From Lama glama (taxonomy: Eukaryota): DNA of 64,000 nt. Of the stretch, positions 1-64,000 are shown in pieces. The notes beneath the pieces were generated by a model that saw only the letters and a list, made by a program, of their open reading frames with translations, ran no database searches and had not been told where the DNA came from. Both the position numbers and the translations under genes were made by a program. The stretch spans positions 930,001 through 994,000 of the forward strand of contig CM052831.1 of the NCBI GenBank assembly GCA_028534125.1, read 5' to 3'. Every line of letters begins with the position of its first letter. The first letter of the stretch is position 1.

Positions 1-847
1 GACTTGGCCAAAAGGCTCGTGGGGTCTGCAGGCCTCCTACTGGGCAGGCTTAGCGTGTGCATCGGTGGGTGAACCCAGCGCCAAAACCCAACCCCTGGTA
101 ACTGAGTGAATGGAGAAGAGCACTGGAAATACACAGGTGGTTCACAGAGGGAAGAGCTAACACCTGGCCTTAGGAAGGGGGGGGGCTCCCAGGTCTGTGC
201 ACCAGGAGCACCCTCACCCCACACCTGCGGTCTGGTGAAGGCACCCCACCTTCCCTGTGCCCCTCTGCCCAAGACGCTGACTGGAGAGAGCGTCTGCCCG
301 GCCTGTAGGGGCAGAGCAGCCACTTGGCTGGAGAAGGCCGGCCACCCAAGATGGCCTGAGTGTGGGAGGGGTGCCGGGCCGCTGAATGACGTCAGTGAGC
401 ACTCCAGGGGGTAGACTTGTGGGGGGAGACTTGGGGGAGAGGGAGGGCAGCGGCGCGGCCCCGCCTGTGGAGAGGCTCACAGCTGCCCTTGCCTGTCTTC
501 AGACTGATGGGGAGAGTTTGGATTGTGACTGCTGGCATGGGACCAGCCTCACTCAGTAGGGGGGTCAAGGCTACACGTCTGCCCAGCAGGGCCTGGGGGT
601 GGGGCCGAGCCCCGGAGCGGGGAATGCGAGGGAGGCTGGGAATGGAGCTGCCCTCAGACAGGATGATGGGGTGGGGCAGGGTCCTCGAGGAGCCCGGGGG
701 CCAGGCTTCTGACTCCTTCCGGAGTCGGGCTGGTGCCAGCTCCTCTTCGGGCCTGTTCCCTGTCCCTGAGCTCCAAACCCAAGGCCCTGTGGGGAGCCCC
801 GGCACCCTCGGACCTCAGCTTAGGAAGTGGGTCCCTCCCGCCCCCAG

Positions 848-1027
848 ATCGGCATCCAGAACTACTCCACCACCAGCAGCTGCCAGGCCCGGGCCAGCCA
901 GGTGCGCAGCGACTACGGGACGCTGTTCGTGGTGCTGGTGGTCATCGGCGCCGTCTGCGTCGTCATCATCGTGCTGGGCCTGCTCTATAACTGCTGGCAG
1001 CGCCGGCTGCCCAAGCTGAAGCACGTG
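848..1027 (+). CDS. PODXL2: PODXL2 (endoglycan) penultimate coding exon: juxtamembrane and transmembrane segment
   Basis: ccccag|ATC...CACGTG|gtgagc; 180 nt, phase 0-0; IGIQNYSTTSSCQARASQVRSDYGTLFVVLVVIGAVCVVIIVLGLLYNCWQRRLPKLKHV, a CD34-family TM region. Confidence 0.96.
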
Positions 1028-1527
1028 GTGAGCGGGGCCGCGGGGCGCGCGCTCAGCGTCTGAGACGCGGTGTGCGGGGTAGGGGGGGCGCTGTGGGTGA
1101 CGCGCTGGTCCACAGCCTGTGGGCGCTAGCCTCACGTTAGGTGCGGGGCGTGGGACACCGGCGCTACCCGCCTGCAGCAGGCCGGCCTGGGCTCATCTGG
1201 GCTCCTCACCGGCCGGGCCCTGTGTTGGGGGTGCCCCGGGGTCAAGGGAGGCTCTCGCAGCGTGGCAGCCCCCCTCGAAGGAAGGGCAGGCACAGCTGTC
1301 CTGCGGTCCGGAGTCTCTTTCTAAGGGGGTGGGTGGCGCTGGGAGGGACAGATGGTGTCCCGGAGGCCACAGGGCTGTTTGGTGCAGAGGATCAGGGGTC
1401 GTTTGAAGGAGTTGAGCTGTGGGGCCACAACGAAGGGCTGCCGTCGGCGCAGGGTGCGGGGCAGGATCAGGGAGGGCTGCGGTCGGGCCGGCCCGGCGCG
1501 CTCGTCCAGCGGCCCCTCCCGCCGCAG

Positions 1528-1740
1528 TCGCACGGCGAGGAGCTGCGCTTCGTGGAGAACGGCTGCCACGACAACCCCACGCTGGACGTGGCCAGCGACA
1601 GCCAGTCGGAGATGCAGGAGAAGCAGCCCAGCCTGAACGGCGGTGGCGCCGTCAACGGCCCGGGGGGCTGGAGCGCGCTCATGGGGGGCAAGCGCGACCC
1701 CGAGGACTCGGACGTGTTCGAGGAGGACACGCACCTGTGA
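1528..1740 (+). CDS. PODXL2: PODXL2 terminal coding exon: cytoplasmic tail ending in the PDZ-binding DTHL motif
   Basis: ccgcag|TCG; SHGEELRFVENGCHDNPTLDV...DSDVFEEDTHL-TGA; 213 nt; DTHL terminus is typical of the podocalyxin/endoglycan family. Confidence 0.97.
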   Translation, partial: SHGEELRFVENGCHDNPTLDVASDSQSEMQEKQPSLNGGGAVNGPGGWSALMGGKRDPEDSDVFEEDTHL

Positions 1741-1850
1741 GGGGCGCGCCGCCCTCGGCGCGGGTCCCCCGCTCCCCCCGACTCTTTACACCTCTCGCCC
1801 TCCCCGCCACCCCGACCCCCGACGCCCCGAGGGGCCGGCCCCGGGACCCC

Positions 1851-1856
1851 ATTAAA
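1851..1856 (+). terminator. PODXL2: PODXL2 polyadenylation signal (ATTAAA)
   Basis: Only poly(A) hexamer between the stop at 1740 and the ABTB1 ATG; GT/T-rich stretch (tcgttctttgtg) follows at about 1902-1913. Confidence 0.75.
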
Positions 1857-2057
1857 GCCGCCCGGAGAGCTCGCCGGGCCCCGCGCATCCGCCTGCGCGA
1901 CTCGTTCTTTGTGCGGCCGGGAGCGGCCGGTCGGTCCTCCGGGCGCCAGGCGCCGCTGCGGGGCGGGGCGGGGCTCCGGGCGGGGCGCGCGTGTTTATAT
2001 CCGGCCGGGGCTGCGCCGCCGCCGAGGACGCCCGGCCGGGCTCCGAGTGTCCGCGCC

Positions 2058-2113
2058 ATGGATACCTGCGACCTGTTCTCCAGCTGCAGGAAAGGGGACG
2101 TGGGCCGAGTGCG
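2058..2113 (+). CDS. ABTB1: ABTB1 exon 1 (coding part)
   Basis: [18 protein letters not shown](R); donor CG|gtgagg. Confidence 0.95.
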
Positions 2114-5100
2114 GTGAGGACCCGCGACGCCGGGAGGGTGCGGGTGGGCCGCCTCGAAGCGCGGGGCTCGGGGGAGACGCGGGCGGCCCCGCCGCAGACC
2201 CCCGCCCGCAGGCTCCCGGCGCCAAAGCAGGGCCGCCCCGGTCGCAGCCGCCCTCGGAGCGGGGCGCGGAGGCAGGTGCTGGCGTGGCTGCTCCTGGGGG
2301 TCCTGGAGGGGAGGACTGCGACGCGAACGCCCGGAGGAGGAGGAAGGGCGAAGAGAAGGGCCTGGAGGCCAGATCCTGGGGGGCGGGCCTGGGGTTTCCG
2401 GACGCGGCTCCTCTGCTGCGCTGTGGACCCAGCGTTGGGAACGCCTCGGGCCCAGAATCTGTCTCTGGTTCTTGGAGATTCGGAATCTCCTAAACGCAGC
2501 TGAAGCAAATCGGGCTCCGGAGTCGCGTCGCTGAGGGCCGGGTGCGGAGGGAGGGGCTGCCCGTTTGGGATATGAGACACCGGTCTTCTTTGGTTCTTTC
2601 TCCCCCAGTCCCGGGTCCCACCCCCCACTTCCGACCTCCCCTGGGCTAGTCCCAGCCCTCCTGACCCCCACGCTGCCCCGGGTCCCTCCCCAGCCCTGGG
2701 TGCCACCTGGGGGTTGAGAGCCCCCAAAGCGCAGTGCTTCTCGGAGCACTCTGCCATCCGACCTGGGCATCCCCCCACCAGCCTGCTCCCCACCATCCTC
2801 GGTGAACCCCCTCACACATTCTGTGGTTATTGCGTCTCCTGACTTCCACCTTCTAGTTTGTCCACTTCTCCTTTCCACACTACCAAGATGCCCTCCCCAC
2901 CTCCCCCAACCGGGAGGCCAACCTGCCACCCCCAGCAGCCAGAGGCGCCCTCCCCTCTCCCAAATGCCTTCAGCCCAGATTCTCAGCCTCTCCGGCCCTG
3001 GGGCCTTGTTCTCTGACGCCCGGGAGTCCCCATTTCCACACCCCGTCTGTGCTGGTCCCTTTGCCTCAGTGCCTTTCCTACTCTGGTCCATGGTCACCTG
3101 CCCTCACCTGGGGGAGGCTGCCCCTTCCCCTTCTGCAGGTCTCCTCCAGATCGGGAACCGTTCTGACCTGGGCTCTGACCTCCCCGCCCAGGTACCTGCT
3201 GGAGCAGCGAGACGTGGAGGTGAACGTGCGGGACAAGTGGGACAGCACCCCCTTGTGAGTGCCGGCGGTGGGTGGTCTGGGCGGCGGAGGGCCTGCAGGC
3301 CTGATAGCCCCGTGCCTGCCTCCCCCTCAGGTACTATGCCTGCCTCTGTGGACACGAGGAGCTGGTGCGCTACCTGCTGGCCAACGGTGAGTGGGGCGGG
3401 GCGGGGCGGGCGGGGCAGGCGGGGGCCTGCTTCATCCGGACCCCTCAGCAAGTGCTGCTCCCCTGCTTTTGGAACCTCTCCTCTACGCAGACACCCCGGC
3501 CAGGCATCACCTCTCCCCTGCGTGTCCCGTAGAACCGGAACATGCCTTCCTGGGCGCACGTCATGACCCGCACCCCCGGCGCCTGCGCTCTCTCCCTCGG
3601 CCCCTCACGTGCCACCTCCTTGGTGCTGCACTGCCAAGCTTGCTCCTTCTCGGGGCCTTTGCACTTGCCCCTCCTCCTGCTAAGACGGCCCTTTCCCAGA
3701 TCTTTTTTTTAATTGAAGTGTAGTTGATTTACACTGTTGTGTTAGTTTCTGGTGTACAGCATAGTGACTTAGTTACACATACATATATATATTCTTTCTC
3801 ATTATAGGCTATTGCAAGCTATTGAATACAGTTCCCTGTGCTCTACAGTAGGACCTTGTTGTTTATCCTATATCTAGTTGTGCAGATCCGCTAGTCCCAA
3901 ACTCCCAATTTATCCCTCCACCCACCTTCCTTCCCCGCTAGTAACCGTAAGTTTGTTTTCTATGTCTGAGTCTGCTTCTGTTTTGTAAATGAGTTCACTT
4001 GTACCATACTTTAGGTTCCACATATAAGTGATATCGTGGTATTTTTCTCTTTTCCTGACTTNNNNNNNNNNNNNNNNNNNNNNNNNNNNNNNNNNNNNNN
4101 NNNNNNNNNNNNNNNNNNNNNNNNNNNNNNNNNNNNNNNNNNNNNNNNNNNNNNNNNNNNNNNNNNNNNNNNNNNNNNNNNNNNNNNNNNNNNNNNNNNN
4201 NTTCCATGTCTTGGCTGTTGTAAATCGTGCTGCTGTGAACATTGGGGTGCAGGTGTCTTTTCAAATTGGCATTCCCTCCAGATATATGCCCAGGAGTGGG
4301 ACTGCTGGATCATATGGTAAATCTGTTAATTTTTTTTTAAAGGAATCTCCATAGTTTCCCATAGTGGTGGCACTGAACTACATTCCCACCAGCAGTGTAG
4401 GAGGGTTCCTTTTTCTCCACGCCCTCTCCAGCATTTATCGTTTGTGGACTTTTTAATGACGGCCATTCTGACTGGTGTGAGGTGATACCTCATTGTAGTT
4501 TGGATTTGTGTTTCTCTGATAATTAGTGATACTGAGCATTTTTTCACGTGCCTCTTGGCCACTTGTATGTCTTCACTGGAAAAATGTTTGTTTTGTCTCC
4601 TGCCCATTTTTTGATTAGATTTTTTTTCTGTTGAGTTGTATGAGCTGTCTGTTATATTTTGGAAAGTAAGCCCTTGCCAGTCATATCTTTTGCAAATATT
4701 TTCTCCTATTTGGTAGACTGTCTTTTCGTCTTGTCCATGGTTTCCTTTGCTGTGCAGAAGCCTGTAAGTGTAGTTAGGTCCCATTTGTTCACTTGTGCTT
4801 CTACTTACATTGCCTGGGTAGACTGCCCTTGGAGAACACTGCTATGATTCATGTGAGAGAATGTTTTGCTTTCTAGCAGGTGTATGGCGTCTTGTCTTAT
4901 GTTCAGGTCTTTAAGCCACTCTGAGTTTATTCTCTGTGTGGTGTGAAGGCTTTCAGCTTTTCACCATTGAGTATTATGTTGGCTGTGGGTTTGTCATAAC
5001 TAGCTTTTACTGTGCTATGTTCTCTACCGATTTTGGTGAGTTTTTATCATGAATGGATGCTGAAATGTATCAAGTGCTTTTTCTGCATCTGTTGAGATGC

Positions 5101-8100
5101 TCATGTGGTTGGACCTTTCTCGTTGATGTGGTGGGTCAGGTTGATTTGCGAATGTTCAGCCCTCCTTGTGACCCTGAGATGAACCTTCCCCTTTCTCTTT
5201 GTTCAGGCCTTTGCCCTCTGTCACGGCCATAGTGACCTCCTGTGGCAGCTGCCAATACTGTCACCCTTCATTTGGCTTTTTCTTCAGCGCACTTGACATC
5301 ATCTGCTAACTTGTCTTTCTGCCTGTGGGACCTCAGTTCAGTGAGGACAGGGACCCATCTGCCTTTTTAGGGTGCAGCCTCTGCACCAGCGCACGGAGCA
5401 GGGCCACCTCCAAGCCTTCTGTCTGTGCAGTCTGTGGTGTGTGTGGACGTGGCTATGCTTGTGTGCCTGGGCCTGGCAGGGAGGGTGCTGGGGTCAGAGT
5501 GGGCCTAGGGTAATTTGGGAAGGGGTCTCCAGGGCCTGTGGGCCCCGCGTGTGGGGAGGAGGGGAGATGAGGATTCCTCTCTGCCCCCCTGCCCCTAGCT
5601 GCAGGGGCAGCCCCATGGCCCTGCTGACTGGTGAGCCCTGCTGTCCCCAGGAGCCCGCTGCGAGGCCAACACCTTTGATGGGGAGCGCTGCCTCTACGGG
5701 GCGCTGAGCGACGCCATCCGCCGGGCGCTGCGCGATTACAAGCAGGTGCCGGCCTCCTGCAGGCGGCGGGACCCCTACTCCAGCTTCCTGCTGCGGTGAG
5801 ATGGAGGCAGCCCCGCCCCGCGGGTCTGTGGGGGGCTTCAGGGCTCCCTACTGGACGGGATGGGGGCTGGAGTGAGACGCGGGGGTGCAGGGCTGAGCAA
5901 CCCCTCCCCCCAGGCTCCTGGAGCAAGGCCTCCACAGTGACGTGGTCTTCACAGTGCACGGGAGGTCCTTCCGGGCCCATCGCTGCATCCTGGGCGCTCG
6001 CAGCACCTACTTCGCCAACATGCTGGACACCAAATGGAAGGGCAAGAGCGTCGTGGTCCTCAGACACCCCCTGGTGCGCCCCTCCCGGGGCCGGGGCAGC
6101 GGTCTGCTGGGGCTTGTGTGGGGTGGCTGCCCTGACCCCTTCCCTGGCTGTCTCTGCCCGCAGGTCAACCCCGTGGCCTTTGGGGCCCTGCTGCAGTACC
6201 TGTACACAGGTGAGCGCCGGGCCGGCGTCGGGGTGCAGCACACCCAGAGGTGATCTCAGGCCCCCTCTTCCTCCGGGTGCTTGTCCCTGGGGCTCTGCCT
6301 CACCAGCAGTCTCCCATCTCAGACCAAGCCCCTCCCAGCGGCCTGGGGCCGGCCGGGCTCCCGTGGCAGCCCTGCAGCCAGCTTGCTGGGCAGGGGGACC
6401 GCCTCCTGGGGACTTGCCTGGGGGCAGGTGAGGGCCCCGCAGACCCCAAGCCCCCATCCCACACTGCCCCCGTGCCCAGGCCGCCTGGACGTCGGCGTGG
6501 AACACGTCAGCGACTGCGAGCGCCTGGCCAGGCAGTGCCGGCTGTGGGACCTGCTCGGCGACCTGGAGGCCAAGTGTGAGTCTGTGCGTCAGTCCGGGCT
6601 TCGGCCAGGGATGGGTGGGGCATCCCCGGCTCCCTGAAGCCGCACTCTCCCCTCCGCAGTGGCTTCCAAGCCAGGCCCGTGTGTGAAGGTGCTGACTGTC
6701 GAGCCCCCCCCAGCAGACCCCCGGCTGCGGGAGGACCTGGCCCTGCTGGCTGACTGCGCCCTGCCCCCCGAGCTCCGGGTATGCGCCCTGCCAGACAGGG
6801 GCCATGGGCAGGGGCGTTTGTGGGGTAAACCTACAGCCTGTTGCTTCCCGCTTCTGAGCCGCTTGCCTGCGTCTAAATCTCCGTGTGGGGCAGCGGCCGC
6901 CGTCCCTTCTCCCGCTTGTGCTGATGGCACCTCCCTCCGTCCCCAGGGTGACCTCGGGGAGCTACCCTTCCCTTGCAATGGCCTCAACAGCTTTCCCGAC
7001 ATCTGCTTCCGAGTGGACGGCTACAGCTTCCTGTGTCACAAGGTGCCAAGTTTTGTCCCCCCAAACCCCCACCCCTGCCTCGAGCCCTGGGCCAGCTCCT
7101 CGGGGCACCAGCCCAGCCTGAGCCCGGCCTCCCCTAGGCCTTCTTCTGCGGCCGCAGCGACTACTTCCGGGCCCTGCTGGAGGACCACTTCCAAGAGAGC
7201 CAGGAGCCGGAGGCCTCAGGCGGTCTCCCGGCCGTCACCCTGCAGGGCGTCTCAGCCGAAGTCTTCACCCACGTGCTGTACTACGTCTACAGCGACCACA
7301 CGGAGGTGCAGGCGGGGTGGAGGAGAGGGGTACAGGCCTGTCGCCGCAGGGCTGAGCGGGAGCATCGGGGTGTGGACTGACTCCATGGGGCTGGGAAGGG
7401 AGTGTGGGCCTGTTTGGACTTGGAGGGGCCTTGGTAGGTTCCAGAGCAGGAGTGTCATGACCATAGCATGTACTTGGGGACACGGTGTAGCCACCTGGGG
7501 TCCCCAAGTTCTCCAGCCAGAAGGTGGGTGGGGACAGTCACCCTGAATCCCAACAGTGGGGAGCTCCAGCCTCAGGCGGCCCAAGGCTGCCACCTCAGGG
7601 CAATGGGGCAGCAGGTGCACACTGCTGGCGTGCGGGTCACTGTGACAGACCCCAGGACACGGTGACTGAGGAACCCTGAGGTGAGTGCCCTGGGCAGGCA
7701 GCTTGCTGAGACCCAGGTTGTCCCGTCCGCCTTGTCATCCTGGCACCCCAGGGTGGGGTCAGCACACGCGCTCCCCTAGGGGCGGTGGCAGATACCACCA
7801 GCTGCCCAGGTCTGCTGTGCGGGGGCCGCCAGGCCCCCGGAGGAAGACGTGCAGCGGTTTCCTCTGAGCAGGGGCAGCTGCACACCTGCATCTCCCGCCC
7901 GCGGGAGGCGGGCTGCGGGGCACGGGGGCCGAGCTGACCTGTGACTCAAGCCCCTTGCTCCATGGTCATCCCGATCGCCGCCTTCCTTGCAGCTGCTGCC
8001 GGAGGTGGCCTACGACGTGCTGGCTGTGGCCGACATGTACCTGTTGCCGGGCCTGAAGCAGCTATGTGGCCGCAGCCTGGCCCAGCTGCTGGATGAAGAC

Positions 8101-8473
8101 AGCGTGGTGGGCGTGTGGCGCGTGGCCAAGCTGTTCCGCCTGGCGCGCCTGGAGGACCAGTGCACCGAGTACATGGCCAAGGTCATCGAGAAGGTGGGTG
8201 CAGACCCCCGGCGGTGGGGAGGAGGGGGCACAGGGGCGGGCATGCCCTGAACCAGCCTGTCCACAGCTGGTGGAGCAGGAGGACTTCGTGGAGGCTGTGA
8301 GGGAGGAGGCCGCAGCCGTGGCGGCCCGGCAGGAGACGGACTCCATCCCGCTGGTGGACGACATCCGCTTCCACGTGGGCAGCGCGGTGCAGACCCGCAG
8401 CGCCACGGAGCAGGCGCAGCAGCGGCTGCAGGCACTGGAGCACCTGCTGGTGGCCATCGGCCTGGACTGCTGA
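2058..8473 (+). CDS. ABTB1: ABTB1 (BPOZ), ankyrin repeat and BTB/POZ domain protein 1; spliced CDS of 12 exons, 470 aa predicted
   Basis: join(2058..2113,3192..3254,3331..3386,5651..5795,5914..6073,6164..6209,6480..6575,6660..6778,6947..7042,7138..7305,7993..8193,8267..8473) = 1413 nt, open frame, all introns GT-AG; [19 protein letters not shown]...IGLDC; ankyrin repeats plus two BTB domains. Confidence 0.95.
3192..3254 (+). CDS. ABTB1: ABTB1 exon 2 (ankyrin)
   Basis: cccag|G; [20 protein letters not shown](L); donor gtgagt. Confidence 0.95.
3331..3386 (+). CDS. ABTB1: ABTB1 exon 3 (ankyrin)
   Basis: ctcag|G; [18 protein letters not shown]; donor gtgagt. Confidence 0.95.
3703..5185 (-). mobile_element. 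5'-truncated L1 (3'UTR plus ORF2 C-terminus, internally deleted near 4948) in ABTB1 intron 3
   Basis: poly-T at 3703-3710; minus-strand translation [40 protein letters not shown] is the L1 ORF2 cysteine-rich C-terminus; contains a 140-N gap. Confidence 0.92.
4062..4201. other. Assembly gap (140 N) inside L1
   Basis: Run of N. Confidence 0.99.
5651..5795 (+). CDS. ABTB1: ABTB1 exon 4
   Basis: ccccag|GA; [48 protein letters not shown](R); donor gtgaga. Confidence 0.95.
5914..6073 (+). CDS. ABTB1: ABTB1 exon 5 (BTB1)
   Basis: [56 protein letters not shown] signature; donor gtgcgc. Confidence 0.95.
6164..6209 (+). CDS. ABTB1: ABTB1 exon 6 (BTB1)
   Basis: [15 protein letters not shown](G); cgcag acceptor, gtgagc donor. 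Confidence 0.95.
6480..6575 (+). CDS. ABTB1: ABTB1 exon 7 (3' boundary uncertain: 6575 or 6587)
   Basis: [31 protein letters not shown]; in-frame donors AAGT|gtgagt (6576) or GTGC|gtcagt (6588). Confidence 0.8.
6660..6778 (+). CDS. ABTB1: ABTB1 exon 8
   Basis: ccgcag|TG; [39 protein letters not shown]; donor gtatgc. Confidence 0.93.
6947..7042 (+). CDS. ABTB1: ABTB1 exon 9 (start of BTB2)
   Basis: [32 protein letters not shown]; donor gtgcca. Confidence 0.93.
7138..7305 (+). CDS. ABTB1: ABTB1 exon 10 (BTB2)
   Basis: cctag|GCC; [18 protein letters not shown]...[15 protein letters not shown]; donor gtgcag. Confidence 0.94.
7993..8193 (+). CDS. ABTB1: ABTB1 exon 11
   Basis: [25 protein letters not shown]...[13 protein letters not shown]; donor gtgggt. 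Confidence 0.95.
8267..8473 (+). CDS. ABTB1: ABTB1 exon 12 (terminal coding exon)
   Basis: cacag|CTG; [37 protein letters not shown]...IGLDC-TGA. Confidence 0.95.
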   Translation: MVEQEDFVEAVREEAAAVAARQETDSIPLVDDIRFHVGSAVQTRSATEQAQQRLQALEHLLVAIGLDC

Positions 8474-8699
8474 CCTGCACGTGTGCTTGCCTGTGTACGG
8501 GGGTCACTGTGGGATGAGGCCCTCCCCCAGCACAAACCAGCCCTAAGGCCGTGGGGCTGGGCACCACTCAGGGAAACCTGGGGTGGGGGTCTCTAAGGGC
8601 CCCCCGCCCCTCCCCACCGTCCTGCAGTGGCTGGTCTCCCTGGCAGAGCTGGCTTCTCCTTGTGTAGAGCAGCCAGCAGGGAGCGTGAGAGTGTGTGGC

Positions 8700-8705
8700 A
8701 ATAAA
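8700..8705 (+). terminator. ABTB1: ABTB1 polyadenylation signal (AATAAA)
   Basis: First AATAAA after the stop, about 230 nt downstream; followed by CA and GT-rich sequence. Confidence 0.85.
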
Positions 8706-9229
8706 GCTTGAATTCACTGTGGGAGCCTGTGTCCCGGGCACAGGGACAGGGCCTGGGGAAGCTTGGGGGTTGGGGCCCGAGGATGGTCTCTGCGCCGTCA
8801 GTGCTGCTAGTGCTCCCTGGCTGTGGCGGCTGTGACCTCAGAGCTGCCTGCACGTCCTGACTGCAGGGCCGGTTGGGGGAGGCCCCGGCCAGCCCAGCAG
8901 CAGGGCGCCAAGTCCAGTGGGCCTCACCAGGCCTGGCTCCCTCCACTGGCCACTGCCTTCCCTCAGCCCAGGGCCCACCTCCCTCACGCCAGCCTCTAAA
9001 CACCGTTGCGTGAAAAAAAAAATATATATCCCCATACCTTTTACTGGGAATAATCATATGCATTCTGTCCCAGCTCAACATCCCCACACTTTTCACGTTT
9101 GGAGAAACAGACCAGCCAACAAAACAACAGAAGCGAAACAAACAGCTTGTAGGTAAACCAGTGTAGGGGCACCTTGTTGTCTCACCCCAAGGGAGACGGC
9201 ATGACCGCGGGGCAGGTGACTGCTATGCT

Positions 9230-9428
9230 GAGTCCTGGGGGACTGGAGCCAAAGGCAGACCAGTAATCCTATTTGAAATGTCAGTGTTTGGTTCGTCACT
9301 AATTTTGATTTTAAAATAAAATATTACATTAAAATATTGCTTATTCTGAGTACTACGATTTTCTGGTGCTCCCTTAATTTTTGTGCCTGAGGTGAGCACC
9401 ACACTTGGCTCACCCTAGTCCTAGCCCC
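9230..9428 (-). mobile_element. hAT DNA transposon remnant, MER53-like
   Basis: Minus strand reads gggctaggactagggtgagccaagtg...cacaaaaattaagggagcacc followed by an AT-rich core, resembling MER53 (from memory). Confidence 0.55.
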
Positions 9429-9611
9429 AAAATACAAACTTTTACACCTGTCCTACAATATGCTTCCCACCTGCCCCCCAAAAAAGGAATGGAGGCTTTG
9501 CAGATATTCTTTCCTCTACCTGGAAAACTCCTACACAGCCTTCAATGCCCCGTCTCACTGCAACAGGAACTGAAACCCTAGAGGGTGGTTAGGATGCCAT
9601 CACAAAGTTAG

Positions 9612-10759
9612 CGATGTTCTCCTAGAGCAGTCTACCCAAGTAATAGAAATAAAAGCAAAAATTAACAAATGGGACCTAATTAAACTTACAAACTTGCACA
9701 GCAAAGGAAACCATAAATATAATGACAACCTATGGAATGGGAGAAAATATTTGCAAATGATGCGACTGACAAAGGCTTAATTTCCAGAACATATAAACAG
9801 CTCATACAACTTAATAACAAAAAGCAATCCAATCCAAAAATGGGCAGACGACATAAACAAGCAATTCTCCAGCGGAGACACACAGATGGCCAATAGTCAC
9901 ATGAAAAAATACTCAGTATCATTATCAGAAAAATGCAAATCAAAACTACAATAAATTATCACCTCACACCAGTCAGAATGGCCATCATTCGAAAGTCCAC
10001 ACATGACAAATGCTGGGGAGGCTGTGGAGAAAAGGGGAATCCTCCCACACTGCTGGTGGGAATGCAGTTTGGGGGAGCCACTGTGGAAAACAGTATGGAG
10101 ATTCCTCAAAAGACTAAAAATAGACTTGCCATACGACCCAGTAATCCCACTCCTGGGCATATATCCAGAGGGAACCTTAACTCAAAAAGACACCTGCACC
10201 CCGATGTTCACAGCAGCACTATACACAATAGCCAAGATACGGAAGCAGCCTAAATGTCCATAGACAGATGACTGGATAAAGAAGCTGTGGTACATTTATA
10301 CAATGGAATACCACTCAGCCATAAAAGTAAAATAATCCCATTTTCAGCAACATGGACCTAGAGATCGTCATTCCAAGTGAAGTCAGCCAGAAAGAAAGAA
10401 AAATACCATACGATATCACTCATGTGGAATCTAAAGGAAAGGAAAAATGACACTATGAACTCATCTACAAAATAGAAAAGACTCACAGACATCGTAAACA
10501 ATCTTAGGGTTACCGGGGGAAAGGGAGTGGAAAGGGATCAATTTGGGAGTTGGAGATTTGCAAATGTTAGCCACTATATATAAAAACATTTTAAAAATTT
10601 CTTCAGTACAGCACAGGGAACTATATTCAATATCTTGTATTAACTATTAATGAAAAAGCATGAAAATGTACATACGTGCGTATCTCGTGACTGGGACACT
10701 GTGCTGCATGCCAGAGAGGGACACACTGTAACTGACTCTACTTCCATTGGACAAAACCC
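9612..10759 (+). mobile_element. 5'-truncated L1 (ORF2 C-terminus plus 3'UTR) with target-site duplication
   Basis: [22 protein letters not shown] and [40 protein letters not shown]; TSD cacaaagttag at 9601-9611 and 10760-10770. Confidence 0.95.
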
Positions 10760-12154
10760 CACAAAGTTAGGAGTGGTCGCACAAGGTTTAGGGGCAGTGC
10801 CTTAGTCCCTGGAGCAGACGTCTTGAAAACATAAAGATTTCTCACTTTGGGGAAAGTCTGAACCGCAGCTTCAGGCAGGGACTCCTGAAGCCCTGGAGCT
10901 GGGCAGCTCCCTCAGGTCTGAGAGGCCAGTTGGTTCCCTGCACCTGGGCCCGGGGACCCAGCCTGGCGCCACTCGAAGCCCTGGCGTCCTCATCCAACTA
11001 AACAGAGCAGCACCCCCCACGCGGGTGTGGCAATCCAATGGGGCACGAGGAGGCCACAGCAGGCGGGGCTCAGCCCACGGGAACCTCACCGTGACCTGGA
11101 AGATGTCACATGAGCGGTTCTGAGCACACGGCACGGCCCCTCCTTACCTGTGAGTCCTAAGACCAACTCCCTTATTCCTCAGGCCGCGGGGTGGTCGTCA
11201 CCCAGCCTCCGCAGTAGCCACTGGTCAGTGCCCGTCCTGCAGCCTCGGCCCTGGGGGAGCCCTGCCTCGCCCCCAGCTCTCTCACTGCTGGCTCCCTCTG
11301 GGCGGGTACTGAGCCTGGGCCCCCCTCCTTGTGAGCCTCAGGCGCACACCTGCCTGAGCTCCCCCCTTACCATGGGCGCCTGGCTCGTGCCCCAGCTCCC
11401 TTGTATTTAGCTGTGACTGACACACCAGGTCTAGGTGCCAGGAAAAACGGTAGATGAGGTCTCTGATTTAGTCCTTGAAAGGCGCACCCCGCCCCTCTCC
11501 TTTCCTCACTCCTGTGGGCTGGAATGAGGATGTGGTGGCAGGAGCAGCCACCTCGGTCCCCGGTCTGGAACCTCACACTCAAGACTGCAGGGCAGTGAGA
11601 GAGGCGGTGGGAGGAGAGGAAGGCGTGGCTGCTCCTCCCTGCCAGCCTCCACTTGGTCTCAGCTGTCTCCCGCCCCCACAACCCGGGGCAGCTGCCCTGC
11701 TCTAGAGCCCCTCCAGCCAAGGCCCGGGTCCCTGCACACACTATCCCAGGATGGCTGGCAGCTACTGGGGGTGCCCTCGGTTCCTCAAAGTCCCATTTCT
11801 GGGACCAACATGCGCTTCCCCCCACGTCTTGCCCTGAGCCCTCTCAGACGTGCTCCCTCCTGTTCACCTGCCCTCTCCCCCGCTGGGCCCACCCTGCACT
11901 CCATGTCTTTCTTCTCATCCCACCGCTATCCGCCAGGATTCTGGGGACAGCCCCAAGGCCGCACGGCGCTTGGCACATGATGCTCACAGGAGGCAGGAAG
12001 GACACTGCCCACAGTTCCCCCAACGGGGCTCAGGTGCTGGGCCGTCCTTCAGGTCTTCACGCTGCCTGGGGCCTCTGCACAGGGGCCAGGCCAGCTGTGC
12101 CCATCCCACTGACACGTTCCAGAGTGAGTAGGCATTTCAGCAGAAGTCACCTCA

Positions 12155-14320
12155 GGAGAGCGGACGAGAAGGCGGAGCAGGGCCCTGCGCCCCTGCGCCC
12201 ACCAGCGCCGCCGAACCGCGCCCACCTCCGACCCACCTCCGAGGGGAAGGACCGGCACCCCCCAGAAGGGGCCTTCCACAACCGGAGACAAGAGGGAACC
12301 AGCACGGGGGGGGGGGGGCGCCCGGCGCCCAAGACCGGCCCCAGAGCGCGCGGCTTCGAAGGCCAGCGGGGCTGGACCTCGGGGCCCGCACGCCCGGGGG
12401 AAGCAGAGACCCCACTCTCCGAGGGCCTCACCAGCCCCCACGCGCGCCGGGCCCCGGGCAGGAGCCGGGGGGGCCTACCTGCTGCTGGACTGGGGGCGTC
12501 TCACTGGGGGCCTGGACGCTGGCGGCCGTCACCCTCGGGCGCGGCCTCTCCGCGTGGACGCTGTGCGGGGCGGGGCGCCAGCCGGGACCCTCCCTGCCGC
12601 TCGTGGGCGCCGACGCCTGCCCCGCAGCCTGCAGGCCGCGCTACCTGGGCGGGGACACGGCCCCAGCCGTCCGCAGACAGGCCGCCTGGGGAGCCCCTGA
12701 GCCCGCCCTCCCCCCTCCCCACCCCTCCCCCACCCCCCAGCGCGCAGGCCCCGCCCCTCCCGCCGGGAGGCCCGCACGCGCCGCCAGACCAGCCTCACCC
12801 ACCAGGCGGCAGACAGCACAACCCGCCCCGCCGGCGGACCCTGCCTGGGACCCGCTGGGACCCGCTGGCCCCGGCCCTGCCCGCTAGCGGCCTGCACAAC
12901 CGACGGGACACCTGGGACCCACCGCCCACTGTCAGGAACCACCCCCGCCCCCCACGACCTGAACCGAGCTCTGCACCCTGGGCCCTGCAGGCAGCCTCCA
13001 GGGACCGGCTCCGCCTGCCAGCCGTCCGGCCCTAACCCCGGGCCTGGCTTCCCCTGCCAGTGGTGGGGGGCAGCCCCGGAGTCCTCGGGACGCCGACTCC
13101 ACCCGCCGGCGAGCCAGCCCGGCCCCTAGGACTCCGCGACCGCCCCTGGGGACCAGGCCCCGCTAAACACAGCCCGCAGTGTCCGCACGAGGCAGGGCCT
13201 GGCCCCCAACCCGGCTGGGGGCCAGCCACGCCTCCTCGAGCGCTCGCAGCCCCCCATCCCACCAGAGGGACCCACGCAGCCCCCCTGGGGGGCCTAGAGC
13301 GCAGAGCTGGGGTGACGCGAGGGGAGTGCGCGGCGGGGACGCGGAGGACGCCTCCCACAGAGGTCGCCCCTCCAAGGGGGACACACAACTAGCCCACCAC
13401 GTACGTGAAACACAACCAGCAAGTGAGATAAAACGAGGCGGCAGAGGGACGTGTTCCAGACGAAGGAAGAAGGTAACGTCCCAGAAGGAGAACGAAGCCA
13501 AGGGAGACAGGCAGCGCACCCGGGAGGCAGTTCAGGGTCACGGTCGTACAGAGGACCNNNNNNNNNNNNNNNNNNNNNNNNNNNNNNNNNNNNNNNNNNN
13601 NNNNNNNNNNNNNNNNNNNNNNNNNNNNNNNNNNNNNNNNNNNNNNNNNNNNNNNNNNNNNNNNNNNNNNNNNNNNNNNNNNNNNNNNNNNNNNNNNNNN
13701 NNNNNNNNNNNNNNNNNNNNNNNNNNNNNNNNNNNNNNNNNNNNNNNNNNNNNNNNNNNNNNNNNNNNNNNNNNNNNNNNNNNNNNNNNNNNNNNNNNNN
13801 NNNNNNNNNNNNNNNNNNNNNNNNNNNNNNNNNNNNNNNNNNNNNNNNNNNNNNNNNNNNNNNNNNNNNNNNNNNNNNNNNNNNNNNNNNNNNNNNNNNN
13901 NNNNNNNNNNNNNNNNNNNNNNNNNNNNNNNNNNNNNNNNNNNNNNNNNNNNNNNNNNNNNNNNNNNNNNNNNNNNNNNNNNNNNNNNNNNNNNNNNNNN
14001 NNNNNNNNNNNNNNNNNNNNNNNNNNNNNNNNNNNNNNNNNNNNNNNNNNNNNNNNNAGAGGTCGCCCCTCCAAGGGGGACACACAACTAGCCCACCACG
14101 TACGTGAAACACAACCAGCAAGTGAGATAAAACGAGGCGGCAGAGGGACGTGTTCCAGACGAAGGAAGAAGGTAACGTCCCAGAAGGAGAACGAAGCCAA
14201 GGGAGACAGGCAGCGCACCCGGGAGGCAGTTCAGGGTCACGGTCGTACAGAGGACCAGGGCTCGGGAGGGGAACAGATGCACGCAGTAACTGAGAATTTC
14301 AAGTCGGTGGCAGCAGAGAA
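12155..14320 (+). mobile_element. L1 5'UTR plus ORF1 N-terminus remnant, GC/CpG-enriched (forms an orphan CpG island at about 12140-13450)
   Basis: YY1-like start gagaaggcgg (12166-12175); cetartiodactyl L1 5'UTR-like blocks (gaaggccagcggggct, cctacctgctg, ggacgctggcggc, ctgggcggggacac, agaccagcctcacccaccagg); from 13433 TRRQRDVFQTKEEGNVPEGERS then frameshifted ETGSAPGRQFRVTVVQ, resembling the L1 ORF1 start MRRQRNMFQTKEQ...EIGNLPEKEFRVMIVK. Confidence 0.78.
13558..14057. other. Assembly gap (500 N) flanked by an identical 199-bp duplication
   Basis: 13359-13557 equals 14058-14256. Confidence 0.97.
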
Positions 14321-14885
14321 CAAAGCCCAAGGGGGCCCTCCTAGGTGTGACCCTGGGCAAGGGCACCAGGGCCATGACACGGACCCTGCACCCTCAACCC
14401 CAGTGCCAAGCCCAAGCAAGCCTGGCCCCCATCCCTTCTCATCACGGGAGACCCTGGAAACCAGAAGTCTGATGTGAGGATCCCTCTCCTGCAGCTCAGT
14501 TCTGGTGGGGACACAGCTACCCAGGGTCCACGGAACACGGTCACATCAGATGGCAGTGACTGTGCTGTAGGAGGCGGCGGCCTGGGGCAGAGGATGCTAC
14601 AGGGTGGTTAGAAATGCTCCACTAAGAAGCTGGCATGTGGGGCCAGCGGACGAGGAAGGAAGGGGAGCGAAGGCAGGGAGCCCTCGGTCCAGAGACTGGA
14701 GGAGAAAGCCACCGCCATGGGTCTGCCCCACGGAGAGACGATCACGTCCACACACACGGCTACATCACGTGCCCGGCCGGGCCCAGACCCCCACCGTGGC
14801 CTCACCAGGGGCCGGCCGGTCTGTCTGCAGGAAACACTGTAGTTGGATCCAACAGACAGGTAGACAACAGTCAGAAAGCATCTGG

Positions 14886-14891
14886 TTTATT
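14886..14891 (-). terminator. MGLL: MGLL distal polyadenylation signal (AATAAA on minus strand)
   Basis: TTTATT on plus; on the minus strand TGTA and ATTAAA (14919-14924) lie just upstream and GT-rich sequence downstream. Confidence 0.7.
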
Positions 14892-17103
14892 AGGGTTAGC
14901 TATGGTGTACACCAGTCCTTTAATAGTTCTAAACTGGTAACGCGCTAACAGCATACAGGTGGGGTGTGGCTGAGCTGCAGTGACGAAAAAACCAGTAAAT
15001 CGCCTGGAAAATCCTTGTGATCCTAACGGGTGTGTGTGAGCGGTCAGTGGAGAAGAAAAGGGAGCGTGGGGCCCTGCAGGGGTTTCCAGAACGTCCTTCA
15101 CAGCTCCTTCTGTGAGCCCCAGGGCCCCAGAGCTGCGGGGGAAGCTGGGGTGTCTGCTGCATGCCCGCCCCCTCCCTGCAAAGGCACAGGCCCTGGCGAC
15201 CCCTTGTCCTAGGAAGATTTTCAGCTATGAAACCGGTTTCCGTGTGGCCCACATGGCCTCTGAGTTTTGGACGGCGCTGTGTTCATATGTGTGCTTGGGC
15301 CGAGTCCCCAGTACTGCGTCCATCCCCCTAGGTGGCGTTTGGATCTGCTTCATGTCCAGGGCACCTCCCTGACCTCTGTCCTGCTCTCACCTGGAGGCCA
15401 GGCCATTGTGACCTCGCATCCTCCAAACCCACCCCCTGCAGCACTGTGACAGCGGCTGTGGCGCTCTGGGTGGCCCGCCAAATGAGCTGGGTTCTGGACT
15501 CACTCAGCACTGCGGGGAAAGGAGGCGCGCAGCCCTGTCCAGACCCCCAGACCCCGCCGCACGCACTCCTGGGACACAGGGGACGTCCTCCCAGCACAGC
15601 CACCTGCTGTGTCCTCTCCTGGTTAGGAAACAGTCTCGGTTTCAAATAACTTTTTTCTTTTAATCATGGGCAATTCTTTAACGAGATCTGTAAATGCAAC
15701 TGAAGGTGCCTCTGTAAGAACTTTCATATAAATAAATTCATGCATCGAAAGATTCCTGGTCAGACCACATGCCTGACAGTGAACTTGGGAGACGGCCGAG
15801 CCGTCGCATGCTCCTGGGGAGGCGGGCGGGAGGTGTGGGGCTCTGTGTGACCTGCCTGTCACAGCTCATAGCTGGGCGAGGACCCCAGGCCTGGGTCTTG
15901 GTTTGCGGTGGAGTTTCTGCTGTTGGTCAGCCAAGGAGCAGAAACACCCCCAAGGCTGCCCAGGGAGCAGCAGGCCCGGCTCCTCTGTGCACCTTCTCCA
16001 TGATCTTCTGCTCCCAAGAGAAGTCAGGGAAGGAAGATGGGGCAATGAAGCCCCTCTCTATGAGGACCGGGCCTGTCCCCTCCCGAGGGGCAGGGCAGCA
16101 GAACGCGAACGCTTACAGTGACCAGCTCTGGCTCCACACGTGTGGGCAGGGCCCTGGGTGGACCCAGAACCAGCCCCGGAAGGTTGTGTGGGCGCCTGTC
16201 AGAGGGCCCGTGGCCTTGGGGCCCCCACCCATGGTCATGTCTGCAGTCGGGGCCTCATGAGGTAACCGCGCATCCCATCTGAAAGTGGAAGTAGCCCGCG
16301 GGGGCGGGGACCCCATTTATTGCTGGCACAAGTGAGGGCCAGGGTGGATGGGCTTGGCACCGAGAGACAGGCCGCTGGGCGGCCCCTCCAGTCACAGCCT
16401 CAAGCCTGCAGTGTGGCCAGGCCTCCGCATGGGGACCTCCTCGCCGCCAGAGGTAGGAGGATCCCAGGCTGGCTGGCCGGGCAGGCGGGACTGGGGGGCT
16501 GCACGGAGCCCAGGCACCAACCTTCACGCCCCTCGTTCCCACCCACCAGTCTCTGCTTTGGAATTGACATTATGTCAGCCATTCTCTTCCACACAACCGT
16601 CCTCCCAGGCTGTCAGGTAACACCAGTCAGCGAGGAGAGACTGTCCTGACACGCTGCGCACACGGAAGGGGAGCAAGGGTCCCCACGGACGCCTCCTTCT
16701 GGGCCAAGCCCCACCTGCCCAAAACCACTCGCAGCCCCCGCAGACAAGGAGTGACACGGTTGTGGGTGGAGATAAATTCTGAGGACAGGCGGGCATTTCT
16801 GGGCCTCGGAGGGCAGGTGAATCGGCCCGGGGACTAGATGCCGCCCGGCATCTCTCGGCCAGAGAGGGGCCCCAGCGTGGGGTGGGGGTGAGGGCCCCCA
16901 GTTGTTATTGCAGCCGGTGTGGGCGTCTAGGACACTGGAGTCCTGGGTGCCCTGTGGGGTGGGAGAGGCCGGGCAGGGCTCTGCTGTCTAGGGCCTTCCA
17001 GCACAGTCTCTTGTCTGGGAGATGCTGTGACCTTCTCTGCTTTTGCACAGTGTCCACCCCTGAAGGCAGACCCAGTGGTGGACAGCCTGGCAGGCGACAA
17101 GAC

Positions 17104-17109
17104 TTTATT
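17104..17109 (-). terminator. MGLL: MGLL candidate proximal polyadenylation signal
   Basis: AATAAA on minus strand, about 120 nt after the stop codon, in an A-rich context. Confidence 0.5.
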
Positions 17110-17231
17110 TTTAATTGTGCTAGGGAGTCCTCCAATTTGTTTTGTTTGTTGGCAAGCCACATCTGAGAAGCCAGCTCCTGCCCGTTCTCTGCCTACTTCC
17201 CAGGCCGTGGCCCGCCGGCCGGCCAAGACAT

Positions 17232-17357
17232 TCAGGGTGGGGACCCCGTCCCCGCCACCACTGTCCTTTGGGATACCCACGTGTTTATCTCACGGAAGAC
17301 AGAGTTGGTTACTTCAGGAAGCTCTTTGTGGAGGACGTGGTAGGCACCTTCGTAAAT
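17232..17357 (-). CDS. MGLL: MGLL terminal coding exon (catalytic His)
   Basis: ctgcag|ATT; [44 protein letters not shown]; 126 nt. Confidence 0.96.
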
Positions 17358-20300
17358 CTGCAGTTGGGAGACAGGAAATCACGGCTGCAGCAAGTGACAG
17401 GTGGAGGCAAGGCGGCTGGGGCAGAGGACGAGCCCCCAAGACCCTCTCCTTGGCCCCGAGGACGCCTTCCTTATGGGCCAACGCCGTGTGTTCGGGTGGT
17501 GCTTCCAATAACCTAGCCTGTCCCAACATGCTCCAGCACGTCCTCTCTGAAGTCACTGTCCCCTCCCTCCAGCCCGGCCCGCCTGCGCCTGCGCCTGCGC
17601 CTGCACTGGAAGGGTGATGTCCACGCCCGGCTTCACCTCCTCGCGGTGCAGGATGCCCACGGGAAGGGGCGGGCGCCCTGCAGGCCAGTGGACAGACCAA
17701 GGAGCGGGCACTCCCTGGGAGAGCTCTGCTGCCCGGCGCCCTCTGGCGGCTCCTTTCTGTCCTGCTCCTCCAGAAAGCAACCAGCTAAGGCTTTGTGTCG
17801 CCTCAGAATGAACAGAGCCCCGGTGTTCCTGGCACCCACCTCCCAGCGGGGCCAGGCTGGCCCCATCCCGAGACATCTCTCCCGGGGTGGCCTGCAGGGT
17901 CTGGGCAGATGTCTCCAAGGAGCGCCATCTCCCCCCACCCCAGGGAAGGGACAGCGGCTCACCTTAAGCGTCTTGTCCTGGCTCTTGGCGGACTCCATGA
18001 GCAGGTAGGCCCCTCTGCTGTCGCACAGGCGGTCGGCAGAGCCCTGCAGCAGCAGGAAGGGCAGGGTCAGCTTGGGGAGGGCCCGCTCCACCCGCGACAC
18101 GGCGTTGAGCAGCTGGATGCCAAAGCACACTTTGAGCCCCGCCCGGCAGATGAGGGGGTCCGTGTTGTAGAGGTCCACCTGCAGGGGGAGAGGCCTCCCT
18201 CAGCTCCGTTGAGCCCACATAGCTGGTCCCGGTGCCGGGTCTGGGGCGGGGGCGCGGGAGCCAGCAGGCCCAGAGAGCCCGACTGCGCCACACCCACCGT
18301 GCGTCTGCCCCAGCTCTGTCCTGGACGCTCCTGCTCTCGTGTGTGCCGGAGGCCCTGTCAGTACCCGCTTGTGTGTTTTCACACACGCAGCATCACTTGT
18401 TCACTCAGATGATTTCATGAAGGAATAGCTCTGCAGGCGTTCTGGTGTTAGTCCGAGTGGATCTGTTTTCTCGAAGTCAGCCCCCCGCCCCCCGACCCAG
18501 TGTCGCCTGGATGAAGAGGGTGAGGGACCAGGCGGGAAGGCACTTGGGCAAGACACACCCCGTGGGCTTTGGGGCGAGTGGAGCTGGGGCAGGCCTGGGC
18601 CGCAGAAGGCTGCCTGCCACCCTGAGACAGAGCCCGCCGCTCCTCTGCCGGACGTGCACAGACACTGGTCCCGCCCGCCTCAGCCACCAGCCTGCCGGGC
18701 CCTGACTCTGACCCTCGCCCTGCCCATGGCTCAGAATCTCTCCTGGCCTTCTGTGGGGCTGTCCCTTCACTCCTCCCACCTCTGAGAGGACAGTGAGTTG
18801 CCTGCTTACTCTGGGCTGGGGTGGGGCATGTGCCCACATAAGTTTCCAGAGCTCTCTCAGGCCCATGAAGACAGTCTGAGGCTTGGGGACAGGTCTTCCC
18901 TCACCTCCTTTGTCCTGCAGAAATGCCGTGTGGTATTGCGATGGGTGAGGGAGAGGAGGGCCACGGGGACTGGGGCACAGGGTCAGCTGTCCGTGAGGCT
19001 GCCTGAGTCCACCGTGTTCCCACCCTGACTCTCCCGGCACCACCCCTGCAGGGCCTCAGCCAGAGTTGCGGATCTGGGCTGAGAGGGAACAGGTCAGCCC
19101 GGCCATCCCTGACTCCTCCTGGGCTGGGGACCAGCAGGCAAATCAGACCATTTGTGAAAAGCTGCATGAGATGGATTAGCCACTTCCTGCAGCTGAGCGG
19201 GCGGGAAGCCTGCAGGGCCAGGCCATCTGTCTAGGGGCTGAGCGCACAGGAGACGCGGGGGCAGTGCGGCTGCAGGGAGCCCTGCTGGGAAGAGCACTGC
19301 GGGGCCGCTGAGAACTGTCCAACGCGGGCAGCGCGACTGCAGCTCCGTGGGCAGACTGCGCCCAGCAGGGCCCGGGGAGCCGCGGCAGGGTGCCATGCAG
19401 GGGAAAGGACCAGGACTGCCTAATGCTTCTGAGCCCTTCCTATGGGCTTGGCGCTAAGTGCTCAAAGGGTTCAACAGGGCATGGCTCCCATTACCCTGAT
19501 GTGCAGACGAGGAACCTGCCCTTTACTAGTCACCCCAATCCCCTTGCTCCCCGGAGAACCCTGAGCGGTTCCTTTGGAACACAATCCCTGGAAGAAAAAT
19601 CGCATCCCAGCCCCCCTTGCAGCTAAGTGTTGTAACCTGACCACATTCTGGCCAGCAGGAAGCAAGGTGTGTGCCATGTGCTCCCTGGTCTGGGGTTTGC
19701 CCGGCCCCTCAGCTCCCTACCCTCCTCCTGCTGCCCAGAACATGGGCAGAATAGGGACAGAGCTGGGGCCACATGGACGAGGGCTGCACCCCAAAAACAG
19801 AGAGTGACAAGGGGCTGTCACCCACCAGGAAAGTGCACCTCCCTCCTGGTTAGGCTGTGGTGTTGGGGTCTCCACGCAGCAGCAGGAGGGCCTGCTGTGT
19901 CGCACCCCTCCCAGTGCTGCAGGGCCCTGGTTGCAGGGTGACCCCATGACACACAGGGCCCGAGCCCATGGGCCCCCTCCTTCTTGAGTGGCCTGGCACC
20001 CTGCCTGCTGACCGGCCACGAGGCCCCTCGGGGAGTTGGGTCCAGGTTAATTGCTCTGACGGCCCTATTGGCTTCCTGCTTGTGGCTTCCTTTTCCACAT
20101 CCTGAGCACGTAGGCCCTGTGTACACAGTGGCTACTCAGGGCCTGGGGAGGAGCTGAGAGCTGTGTCGGGCAAAGGGTAGGCCCTGGTGCCAGCTGCAGC
20201 CGGGCAGGGGCAGACGGAGCAGGCAGAGAGGGAAATGAGGCTCAGAGGCCCCAAACCTTCCCCTCAAGTAACCCTCCTGGCCCAATCACGGCAGCCTTTG

Positions 20301-23300
20301 TTTTTTGAGGGCTTAAGACCTAAATCCAGCAAAAGTTCTTATGGGGGAGGGCTGTGTCCTGGGCCCCCAGGCAGGAGACAGACAGGGCTCTCCCTCCAGG
20401 CCCAGAGCACTGATCAGCAGCCTGAGCTCATTCAGAACCAAAGACCAAAAAGTTGGTCCCCAAAGACGACGTAATGTGTGATTTCATCTCCAAGACATTC
20501 TTAAAATGACATCTTGGAGAAATGGAGGCCAGGTTAGTGGCTGTCAGGCCTGGTGGGGGAGGTAGGAAGAAAGGGGGTGCAGCTGTAAGATGGCAACACA
20601 GGGGTCTCTGTGGGGACGGCCTGCCTGATCCACGTCGGTGTCCTGGCGCTGTGACCCTGTGGTCTTGCAGGATGTGGCTGTCGGGAGTGGGGGGGAGAGG
20701 CACCAGGATCCCCGCTTTACTTCCTTTACTTCCCGCAGCGCGGGAATCGGTGACCTCAGAACCAGGTCTGGTTAGAAACACAGCAACAACTTGGCCTGTA
20801 GCATCTCTCTCGCAGCTCGGCCCCCCACTTCTGGAGCACAGCCGGGGACGTGTCAGCCGAGGCTGCGGACCCCAGGCCACGCGAGACCATCTTTGCTCCA
20901 GATGACCAACCTCCAGGGGGGCGTCCACTGGCTGAGACCTGAAGTCTTCCTTCTTGGGAAGGGGGTCACCCAGCCCTGACATCTTGCCCAAGAGGACGCC
21001 GGGAGGCTCAACCAGATTCTGGCCCACAGCGAAGGTGAACGTGACCCAGGGGGGTGAGGGGAGGCGCTGGGGGCCCTGGGCTTCAAGGTCCCGGCAGGAA
21101 GGCCCCTCCCATGTGTCCTGGTCTCCGGCACCTGCGCCGCCAGGGGCCCTGGCAGGGTTCAGCCAGGCTGAACTCCACGGCCAGGAACAAGCCAAGGGCC
21201 GCGTCTGCCTTTTGAAGAAACTCTGTCCTAGAGCACAGTGAGTGAAGCGGCAATCCGCAGCTGAGCGTCTTCTGACACTTCTGGTTGAGCAAAATCTACA
21301 CGTCACCCCCACAGCCAACCTCCTGGCCTGCCCTGAAACCCCCGCCCCCGGTGGGCTGAAAGCTGGCTTTGACTCAGAACAGCACTACAAGTGCCGACTC
21401 CGAGCCCCAGCTCTGCGCTTAGCGCGCCACGTGTCCTTGCCTGCTCAACCTCTGCAGGAACCCTGTGCAGGGACGATTTTTTTTTAAAGGGATGATTATT
21501 ATTAATCCCATTTTACACATGAGGAGACTGAGGCTCAGAGAAGTCAGGCCACTCACCCAAAGTCACACAGCAAGTAAGGGGTGGAGCCAGGATAAGAACC
21601 AGGCAGTGTGTTCGGGCCCCCAGTCAGCATCCTCAGCCCCCCACTTCCCACGCTGTGCTACCTGTCCAGAGAGGCCTGTGGGCTTAGTCGGCCAGGAGGT
21701 GGGGGGTGGCAGGGAACTAGCAAACCTCAGAAAAGACAGGGATGCGTCTCTGGAGAGGAGCAGAAACATCTGGGCCCCGGAGGCCCCCACCCCTCTCAGC
21801 CTGCCAAAGGGACGAGGGGCCCTTCTTGAGCACAAGCAAGGGCCCTGCCTGCGTGACACTTCCTGCTTCACAGAGCAGCCCAGCCCCGAGTTTCCCTCAG
21901 GTACCTGCCCCACAGACATGTCTACAGCTGGTCTTCCTGCCCCACTTCCCTCCCAGCCCTCCCTCTTCCTAGAGGAGCCTCACCTCCACCCCCTACCTGT
22001 ACTTTAGAGCCCATCCTGGATTCCCACCTCCTTCCTCTACTGTTTAGATCTCTCTTAATTCATCCATTTTCACCACAGGGACATCAGAGCCTTCTCCAGC
22101 ATACTGCAAAAAAACACAACAATCCTACCCGTGTAATCTCTGAACCCTAAACCCCATAGGAACTCTAGGATAAGCCAGTGGGTCTTTGCTGAGACCCATC
22201 CTCACGTCACACCTTTGCCTTAAACGGCAGGAAACGCGATTTGGCATGGACAGAGATGAATGAGAGAAAACCTCTCCTCTGGCCTTTCCCACCAAGCCCT
22301 CTGCCTGCCTCTTCATCCTTGTAACAGATCCACTGATGTGACCCTGGAAGGTGGCCTCTGGCCGGAAGCGGGAATGCCACTGAGTCTGTTGACCTGATGT
22401 GCCGCCTGCAGGCTGGCGGAGGGGAGAGGAGGGCTCTGCCTGACTTTGCAGAAAGTCTCCCCGAGTCGGGGAGCAAAAACCCTGTTCACCAAAAGGCCCG
22501 CGTTCCCCTCCAGCCCCAGAGCAGGTGCCACCTGGGGTTGGAAGTCCTGAGGTAGACAAGAGCCATCAGAAATAAGGGCCTGCAGGTCCATTCTTGATCC
22601 AGAGGATTAATCGGGATTAGCCTACACGTATGAACTGCCACTGACCCCAGGGCACGCGAGTCACTGGACACCCTTCCCCAGGCACTGCTTTTTGCTGAGA
22701 AGTCTGAGCTCCTGGAGATCGTCTGCTCTGTGAGTCACGAGCAGGGCCGGCAGGTCAGGCCCTGGGCCTGTGGGTGCAAGTGGTTCGCACAAACCCACCA
22801 CAGGGCGCCCAGGACTCCTTCTGAACCAGAAATGATACAGAAGGCCGCCCGCACGTGCACCTTGGGAGTGCAGGTCACTGCAGTGTGGTCCTGGACCCAG
22901 CCCCTGAGTGCCCACTGAGGGAAGGGAAAAAGCAGGCCCGTGCTCTCCACCTAGCCACGGCCACCTGTTACAACAAGAGAAACAGGAAACAATCACTGGG
23001 GGCCTGCAGGCCCGCTTTCACAACTGCTGTTCACAAAACAGCAAGATCACATTCCTCGCCACCTAGAGGAAATGGGAACATGGACCAGGGGTGACAGGTC
23101 ACGAGCAGGGGGGTCGAGAACCACTGCTACCTTCCACACGTGACGACGGGACAGGCTGCGTCCGGAGGTCCTCATTCCGGCTCCTTCCTCTTGGGCAGCG
23201 CATGCCCAAGTACGATCACGGGATCTGCACCCGTCTTACTTTCCGAAGTTTCAGCCGAAACAAAGCGTCTGCTTTATGACATTGGATCTGGCAACAATTT

Positions 23301-26300
23301 CTTGACTATGACACCAAAAGCACAGGCACCAAAAGAAAAAATAGATAAACTGGACTACATGTCCATCAAAGACCCCCTGCCACAGAATGAGAGAAAACAT
23401 CTGCAAATCATCTATCTGTGTGTGGGGGGTTACTACCCAGAATATGCAAAGAACTACAACCACCAAACCAACTTGATCAGACGACGGACAAGGTACTTGA
23501 ATAGACATTTCTCCAAAGACATACAAATGGCCGAGAAAGCAGGTGGGAAGAAGCTCAACACCACTGACCATTAGAGAGACGCAAATAAAAACGGCCTGGC
23601 AACCCCACTTCGGGTGTAAACCCTAAAGAACTGAAAGCAGGGTTCTGAAGAGAATATTTGCAGACCCATGTTCACAGCAGCATTATTCACAGTAGCCAAG
23701 AAGGGGAAGCAACCCAGGTGCCCACTGACAGACAAATGGATAAACCAGACATGGCCTATACTTACAATGGAGTAGCATCCAGCCTTACAAAGGAAGGGGA
23801 TCCTGACACCTGCTGCACCACGGACGAGCCCGAGGACGTGATGCTCAGTGACCGAGCCGTCACAGGGCAGGGAGGCCCTGGGCAGTCACACCCACAGGAC
23901 GGGGGGCGGGGGGCACCAGGGAGGCGGTGGGGGTGGGAAGAGTTACAGCCAAGGAAGATGAGAGAGTTCTGGAGACGGCGGTGGAGGCAGCCGAACAGTG
24001 TGCCGGCACTTAATGCCCCTGAACCGCACACCTAGAGCTAGTGGAAACGGAAATTTCACACTCTGTATCTCTTACCACAACACATTTTAAAGGATTGAAA
24101 ACACACCCTATTCTGACATTTCCTATTTGAGCGCAAATACAGAGTGTGGCTGAGTGTTTCCCGCTGGTGAACCCTGGGGAGGAGGAGGTGGGTGCCGTCC
24201 TACTGGGTCAGCTTTCCTGTCGATTTGAAAATTACTGGAATTAAAAATTGGAGAGAAAGTTGGCTGACTTGGACCACCCCTTTCCCTGCAGCCTCGGTTC
24301 TCACGTTCTTTACTTTGACCCCCTTGCCATTAGGAGCCACACATGCCCTGGGCAGGCTTGGGGCAGGAAGACCCCTGTGACCAGCATCCTGTCTGGGGCT
24401 TGTGTCTGGCTTGCCCAGCATCCCAAACCCTGGCGAGTGGGTTGCGTCGGATCCACGTGTAAACCGGGGTTTGGTCCACAGCTCCTGGCCTGCAGCGAGG
24501 TGACAGATGTAACTCTGGGAGGCCTTGCGGGCTCTGCCCCTGTGTGCGCCTGGCCAAGAGCAGCTGCTTTCTTGCTGGACCATGTGAAGGTGCCAAGGGA
24601 GAAGGTCAGCTGGGCCTGCAGGGCCGGGGCGGGGGGCCTCATTTTGTCTTGGGTCTGGCTGGCAACTGGAACAATCTGACATTCTCTCTACAGAGTCCCT
24701 GGCCTTTCTAATGCCATGAAAGTTGCTGGCGTCAGGGACAGACTCTGTGCTCAGAGCTGTTTCTGCCAGAGTTGGTGGTGGGAGGGGGACTGGGAACAGG
24801 AAACACGAGCCCCGTGTGCAGGGCACTGGACCAAGGTGGACGGTTTACATACGTGCCCAGCACCAGCAGCCGCCCACATGTGGAACCACACATGCTGGGA
24901 GAGCTTCTAATGGCTCGTTATTTTTTAAGGCGTTGGTAAATTATCAGCTGCCTGAAATAGACAAGTCTTCTGCGGGGATACGGGCTGTTGAGTGACGGCG
25001 AGGCACCCTGGGAAGTAATCACCAGTCCTCCGAGGGCCTCTGTGGGAGGCCCTGTCCTGGGGACAGCGTGGGAGGCTGGGCCTATCTTTAGCTGTGGTTA
25101 CAATTAGTCAGAAGCCTCAGGCCGGGCCTTCCAAGACCCAGCAGGAGCCTCCCAAGGGCCACAGGGAGACGTGGGCAGAAGATGGGCAGGGAGCAGGGGG
25201 CCTGACCCCTGGTGCCGGGCACAAGGGAAATACTGGGTGGGGGTCTGGAGCAGCACCCACCTACAGAAGTGCAGGGAAGCAGAGGTGGCCCGCCTCCCAG
25301 CACTCCGGGTGCCCAGAACGCACCATATGGATGGCTGGTGTGAATATAAACCAGCCAGGCAGCCAGGATGTGCCTGGAGGGCGTCCCAGCACAGCCACAG
25401 AGAACAGGGGCTTGGTTCCAGAAAACATACTGCCCTAGTCTGTAACAGTGGCTCTCCCAGCAGACGACCTGACACAAGCCCGAAGACAGATCCGGGAGGG
25501 AAAGCAGGGAGCCTGCTCGTCACCAACGGGATAAGTTACCACAGTCTGCGGGCACCACGGTCCTCAGCAACACCCCCCGCCCCTCCCCCCACGGGCCCTG
25601 GCTGGAGAACCGTCTAGAACACTCAAGGCTTTTCAGAGTGGGAGGGATGCATCGTCTGGTGTTGAGGATGGAATGGCGAACACGCCAGGACGCCAGCGTT
25701 CTGACCGGTACCCTGAATGTGTCAACAAGCATAAAAATGCTGACTAGCAAGTTACTTGTCCCCAAGGTTTTAGTGCAGGAGCAGTTTAGTGGCAAGGCCT
25801 GGAGAGAGACCTGGGCTCAAATCCTTACTTAGTAGCTGTGTGTCCTCGGGTAAATCACTTGCCCTCTTTGGCCCAAATCTCCGCAAATGTAAATACTGGT
25901 AATGAGACTGACCTCCGGGAGCTGAGGCAGGATGGAGGGCTGCCACAGTGTGCGCTGGGTGGTGGTGAGAACATGCCAGGCACTTCTGCCTGGACTCCTA
26001 TGCGCCCTGAGGGCTCGCGGCCAGGAAGTGGTGCCAGTGAGGGGGTTGCAGCACACCCCAAACAGAGGGCAGAGCCGGCCTGCTGCCCCACTCCCAGTCT
26101 TCCCTGCTCCCGTGCCCCAGCCTGCGCCCCTCCCTCCCTCCCTCTGTCCTATCCCAGCAGGCTTGTTAGGCAAACGTTTCTTCTCTTCTGAGGCTGCCAT
26201 CACTGCAGGCTCTCAGGGGACGCATCTTTGCTGAAGATGTGCCTTTTCTGAACACATTTTCCCCCTCGGCATTGCTATTTTTAACGCTCAGCAGAATGCT

Positions 26301-29300
26301 GAAAGGGCGACTGAGCCTGACAACAGGCAAGGGGCTAGTTCTCTGCTGAGGATCTGATCCGCCAGCACTGGTCATTCCCACTGCAGCCCAGCCTCCGGGC
26401 CGAACAGCCTCCTGCCTGCCTCCGCGTCTTCCCTGCAGGGAAGTTATCAGTGCTGACCTGACCTGTCAGGAACCCGATACACGATGGTGTGAGACCCAGG
26501 ACGGGATGGGGCCAAGCAGGGAGGGGGGCCTGCAAGCTGCAGGTTCACCCAGACTCCTGTGGTTTTATAAGGCCTTCAGTGAAATTTTGCATTATTTTGA
26601 AAAGAACATGAAAAGCTCTGAAATTTGCTACTTTCAAATAAAGACGGTTTGGAATCATCTCATAATCCTCTTTTTTTCCTTCCTCTCTGCCAGTGAACTT
26701 CCAGGGGGCAGGCGAACTCCTCGGGCCTGCTCCTGGATGTCCCTCTCAGAGGCTCCCAGGGAGACCCCCACCCCCCAGCACAGCTGCTTCCAAGACCATA
26801 GGTGGGACGAGACCCACACTCAAGCCAGAGCCGTGATCCCGCTGCGGCGGCTGGAGGAGGCCCTGTCCACATGACCGCCCCCAGCGCCAGGTGATCCTGC
26901 ACCACCCCGGCCGCGGGAACCAGAACCTACACATCAGGAGGAAGAGCTTCACCTGTAAACACCAGCTGGAAGGAGGCGCCCAAGCAGGACTTTTCCAACA
27001 AGGGCTTCAGATCCCAGCTCTGCCCCGACTGGTTGTGCAACCTTGGACAAGCTATTGAACCTCCGAGCCGCAGTTTCCTCATCTGTGAAATGGGGTTAAG
27101 TCATCCTCACCCATGCCAGGATTAAACCAAACAGTATACATGTGGTCTTTCTGAGTCCTCACGTTGCATCTTTTCACCATACAGATCTGCCTTTTGGGGT
27201 GAAAATCTTTTTTTCTTTACTCAAATACTCTTGACCCTGGTCGGTCAAATCTGGCCCCAAGGTGTGGGTTTGGGAGACACTGTGTTTTTTAAATTAGATG
27301 AAGAATCAAACGGAATGTGGATGACTTGGGCACACTGGCTACCCTCTGGTTCCCCTCCGGCCCCACAACTCCTCAGAGCCCCACACGAGCCAGATTCACA
27401 AGCAGCTGGCCCTTGGAGGCCTGGGAGTTTTGACCCCTGGTTGTAAATGTTTCTCCTTACACAGTGGGGATGGGTTCCCCTTAAGCAGCCTGCTCTCCAC
27501 GTGGCTCAGGGGCCAGGAGTCCAAATTCTATCTAGAAGCCAGAGTTTGACTGCTCAAGCCCTAGGGGAGCGGGGAGCCCACTGGGATGCCCAGCACCCGC
27601 TCCACTTCCCAGGGTCTGCAGGGAGCCAGTGGCTCTGTGATTCCTGGCTCCCAAGGCAACATGGGATGAAGGCAGGACAGGGCAGTTGCTTCCTTAACCC
27701 AAGGAGAACTGAAGGATGGCTGCCTATCTGCGGCCGGAAGCCCATGGCGGTGGGGTGGGTCGCCCCTCAACAGAGCAGGCCAGGGACCCACCCATCTCCA
27801 CTCTCAGGCTAGTCCCACCAGCAGGTGACCCCAGGCTTGTGTCCTGAGGAGCCTGGGTCTGCTCACCTGCAACCCAGGGCAGCCACGAGTGGATGAGGAC
27901 GCGACACTAGCCTGGTACAGAGCATGAGGGTCCCACCACTCAAGGGGAGGTGGGTTGGTTCACTGAGTGGCACCTTAACAGACCGACCCCCAGCCACTGG
28001 GGCCTCGGACTCTGTGTGACCCCAGTGCCTCAGGCACACGAGGTCTGTGCCGACCCTGGTGCCTGGTCCCAGAGGCAGAGATGGACGGTGGCACACCCCC
28101 AGTGTGTCTCTCTCAAGGCTACCTTGCCCTGCTTTCTGGCATCTTGGGGCTGGTTTGCTCTTACAGAGGACTGTGGATCCTGGGAGAGGGGGCTGGGGGG
28201 GTTGGTGAGGTGCCTCGTGATCTGACCTCAGCTCACCCTCTACCCTGCGGTCAAACTGAATCACTGGCTGTCCTGCAAATGGGCTCTCCGTGCCAGGGTC
28301 TTCACCCATGCTGTTTCCTCCACCGGGAACCCTCTTCCTCTCACCCTCTCCAGCTCCTAAGCCCTGGACATACGGCGTTAGCCTGGCCTGAACCCATTCT
28401 TCTGTCCTCTGCTGCCCTATCCCAATACCTCCCCCACCTCCATACTTCCCCCCCCCCTCCAGAACTGCCCTTCTCTGCTCTCAGGCCATGAGGTTGGGTA
28501 GAGCTGACACTGCCCCCTTTCCTGGATGAATACCCAGGCTTGGACCATCAGCCTTGAGGCTTCTTGGGAATGAGGCCAAACTAGGGGATGGGAGAGGTGG
28601 GGAGAGACAGATGGTGAACAGGACTCTGAACCCCTGGGTCCAGCCATGCCTGAAGCCCTTCGTTACACACTCACCAACAAATCCCTCTTTTTGTTTAAAT
28701 CGCCTTGACTTGGGTTTCTGCCACCTACAACCAAAGGAACTGTGGCTGATACACACGAGCCTCATCTGGTCAGCTCCTCTGCACACCCGGGCACCGCTCA
28801 GGCAGCACCACCCGGCCCTTCTCACCCAATCCTGAAGCCACATCTGTGTGTCCTCATCACTGCGCAGGGCCTCGGCAGAATGGTGGTAAAAGTCCGTGGC
28901 AGAGATGATCCCCAATTTCCCATGCAGGCTACTGCCTTCACTCAGTCATCAGCCCCCAACTGCTCACGTTTTCAGAAAGACTCACCTCTGCCTTATTTCG
29001 CGAGAGCATGCTGGAGTCGATCGGGCCCAGGGACATGTTTGGCAGGACAAGGTTGAGAACTTTCGCAGCAAGGACCTAGGTGGGAGGGGAGACGAGGTGA
29101 GTGCGATGGGACCCCGCTCAGCTCTGCCCACGGGGCAGCTTACAGTCGATTAAGGAGGATGACGCCTGGACGGACACTGGCCAGGCTTGTTCCCGGGCTG
29201 GGCAGCCAAGGACTCTCCCGCTCTGACAGACAGCTCCCTGGCCTGGCTCCCTCCACTGCTGGTGAGCCAGGCGGGAGGCAGCTGCCCTGGGGCCGCGGAC

Positions 29301-32300
29301 TCCACACCTATTTTTTGCAGCTCCCGATTCCATGTTGGCCCCCCACCCCCACAATCACACGTGGGTTGTGATTCTGAATTATTGCAGGAGCCACTTAGCT
29401 GAGTGCTTGTGCACAAGCCGCTTCTCAGAGGATTCTCAAAAGACAGCAGGAGCAGAAGCACCCAGGCACCTGAGGGGGAGGCAGGACCTGCCCTGATCAG
29501 GAAGAATTTGTGATCGTCTGGGGAAGCAGAAACCGTCACCAGGCTGATTAGGTGTGGGGCAGAGGGAGAGGCCCATCTGGGTCCTGGCTGGGCTGCCCCA
29601 GGCACAGGGACACAGATCTGGACCCCACTGGGCCTGTTCCCTCAGCTGCCAACAGGACCACTGTGTCCAAAGGTACCGATACACAGTAGTGCTTAATATC
29701 CGCTCCTTGAACGTGACCCTGATCAGGTGCAGACCCTCCCACCCGCTCCTCCTGCTGATCTGGTGTTTACCCAGGAAAAGCGTGAACCTGATCTCACACT
29801 TGCGCCTGCAGAGGGGTCTGTTCTGTTTCTGTGCTGTGCAGACACCCGGGATGAAAGATGCTATTTCAAACACGAGCTGCGAAAGGCTGAAATTAGAATC
29901 ACATGGAAGGTGTCGAGCAGTGGACTCTCGGTCTGTGCCGAGGGCGTATCACAGAGCTGAGAACTGCTGTCCCCTCAGCCCCTTGCCACATCGACCCAGG
30001 AACAACCTTGGGTATGCTGGGCACAGTCCTAGGTGCCCAGTCTCCTGACCTTGACACAAACGCCATGCAGTGAGGTTCTATCCTCACTCAACAGACGAGA
30101 GAACAGGCTCCCGGTGACGGCGGCGGCTGGCTGAGGGCAGAGTTCTGGGATGAAGCCACTCTCTCCCTTCGTGCCATCAGCCTCTGTTAACCCTCTTCTC
30201 CCTACAAATGTGACTGAGAGCCGAACCTCGCCTGAGGACAATCAAAACCAGCAGCCCCAGGTGTCCCCCCTGGCGACATCACTGCTGCACCCCAGCCCCT
30301 TTACCACGTCCTCTCACGTCTGCCGGCACATGCCTGATGCGACCCCCCATCACAGCTGGTTCTCAGATGGCCGAGTATCCGGCGGGCTTTGTTCCTAAAA
30401 GAACACTAGGGTGTGAATCTGTCCTGAGACCCACGTGGTTCAAGGATGGCACCCTGGCCAGCAAGACCACTGCAGCTCACTGCACCCAAGCTCAGCGTCC
30501 AGACCAGCAAACCTCACGTGTCCACGGATGTGCCTGGCACTCTGCCAACACAGCGTAGAAGCCTGTGGCACCCCAGCTTGGAACTCTGTGCTAGGGCCGG
30601 GCTGTGATCTGCTGGCAGGTTCAGGACTCAAGGTGGGGTGTGGGCAGCTCCACGGGCAAGCTCGAGCCTGGAGGGCTGGGGATTCCGGGAGTTCTATGGA
30701 AGAAGAGGATCTGGGTGTTTCCAAACACAGAGCAAAGGTCTGGGAACTCCAGGATCTGGGGGCTCCTCTGGGAACCTAATTCAGGAGTTGGGAGCTGTGC
30801 GTCCAAAGGGTAAAAATGCATAAACAACAAGGAAGCACAGGTAAGAAGCGCTCTGCGCTGCAGAGAGGCCATGGACCCAGGGCCCGGCCCCACCAGCCTC
30901 GCTGCCGCCACGGCAGGCTTGCAGGGCTTGTCCCCTCCAACGAGAGGCCCAAGGGCTAAGTTGTCAGGGAACCCCGATGCGGCTCAACTTCGCAGAGCCT
31001 ACCCCCAGCACCCTGCTGCTCTCCCGAAGGTCATGGGGGCTATCGGCTGACTCCGCCTGCCACCCTGCCATGCCCAGGGACCGCGGGATGCCGCGCATGA
31101 TGAAACAGACCACGCGGCCCAGCCTGGCCCGTCTGCTGGCCTCGCCCAGCACGGCGCCCCGAAGGACACAGCTGTTTTCAGCAAGCAGCTTTCTATCCGC
31201 TCACTATTAGAGGCTGACAGCCAGGAAGAGGCCCAGGGACACACCGCTAGGGCCCTCACCCCACTGCCAATGTGAGGGACAGAGACCACATGGCACCCAC
31301 GCCATTTCTCACAAGTCTGCCACTAACAAGGTATGTTCCACTGCCCACATCACCAATTCTGCGTGGACCTGGGCACAGCCACCAGCCACCTGTGAAGGGC
31401 CAGACTTACTTTCACCCTTGCGTCTCTGCTCCTACCACAGGTACCTCTTAACCAAAACACTCACACCCCAAATTGCCAAGGCATCTGCATTTTTGCTAAG
31501 CTTCCCAGGTGATTCCAAGATGCAGCTGGGGTAGAGGGCGTGTCTCTGACCCCCACAGGTTGGGACCAGGGACACAAACACATGACGTGCGAGCCGCCCT
31601 TTTGCAGGAGCCACAGGGAGAGATGTTTGCACCACTCTGACCTTCAGCTCTTTTTCTAAACTAGCACAGTAAGTTCCAACTACCTTTCTAACAAGATTCT
31701 CAACTGGGTAGAGGTAAACCTTTGATGACAATAATGTCACAGCAAAAGAAAAAAGATAAGGTGCTTCTTATCCTCTTCCCCACCAAGCCCAGGAAAGGGA
31801 AAGAGCCGTCACATGGGGACGGGCTCTCTGAGCGGCTGCTCAAGATACTCGCTTTCCCTGCTGCGCTTCAGAGTTTATTCCTTCAGCCCAATGAAGTAAA
31901 CTGATGGCTAATGAAGGAGAAGAAAGAACTAAGCAGACGGGGTGGGCTGACTGTGGCGACAAAGGAAGATGAGGTGGAGGAGGGTCCTGAGGTCATGCAG
32001 TGAGGAAGCAGCGGGCCGGAGAGAGCTAGGCACGCCCTACACCAGAAAGATCAATCTGTCCAGGCTGCCCGACACCACCTTCCCCGGCCTCCTTCAACTG
32101 CCAGGGCCCCACACCTAATTCCACAGGGAGACAGAAGCGGCAGAGGTGTGAGGGGACGTGGCTCACCCAAAAACGACGTGGAATCCGAGATATTACGGTT
32201 CTTGATGTCATTTCGACCAAGTGTCCCAAACTCTTCAGACAGCCCTGTGAGAGCGTGGAAAGAGCCCCAGATCCAGCTCAGGAGAGGGGCGACCCTGGAT

Positions 32301-35300
32301 GGGCCTCTGAGGGAGAGACCCCCCCATCCATCGTGACCCTAGTAGGCAAAGTCAAGTTTGTACAACCAGAGTTGACGCTAACTCCACAGGGACCCCAGAC
32401 CCACGACAATCAGACACACCGTCACTGGAAAAGAGAGGCAATGAGGTGGAAGAATCTGTCTCGGGGACTCAGAGCCTGGCAAACTTGGGCTCGGACCTTG
32501 GTTCTGAATCTCTGAGAAAGCATGTGGTCCTCAGTTTCTCCATCTGTAAAATGGGGATTTTGAAATGAAGTGGAAAAGCTGCTGGCAGCTGCATGAGATC
32601 AAAGTCCACAGAGCTCGTCCCCAACTGCCCTTGTGGTTTCTGGCCCTGAGGAGAAGCCCCGGTCGGCCCCAGTCCGAGTGGAGACTCCAAGAAGGAGGGG
32701 ACCTGAGCTCAGCGGCAAATGTCATGTCACAGCTGGACCTAGACCACCCCACCCAGGATGAAGGAGGACAACTCTCCAGGAAGGGAGGTCCCCTCCTGCA
32801 GAGCATCAGGGAAGCAAGCCACTGATGGCAGCCCCATCACTTTAAGTACCAGTGACTTGAGTAAGTGCCTTTATTGACCCAAGAGGTTTTAACGGCTCCT
32901 GAAGATCCTTTCAAGCTTCCGCCCCTTGGCAGACTTGACACAGGAAGGTAATTACAATCACTCTCCCCTGGAGCGCTCCAGCAAGCCAACCTGGGCCCAG
33001 GAGAGCACAGCTGCATGTGGTGCGCGGCAGGACACAGCCCCGGGCTCCGCTGGGCAAGGAGGGCACCCCCACGCAGACAGAAGAGGAAGTTCGCGTGCCT
33101 TACAGAGGAGACAACGCCCCTCAGAGCATTGCTGCTGCCAAACCCCGGGGCCGGTTCATGGTCACAGCTGAGTCCCAGCTCCCCAGGCCTCTCCTGTCTC
33201 CACCCTGTTCCAAGGCCTCCCAGAGTCTGGTGACTAAACAGCCGAGTGACAGGTGGGAGGCGCTAGCGTTGAGGGCAGCTGACCCAGGGCAGCTTCGGGC
33301 AAAGGGAGTGTCCTTCTGGAGCACACGCTGGTCTTGAGGGAGACAGTAGGCCTCACCTCGTCTATAAATTGGAAACAACCTTCCTTCCTCACAGGGCGGT
33401 GACGGAGAGGAAGTAAGACTTTGTGTCTGGCATGAGTAGGGGGTTCACAGCAGCCCCTCGCGGCTTCCCTCACCTGGCCAGGTGAGGGGTTGACGGGTCG
33501 GTGTGGGAGAAGCATCTGGAAGCACCGGGCTGGCCTGGCTCCTGCATCACAGACCTCAGGCCCCAGGGGACAACCTCCAGGCAACAGGCAGAGAAGGTCA
33601 TTTAGTAGATTACCCTCCTGGCAGGCTGAGCCCTGCCCTGACCCTAGGCAGAAATCCAGGGGGACTGGGGGTTTTGCCCCAGAGAAGGGAGTTGCTCTGT
33701 CCTCCTAGGGAAGGGTCCCTCAGTGTGCAACACCTACTGGGCAGCAAGGGGTCCACTCCACTGCTGCCTTGCCCAGGGCACAGGACGTGGGACAGGCCCT
33801 GGAAAGGGCCTCGTTAACAGCAGAGATTTGTTCTGAGACACTAGATTTCTGCTTCTAAATTCCTCCTGCTCCAAACACCTCCTGAGTACAGCGTTGAGGG
33901 CCTCTGCCCCCTCGTCTCCTGCCCAGACTAAATACACCCCAGCTTGTTGACCACGGAGCACCAAGCAAGAGCTGGGGTGGGGATCTGGCTTTGGGGCGGG
34001 GGGCTGCCATCTTCCACATGCCTGGCTGTGCTCCAGGGCTCAGGTGTCTCATGCTGCCGGCTTTAATGATTTTGGAATCCCTCCCTCAGGAACTTGCTGC
34101 TGGGAAACAAACCCCTGACCTGTCAAAGAGCCATGCTCTTGGAGAGAGGTCACAAGGTCATGACTCAGCTCCACTCTCTGCTCCTCAAAAGTGAGACTTG
34201 ACTGGGGAGGACCCCTCCACCACCACCTCAGCCAGAGGGGGTCTCTAGGAATCTGTCCTTTGGGGTCCGTAAGAGGGAACAACTGGAAAGACCCAAAGGT
34301 CAGTCAGCGGGGCCTCACCTGACCCAGGGCCACCACTGCAGGGACCCTCACCTGACCCAGAACCATCCCTGCAGGGGCCTCACCTGACCCAGGGCCACCG
34401 CTGCAGGGACCCTCACCTGACCCAAGTCCATCCCTGCAGGGGCCTCACCTGACCCAGGGCCACCGCTGCAGGGACCCTCACCTGACCCAGAACCATCCCT
34501 GCAGGGGCCTCCACTGACACAGGCCCATCCCTGCAGGGGCCTCACCTGACCCAGAACCATCCCTGCAGGGGCCTCACCTGACCCAGGTGAGGACGGAGCA
34601 CCAAGAGGTATCACTAAGCAAAAAGACCAAATAAACCCTAACCCACAGAAACAAACAGGCCAACCAAAAGAACCACCAGGAAGCACAGAGAGAGTTTCTA
34701 CCATGTGAGACACAGATGTGTTCACCTGTGGAGACGCAGACTAACTGCTGCCCACTTCCACCGGGAGGAGTCTGCACTGCACCCCCTCTCCCTCTTTTGA
34801 GCCCTATGAATGTATTATTCTAAAAATGTTCAATTAAGTTTTAAATAAAGATTCTGTGAGACCCATTCAGAAGGTTGTCAGGCAAGACTTCACATGTGGT
34901 GGGGAACCCAGACGTCTGCTGTGGGCAAATGATCACAGAGTCTGTCAGAGGAAACTGCTCCAGATCCAGGGCGGCAACGGCTCTCACCGTGGGGAGGACG
35001 TGTCCTCAGGTCTGGGGGCAACAGGAAACCTAATTTTTCTTGGTTAACAAGAGGAGGCCTGCACCCCCCGGGAAAGCTGGCTCCTGGTTTGACAAGGCAC
35101 TCTATCAGCAGGAGGCTTCGAAAGGCCGTGCTGTTGGCTCTGCCCAGAAGCCCCACCTCCGCCCCGGGGACTCAGGGGGTTGAGGGGTGATTCACAGGCT
35201 CCACCTCGGGGCCCAGCCGCCCCAGGCCCCTCGCGTACTTTATCTGAAAAGTCCCACAGTCCTGGGCTTTTCTCTCAGGGAAAACACCAGCTGCAGAAAA

Positions 35301-38242
35301 CGTCCGCTTTCTTCCCTTGGGAAACGCCATCGATGGGGCGTGCACCGCCCCAGATTCACATCCAGCACGCAAAGCGTGTCCTTTCCAAGCCTCAGGGGTC
35401 CTGACCATAAAATGTGGGTCATGACCTCTCCCAGGGGTGAGGATGAAGCCAAGGAAGATAATGCAGGTGTGAACACCACACGTGCCCGGCACCCCAAGGC
35501 AGAACAAATCTTCCCCGATCCAAGCACACGGGAACTCTCCTCTGCTCTGAGATCTCGCCTTGTTTATTCCACTCAGACAAGATCTGGCCTCACGCGATAC
35601 AATCACAGCCATGAGGGGAGCCATCCAGGAGGCCGGGCTCCCAGGCCTTTCTCAGGGACTAGGAAGTCGCCCAGAGCACTACTGGGGGTTCCGTGAATGA
35701 ACTTACTTTTCCATGACAGAAGCGGGGGTCACTGCGGCCACTGCTGCCAACGCAGCAATGAAGTTTATCAATGGTAGTCGATTTCAGAAAGTCAGTGGTG
35801 GTTTCCTTAAAATGGAGTAAAATTCAAAGGAGCTGGCCATGTCTCCTCTTCAGCATATTAAGTAAACCATTGTTCTTTGATTAAACTATCAGACAGTTTG
35901 AAGCCACACACAGGACCTGCCTGCCTGCCTCCAGGGCGGGGATTAAATCTGTGGCTGTGGGCTGGAAGGGACACTGGAGAACGTTTCTATAAGGTTTCAG
36001 CCCAACACTGTGTCCCACTGTCTGGGTGGTCAGGAGAGCTCCGGAGGCATCAGAGGACAGGCGGCTCACGGACGGTGCGGCTGGGGTGCCGGGGTGCCGC
36101 CCAGACCCTGGGCTCATGGCCCACCACCAAGAACTGGCTCAGGAGGCAGCAGTCCTCGCCCAGCGCTGGGGAGAGACTGACCATCCCTTGGGGAGACGTG
36201 GGGCCGGGACCCTCCCCCCCGCACTGGGTTCTGTGTCTCTAAAACCTCAGATCCACAACGTGTCCACAACCCACACCCACACCCACAATCCGGCAGCCCT
36301 GCTGAAGCCACAAGCCTCATCTCCTTCCTTGGGGGAGAAGGCACCTGTTCCCTCATCCTAGCAGCTCGAAGCCCCAGATGAAAGCAAGAACCACTGGGTG
36401 CCCCACCGGGGAACTCTGCAGCCAGAAAAACGAAGCGATGGGTTCGTCAGAATCAGAGGGAAAGTGCTCGGGGACGGAGGAAGCCACAGTGAGGACGAGG
36501 GACCCATCGCATTGCGAGCTCTGTCCACCTGTCCACTCACTGTGCACCGTGATCGAGGCTGACAAGCAGTCCATGGAAACCAGTGTGAGCCTGGCATGTG
36601 CCCTGGTAACAGAAGGCCCTCACTCGGTTCCTAACATGCGTAACTTTTCCTCCTTTCACTGTTCACCAGCAAAACACGCACAAACAGGAAGCCACTTTTC
36701 TTTTGTCTTTGAGGGGAAAACACACCCTTAGCTTGAGAAACAATAGAATTCCCGGGACAACAGTGTTTGCTCCTTGCCCAAATCTCGTGACAATAGCACG
36801 AGAAGCCCCCCCCCTCCCCGACTCCGGCTAGCAACAGCCACCCTGGGGCCGAGAAGCTGCAGGACAACAGACCCTGGAGCGTGCTCACCTTGAAGGTTGT
36901 TGCGGACTCGGGGTTGGCGAGAACCAGCGGGGAAATCAGAATCATGCCGGAGAAGTGGCCCGGCCTGTCCGCGGCCGTCAGGATGGCAATGGCCCCTCCC
37001 TGCAACGCAGAATGGGCAGAGCTGTGGCTGCTGGCTCCACCAGTGCACTCACCATGCCACCACGGGCCCTACCAAGCGGCAGTCCTGGCCCAGAGCCTGG
37101 GGAGGTCACCTTGGAACAGACACCCTCGAATGTTGGATAAACTAGATCTCCAATTATTTTATTACATGTGTTTCTTTTCCTCCAGGTTCTTCAAGAGCAA
37201 ACATTTCAGAAGGATATAAATAAAGCTCCTGCTTGTGGGCTGCAAGTTAAACAATAACACATTTCTCCTTCATCTCAAGCCAAAAGCTGGCAGACCCCCA
37301 AGTCACCCGTTCCATCAGGCTTAATATGAGATTTTTAAAAATCTGATGATAATAAGAGATTGATACACTTTTTTTTTCCTATTTCAGTAAAGGTCCCAGA
37401 AATCTAGGTTCCAAGAAAAATGCCTTGTAAACATGGGTGAGGGTTAGGCCTTGGCGATTTGCTGCAGCCGAAGGTAACTTGAACTGAGGGCTGAAACCAC
37501 AAATGCTGACAGGCCAGGTGGTCACACGGGTGAAGGCCTACCCGGGATTGAAAAGTCCCCGAGCTTTCAGCATTGCACAGAGAAAGGTTCTGTGCCAGCC
37601 GGCACGGCAGTGGGCCTGCAGGCAGTTCTGGCAGGTGGAGGAGCCCCAATTCACAGACTACGCCTGGCTGCATCTTAGAGGGTTTTATATACTTAAAAGG
37701 TGAAAAGGATTCTGAATGACCTTTAAGGACCTGCTCCCTCGGGACCCCGGTCCTAGGTCCCGTCTATCCCGAGTGACTCTGAGATGGGCAGGAGGCACTG
37801 TACTTCCCCACGTGCTGACTGCAGGCCCCTCCCCGAGACGTGGCTGTGCCGGTGGCAGCGGTGCCATGCCCTGTCCTGTGAGGCCCACCAGAGCCCCTCA
37901 GTTCAGACAGCGGGCACCCCCTGGCGCCTTGGGCCCGGACAGGAAGGGGCTGTCTCCAGGACACTGACCCCAGGACCTCCACGTGCAGGCCAAGCAGAGG
38001 CGATGTGCCCACCGGGCGGAGAGCTGGGGTAGGAGGCTGGGAGGCCCCTCTCACCCCGGGCCCTCACTCTCCCACCACCGGGTCTTCCCCACGCGGTCTA
38101 CTCACCATGGAGTGGCCCAGAAGGAAGACCGGAAGCCCGGGGTGGTCCTTCTGCACCAGGTCCACGTGCTGCAACACATCCCTGATGAAGACCTGGAAGT
38201 CAGACACGACCATCCTCTCCCCCTCGCTCTGCCCGTGGCCGA
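17232..38242 (-). CDS. MGLL: MGLL monoglyceride lipase, partial spliced CDS (last five coding exons, equivalent to human exons 4-8; 5' exons outside window)
   Basis: complement(join(17232..17357,17963..18178,28986..29075,36889..36999,38106..38242)); alpha/beta hydrolase with GHSMGG nucleophile motif, catalytic Asp (SADRLC) and His (AYHVLH). Confidence 0.97.
17963..18178 (-). CDS. MGLL: MGLL exon 7 (catalytic Asp)
   Basis: [72 protein letters not shown]; 216 nt; donor gtgagc. Confidence 0.97.
21495..21610 (-). mobile_element. MIR SINE
   Basis: cccattttacacatgaggagactgaggctcagagaagtc...aagtcacacagc, MIR core. Confidence 0.8.
23240..24090 (+). mobile_element. Old L1 (L1M-type) ORF2 3' part and 3'UTR
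   Basis: [29 protein letters not shown]...[13 protein letters not shown]; cccatgttcacagcagcattattcacagtagcc. Confidence 0.85.
25805..25930 (+). mobile_element. MIR SINE
   Basis: ctgggctcaaatcc...tagctgtgtgtcctcgggtaaatcactt. Confidence 0.6.
27000..27140 (+). mobile_element. MIR SINE
   Basis: atcccagctctgcc...ccttggacaagc...cagtttcctcatctgtgaaatgggg. Confidence 0.75.
28480..28753 (+). mobile_element. MaLR LTR fragment (MLT1 family)
   Basis: cccctgggtccagccatgcctgaagcc...ttgggtttctgccacctacaaccaaagg...gataca end. Confidence 0.6.
28986..29075 (-). CDS. MGLL: MGLL exon 6 (lid/cap region)
   Basis: cctag|GTC; [30 protein letters not shown]; 90 nt; donor gtgagt; not captured by the ORF track. 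Confidence 0.95.
34309..34592. repeat. Minisatellite, 32/33-bp units in a 65-bp higher-order dimer, ending in a 9-bp hairpin
   Basis: ctcacctgaccc at 34314, 34347, 34379, 34412, 34444, 34477, 34541 and 34573 (degenerate copy at 34509). Confidence 0.95.
36889..36999 (-). CDS. MGLL: MGLL exon 5
   Basis: ttgcag|GGA; [37 protein letters not shown]; 111 nt; donor gtgagc. Confidence 0.96.
38106..38242 (-). CDS. MGLL: MGLL exon 4 (ends in GHSM, catalytic Ser)
   Basis: ttccag|TC; [45 protein letters not shown]; 137 nt; donor gtgagt. Confidence 0.96.
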
Positions 38243-38499
38243 CTGGAAGGGAAGGGAGACAGAGCCAGTTACAGAGGCTGACACCTACCAAACCTGCCGT
38301 TTCCTTACAGAACTACCAGCCACTCTTTCTGGAGGGCCCGGATGGAACACCCCACTGAGCCCTTCCCACCACTCCCCAACATGGGGATTCTTTTCCCCAC
38401 AGTTGACAGATTAGTCAGTTAAAGCACAGAGACGTTAAGAAACGTGCCCAAGGTCACACAGTCAGGAAGTGACGAACCAGGATGTAAGTACTGCAAAGC

Positions 38500-38627
38500 A
38501 GGGGGAGGGTACAGCTCAGTGGTAGAATGCATGCCTATGCGTGAGGTCCTGGCTTCAATCTCCAGTAACTCCGTTAAAAACAAATAAAGTAAATTACTTC
38601 CCTGCTCAAAAAACTTAAAATAAAAAG
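38500..38627 (+). mobile_element. tRNA-derived SINE, camelid vic-1-like, next to a MIR remnant (about 38385-38485)
   Basis: gggggagggtacagctcagtggtaga (A box), ggcttcaatctcc (B box), A-rich tail; TSD aagtactgcaaagc 38486-38499 / aaatattgcaaagc 38628-38641. Confidence 0.85.
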
Positions 38628-39538
38628 AAATATTGCAAAGCCTGTCCACGCAGCCAGGATGCCTTCCTCGTGGCTGTTTCCCAGGGATAAAGGAAGGACA
38701 GACACACGGAGAGCTCTCAGAGCCTCAAGTCCCACAGAAGCAAGACCGACGAGGCACAAACTTCTCTGGGTTTTCCCAGCTCCTTGACCCTCACAGTTGT
38801 GTTTCCAAGAGTGAGCTTCTCACCAGGGGGTGCTGCACCCAGTCACCTCACTTTATAGCTCCCGGTGACAACGATGTGAACCACGTGACAGAGGAGTTGG
38901 TGTTTGCCAGAAGTCTGTTCAACGAAGCAGCAATAAAACCAGGTCACACTCTCCCCTCCTAGATTTTATCATCTGTCCCCCAGCTCTGTCCTGAGGGTCC
39001 CTCCACGCCCCCCTCTGAAGGACGCCCGTCACCATAGAAACCACGTGCCAACTGTGACTTCCAGATTCAAGCTGAGCCCCGCTGATGTGAGGGTATGAAA
39101 ACTGCAGAAGACAAAGAGCTCCCAGAGAACACGGGCGGCAGCTGGGGACCTGCCTGACCCTCCCACCACCTCTGCCAGGGAGGCGCGGTGATGATAGCCG
39201 ATGAGCGAAGCCCTCATTTCACAGACAGACAGGGAGGCCCCGGCAGCAGCAGGGACCAATCTGCCACCCAGACCTTGGACTCGGAAATCCTCCAGGTGGT
39301 CAGACCACAAAATCCCACTTCGGGCCGTCTGCCTCTCATGCGCCCACCAGCCCCTCCGACAACACAGCCTGGGGACCGGCTGCTCTGTCACCCACCCTTT
39401 TGCCCCTCTGAGGGTTCTTTCCCTTCTTAAATGTATTTTCACTTTTTATTGTGCTAAAATACACACAACACAAAATTTACCATCTTACACATTCTTCCAT
39501 GTGCACCACCCTCCAGCCCCAGACTTGAGACCTAACAC

Positions 39539-39922
39539 TGGCCGGCAGGCACTGAGCCGCATCCCCCAACCCGACCAAAATCCATGAGCTGAAGCCCTAA
39601 ACCCCACAGGGTGTGACTGCATTTGGAGACAGGGCCTTTAAACAGGTAATAAGTGAAAGAGGTCCCTGGGGTTGTCCCGACCCAACCTGATGGTGTCCCT
39701 CTACAGAGAGGACAGCAGGACACAGACCCACACAGGGATGCCTGCGTGAGGACGTGGGGGGGGAGGTGGCATCTGCAGGCCGAGGAGGCCTCCGAGGAAA
39801 CCAGCCCTGTGGACACTTCCGCTTTGGCCTTCCAGACTCCAGAACTCTGAGAAAACGAACTCCATCATGCGAGTCACTCTGTCTGTGGTACTTTGTTACG
39901 GTGGCCGGAGCTGACTGATACA
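39539..39922 (+). mobile_element. MaLR solo LTR (MLT1B/C-like)
   Basis: tgtgactgcatttggagacagggcctttaaacaggtaat...ttccagactccagaactctgaga...tctgtggtactttgttacgg...gataca. Confidence 0.85.
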
Positions 39923-42900
39923 CCTGCTAAACAGTAATCCCCCCTCCCCTCCCCCGTGCTCCAAACACAGCTCAGTAACGATGTGGCCAGATACTGGGTT
40001 CAAAGTTCAAAACATGACAAATACGTGATAATTATTTTCTCTGTGCGCTTGTGTTACTAATCTGAGGTACGATTAGATTCATTAATTTTAAAACATTTGC
40101 TTGCAACTACAAATTGTGCTGTTTCGCCTTTCAATTTAATTTTCCCTTCTGATTATGTAAACATCTACCTGGCACAACCGTGAGGGCTATGGAAGAGCAG
40201 CGGTCCAGGGCCGCCCTGCCCCTGCCCCCGCCCCCTCCCCTCTCGTCCCCGACGGGTCATCACTGTAATTACTTTGTGTTTTTTTCCTCAAAACATTTCT
40301 TTTTGTCAAAATAAGAAAACGACCTCCCTCCCTCCCTGCTATGACTTTCCTCCTTTCTTCACATAAAAGGGAGCATGCCACACACCCACCCTGCTCTATG
40401 CCAGTTTCTTTCACTTTGAACCTTTTCTGGAGAAGACTGCGTATCCCAGACAGGCCAAGAGCCCCCCCGGTCTGGCAGGGCTGCACGGCGCCCCTGCGCA
40501 GCTTCCTCCAGCCCGCTCTCAGCCAGTCCGCCTGTGTGACAGCCCAGCTGTTGTAACGGAGCACTTGGGAGTGTTTCCCTCCTGTGAAGGCGCACCTTCA
40601 GGACATTGGTCTAGATGCAGGGGTGCCGGTTAAAGGTGGGTGCGTGGGCCCTTCTGGGAGCTGCCCAATCCTGTCCGCGTGGGCCACCCGCGGTGACTCT
40701 GCCGTCGAGGTTCGGGAAGACCTGTCCCTCTCAGCCTTCCTGACAAAGCGTGTCGTTTGGTGTCTGGATTTCTGCCACTAAGAGAGGGGAGAGAGGGCAG
40801 GGAGGACGTCTTCTGTTCTGAGACACTTGTGCGTCTTTTCTGCTAAACTGAGAATTCCTGTCGCTGCTTGTTTTCTCCATCAGGGTCTCGTATTTCTTGG
40901 TAGTTAAGAGAGCTCTTTGTATATTAGTCAGCCATTTGTCCTCTTGCTTCGTTTATGTTGTGTTCAGCTAAAGAAGGTTTTTATTTTAAAAAATTACCTA
41001 CTTTTCTTTCCATGGCTTCTTAAGTTTTGATTCTTAGGTGTAAAGGCCTTCTCTCCCCCAGGGTTATGGTGGAATGTGGCGTTTTTTCTGAGTTCTTTCA
41101 TGGCTTCACGCCTTTTGGGGGTAACACACGGACACGAAGTCCACATGAACCGCATTTAAGCACGCCGTCCGGGGGCGCTGAGGGCATTCACGTGGTGTGT
41201 GACCGCCCCCGTCACCGCCTGCAGGTGCAGCTTCACCTCCTGCATGTACCCTCTGATACGCCTGCAGTTGGTCGTGGTCTGTGGTGTGAGGCGGGGGTCC
41301 CTTTCCTGATGGTGCTTTTTTCCTTAAAATTGGGTGACTTTCACACAACATAAAATTAACTGCTGTCAAGTGTACCAGCTCAGTGGCGTTCAGTGCATGC
41401 TCCACGTTCAGCCGCCTCTGCCAAGTTCCCAAGTGCAGGTGGGTCTTAATAGTCTTTACAAAATTTACGGAGAAACCTTCATTACTTCAGTGAATTGTGA
41501 GGTCATCCTCATCACACATGAAAGCCCCTTTTCAGCTGAGTCTAGCCCACTTCTGGATTCCTGCTCAGCTCCACGGCTGCCTACTCACAGGTCAGCCCTC
41601 ACGGCAGCGCCCCCCCGACCCTGCCCGCCTGGTAGGCAGGCCCGGCTGACCTGCGAGCTCCCCCTCGCCCTTGTCCATCACTCCCATGTTGACCCTCCTC
41701 TGGGTGTAGACGCTCCCTGCTCTTCCATCTCCAGCCTGGCCTCCTCCCGGGCCTGGAGACCCACCCTACCAACTGCTGGTCAGAAGGGTCCCCGATCACC
41801 CTGTGGGTCCTCAAATAGCTTCCAAACTTGCTCTGCTCCTGGGCTCCAAACCATGCTCAGTGGCCCTGCAAACCCGCTCCCCAGGGCCCACACCCCAGCT
41901 GCCACGCTCTGGGCTACTCTCCTGCTGCCCTCCCCAGGGCCAGGCCCCAGACAGCCAGGGGCAGCCCCTAAGCCCAGAGCTTGCAGGAAGTACTCCAGCC
42001 AGCCAGTCCTCCTCCTGCCTGCTTACCCTGCCTCACTGTTCCTTCTTGCAGAAACCGCAACAGAGCTCCTATGCACGCTCCCCATGCCCTCTGCCCTCCA
42101 GCCAGCCCTGGTGCTTCCCTGTGTGGTGCCCAGGCCCGTCTCCTGTCCCCAAGGGTCTGTATCATTGGGGTCATTCCCGTGTCTGTGCGTCTCACACACC
42201 TGGGCTAAACCAGCGCAAGTGCCCCTGACACCCTAGCACCGCAGCCCGTACAAGGCGGTGCTCAGTAAGTAACCCTCTGTCCAGCGATTAAACCACCCCA
42301 GTTTCTGGGTCTCACACAGAACACTTCTGCCTGGAAATAACTTTCCACACTGCCACCCCGCAGAAAGGAGATCACGGGAAGGGCCCAGAGAGCTGCCAGC
42401 TTCAGGGCTGGATGGGGAGAAACGAGCATCCGACTTCCCTTTTCTTAGGTAACCAGTTCTACTGAGTCTCCTCTTCTCACAGGAGGAAAAGCTGGTGAAA
42501 TGCAGCCTCGAGTAGAGAGAGACACACAGCATTAAAGCAGCAGCGATGACGACACCTGGCACTTACGAGGCAGGTTATGACCCACACAGCCCTTCTCCCA
42601 GAGCTTCCTTCGCTCGGTGCTCAGGGCCCTGCCAGTCAAGGACTCTTTCCCCACTTCTGGCTCAGAAAGCTGACCTCGGGCAGACCGGACAGGGTGCAGC
42701 CTTCCAATAAGAGGCCGGGCAACTCGAGGGCTGGTTTCGGAGCCCAGACCCAGTGTTCTTATGACACAGTTCAGTGCAGAACATGGCCAGGAAGCGGGGC
42801 TGCAGAGACTGAGGGACCCAGGGAACACAGCCTTCCCACGGCAGACACTGAGCCTCAGCACAGGGAGCACGACCCTCCCCTGGGAGGCTGGCCGGCAGCG

Positions 42901-43899
42901 CCCGCTTTCCTTACAGATGAGGGGACTGAGGCCCGGAGGGGCTGAAACCCCGTGAGGGGCCCCCTGGTGGGGCTGGTTCCAGAGCCCCAGAAACCATGGT
43001 GCCTCGGGCTGCCTCTGTGCTTTCCGATTTCCCTGAAATGACCTCAGACGTGTCCTAGTTTGATAATCAGGGAAACGTAGGCAGGTGACCCCAGGTGTTC
43101 ACAGCAGACGAACGAGGCAAGTCTAGAACAAGCAGATGGTCCCCCCCGGACGTCGGTCAGGGCGCCCGGCTCCCAGGACCACCATCCACATGGCGATGGG
43201 TCCACCACAGGACCCTAACTCCTCATCACATGCTGCCGGGGGAGGGGGTTCTGTACAAATAGGAATGTCTCATTTCTCACCTCTGCTCCTTTGAACGCAC
43301 CAAGTAGACAGCATCTCCCAGACCCTCTGAGGGCCTGTGGGATCTGCTCAGCCTGCCAAAGACACCGAGGCTGTGACAAGATGAAAGAATGAATTTTGAA
43401 AAAGGCTCTGGTCTTGGCTTCCACCTCTGGGTAGAGATCCCATTAGGCCTTGTAATTATGCCCGTCAGCCCAGCCAGCGGGAGTCCTCTGCTCCTGATTT
43501 TCCAGAGGCTCTCTCCGGTCCCGAGGCCGAGCCTGAGCCCAGGCCCTGGGGAGGTGGCTTTGGTTTCCCTGGGAACACCTGACCAATAAAGGGTGGGTTT
43601 CCTTCCAGCACAGCAAGGGTGCTGGCCTGCACTCCTGCCAACCCCCAGGAGGTCAGCACACCGTGGTGATGGTGGTGGGGTTCCCACAGGACATGTGGTT
43701 CAGGCCAGTGAGACAGATGGTCACTGTGGAGCCTCTGGCCTCAAGAACCCCAGGACTGGATGGGCAGGAGCCACGTGTAGGAGCCACAGCCATGCAAACC
43801 CAAAGGGAGAATTAGAGCCGCCTGGATGAGCGCCAAGGTGGAAGAGAGCCCTGTGGGAGCAGGAGGGCCCTGACAGGGAGTCACTAACTCATAGATGTT

Positions 43900-44310
43900 A
43901 CACAGAGAGAGACTGGTACTACCGCTTTGGAAACAACTTGGCAAGGTTGAATTCTACCCGTTACAAGCCAGTAACTCCGCCCTCAGCACTCAAAGGTGCA
44001 AGAGAAACCACAGGTGCCTGGAGACACGGTAATACTGTTCCCCACGTGGACACTGTAGCTAAAGGGACTGCTCTACAGTAGCGAAAAGTGAGTAAACAAA
44101 TGGAGCAACATGCATGAACCTTAGAAACAAAACATAAAGTGGAAAAAGCAAGTATTCAAGCTTAGCCATTTTATAGAAAGCTAAAAAAATAAAAAAGCAA
44201 AATCAGACTGTATATATTTTTAGAGCCAAATCTATGTGATAAAAGCATAAGATAACAAAGCAAGGGGATGAAACACACATCTTAAGATGGTAGTTACGCC
44301 TGGTCACCTG
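43900..44310 (+). mobile_element. Ancient L1 3'UTR fragment (L1ME-like)
   Basis: A-rich; accgctttggaaacaacttggcaa...catgcatgaaccttagaaacaaaac...gatggtagttac. Confidence 0.5.
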
Positions 44311-47300
44311 CCCGTTCGTAAAACCGGGAGACACCTACTTGTCTCATCAGAAAGGTGCTGGGAATGAATGAACCAGCACAGCACGCTGGCATGCAGTGGG
44401 TCCACACCAAACTGAGCTTCCATCCCTTTCCCTACAAACGACCTCAGGGAGAGCGTGGGTGAGCTGCCCCGGCGTCCAGCATGCTCCCCCGAGGGGCACT
44501 TGGCTACGCGTCCCGCCTGTGCTCCTGTTCCACTCCCCAGCGATGCGGGGCAGCGGGCCGGCGTCCTCAGCATCTTCATGGCGCCCTTTCACCTTGGTTT
44601 CCTTCTAACTAAAGATCCGCAGGTTAACATGTAACAGAGCTTTTCTCCTCAAAACGTTACTGGTCTGCTGTGCCCCCCCCAGGCGCGGAAGCCCTTGCGT
44701 GGTGCTGTGCCACTTGTGTGGCACTTAGGGTTTGTAACCCACAGAAGAACGCTGAAGCTTAACCTCTATTGAAACCGTGACAAACACCACTTTTAAAAAG
44801 CAAAGGAGACTGCCACGGTGAAGTGAACTGCGTTAGAAGGCACGCACGTTCATTTCTCCAGGACGGGAGACATCGTACTTTTCATGCTTAGGAAGTGGAA
44901 CCTTCTGAAAGCTTTGGAGACACTGAAGTCAGGACCCCAGAGCTTCCTGAAAAGGCAGGCGGTGGTCAGCGCTTCTCAGGCAGAGAGTAAATGGAAGTGA
45001 TCACAGAGGCAGCATGAGGAAGGGCCCCTTCTGCCCTGGACAGAGTGACAGCTCTGCATCCTTACACAGTTGTGGACTGAAGAAACGCTCTGCAAATTCA
45101 GATTCAGCCAAGATGTCATGAAGGTGAAAAGGAGGCTCCTCTGCTAAGGACTTACTGCATGTCCGGCCCTATGTCAGGCCCCTGGACCCGTGACCACTCT
45201 TGTTGGAGAACAACAGCCCAGGGCTGGGGGAGGAGTCCCCACCCTCTTTGAGGATGAGGAGATAAGAGCCAGAGAATGCTGGGAAACGGAGGTCGGGTGG
45301 AGGGTAAGGGTCTGGAGTCACTCCACCTCACCCCCCGTGACCTCAGGCAGGTGACTTCACCTCGAAAGGCTCCACTTTTCCCCTGCAGAAAGGGGCGCCC
45401 ACACAGCCACATCCCAGGGGGCAGGGGGCAGGTGAGAGTGCCATGGGTGGCCCTGCACGTGGCACACAGCAAGTGCTCAATAAACACTGCCTGTGCTGGT
45501 GGTCTGGGTGAGGGCAGGGCTGGGACACACAGCAGCCCTGTGTTCTCTGGGCTGGAAAACCCACTGGACCGTTTCCAAGTCCAGGACGCCGACTCCCCTA
45601 GGATACAGTGCAACCACCCACTGCTCCTTAAAGTGGCATTAATTACGCATTGACACGATCACTGCATACGGTATCAAGCACGCACTAACATGACCAATGC
45701 ACGCGGTAGCACCAGTCAGCACATGAGAGCACGGCCAGAGGGCTGGTGGTTGCAGGGAGTTTGGAGGTGGGAACCCAGGCCTTCCTGTTGACCCTCAAGC
45801 AAGCACAGGAGCAAAGCAGACCTCAGGCCTCCGCTCCTTAAGGAGTCGATGGGGGTCCCACATGATAACCGGCCTCAGGCGGCCTCCACTCTCCAGTCTT
45901 GTCAGAACAACAAACAAGGCGAAGGCAGGCCTTGGGCAGAAGCATCTGCCGGCTCGCGGGCCTCCCACCAGCCCCAACCTCCCGGGCCTGCCTGTGAGGG
46001 CTGGAGACAGGCCATCTGACCCTCGCTGCCCACGCCCCGCCATCCGGGCTCGGCCCCCTGCACGGAGGGCGGGGCTCGGTCCTGCAGTGGCCGGCCTGGC
46101 ATGGGAGACTGCTCCCCGACGGACCCAGCAGGATGGGCGGTGGCCTGGCCTCTGCCAGCAGGGCTTGGAGTCCCCTCATGCCATCGGGCTGGGTGACTGC
46201 GGAGAGGGGTGGCAGCCACAGCCACGTGGGGCAAATTTAAATGAGCTTCAGTGAAAACTATTAAAACTAAGTTGCTCAGTCCCAGCAGCCGCATGCTAGG
46301 GCAGAGGGAGGATGCACCCAGCACCACGGGAGGTTCCGTTAAGCAGCGCTGAGGACGATTTCTGTTGGGGGGGTGCCACGCAGAATGACTGGTCTGCATT
46401 TAAAATGTTGTCTGAATCACAGAGCGCTGCATCCTTTCTGCGCTTGTAGCAGTCACAAACGTCCAAGGCAGATATTCGAGACAAACCAGGAAAGCGCCGA
46501 GCAGCCCCAAATGTGGGACAGACAACCTCGGACCTAATCTGGCTCCACCGGGGGGAGGCCTCCTGGAGGGTTCCAATTCTCTGGACCTCAGTTTCCTCGT
46601 CTGCAGAGTGGGGAGAACAGTGGTCCCTCCCTCCCTGGATTGTGGGCAAGATGACCTGAGATCACCTGTATGAAGGTGGCAGGTCAGGGCTGGACACAGA
46701 CGAAGTGGACAGCACATACAGGTTGCAGAAATGAAAAAGAAAAAAAAAAAGCAACAAACCAGCCGGCCCCGGTCAAGCAGAAGTAAACAGAGTCCGGTCG
46801 CACTTCTCTGGCTACCAAAGTGAACTGTAGGAACTGACTGGGGACACCCTTCAGGACACATCGTTGGGAGAAAAAAACTCACATTGTGCCTCCGTTGTCA
46901 CCACTTATGTTTTTAACAACCCCACATAATCATACTGTCTGTTTCCTTGGCCCCCGGAAGGCCGTCTGTCCTGCCTGTGGCCTTGGACACTCTCTCCTGG
47001 GTCATGGGCCCCGTGGCTCCTGCCCACCAGCCGAGTTCTCCCAAACTAGACAAAGCTGCCTGGTAGGTGATTACCGTGTCCTCTGCAGGGCATGGGTTCA
47101 TGCTGGGACACCCATGACAGGGGCCTCGCAGAGGGGCAGGAGGTACGGATGGAGGTGGGCGTGGGGTGCCTTCCGGCCGGACATTCAGAAAGCATGAGGG
47201 GAGTCCTCACTCAGTCAGCACCAGGCCGCCGTTTCCAGTTCCCGTAGATTTCCCAGAGACAGCTGTGTGTTTCCTGCTTTCAGTTTTCCCCTCGGTGCTT

Positions 47301-50300
47301 TGCATCCTCACAAATCCTTCCTGTTTCAGGCTGCAGCGTGATTATGCCATTTAAACGTAGCTACCACCTTTTCAGAGCCCACTTGCAACGAAAGCCCGGC
47401 TTGTTCTCTGCGTTCCTGCAACGTCCCACTGCAGAAACGCCATGAGCAGTGGCACGCGGCACCAGTTTCAGGACATGAGACCAGTGACAAGCAGAAAGGG
47501 AAGGAAGTGCATCCTTGAGCGAAAAGGCCACCAGAAGAGCATGTGTGGTCATCAGCTGACACATTCCACTGATGCCAGAAACGTCCTTGCTAGGTTGTGA
47601 GAGCAGAGTGTGGGACAAAAGGACAAAGTCCCAGGGGAAGGGACCACAGGGGATCTGGTCCAGGCTTGACAGGGACTTCCTGCCGCCTCATGGGCGTCAG
47701 TCCGGGGGTTGGGGAGCGAGGAACACCATGGGATCAGGGAGGCTCTGCGTCTGTCTCTCACTCTCTCTTTAAAAAACGTGCGTCTGGCAGAGTCCAAGAC
47801 TGCAGCTTGCTGGCCTAGAAAACAGTTTGTTTCCCTCAACAAAAGCCATTTCCTCCTCTGCTGTTTGCTAATGGTCCAAACTTCCATCATGGACACTTGG
47901 AACATGTTTTCGTCTCCCCAGCTACCACTGCACTGAGCGCCCCTCAATGGAAGAAAACTTCTCCCCTTGTGCTCTCTGCAGCATCCCAGCACAAGCTCGA
48001 CTACAAAGGATGTAAAGAAATTAATTTCTCTACTAACTGACAACAGCTTGAAAAAGTTATAAAGATGCCAGGATTCAGCATATGGGCTATGGAAACACAT
48101 TTCGGCTCAGAATTTTCTTTTTTTTTAAGCTGTTACAACATGCTTTATAATGTACCCAGCTAAAAGGCTGTTAACAGTGCAGCGTTTTAGAAATAATGCA
48201 TTCTCAGGATTTCATATTTAGAGAGTTTATTTGAAAACATCCTACTCTCCACTGCATAAATAAGAGGAAACAGCATGACAAAAAGTGTCACAACTATGGT
48301 TCCTGGAGTCTAGCGGGATGATCTTTCTTTTGTATCAAGCTGTGGAATGATGACGGTTCTGGAGAACAGGGCTAGACTGCCTCCACCGTGGGATCGGCCA
48401 CCACCCTCCCACAAGCCACGTTCCTTTTCTGCCTTCTGAGGTGGTGGGACTCCGGGCGATCCTGGGATAGCCAGAATCATCCAGAAATGCCAGACCTTTC
48501 CGAGGAAAGGTGGTACATATGAAATGTAATGTGCCTCTGGCTTGTAAACAGGCAACAGCTGTGGGGAGGGGAGAGGCTACAGAAACTTCCAGGATGTGAT
48601 GAGATCAAGGAGTAAAGAGTCTGTGACAAAATAACAGGATGCCCAGCGAATCCTGAACAACACTTGAGGCAGATGACAGCTCCCTGAGAGCAGCGTCCCA
48701 AGGGTTTGAACCTCAGAAAAGGGCTTAATGTAGGGAAAAAAAACCTCATGTAACATCAAAGGGGTGGACAACAGTATGCCCAATCCGGTAGATTCCCGAC
48801 CTGACCTGGCTTTTACAGATGCTTCATTTTTAAACTGTTTTTCTCCGTGTCCTTAAGATTATCTTCATTCTTGCTAGAAGACAGATTAAATAGACTGTGT
48901 TCTGACTCACATGTTTTCCTCTGCACTATAAGCCCCTCAACTGGCAGAGTTACTGGAAGAAGAAAGAAGACAAGCTTCGGCAGGGGTCTGTGATCGAGCC
49001 CTGCCCGCTGCACAGTGGCTGCATGAGCCCGGCCCCAGCCCCACTGCCGTGCTCGGCCCTCCCATCAGTTCGTATCGCCACGGCTGCGAGCTAGCAGGCT
49101 GCCGAAGGGCTAAATGACAAGGCAGCAGTCACCGTCCACGCCAGCAAGCCATGCTCTTCCCTCTTCCAACTTTGTGTTTCATTCCTGCAGTGGTGACTCC
49201 AGGAACAAGGCCTGCCCCAAGATGCCTGAGTCCCAGCACGGTGTCTGTCCCCTCCAAAACATGGCCCCTACTCGGGCCATGCAAGTCTGCAGGAGCTGCA
49301 CCCAGAGCAGCCCCCCGGGTGCCCGCCATCAGGAGGGCAGAGGGAGCAGCTGCGTGGGGCACACCTCCTATAAGACTGGCTGAAACATCTCCTATTTTCA
49401 CCCACCCTGCTAACAAAGTGATTGTGACTTTTCTGCAGCAAACGTGAAGAGAGTTGAAACAGAATGGGACACCCCGTGGCCAGGACAGAGGTGGCTCAGA
49501 CGGGAACAAGTCAGGGGATGAGAGGGAGAGGGAGAGGTCCGGGGAGCCTATCCTCCCTCCCTCCCTCCCTGCTCATGGGTCCACATCCTCCTGGCTCTCC
49601 AGTCTTGCACTCCTCCTGCCTAGCAGTTTCCACAAAACCCACCTGGTCTGTGGGCCTTGGGGGGACCCACTCCTGCCCCTTCCCTCCTCCCTTCTCATTT
49701 TTCCCCAGGAAGGGGACTCTGCTAATCTGATCAGCTCTGTTCTAGACCCTGACAGAGCTGCCCTTGCTAGGGAGGGGATCACTGTGTGTTAGAAAGTCCT
49801 CTCCCTGCCACCCTACCTGTCCCCACCTCCCTGCAGGAATGGGGAGCTCCTTGGGCCCCTCTTCAGCTCCTGTCCCTCGATGGCCTGGGGCTGGGAGGGA
49901 GGGTGAGCACCAGGGCTGCACCCCGGGCCTCTGCTCCCAGTCCTCCCCAGGCACCAGGCCCTGCGCACTTCCCGGCCTGGAATCGCTGGCCAGCCCCTGC
50001 CCATGGAGCTTGGCTGTCCGGTCTTATCCTGTTTCCCCTCAGGAAGCCCCCAACTCCTCCCTGTCCCCCAGGGTCTCAGATCTCATGACAGCACAACGGT
50101 GCATTTACCGCTACCTTGCAGAGCCACGTGTCCAGAGATGCGCCTGGGGGTGGGAGTGCCTTATCTTACATCTGCATCTCCAGGCTTATAGCAGACTCTC
50201 AAGGATGACAGGGTCTTGCAAACCAGAGAACACGGGCCACAAATGAGAGGTTCACCCCAGGTCAACTGACAGCTCACAGAACTAACTGCAGGGTCTCAGG

Positions 50301-50704
50301 CTGGCCCAGGCCGGAGCACGTGAGGAGGCCACAGCTTCCTGGTAAAACCCGGGGCCCTCTTCCTCCTGGGTTTGCACACAGAAGGCATCTGAGGGACAAG
50401 GGGGCCGTGTCGGGTGGCCTGGGACACTGGGCCAGCAGTCTGGGAAGTAGGAGTCCCCATCCGGCCCCCACCTGCTCCGGGCTGTTAAGAACGCGGTCTC
50501 CACGTGCTCAAGATGCTGGGCTCCCAGGTTCCAATTTCAGAAGCAACTTACAAACAAGCAGAGGGAAGTGCAGGAACGGGGGGAGAGTGGCACGTGAAGG
50601 AGTGGAGAGCATCTCTGACAGCAGTGGAGGCTGCCAGTGACCCAGTGACCGTACAGGGACATCTGTCCACTCTGCTGGCAAAGCCCCTGGTCTCAGTCAT
50701 TTCC

Positions 50705-50785
50705 ACACAGACACACACACACTCACACACAGACACGTATCACAGATATACACAATACCACATACACTCACACACAGACACACAG
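50705..50785. repeat. Degenerate (CA)n microsatellite
   Basis: acacagacacacacacactcacacacagacac... Confidence 0.8.
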
Positions 50786-53700
50786 CTGAAGAGATACCAC
50801 AAAATGGGGAACTGTCTCTGGGTAACCAACTTAAGGTTTAGTTTTTCTGTCCTTTTTCAATATTTTCCAAAATTTCTACAATACACTGGTATTTTGTCAT
50901 CAGAGGGAAAATAAAGCTTATTTTTTAAATGCCCTGTGTACGTAAGAACCGATTCGTGAGGGTGAGAACAGGCAGCAAGCTCTGCCATCAGCCCACGGTC
51001 AGATCCGCTGGGGTAAGTGACTATAACCGGAGTCAGTGCCCAGTTCATGCTCGCGCAGGGCAGCACCCCACCGGGGCTGCACGCGGTGTCGGGGGTGTGA
51101 GGGTGTGCTGGGCGTGGGGGGCCAGTCTGTGGCCTGACCAGAGCTGTCACCACCACCAAGACACAAGGGCAATGACAAGAAGCAGCTCCAGGCAGTGCTC
51201 TTCATTATTCTGCCATCTCTGCCTTCTTGGAGACATGCCCGAGAGCTGCTTGGTCACCTGCTAGGCTGGCAGGAAACGGCTGCCCTTCCCGCTCTGCGGC
51301 AGCTCCGCAGCTCCCCCTGCCAGGCCTGACCCCGGGCTCAGGACTTCCTTTGACTGGAAACAGCGCAGGTGATGCCCAGCCAGGTCTGGGTCCAGCCTCC
51401 AGAGGTCTTGCTGCTTCTGGAACCCCGCTAACCGGCCAACAACAGAGACCAGCCCAGCACGCCACAGCCTCGGCCTGTCACCTGCCCACGGCTGCCAGCC
51501 ATCCAGCGGAAGCCCAGGCCGCCACACGGACCTGTGGGCCCAGGACCTAGAAAAAAAGGCTGTTGCTTAAGCTACTTGGTTTTGGTGGCTTGTTACAACA
51601 ACAGCTGCTTGATTAACTGTCACACTGTCCTGGGTGAGAAAACCCTGGCTCAGCTGAAGCCTGCCCTCAGAGAACTCTGTCTTGGATGGTGAGGCTCTGG
51701 CAAGAGACCTGTTCCCTGTGATGGACACCAGGGATCCCCGTCCAGCTAGGCTCTGCAGGTGAAGAGCCGTAAATAAAACCTGGTCAAGCAGCACTGCCCC
51801 TACTGACTCTTAGATTGTTTTTCACTTTAAATCAAAAACACATGAACGCAGCCTCAGACCTGCCAGCCCAGGCCCTCGGACGGGCACCCGCCAGGTCTCT
51901 CTGTGCCACGCACGGCTGTGCCTCTGTGTGACTGTGTGTTATGCTCTGTTTCCTTCCATAAGCAGCACTCTATTTTCCCCTTAACAGTATGTGTTGGAGG
52001 CCTTTCCACAGCCAAAATGATGGATTTCTCTCCTTCCTTTCGGCCAGCGGGGTCCAAGCGTGCCTGGTCTGGGCGACCACCCCACTGTGTGAGCACAGGG
52101 CTGCTTCTGGCTTTCCACCAGGACAGCTTTGTGGACACACGGCGGATCCCTTGGGTGGACTCACTGGTCAAGTGAGCATTTTAAAGAGAAGACAGCAGCA
52201 GGTAGAGACTCCACAGTCCCCTGAACTGACCCTTCCTGCAAGACCAGTCGAGCTTCCTGGCCGGTGTTTCTGGTGTCCCTCACCCCCTCGCTCCCCCTCC
52301 CACAGCTTCAGGCCCGTGAAGCACAGGACTGCCAAACAGTTTTATCTCTGCTGCCTTAATCTAAAAAGCACATGCTCTGAAGTTGCTGTATTTATCCAAA
52401 AGGGGGAAAATCGCCCTCCACTTACTTGCTCTGGTGCCTTTGACTGATTTTTCTGAGTCAATGGTCTTGACTTAAAAAGATTTTCCACTGTTTCTGATGT
52501 TTATAAAATAAACATCAGGTTCTCATGGGAAGAAGAGGAAAGGAGTCACCGTGAAAACGGGAGACATAACACGCACAAGTAAGCACAACAAAACCCAGGA
52601 AGACTGAAAAAAGGAAAAAGGAGAGAGCAGCAGGCGGAGCGCGAGCAAAGAGCCCGGGCCGTGCTGCGGGGGCACCCGCTGCCCGGCAAAGGCGGACTCG
52701 CTTCCACACCCTCTCCCGGCCCCTCAGGGGTCCAGGCACACGGCCCTGGACCACGGGTTTTCCAACTGTTGCCAGTCACATTCCACGGGCTCTCCGGGCG
52801 CGTACGGAGAACAGAATGCGGATCTGCAGCGCAGCGTCACTCAGTCAGCATCCACGTTCCCGGGCCTGAGTTTAGGCTCTGCGTCTGGGGTCCAGTGCTG
52901 AGGCCATGACCCGCTGACCCCTCTCTCCTCACTGCCAGGGGCGACAGTAAGGAGGGCAGCGCGCAGTCCTCACAGAGGAAAGTTCCTTCTGCAAATAAGA
53001 CACCGCTCAGAAACCACCCGTGACGCAGGGCCACACGCTGCAAGACGTGCAGGTCTCACTGCCCCAGGCAGGGCCCCAACACCTGTCTTCGCAGGCGGGC
53101 CCCACGCCCACCCTGCCTCGGGCTCGGTGCGCAGCTCTGAGCAGCCAGGCCCCTCCGGGACTGGGGAGCCTGTCTTCCAGGGGTGGCACTTCCCGCCCCA
53201 GCCTGGTTACAGCCCTCGGAGGCCTGCCTCGCCCAGGAAGGCTCAGCTGTTTCTGTCGGCCGCCTTCTGCAGGCCTGATTCCAGTTCGGTCACCTCTGGT
53301 TGGTGGCCAGTTCGGCGGCTGGGGGAGATGAGGAGGCCGCACCTGCACCTCCCCAAGCCCTGGCTGGCTTCACCCTGCTTCCTCAGCCCTGGCCTGCGAG
53401 AGGCCCTGCGCCACCTCCGACTCTGTGACCGCCAGGCTCAGCCACCCACTGTCCTGCCATGGTCACGAGCTCCCCAGGCCCCCTTGAAGGAGGAGATGCC
53501 TACACTAAGGGAGACACTCTCTCCGCTGCAGGGAGTCAGTCCCGCTGTCACCCTCATAACCGTAAAAAGCAAAATAAAGAAGAAACAAAAAACAGATACA
53601 AAAAGCTCCACAGTGATGTGTTTCAAGATTGCAAGAAATACTTCACTTCTGCTCCAGTTTCCTCAGTTGAAAGATGAGAATTCTCCAGCCTCTTGCTTCA

Positions 53701-55346
53701 GGCTGTTGGCTGGCCTAGAAGTGTCGCATGTGCACCCAGGGCCTCAAGTGCCTTCTGCCCACTGCCTGGACCAGCTCTCACAGCAGCCCTACGGGGCAGT
53801 ACCACTGGTCTCCACTTCACTGAGGGAGGGGACGGGACCATGGCTTCGCTTTGACCACCTTGGGCTGTTGACCCAGCAGGAGCGCAGGGAGTAACCACCC
53901 AGGCCAGGAGGGGGGGTCCTGAGCTGTGGCCTGGGTGGGGGGACGCTGCATTCCCTGGGCCATGGCCCTGGAGGGGTGCTGGGGTTTGTCACCCAGCTGC
54001 CCATCCCCCGCAGGGCTCCCAGCTGGCCTCCCCACAACCCTTCCACTCAGCTGTTGAGGGAACCAGCCTCAGCTGGGGGAGGGAGAGGGACTGTCAAAAA
54101 GAAAGATGTCCTCTGAGATGTATTTCAAACGTGTGCCCTCATGGTCACATGACCGGTGCCCTTTAGACGGGACACCCCCTCGACTACACGTGTCTTCTGT
54201 TTCAAAATGCCATCTGCGAAGGGCTGAGCTAAAGGAAGGGCCCCGGACCCAGAGACGCTCTTGCAGCCAACGCAGCCCCATCTGCACGGGGCTGCCCCAA
54301 CGTTGCCCAACCTCGGAAAGAAAAGCAGAAGATAAAACCTTGATTCAAACAATTTCACTTCTTGTGAGCCACTGTGACAGGGGAACAAGGGACGATCCAA
54401 AGCTCACACCAGCTGCGCTCTGCTCTCTGAGGCAGCGGAAGGTCGTCCAACAGAACTGAGAGGTTTAGGTGTCTGTGCGCAGCCTCGTCAGGTGAGGGGT
54501 GCCTCTGCTGCCTGGCCCGCCCCCCTGGGCCGCAGCCCCTCCCCACAGAGGCCCAGAATGCCACATGTTCGTACAGCGGACGATACTCGTAACGACAGAT
54601 GCAAAGAAGAGAAGGCTGCTTCTGAGTGCAGGCGGCTGGGGAGGCACAGGCCACGGCTCGTGGTCGGGAGGGCAGCCCCAGGGCGGTTTCTCAGTGCCGC
54701 TGGACAGGCATGTGCCACTGCTGCTCTGAATGCAGAGCAGGGGCCCCCACTGCGAGCCCCAGACCTCCCCCGCAGCGGCAGTTGCCCCGCAGCCGTCCCG
54801 GGTACCACCCTCCCAGCTCTGTCTCAGACCCTCTGACTCTGCTGGTTCCTACCTGCTGTTTACCTCATACATTTCTTTACACAGGGACTTCGATCTTTTA
54901 TCGACGCATTTACCAAAGGCATTTTCTGTCACTACCGTTCATGGAAAACCAGAACCACTTCGTACAAACAGAGTAACTGGCGAAGACTGCTCCTTACCTA
55001 CCCCTATCCATTCTCTCCCTTTTTCTTAGTAACTTAAACCTGGTTCTATCCACCAGGCAGCGTACCCAGGTGGAGCACTCTATCTCCCAGCCTCCCCAGC
55101 AATTAGGAGAGCCCATGTGACCGCGTTCTAGTCATTAAGATATAACAGAAAGTTGATAGATAAAGCATCCACAGAGGAAGGCAGGCATCATCTCTGATGT
55201 CTAAGATAAAAGTGTGATGTGATGGCTGGAACGTCAGCCACCTTTCTGGACCAAGAGGGAAACTTGAGGCTGGCCACTCTAAGGGTGGCAGAACAGACAG
55301 AGGAAGGTGGGTTTCTTGACAAAACAATGGAGCCATCACTCTAGGG

Positions 55347-55856
55347 TGTATCAAGCATGTCTTTTGTTCTGATGTTTTGTCACCTGGGGCCTTATGGACC
55401 TTGAGGAAACTGCCTCTCCTGGGGCTGGCCAATTTCTAGAGAATACCGACCTGCCTTCCAGGGTGCCTCTCATATTCAATTCAGAGCCCACTCACCCTAC
55501 CCCCATCTCTTCTGTCAGGCTCTCACACTCTGGGCCAGTATCCTCCTGCCCTAGTCACCCAGGGTCAGTACCAGACAACCAGGACCGCTCCCACTCCACA
55601 GAGCCCCCTGGAACTGTTCAAACCAGCCAACCCTAAGCCTGCTCACCCTGCCTCACCTCTCCCCAGGGAAGCCGCAGTAGAGTCCCCAGTCCCCAGCTCC
55701 CTGACCTCCCTGGAGCTTCCCTGTGAGGCCCTGCGTGGTGTGGTGTCCCCCTCCTCTGGGACTGAGGAACAACTCTCTTTTCAGTGACTGTTGTCTCCTG
55801 TCCTCTGATCTGTGGGCCTCACCACACCTGAGTAATGAGACCTACATCTTAAAACA
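55347..55856 (+). mobile_element. ERV1 solo LTR (MER39-like)
   Basis: TG...CA termini; gatgttttgtcacctggggcctt...ggccaatttctagag...ctcacactctgggcc...ccagacaacc...acctacatcttaaaaca; degenerate 4-bp TSD aggg/tggg. Confidence 0.75.
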
Positions 55857-56289
55857 TGGGCCCGGAATATCTCCAGACGTCTTTCCAGTTAGAAATTTAC
55901 TTTTTCTTGTTTAATCCACTGATACAATCAATCTCAATTCCAGCAACCAAACTTAATTCCTAACTGACATAGAAATCACAAAATAAGTATGTATCTTTTA
56001 AAACAAACGGTGATTGTCTATGTACTATTCAAAGCCGACTTGGGCTCCACCCTTGAAGACCTGGGCCCAGATCAATACTTGAATAGGCCTGAGGTCTTTT
56101 CCAGGGACACCTCCTCCACTCATGTTCTCTGCCACAAGTCACTGTGGGTCCTCACAGGTGGGAATGTATGTCCCCAACCTCGGGCTTGGCCAATGGAACA
56201 CGGACAATCTGGCCTAGACTTTAAAAAGCATCACACGATCTCACTGTCCTCGCCTGCTTCTGACAGGGCTCTGGGAGGAACAGGACTCG

Positions 56290-56468
56290 GCCAGACCACT
56301 GGCCCAAGGAGAGGACTGGACCCAATCTGCGGCGTGAAGCTGAGCCCAGCCAAGTCTGGCCCAAGCCAGCCAACCTACAGACGTGGGAAAGACAAAGTTA
56401 TTGTCTTGAGCTAATGAGCTTGGGGGACTTAGTCACACAATATTATTGTGGCAACTGCTGACTGATTC
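56290..56468 (+). mobile_element. MaLR LTR 3' fragment (MLT1)
   Basis: caacctacagacgtgg...ttattgtcttgagctaatgagcttggggg...tattattgtggcaactgctgactgat. Confidence 0.55.
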
Positions 56469-57289
56469 GGTCAGAAAAGCAGCGATCTACAAGTGCTTAC
56501 TGATTTCCCAGTTTGTTAGAACCAATACGAGGACACCCAGGTGCATAAACACGTGTATAACACGTAACACACAACACACACACAAATTCAGTGGCACCGC
56601 TCCTGGCCGCAGGTATCTTACGTCTTAGCTCAGGAGCCTTCGCTGCCCGAGACCACCAGCCAAGCTCAGTGCCAGCTGTCCTCTCAGGAGGAGCTGTGTC
56701 ACCGTCCCCAGACGAATGGACTCCACCAGAGGAAGAAACTCTTCACTAGACTCCTGAGGGGCCTTGGGGACCCAAAGGGAGCAGTGACAGGGTCGTGAGC
56801 CCAGCAGAGTTGATGTGAGCCAGGCCCCAGTCACCGGGACTCAGCCGTGCTAGACCACAACCGGCGGCGCCTGGGACAGAGCTGCTGACAGCGCTTTGCT
56901 GCAGGAAAGGGGTGCGTCTGCCGCGTGCACCGAGCCCCTACCACACGGGCTGGTGCACGTCACCACATCATGTCTGCATACAGCTGCATGGGGGCTTTAC
57001 TCCCGTTCTGCAGACAAGGGGACCAGGGTCACTGGGCCCTACGGGCCTGTGCTGCCCCTCTGTCCACCTCCCTCCCCTCACTCATGGCACCGGGTCTCCT
57101 GACCCTGCTCTTCCGCTGTGGGGCCTCTGCGCTGGGTCCCTTGCCTCCAGATATCCTCGGGCCCTCCCCTCCTCCTCGGAAGGGTTCCTGCCCCACTGCT
57201 CTGCCTCGGCCCCGTTTGATTTTCCTTTGTGACACTTTAAGTCACTCATTTTTGCTCTCAGCTGACAATGGCAGGAACTGTGTTGTCTT

Positions 57290-57372
57290 GTTCACAGAAG
57301 TGAACGAGGCCTGGCCCCTTGACAGGTGCTCAGTGAGTCACAGAACGAACGAGTGAATGAATGAACGAACGA
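57290..57372 (+). mobile_element. L2 3' end with (GAAT)-type tail
   Basis: ggcctggc...caggtgctcagtgag...gagtgaatgaatgaacgaac. Confidence 0.55.
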
Positions 57373-57399
57373 GCAGCGGTGTGAGGCTGGGAGGCGGAG

Positions 57400-57510
57400 G
57401 AGCTGGCAGGGAGGCAGCAAGGTAGGAGGCAGGAGGCAGGGAGCCAGGGAGGTGGCAGGAGGCAGGGAGGAGGCAGGGAGGCAGGGAGGCAGGAGGCGGC
57501 AGCAGCAGCA
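57400..57510. repeat. Purine-rich (GGAGGCA/GGGAGGCA)n simple repeat
   Basis: ggaggcaggaggcagggagccagggaggtggcaggaggcagggaggaggcagggaggcagggaggcaggaggcggc. Confidence 0.85.
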
Positions 57511-60500
57511 AGTCTGTGTCTGAGCAAACCGAGTCGTGGCCTCCTGTCCTACAGCCCACATCGCTTACATAGTCAAAGCCCGCCGCCCTCTCCCCGCACC
57601 CTCCACTGGCTCCGGGACAAAGCATCCTCCCTTCCCGTAGAGGTTCTGTTGTGCAGAGCAAGGAAAATGGGAGTCACGAAGAGTTTTCTTTCCTCTCTGG
57701 TCTTCAAAAAGGCCTTTATAACCAGGTGCATTCCAATGGGAAAACCAGTCGACGTATCAGGACTACGACAAGCTATCACTAAGGGGAACCCTCATTCCTG
57801 AAAATGTGCATAAATGCTCCAAGCTGTGCGTCGTATCTGTGCGCAGAGGATGAGGCAGGAGGTTCCTGACGCTGTTTCAGAGGGCCTCCCTGTCCTGCGA
57901 CTGCAGCGGCAGAAACACAAGGGGCAGGTGGTCTCTCCCGCCGCTCGGCCAGCGGAGATGGGCCACCATCGCAAACCTGTCCAGACGTCTCCACGCAGAC
58001 GCGACAAGGCCCTCAACATCGTGCCTGTCTCACAGCAGCCATTCAGTGAAGGTCAGCTCACCGTGCTTCGGGGGACATCTGTGACCACCTGTGTCACTTA
58101 GACATCTTACCACGAGCCTGTTCCCACATCTCACGGCACCTGCTCCACTTGGAGAAACTTTAGTTCAGGAGACGCTGCCCCTTCACTGACGTGCTTCAAG
58201 CCCAGGAGCCGAATGACCACAGGGGCTCTTGGCCTGCCCAGATCAGCCCGCCCCTCCTCCCTCCCTGTACTCAGGGGCTTGGAATTGGGCCCTTGGCCTT
58301 CAGACGAAGCACGCTGATGATTCCTCTCCTTTTTTGGTAAAAAAAAGTTTCCACTGAATAAACCCTCTAAGCAGTTTTTCTGATCTGGTGACATCTGCAC
58401 AATGGCCGGAGAGAAATAATTACTATTGTGGTGCCTACATGAGCCGGCCCTTCTCCAGGACACGGGGAAGAGACAGCTGGCCCTGCCTAGCAGCTAGGTT
58501 TTCTGTGTTGAAGAAAGGAAGCGAGTGGCGTGGTAAAGAGGGCTGTCTCAAACCTTTCCAACGGAAGCAGAGCAGAGGGAAAACGTACAGCTTACCGGCA
58601 CGGGAGCCTGCAGGTGTTGCAAACGGAGTGTGTGCTGGGTTCTATGATTTCGGGTTTCTAGGGGAAGTTTCTGGCTCATCACACAGATGGGAAAACTGAG
58701 GCTATGACAGGTAAACTGACTTGTCCCCGTAACACAGCCAGAAACAGCAGGCCAGGCCCTGAGCCAAGTCCCTCTGCCTCCATCCAAGACAGTCACATGA
58801 AGAAAGCCCCAGGCTGGGCTCATGCTGAAAACAGAGACACCCCTCCTTCCCAACGTGACACTCACAGGATGCAGTTAGTTCGAGGCACGCGCAGGAGCTG
58901 CGGAGGAGAAGGGCAGTGTTTCCACTCTTGGAATCGCCCCGACACCGGGTCTGTCCCTTGGTTGAGCTTGGCTGCTGCCGGTGGGAGTCAGACCATCTCC
59001 AAGCAGAGCCTCAGCAGAGGTGCAAGGTGGGGGCTGGCACAGCACCCTCGACAGACTGCGCGTCATGAGCTATTCCTGGAGCTGCCTGGGCACTTCTGTC
59101 AGACGGTGAAGAAACCCCAGGGCCACGTGCCTGGGGGCTGCGCTCCAAGCCCAGCTGCTCAGAAGCCAGCACCCTGAGCGGCACTGCTGGTCGGGCAGAG
59201 CCTGCAGCATCCCACCCCAAAGCAGTTCTCCAAAAGTTCAAGCCCCAGCAGGGAAAGAGTACTGGGACTTGAGTCCAGCTTTGCGCCTCTGCCCCTGCGG
59301 CTGCGCAGCCTTGGGCAAATTACTCAACGTCTCTGAGCTCGGGGCTTCCTCAATGAGAACGATGCCTGCGTCACAGCATTGCTGCAACTAAACGGATTAA
59401 ATGGGGGGAGGAGAGTACTAGCACAGAGATGACGGATTTTCCTGGGCGGGAGAGCGCTAGTTGATTTTCTATAAACAGGGTCCATCCTCTAGTCCAAACT
59501 CATACCCCACATGATTCACCACTCTGAACTCAGACAAACCTAGAGAAGCCACCATTTTTAAGCAAATGCCTCATAATTCAGCAGACGTTCTCTGAGCCCC
59601 TGGTATGTGCTAGGTACCAGGCGGGCTGTAGAGACCAGCCAGCCTCAGTCGCTGGGTCCCTGTCCTCAGAGCACGTTTGTGACGGATGCACTGAGACAGG
59701 GGCCCGTGGTGTGGGAGTGGTGCCTGGGGAGGTGATGACCACCGGCCCTGCTTCCTGGGGCTGACCAGGCAAACCCCTTCTTCCTCGCTGCTGTGCCTCG
59801 TCACAGCTGCTGTGTTGGGTGGGGTGTTCTGGTCCAGGTTGGAGGTGAGATGCCAAGGGAGGGTTGTCTCTCTAAGGCTCCTCCATCTCCGGCAGGCAGG
59901 GCCTTGGCTTCCAGAATCAGTGCAGGAGCCCACGATGCTCTGCGGCCACGCATGTGTGGAAGGGCCTGGGGCAGACTGCGCCCCGCCTCCAGCCCGGTTT
60001 CCAGCCCACACCAGAGGTATTGCCGGCCCTTTTTTGCAGATGAGGAAACAGAGGCCCAGAGAGGCCCAGGCGCAACACTCAGGCCGCCTCTGTCCCAGCA
60101 GGTCCTGGAGCCTCACTTCTCCAGCCCGGCCCCTGGGGGCCCAGTTCTCCAGCTTGGACTCACCTGGCCTTCGCCCACAGAGCTTCCTTCTCGAAGGTCC
60201 AGGCCAGCACCAAGTACATGCAGGCTCCTGTCCACGAGATGTTCCTGCTGTGAGCATCTCAGGCGAGCCATTTATTCTAGGAGAGAACTCAAGGCACTGA
60301 GGGCGCTTCAGGGAGCTGCGAGCAGGAGCTCTGGTCCCGGCCCTCCCACTCCCACTTGTTCCCTGACCTGCGACAATCCCTCCTCCTCCTTCAGAAGCAA
60401 CTTGGGGAAACCAAATTAAGTGAAGGCTCCAGCTCCAAGAACCCCTGGGAAGGTTTCTGGGGGAAATGCAGCGGGGCATTTATTTACAAGTTGGTAACAT

Positions 60501-61809
60501 TTCTGTTTAAAAATTGTCACCAGAGGCTTGGTGAGGCACCTCGTCTGCCACACGGGGTCCTTTCTCAGCTGGGAGGGACCCGCTGGCTGCCTCCCCATCC
60601 CTTCTGCTGGCGGCCTTGGCACTTGGCAGTGTCGCAGCTGATTATTTTTAGCTCTTGGCAGGTCGGCCATCCCAGTCACATGCTGTTTGAGCTCCCACTT
60701 CAGAAAGGCTCCAGCTCACAGAACAGAGCTGATGCCCCCTCCCCCAGGCAGCCCTCTGTGGCTACCTAGGGACATGTTTCAGTGCAGCCAGCACTGGCCC
60801 TTCCTGTTTTGAATTATCCCCCAGTGGCTCCTTTCCCTGGTTCACCTGTAGCCAGGGCTATTTCTAACGTTAATTTACTTTCACACTTAGGGAGACTGCC
60901 AGGATGGGCTTGGTCCCAGGAACCTGGGGTCCTGGCTCCTCCCTACCGGGCCTCCCAACCTCTGCAGTGAGGAGATGGGCCTCCCAGGCAGGCTGTCAGT
61001 GACCAACAACCAACAGTAAGAACGATCATGATTTTGGCTTCAGTCACGAGTTCGAGTGCAAGAAGAGGCCCCGCTCACAGCCCTTCTGGGCCCGGTTCCC
61101 TCCTTGGTGCCCCCAGGTAGCCCCTTCCAGGAGCTTGACGTCGGGCTCCATCATCAGCACCTCCTCCTCAGGAGGAAGTGGGGCCTGGGTCAGGCCCCTG
61201 ACTGCACAGCCCAGCTGGTGAGCAGGGGAGCTGGGCTTCGAACCCAGGCACCCCTCACCCTAGCCACTCCGGGCCCCAGTCTCACACGGGCGGAGGAGTC
61301 TGCAGCCCCGACGCTGACCAGGGACAGATGCCTAATCCACCTGACTCGAACGCCTTCAGGAGAACACTCAGTATTTGCAGATGGGAAAAAATAATCCAAA
61401 GTAACTGTTACCTAAGTTGGGTGTAGACTGTTTAAATTTAGAAGGTGTCTGGCGCATGGTGGGGAGGCGCTGGCCGCGTGGGGCGTGACGCAGGGCATGT
61501 GCTGACGTGCCTCGGCAGGTGCTAGGCCTGGTGGCACGCCGACCCAGGAGCCAGGGAGCAGACGTCGGGGAAGGAAAGGCCCCCAAGGGCACGTCTCCAA
61601 GGTGGGTTTTTCAGACACCAGTGGGGCACCTGCTGGAGTCCCGACCAAGGGGGTCAGAACAACGACTAAAGTTACCAGCCTCCCGAAATGCCCGGCCAGC
61701 AGCCCATCCACGCCTCGGCGCCGTCTCCAGGAGACTTCCACGGCCACCACCCCCAGCTGTCCTCCCTCCTGGCTCTCATTTGCTCCCTGCTTCTCTTGGA
61801 GTTTGTCTC

Positions 61810-61960
61810 ACTTAATCACTGACCCTATGCGGTAGGTCAAGACCTTGAGTCTTCTCTTGCTGGAGAGGAGAAAACGGAGGTTCAGAGAGGTTCAGTAACT
61901 CGCCCAGGGTCACATACCAAGTAAGTGCTTGAGCTGACTCGAGCCCTGGTCCTCCAGGCA
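61810..61960 (-). mobile_element. MIR SINE
   Basis: gaggagaaaacggaggttcagagaggttcagtaactcgcccagggtcacatac. Confidence 0.7.
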
Positions 61961-64000
61961 CCGAGGTCCATGTTCGCTCCACCTCCAAATGTAACCCATG
62001 TACACATTATAATTAGGTTCATTTTTTCCTCTGTTCCTGAACTGTGGCACAGGATGTCTGTAGCGCAGAGAATTTCCTTCCCTAGAACTATCTATCCCCT
62101 CTTCCTTCTAGACAAAGCATCACATGCAGGTAACTTGACTTTTTTTCTTCCCCAACAAGCGACTCATATGAACACTCCAGAAACTGCTGCTTCCAGAGAC
62201 ATGGAGTGAAGTCCTAAATACTTCGATCTCGAGTCATAGGAACTGTTTCGAGTGAATAGACACTCCTCTGGAGGAAATTCCTTCTGAAGGTAACTGGGCG
62301 GCAAGTTATCAGGCAGCTCCCGCCCTGAGGGAAGACACCACTGGGCTTCCAGCAGCATCCATTTGGCTTTCAAAGCCCCTCGTACGGAGGCTGATTTGGG
62401 GTCTAGACCAAAACTCGCCTGTAACCCTCAAAAGGGCTACATGTTTTTGTCGCCTGCTTCACATGTGAATAAACGAGTGCACTTTCCCCCGTAATCACTG
62501 CCTGCATTTCCTTGAAAATGGAATCAGCGGTGGGCAAAGACGGGACATCGCAAAGGGAAGCCCCAGACGCTGAAAAGTGGCTGCTCGGTCCTGTGGGAGG
62601 TCTCATCATGGGCATCACGTTCGGACTGAGTACAACTGGGAGCCTGAGCCACTGGCCACAGAGAAGGAACCTGTCACCTAATCTGAGGGGGCTGAACAAT
62701 GAGGTTCTCTCCTTGAAGATCGTGTCTGGTGACAAGGTGAAGAGGGGTCTTGGGGGAGGGCAGTGTGGGTAATTACTGAGCACCTACTGGATGCCCAGCA
62801 GCTGCCATGTCACATTTCCTCACAAGGTAGATACTGTGACTCAGCTGCAGGTGGGGAAACAGGCTTAGTGAGGGGTAGTGCCCTGTCCAAGGGCACCAGA
62901 GTCCTGTGTTCTGAAGCTTTTCCCAATGATCATTCCCCAGGGAAGACTCACATCTCTTCCCCTTCACTGCAGGCACACTGCACGCTTCACCAGAGCCCTC
63001 CATGCACGTCTTCTACAGCACATCTGCCTCCTTCACTGCATTGGGCCTCTGGGAGGAGTACCTGGGTCCTGGGACGAGGTACCTGTGTCTGCGTCATTTC
63101 CACAGCCCACTCCCAGCACAGACCTGACACATGGCAGGCTCTTGGACAGTATCTGCTGTAGGAGGTGCAAGTTTGCCTGCTGCAGACATCACACTTTCAA
63201 GTTTAACTATGTCGACACTGCACCTTATTTGAAGTAAATTCTACACAAGAAATACCTGTGATGGACCCTGCCCCCTTCTCCCTGGACTCTCTCCAGCTGA
63301 GTCGGGAAATCCTGGGGTGGGCCTGGCCGTGCGGGTGTCCGAAGCCTTCCTGGGGCCCCTGACGCTGCTGGGGTTTGGACCCGCTCTCTGGTTCTGTCCT
63401 ACAGCCACACTGACCTCCCTGCTGTTAGTATTATAATCGTATCTTCATTTCACCGATGAGCAAATGGAGGCTTGTGGAGGTTTTTGTTTTATGCAAGAAC
63501 GAGGCAGGTGACCAAATAAACACGTGCCAGAGACGTCTATCCAAGGTGGCAGGGGACGAGTGAGGTGAACAAAGAAGGACGAGGAGGGAACACAGAGACC
63601 TGGCAGGGGTACCGGGGCAGCAGGACGCTCCCCTCTCTGACAGGCCTGCAGTGAGCTCTCTGCACCCACCCTTGGATGGAAACACCCCTCTCTCCCCGCC
63701 ACCAACCGCCGAGAACTCCTCAAGCATCAAAGAGCAACTAATAGCAATTTTTTTCACTCTCATATTTACTAAGGCAAGAAAAAATAACACATTTTTCAGA
63801 CACTGAAAACATATTACTGTAACTGACGGCAATCTATTTTAGAACAGATCCAGCAAAGGACCTTGACTCAAAACTCTCCCCGTGTGGAGAACACACACAC
63901 ATCATCCTTTCCCCCTTGAATTTCCTCAACACTCTTCTGACTAGGGGGCCCCACCCAAAGAGACTCAGGCATAACTGCTACCCACAAACATTCCCTCAGA

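What the first reader, a model, noticed from the sequence alone, without database searches (positions are those of the whole stretch)
12155..14320. Orphan CpG island is an L1 promoter/ORF1 remnant that appears to have gained CpG: candidate exapted promoter facing the MGLL 3' end
Seen: a CpG-dense island of about 1.3 kb with no host gene, between ABTB1 and the MGLL 3' end. It begins with a YY1-like gagaaggcgg and ends in a decayed reading frame (13433: TRRQRDVFQTKEEGNVPEGERS, then frameshifted ETGSAPGRQFRVTVVQ). Knowledge: this matches the layout of a cetartiodactyl L1 5'UTR followed by the ORF1 start; old L1s are usually 5'-truncated and lose CpG by methylation-driven decay. Here only the 5' end survives, and differences from the consensus as I recall it are mostly A/T to G/C (ATG to ACG start; extra GC boxes such as gcggggcggggc at about 12565-12576). 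Inference: the element is germline-hypomethylated and/or under GC-biased gene conversion and has become a lineage-specific CpG island. Its sense promoter points antisense into the MGLL 3' UTR (distal PAS about 0.6 kb beyond the ORF1 remnant), and any antisense promoter would point to the ABTB1 3' end. Candidate donors: plus AAG|gtaacg near 13473; minus CAG|gtagg near 12478.
Basis: partly seen in the sequence, partly recalled or inferred. Interest (0 to 1): 0.72.

Follow-up and report, generated by a model that had tools for sequence, protein, structure and literature searches.

The report
GC-driven twin L1 promoters, 120 kb apart
This CpG island is the promoter end of an old jumping gene (LINE-1) that has a nearly identical inverted twin 120 kb away; the two have likely been copying onto each other and drifting towards G and C through DNA repair, and a shared splice site in them is used in RNA of a related species.

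Summary
Against 18 sibling copies it shows 84 AT>GC versus 3 GC>AT changes (33:2 without CpG sites), with G<>C changes normal: the pattern of GC-biased gene conversion. The pair brackets TPRA1-MCM2-PODXL2-ABTB1. Four public DNA runs support the twin, and a relative about 3% diverged holds both loci, so the arms were homogenised after that split. In that relative's RNA the predicted minus-strand donor (12478) splices to exons beside each twin. The 500 N and repeated 199 bp are an assembly artefact. Not shown: methylation state, a sense promoter into MGLL, function, or flipping of the block. The scan noted a similar GC-rich inverted retrotransposon pair once before, in another genome (unchecked note).

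The parts
12155..13432 (+). L1 5'UTR, now a CpG island (GC 0.77, 125 CpG against 5-72 CpG and GC 0.49-0.63 in 9 siblings)
12155..12194 (+). L1 5' terminus with a damaged YY1-type word; diverged from the twin (4 substitutions in 12162-12170, one 8-bp repeat unit). A relative carries 133 extra bp at 12156 that match the flank upstream of the twin
12195..13557 (+). Homogenised core, 1363 bp, one difference (12611) from the inverted twin at G000:C16 822081 to 819953 (- strand), 120 kb away
12479..12594 (-). Antisense exon ending at donor CAG|GTAGG (intron starts 12478); likely first exon, 5' end hinted at 12594-12634
   Evidence: X18, X19, X20
11096..12478 (-). GT-AG intron from the island donor to an acceptor at 11096, towards the ABTB1 3' end; seen in 1 of 4 RNA runs (30 letters on the short side)
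13433..14282 (+). Decayed L1 ORF1 start (about 150 real bases once the gap and overlap are removed); siblings align up to 14282; the twin continues about 450 bp further into ORF1
13558..14256 (.). Assembly artefact: 500 N plus a second copy of 13359-13557; the twin has the same gap at the same place
14886..14891 (-). Distal poly(A) signal on the MGLL strand, 0.6 kb beyond the remnant (context, not part of the element)

Best explanation
The island is one arm of an inverted pair of old, 3'-truncated L1 promoters 120 kb apart that differ at 1 of 1363 core bases and carry an extreme AT-to-GC substitution bias; the arms are likely kept alike by repeated non-allelic gene conversion, and the bias likely comes from long-lasting GC-biased gene conversion at a recombination hotspot on the island. 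Inferred chain: the L1 5'UTR stays transcribed and open in the germline; promoter-like open DNA draws meiotic breaks; repair from the allele or from the twin favours G/C, which keeps old CpGs, adds new ones and erases differences between the arms. The family's antisense donor is used at both loci, giving spliced, probably non-coding RNAs that point into the enclosed TPRA1-MCM2-PODXL2-ABTB1 block. No selected function is needed for any of this.
For: Shown. (a) Twin: only two near-identical places in the genome in three searches covering the element; 1 difference in 12195-13557; best identity among 18 siblings 85.8%, median 70.9% over 208 alignments. (b) Real, not an assembly double: in 4 of 4 public DNA runs (4 organism codes, none marked as a possible source) contigs break at both edges of the core; contig depth flank to core is 37 to 66-73 (X4), 6.5 to 9.6 (X9), 12.6 to 6.6-17.8 (X10), 27.6 to 31 (X8); X9 shows a second continuation beyond the right edge. 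(c) Older than the identity implies: RNA contigs from a relative with 37 differences in 1157 bp of unique flank hold the window locus anchored on both flanks, and a splice from the core donor to an exon at C16:857160 (+), which is colinear only with the twin. The relative's core differs from ours at about 41 of 1280 bases (11+8+22), so about 44 differences between arms are expected and 1 is seen (Poisson p 5e-18). (d) Each arm keeps ancestral letters the other lost at the edges, so neither is a recent copy of the other. (e) Bias: 84:3 (33:2 without CpG-type sites), siblings pooled 419:510; fold change AT>GC 1.7-2.4, GC>AT 0.06-0.07, G<>C 0.97-1.1, giving B about 3.2-3.6; MAFFT check 184:17; nearest other L1 piece 45:19 (Fisher p 8e-6). 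(f) Donor use in 3 of 4 RNA runs, 2 study codes. Known background: PRDM9-independent hotspots at hypomethylated regions raise GC in many placental mammals (PMC11161765, passages).
Against: The twin's private ORF1 extension has the same bias (48:1; Fisher p 1.0 against the core), so exchange between the arms is not required for the GC drift; ordinary allelic conversion at a hotspot, or a once longer window arm, must be assumed. The three located variants (12194, 12553, 12611) are all CpG>TpG, which argues for some germline methylation. The depth rise is weak in X8 and absent in one X10 contig (GC dropout is my guess). Both assemblers can flatten rare differences between arms, so identity may be slightly overstated. 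One late conversion or re-duplication event in this lineage cannot be told from many. The region is GC-rich and near a chromosome end, and one other L1 piece (C16 785-786 kb) shows 68:16 and 17:0. A<>T changes are also low (0.3-fold), unexplained. No hotspot, methylation or chromatin data. RNA comes from contigs without strand; MGLL read-through reaches the island in X15 and could feed the donor.
Confidence: 0.72

Rival explanations
1. One recent event (a long conversion or re-duplication of the twin onto the window locus in this lineage) made the arms identical; the GC bias arose earlier at the twin's locus alone by allelic GC-biased conversion.
For: The twin's private extension is as biased as the core; the twin keeps the YY1 word, more of ORF1 and a CpG-rich upstream flank; the relative's window locus carries 133 bp of the twin's non-L1 flank, which shows twin-to-window transfer.
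Against: Contigs of the relative also break at about the same right edge (14260 in X18) and at the start of the 133 bp, as if its arms are identical too despite 3% divergence from ours (inferred from break points). Beyond the core's right edge the arms share derived letters yet differ, which points to nested tracts of different age.
Confidence: 0.14
2. A selected, exapted promoter: the island is kept for regulating MGLL, ABTB1 or TPRA1 through antisense RNA, and GC boxes were gained by selection.
For: Spliced RNA from the island donor in 3 of 4 runs; both spliced products point at a gene's 3' end; the pair has lasted across a 3% split.
Against: Sequence is accelerated rather than conserved (27% of A/T sites changed), with indels of 108, 14 and 7 bp against the relative; the decayed ORF1 extension shows the same bias; this copy's YY1 word is damaged; no ATG in the candidate first exon region.
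Confidence: 0.08
3. Plain escape from methylation or regional high GC: CpGs were kept because the copy is unmethylated in a GC-rich chromosome end, with no special conversion.
For: Window o/e 0.43 and GC 0.58; 28 CpGs look ancestral; nearby L1 pieces lie at the top of their siblings' range (GC* 0.56-0.71 for the three window pieces).
Against: The bias holds without CpG-type sites (33:2, 38:1), AT>GC is raised and not only GC>AT lowered, and this does not explain arm identity.
Confidence: 0.04
4. The twin is an assembly artefact.
For: Both arms share the same gap and overlap, and this assembly holds scaffolds that look like whole mirror images.
Against: Four distinct flanks, diverged homologous edges, doubled depth in X4 and edge breaks in 4 of 4 independent runs, RNA splicing to exons beside both arms.
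Confidence: 0.02

Closest known systems
Inverted repeats around FLNA-EMD (human X palindrome P24, inversion HsInv0389) and X palindrome arms
   Same: Inverted arms around several genes, arm-to-arm divergence far below between-species divergence, ascribed to gene conversion (PMC8327919, passages).
   Different: Arms here are 1.4 kb with a 120-kb spacer (11.3-kb arms in HsInv0389, PMC3961182 table), made of an old L1 promoter; linked gene names recalled as autosomal; flipping not shown here.
Human inversions flanked by inverted transposons (HsInv0341, L1PA3, 6.2 kb; HsInv0347, THE1C, 1.6 kb)
   Same: Inverted transposon copies as homology arms (PMC3961182, passages).
   Different: Those enclose 7-21 kb and no genes; here siblings are only about 71% alike, so identity is secondary, and four genes are enclosed.
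Non-allelic gene conversion between transposon copies (Alu, LTR, Drosophila ISX)
   Same: Concerted evolution of copies that carry regulatory motifs (PMC6598467, parts 1-2 of 4 read).
   Different: That review reports raised Alu conversion under 10 kb and at hotspots; here 120 kb, near-complete homogenisation of one pair and an extreme GC bias.
PRDM9-independent hotspots at hypomethylated regions with GC-biased conversion
   Same: Promoter-like CpG-rich DNA with raised equilibrium GC outside CpG sites (PMC11161765, passages).
   Different: No break or recombination map here; 'camel', 'alpaca', 'vicugna' occur 0 times in that paper's main text; its species list is in supplements I did not open.
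Human L1 antisense promoter
   Same: Spliced RNA leaving the 5'UTR antisense; start within the first 600 bp (PMC4908685, passages); here the hinted 5' end is about 440-480 bp into the element.
   Different: In that paper ancient L1s show only minor 5'UTR antisense activity; here an old non-primate L1; the start site is only hinted.

Membership tests
LINE-1 5' end | 5'UTR homologous to a dispersed family whose copies continue into L1 ORF1 | tested here: met
LINE-1 5' end | YY1-type word at the 5' terminus | tested here: inconclusive
   Intact in the twin and recognisable in siblings at the same place; 3 changes in the window copy. The motif's name is recalled.
LINE-1 5' end | Named subfamily (Dfam/Repbase), ORF2, poly(A), target-site duplication | not testable with these tools
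   No repeat library; the 3' part is absent from this copy.
CpG island | >=500 bp, GC>=0.55, o/e>=0.65 | tested here: met
   1403 bp, 0.753, 0.69; thresholds recalled
CpG island | Unmethylated in germline | not testable with these tools
   No methylation data; 3 of 3 located variants are CpG>TpG
Concerted evolution of inverted repeats | Arm-to-arm divergence far below orthologue divergence, both arms older than the split | tested here: met
   0.07% versus about 3.2%
Concerted evolution of inverted repeats | Homogenisation in more than one lineage or repeatedly | tested here: inconclusive
   Inferred from contig break points in the relative and from 12553 T at full core depth in X4; contigs can hide a second allele
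GC-biased gene conversion | AT>GC raised, GC>AT lowered, GC-neutral changes unchanged, also outside CpG and in non-functional sequence | tested here: met
   (A<>T changes are low on small counts)
PRDM9-independent recombination hotspot | Meiotic breaks or crossovers at the island | not testable with these tools
   No DMC1 or linkage map
Recurrent inversion | Both orientations of the spacer exist | tested here: inconclusive
   No contig spans an arm with both flanks; the assembly has a gap in both arms
L1 antisense promoter | Spliced antisense RNA from a 5'UTR donor | tested here: met
   in a relative
L1 antisense promoter | Capped start inside the 5'UTR rather than read-through | tested here: inconclusive
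   Adapter-ended contigs at 12594 in X19 and X20 (one study); contigs cannot show a start

The most novel reading that the evidence does not exclude
Two dead L1 promoters form a self-sustaining pair: they stay transcribed, act as stable PRDM9-independent break sites, repair off each other across 120 kb, and so build and share one lineage-specific CpG-island promoter; crossovers between them would repeatedly flip the TPRA1-MCM2-PODXL2-ABTB1 block, an autosomal FLNA-EMD-like toggle with arms of only 1.4 kb.
Probability: 0.25. Interest if true: 0.82.

Novelty: new variant of a known kind. Interest (0 to 1): 0.64.

Why it matters
How new CpG islands arise is an open question; a recent paper finds that islands with start sites almost never hold transposons and that LINEs in islands are mostly young (PMC12582260, abstract and passages). 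Here an old L1 promoter has gone the other way: it kept and gained CpG under a bias of B about 3-4 averaged over its whole life, and is spliced into RNA. The twin makes the process testable: two loci, one sequence, a dated split, and a private extension as control. If the block flips, four genes including MCM2 sit in an inversion that short reads cannot see. Practically, reads and methylation calls cannot be assigned to either arm, and the orientation of the block in this assembly is not fixed by contiguous sequence.

Tried and rejected
Tandem duplication of the ORF1 start (13359-13557 = 14058-14256): artefact. Plus donor at 13473: no joint or shown loose end in 4 RNA runs (no cover proves nothing). 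The 133-bp piece as part of the L1 family: no sibling aligns to it and the genome search found only the twin. Second acceptor inside the window or within 10 kb of the twin: 0 matches; found at C16:857160. A coding role for that exon: read in 3 frames by eye only, no database search. Pfam on the window's own ORF1 pieces: 0 hits of 3. Orientation of the block: no record spans an arm. Polarising changes since the split: one search listed only 40 of 117 differing places. Literature: no paper with 3 of TPRA1/ABTB1/PODXL2/inversion; camelid search listing of 12 of 44 papers showed none on this locus, and PMC8605555 treats conversion only within LTR elements (passages). Caceres 2007 was not held and is cited only through PMC8327919. 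Searches were seen as listings. No supplements were opened. Earlier notes of the scan: none near this place or by sequence.

Full report
Observation. The stretch 12155-13557 is 1403 bp, 75.3% GC, with 136 CpG (o/e 0.69) in a window of 58% GC and o/e 0.43. It lies between a BTB gene on the plus strand and a hydrolase gene on the minus strand, which I name ABTB1 and MGLL from recalled gene order. The interval 13558-14256 is 500 N followed by an exact repeat of 13359-13557. RNA contigs of 2 of 4 runs pass straight across it, skipping 700 bases, and DNA contigs overlap across it, so it is an assembly gap with a graph overlap, not a duplication.

It is an L1 5' end. A genome search returned 40 scored places, 36 of them at 68-75% identity; 18 long loci were used as siblings. 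They align along the 5'UTR and the ORF1 start, and their downstream frames hit the three L1 ORF1 Pfam models in 5 of 8 frames tested at E<=0.001. Siblings begin with a CCAAGATGGCGG-like word preceded by unrelated, often A-rich DNA, at the position of the window's damaged word. Siblings are a median 70.9% alike, so the family is old. No repeat library was available to name it.

The bias is real and extreme. At columns where at least 5 siblings align and 70% agree, the element shows 84 AT>GC and 3 GC>AT changes; siblings, each left out in turn, pool to 419 and 510. Without any site that is a CpG in the element or a sibling the counts are 33 and 2. A MAFFT alignment with 9 full-length siblings gives 184 and 17. 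Relative to siblings AT>GC is up 1.7-2.4-fold, GC>AT down to 0.06-0.07, G<>C unchanged (0.97-1.1); the odds correspond to B of 3.2-3.6. Loss of methylation alone would lower only CpG decay, and purifying selection would lower everything, so GC-biased gene conversion fits best (inference). A younger L1 piece 1.5 kb away shows 45:19, mildly above its 29 siblings, so there is a regional effect but it is much weaker; one piece at C16 785-786 kb is also strongly biased (68:16, 17:0). Of 137 CpGs, 54 lack enough siblings, 28 look ancestral, 24 gained, 31 ambiguous.

The twin. The same searches found one other near-identical place, on the opposite strand 120 kb away (C16 822081 to 819953). From 12195 to 13557 the two differ at one base. 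Their edges are homologous but diverged: the twin keeps the YY1-type word and about 450 bp more ORF1; the window copy keeps the ancestral G at 12162 and 6 bases at 14257-14262 that the twin lost. The arms point away from each other and enclose Tmemb_40 exons (TPRA1 type, minus, 864-867 kb), MCM motifs (plus, 890-891 kb) and a podocalyxin-type end, and ABTB1. The twin's private ORF1 extension is as biased as the core (48:1), so arm-to-arm exchange is not needed for the drift.

The twin is real. This assembly does hold mirror-image scaffolds, so I tested four public DNA runs, one per organism code, none marked as a possible source. In all four, contigs break at both edges of the core. Depth rises from 37 to 66-73 in X4, 6.5 to 9.6 in X9, 12.6 to 17.8 in one X10 contig (6.6 in another) and only 27.6 to 31 in X8. 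A single contig covers the core where two 3%-diverged copies would give two. In X4 a C>T at 12553 stands at full core depth, as if both arms carry it, but such contigs can drop a second allele. Break points imply that 12194 varies at the window locus between T and the twin's C (X8, X10; inferred, the place is not printed). All three located variants are CpG>TpG while fixed changes run AT>GC, which fits a fixation bias on partly methylated DNA; three sites are few.

The identity is younger than the pair. The four RNA runs laid come from a relative with 37 differences in 1157 bp of unique flank (3.2%). By recalled knowledge this fits Old World against New World camelids, about 16-17 million years; not tested. 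The relative has the window locus: contigs join the ABTB1-side flank to the core and the core to the MGLL-side flank. It also must have the twin: in X18, X19 and X20 the donor at 12478 is followed by letters that match C16:857161-857190 exactly, on the plus strand behind a pyrimidine tract and AG, 35.4 kb from the twin's donor and colinear only with the twin. The relative's core differs from ours at about 41 of 1280 bases plus indels of 108, 14 and 7 bp. Arms that had not exchanged since the split should differ at about 44 sites; 1 is seen. In the relative the window locus also carries 133 extra bases at 12156 whose ends match the twin's upstream flank (27 of 30 and 25 of 30 letters, compared by eye; length 133). 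That piece is not L1. Either the window arm began as a duplicate of the twin and this lineage lost the piece, or the arms inserted separately and the relative gained it by a conversion that ran into the flank; the junction falling exactly at the L1 terminus favours the second, but an outgroup is needed.

Transcription. The donor is ancestral in the family (6 of 9 siblings). Contigs of X19 and X20 end in adapter at 12594 and X18 ends at 12634, a weak hint of a start 440-480 bp into the element, where the human L1 antisense promoter lies (PMC4908685, passages). In X15 one contig runs from the MGLL 3' region into the island, so read-through is a rival source. Nothing here shows sense transcription into MGLL, and nothing shows RNA in the window's own species.

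Mechanism. Shown: L1 origin, GC bias of the conversion type, two arms, homogenisation after a 3% split, donor use at both loci in a relative. Inferred: an open, transcribed 5'UTR acts as a stable meiotic break site, as promoter-like hypomethylated DNA does in many placental mammals (PMC11161765, passages); repair from the allele or the twin drives GC up and keeps the arms alike. Untested: methylation, breaks, flipping, function.

Comparison and novelty. It works like the FLNA-EMD inverted repeats and X palindrome arms (PMC8327919, PMC3961182, passages) and like conversion between transposon copies (PMC6598467, parts 1-2 of 4). It differs in short arms, long spacer, old age of the family, and in the arms being a CpG-island promoter with shared splicing. 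I found no report of this locus (open-access full text only). One earlier unchecked note of this scan describes GC-rich homogenised inverted retrotransposon arms 880 bp apart in another genome; it came after my reading and I did not test it. Verdict: new variant of a known kind, interest 0.64.

Noticed in passing
G000:C1039020 (L063, L064) and G000:C130172: Scaffolds that look like whole mirror images: paired hits at positions summing to length+1 (1,685,052 and 512,902); L063 and L064 are 100% identical over 3757 bp. Likely assembly artefacts.
   Followed up: partly
L038:2080-2700 (G000:C16 822080-822700): Single-copy CpG-rich flank upstream of the twin (822001-823000: GC 0.61, o/e 0.74); the first 133 bp differ from the relative at 8 of the 60 letters seen, faster than the 3% flank.
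   Followed up: partly
L041:7160 onward (G000:C16 857160, + strand): Acceptor exon of a spliced RNA from the twin, about 7 kb from the nearest TPRA1-type exon found, converging on that gene; probably non-coding.
   Followed up: partly
L043:5163-6328 (G000:C16 785163-786328): Another L1 piece with strong AT>GC bias (68:16 and 17:0), 34 kb outside the twin; a possible second hotspot or subfamily mismatch.
   Followed up: no
window 9607-10755 and 3700-4950: Younger L1 3' pieces (about 85% to siblings), mildly GC-biased; used as controls.
   Followed up: yes
window 34309-34588: Tandem repeat of about 65-bp units, 92% alike.
   Followed up: no
L016, L009, L029: Three sibling L1 5'UTRs keep 56-72 CpG, against 5-37 in the other six; L016 leans AT>GC (100:65).
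   Followed up: no
window 14886-17115: Six poly(A)-type hexamers on the MGLL strand; RNA contigs of the relative extend beyond the last one into the L1 remnant.
   Followed up: partly
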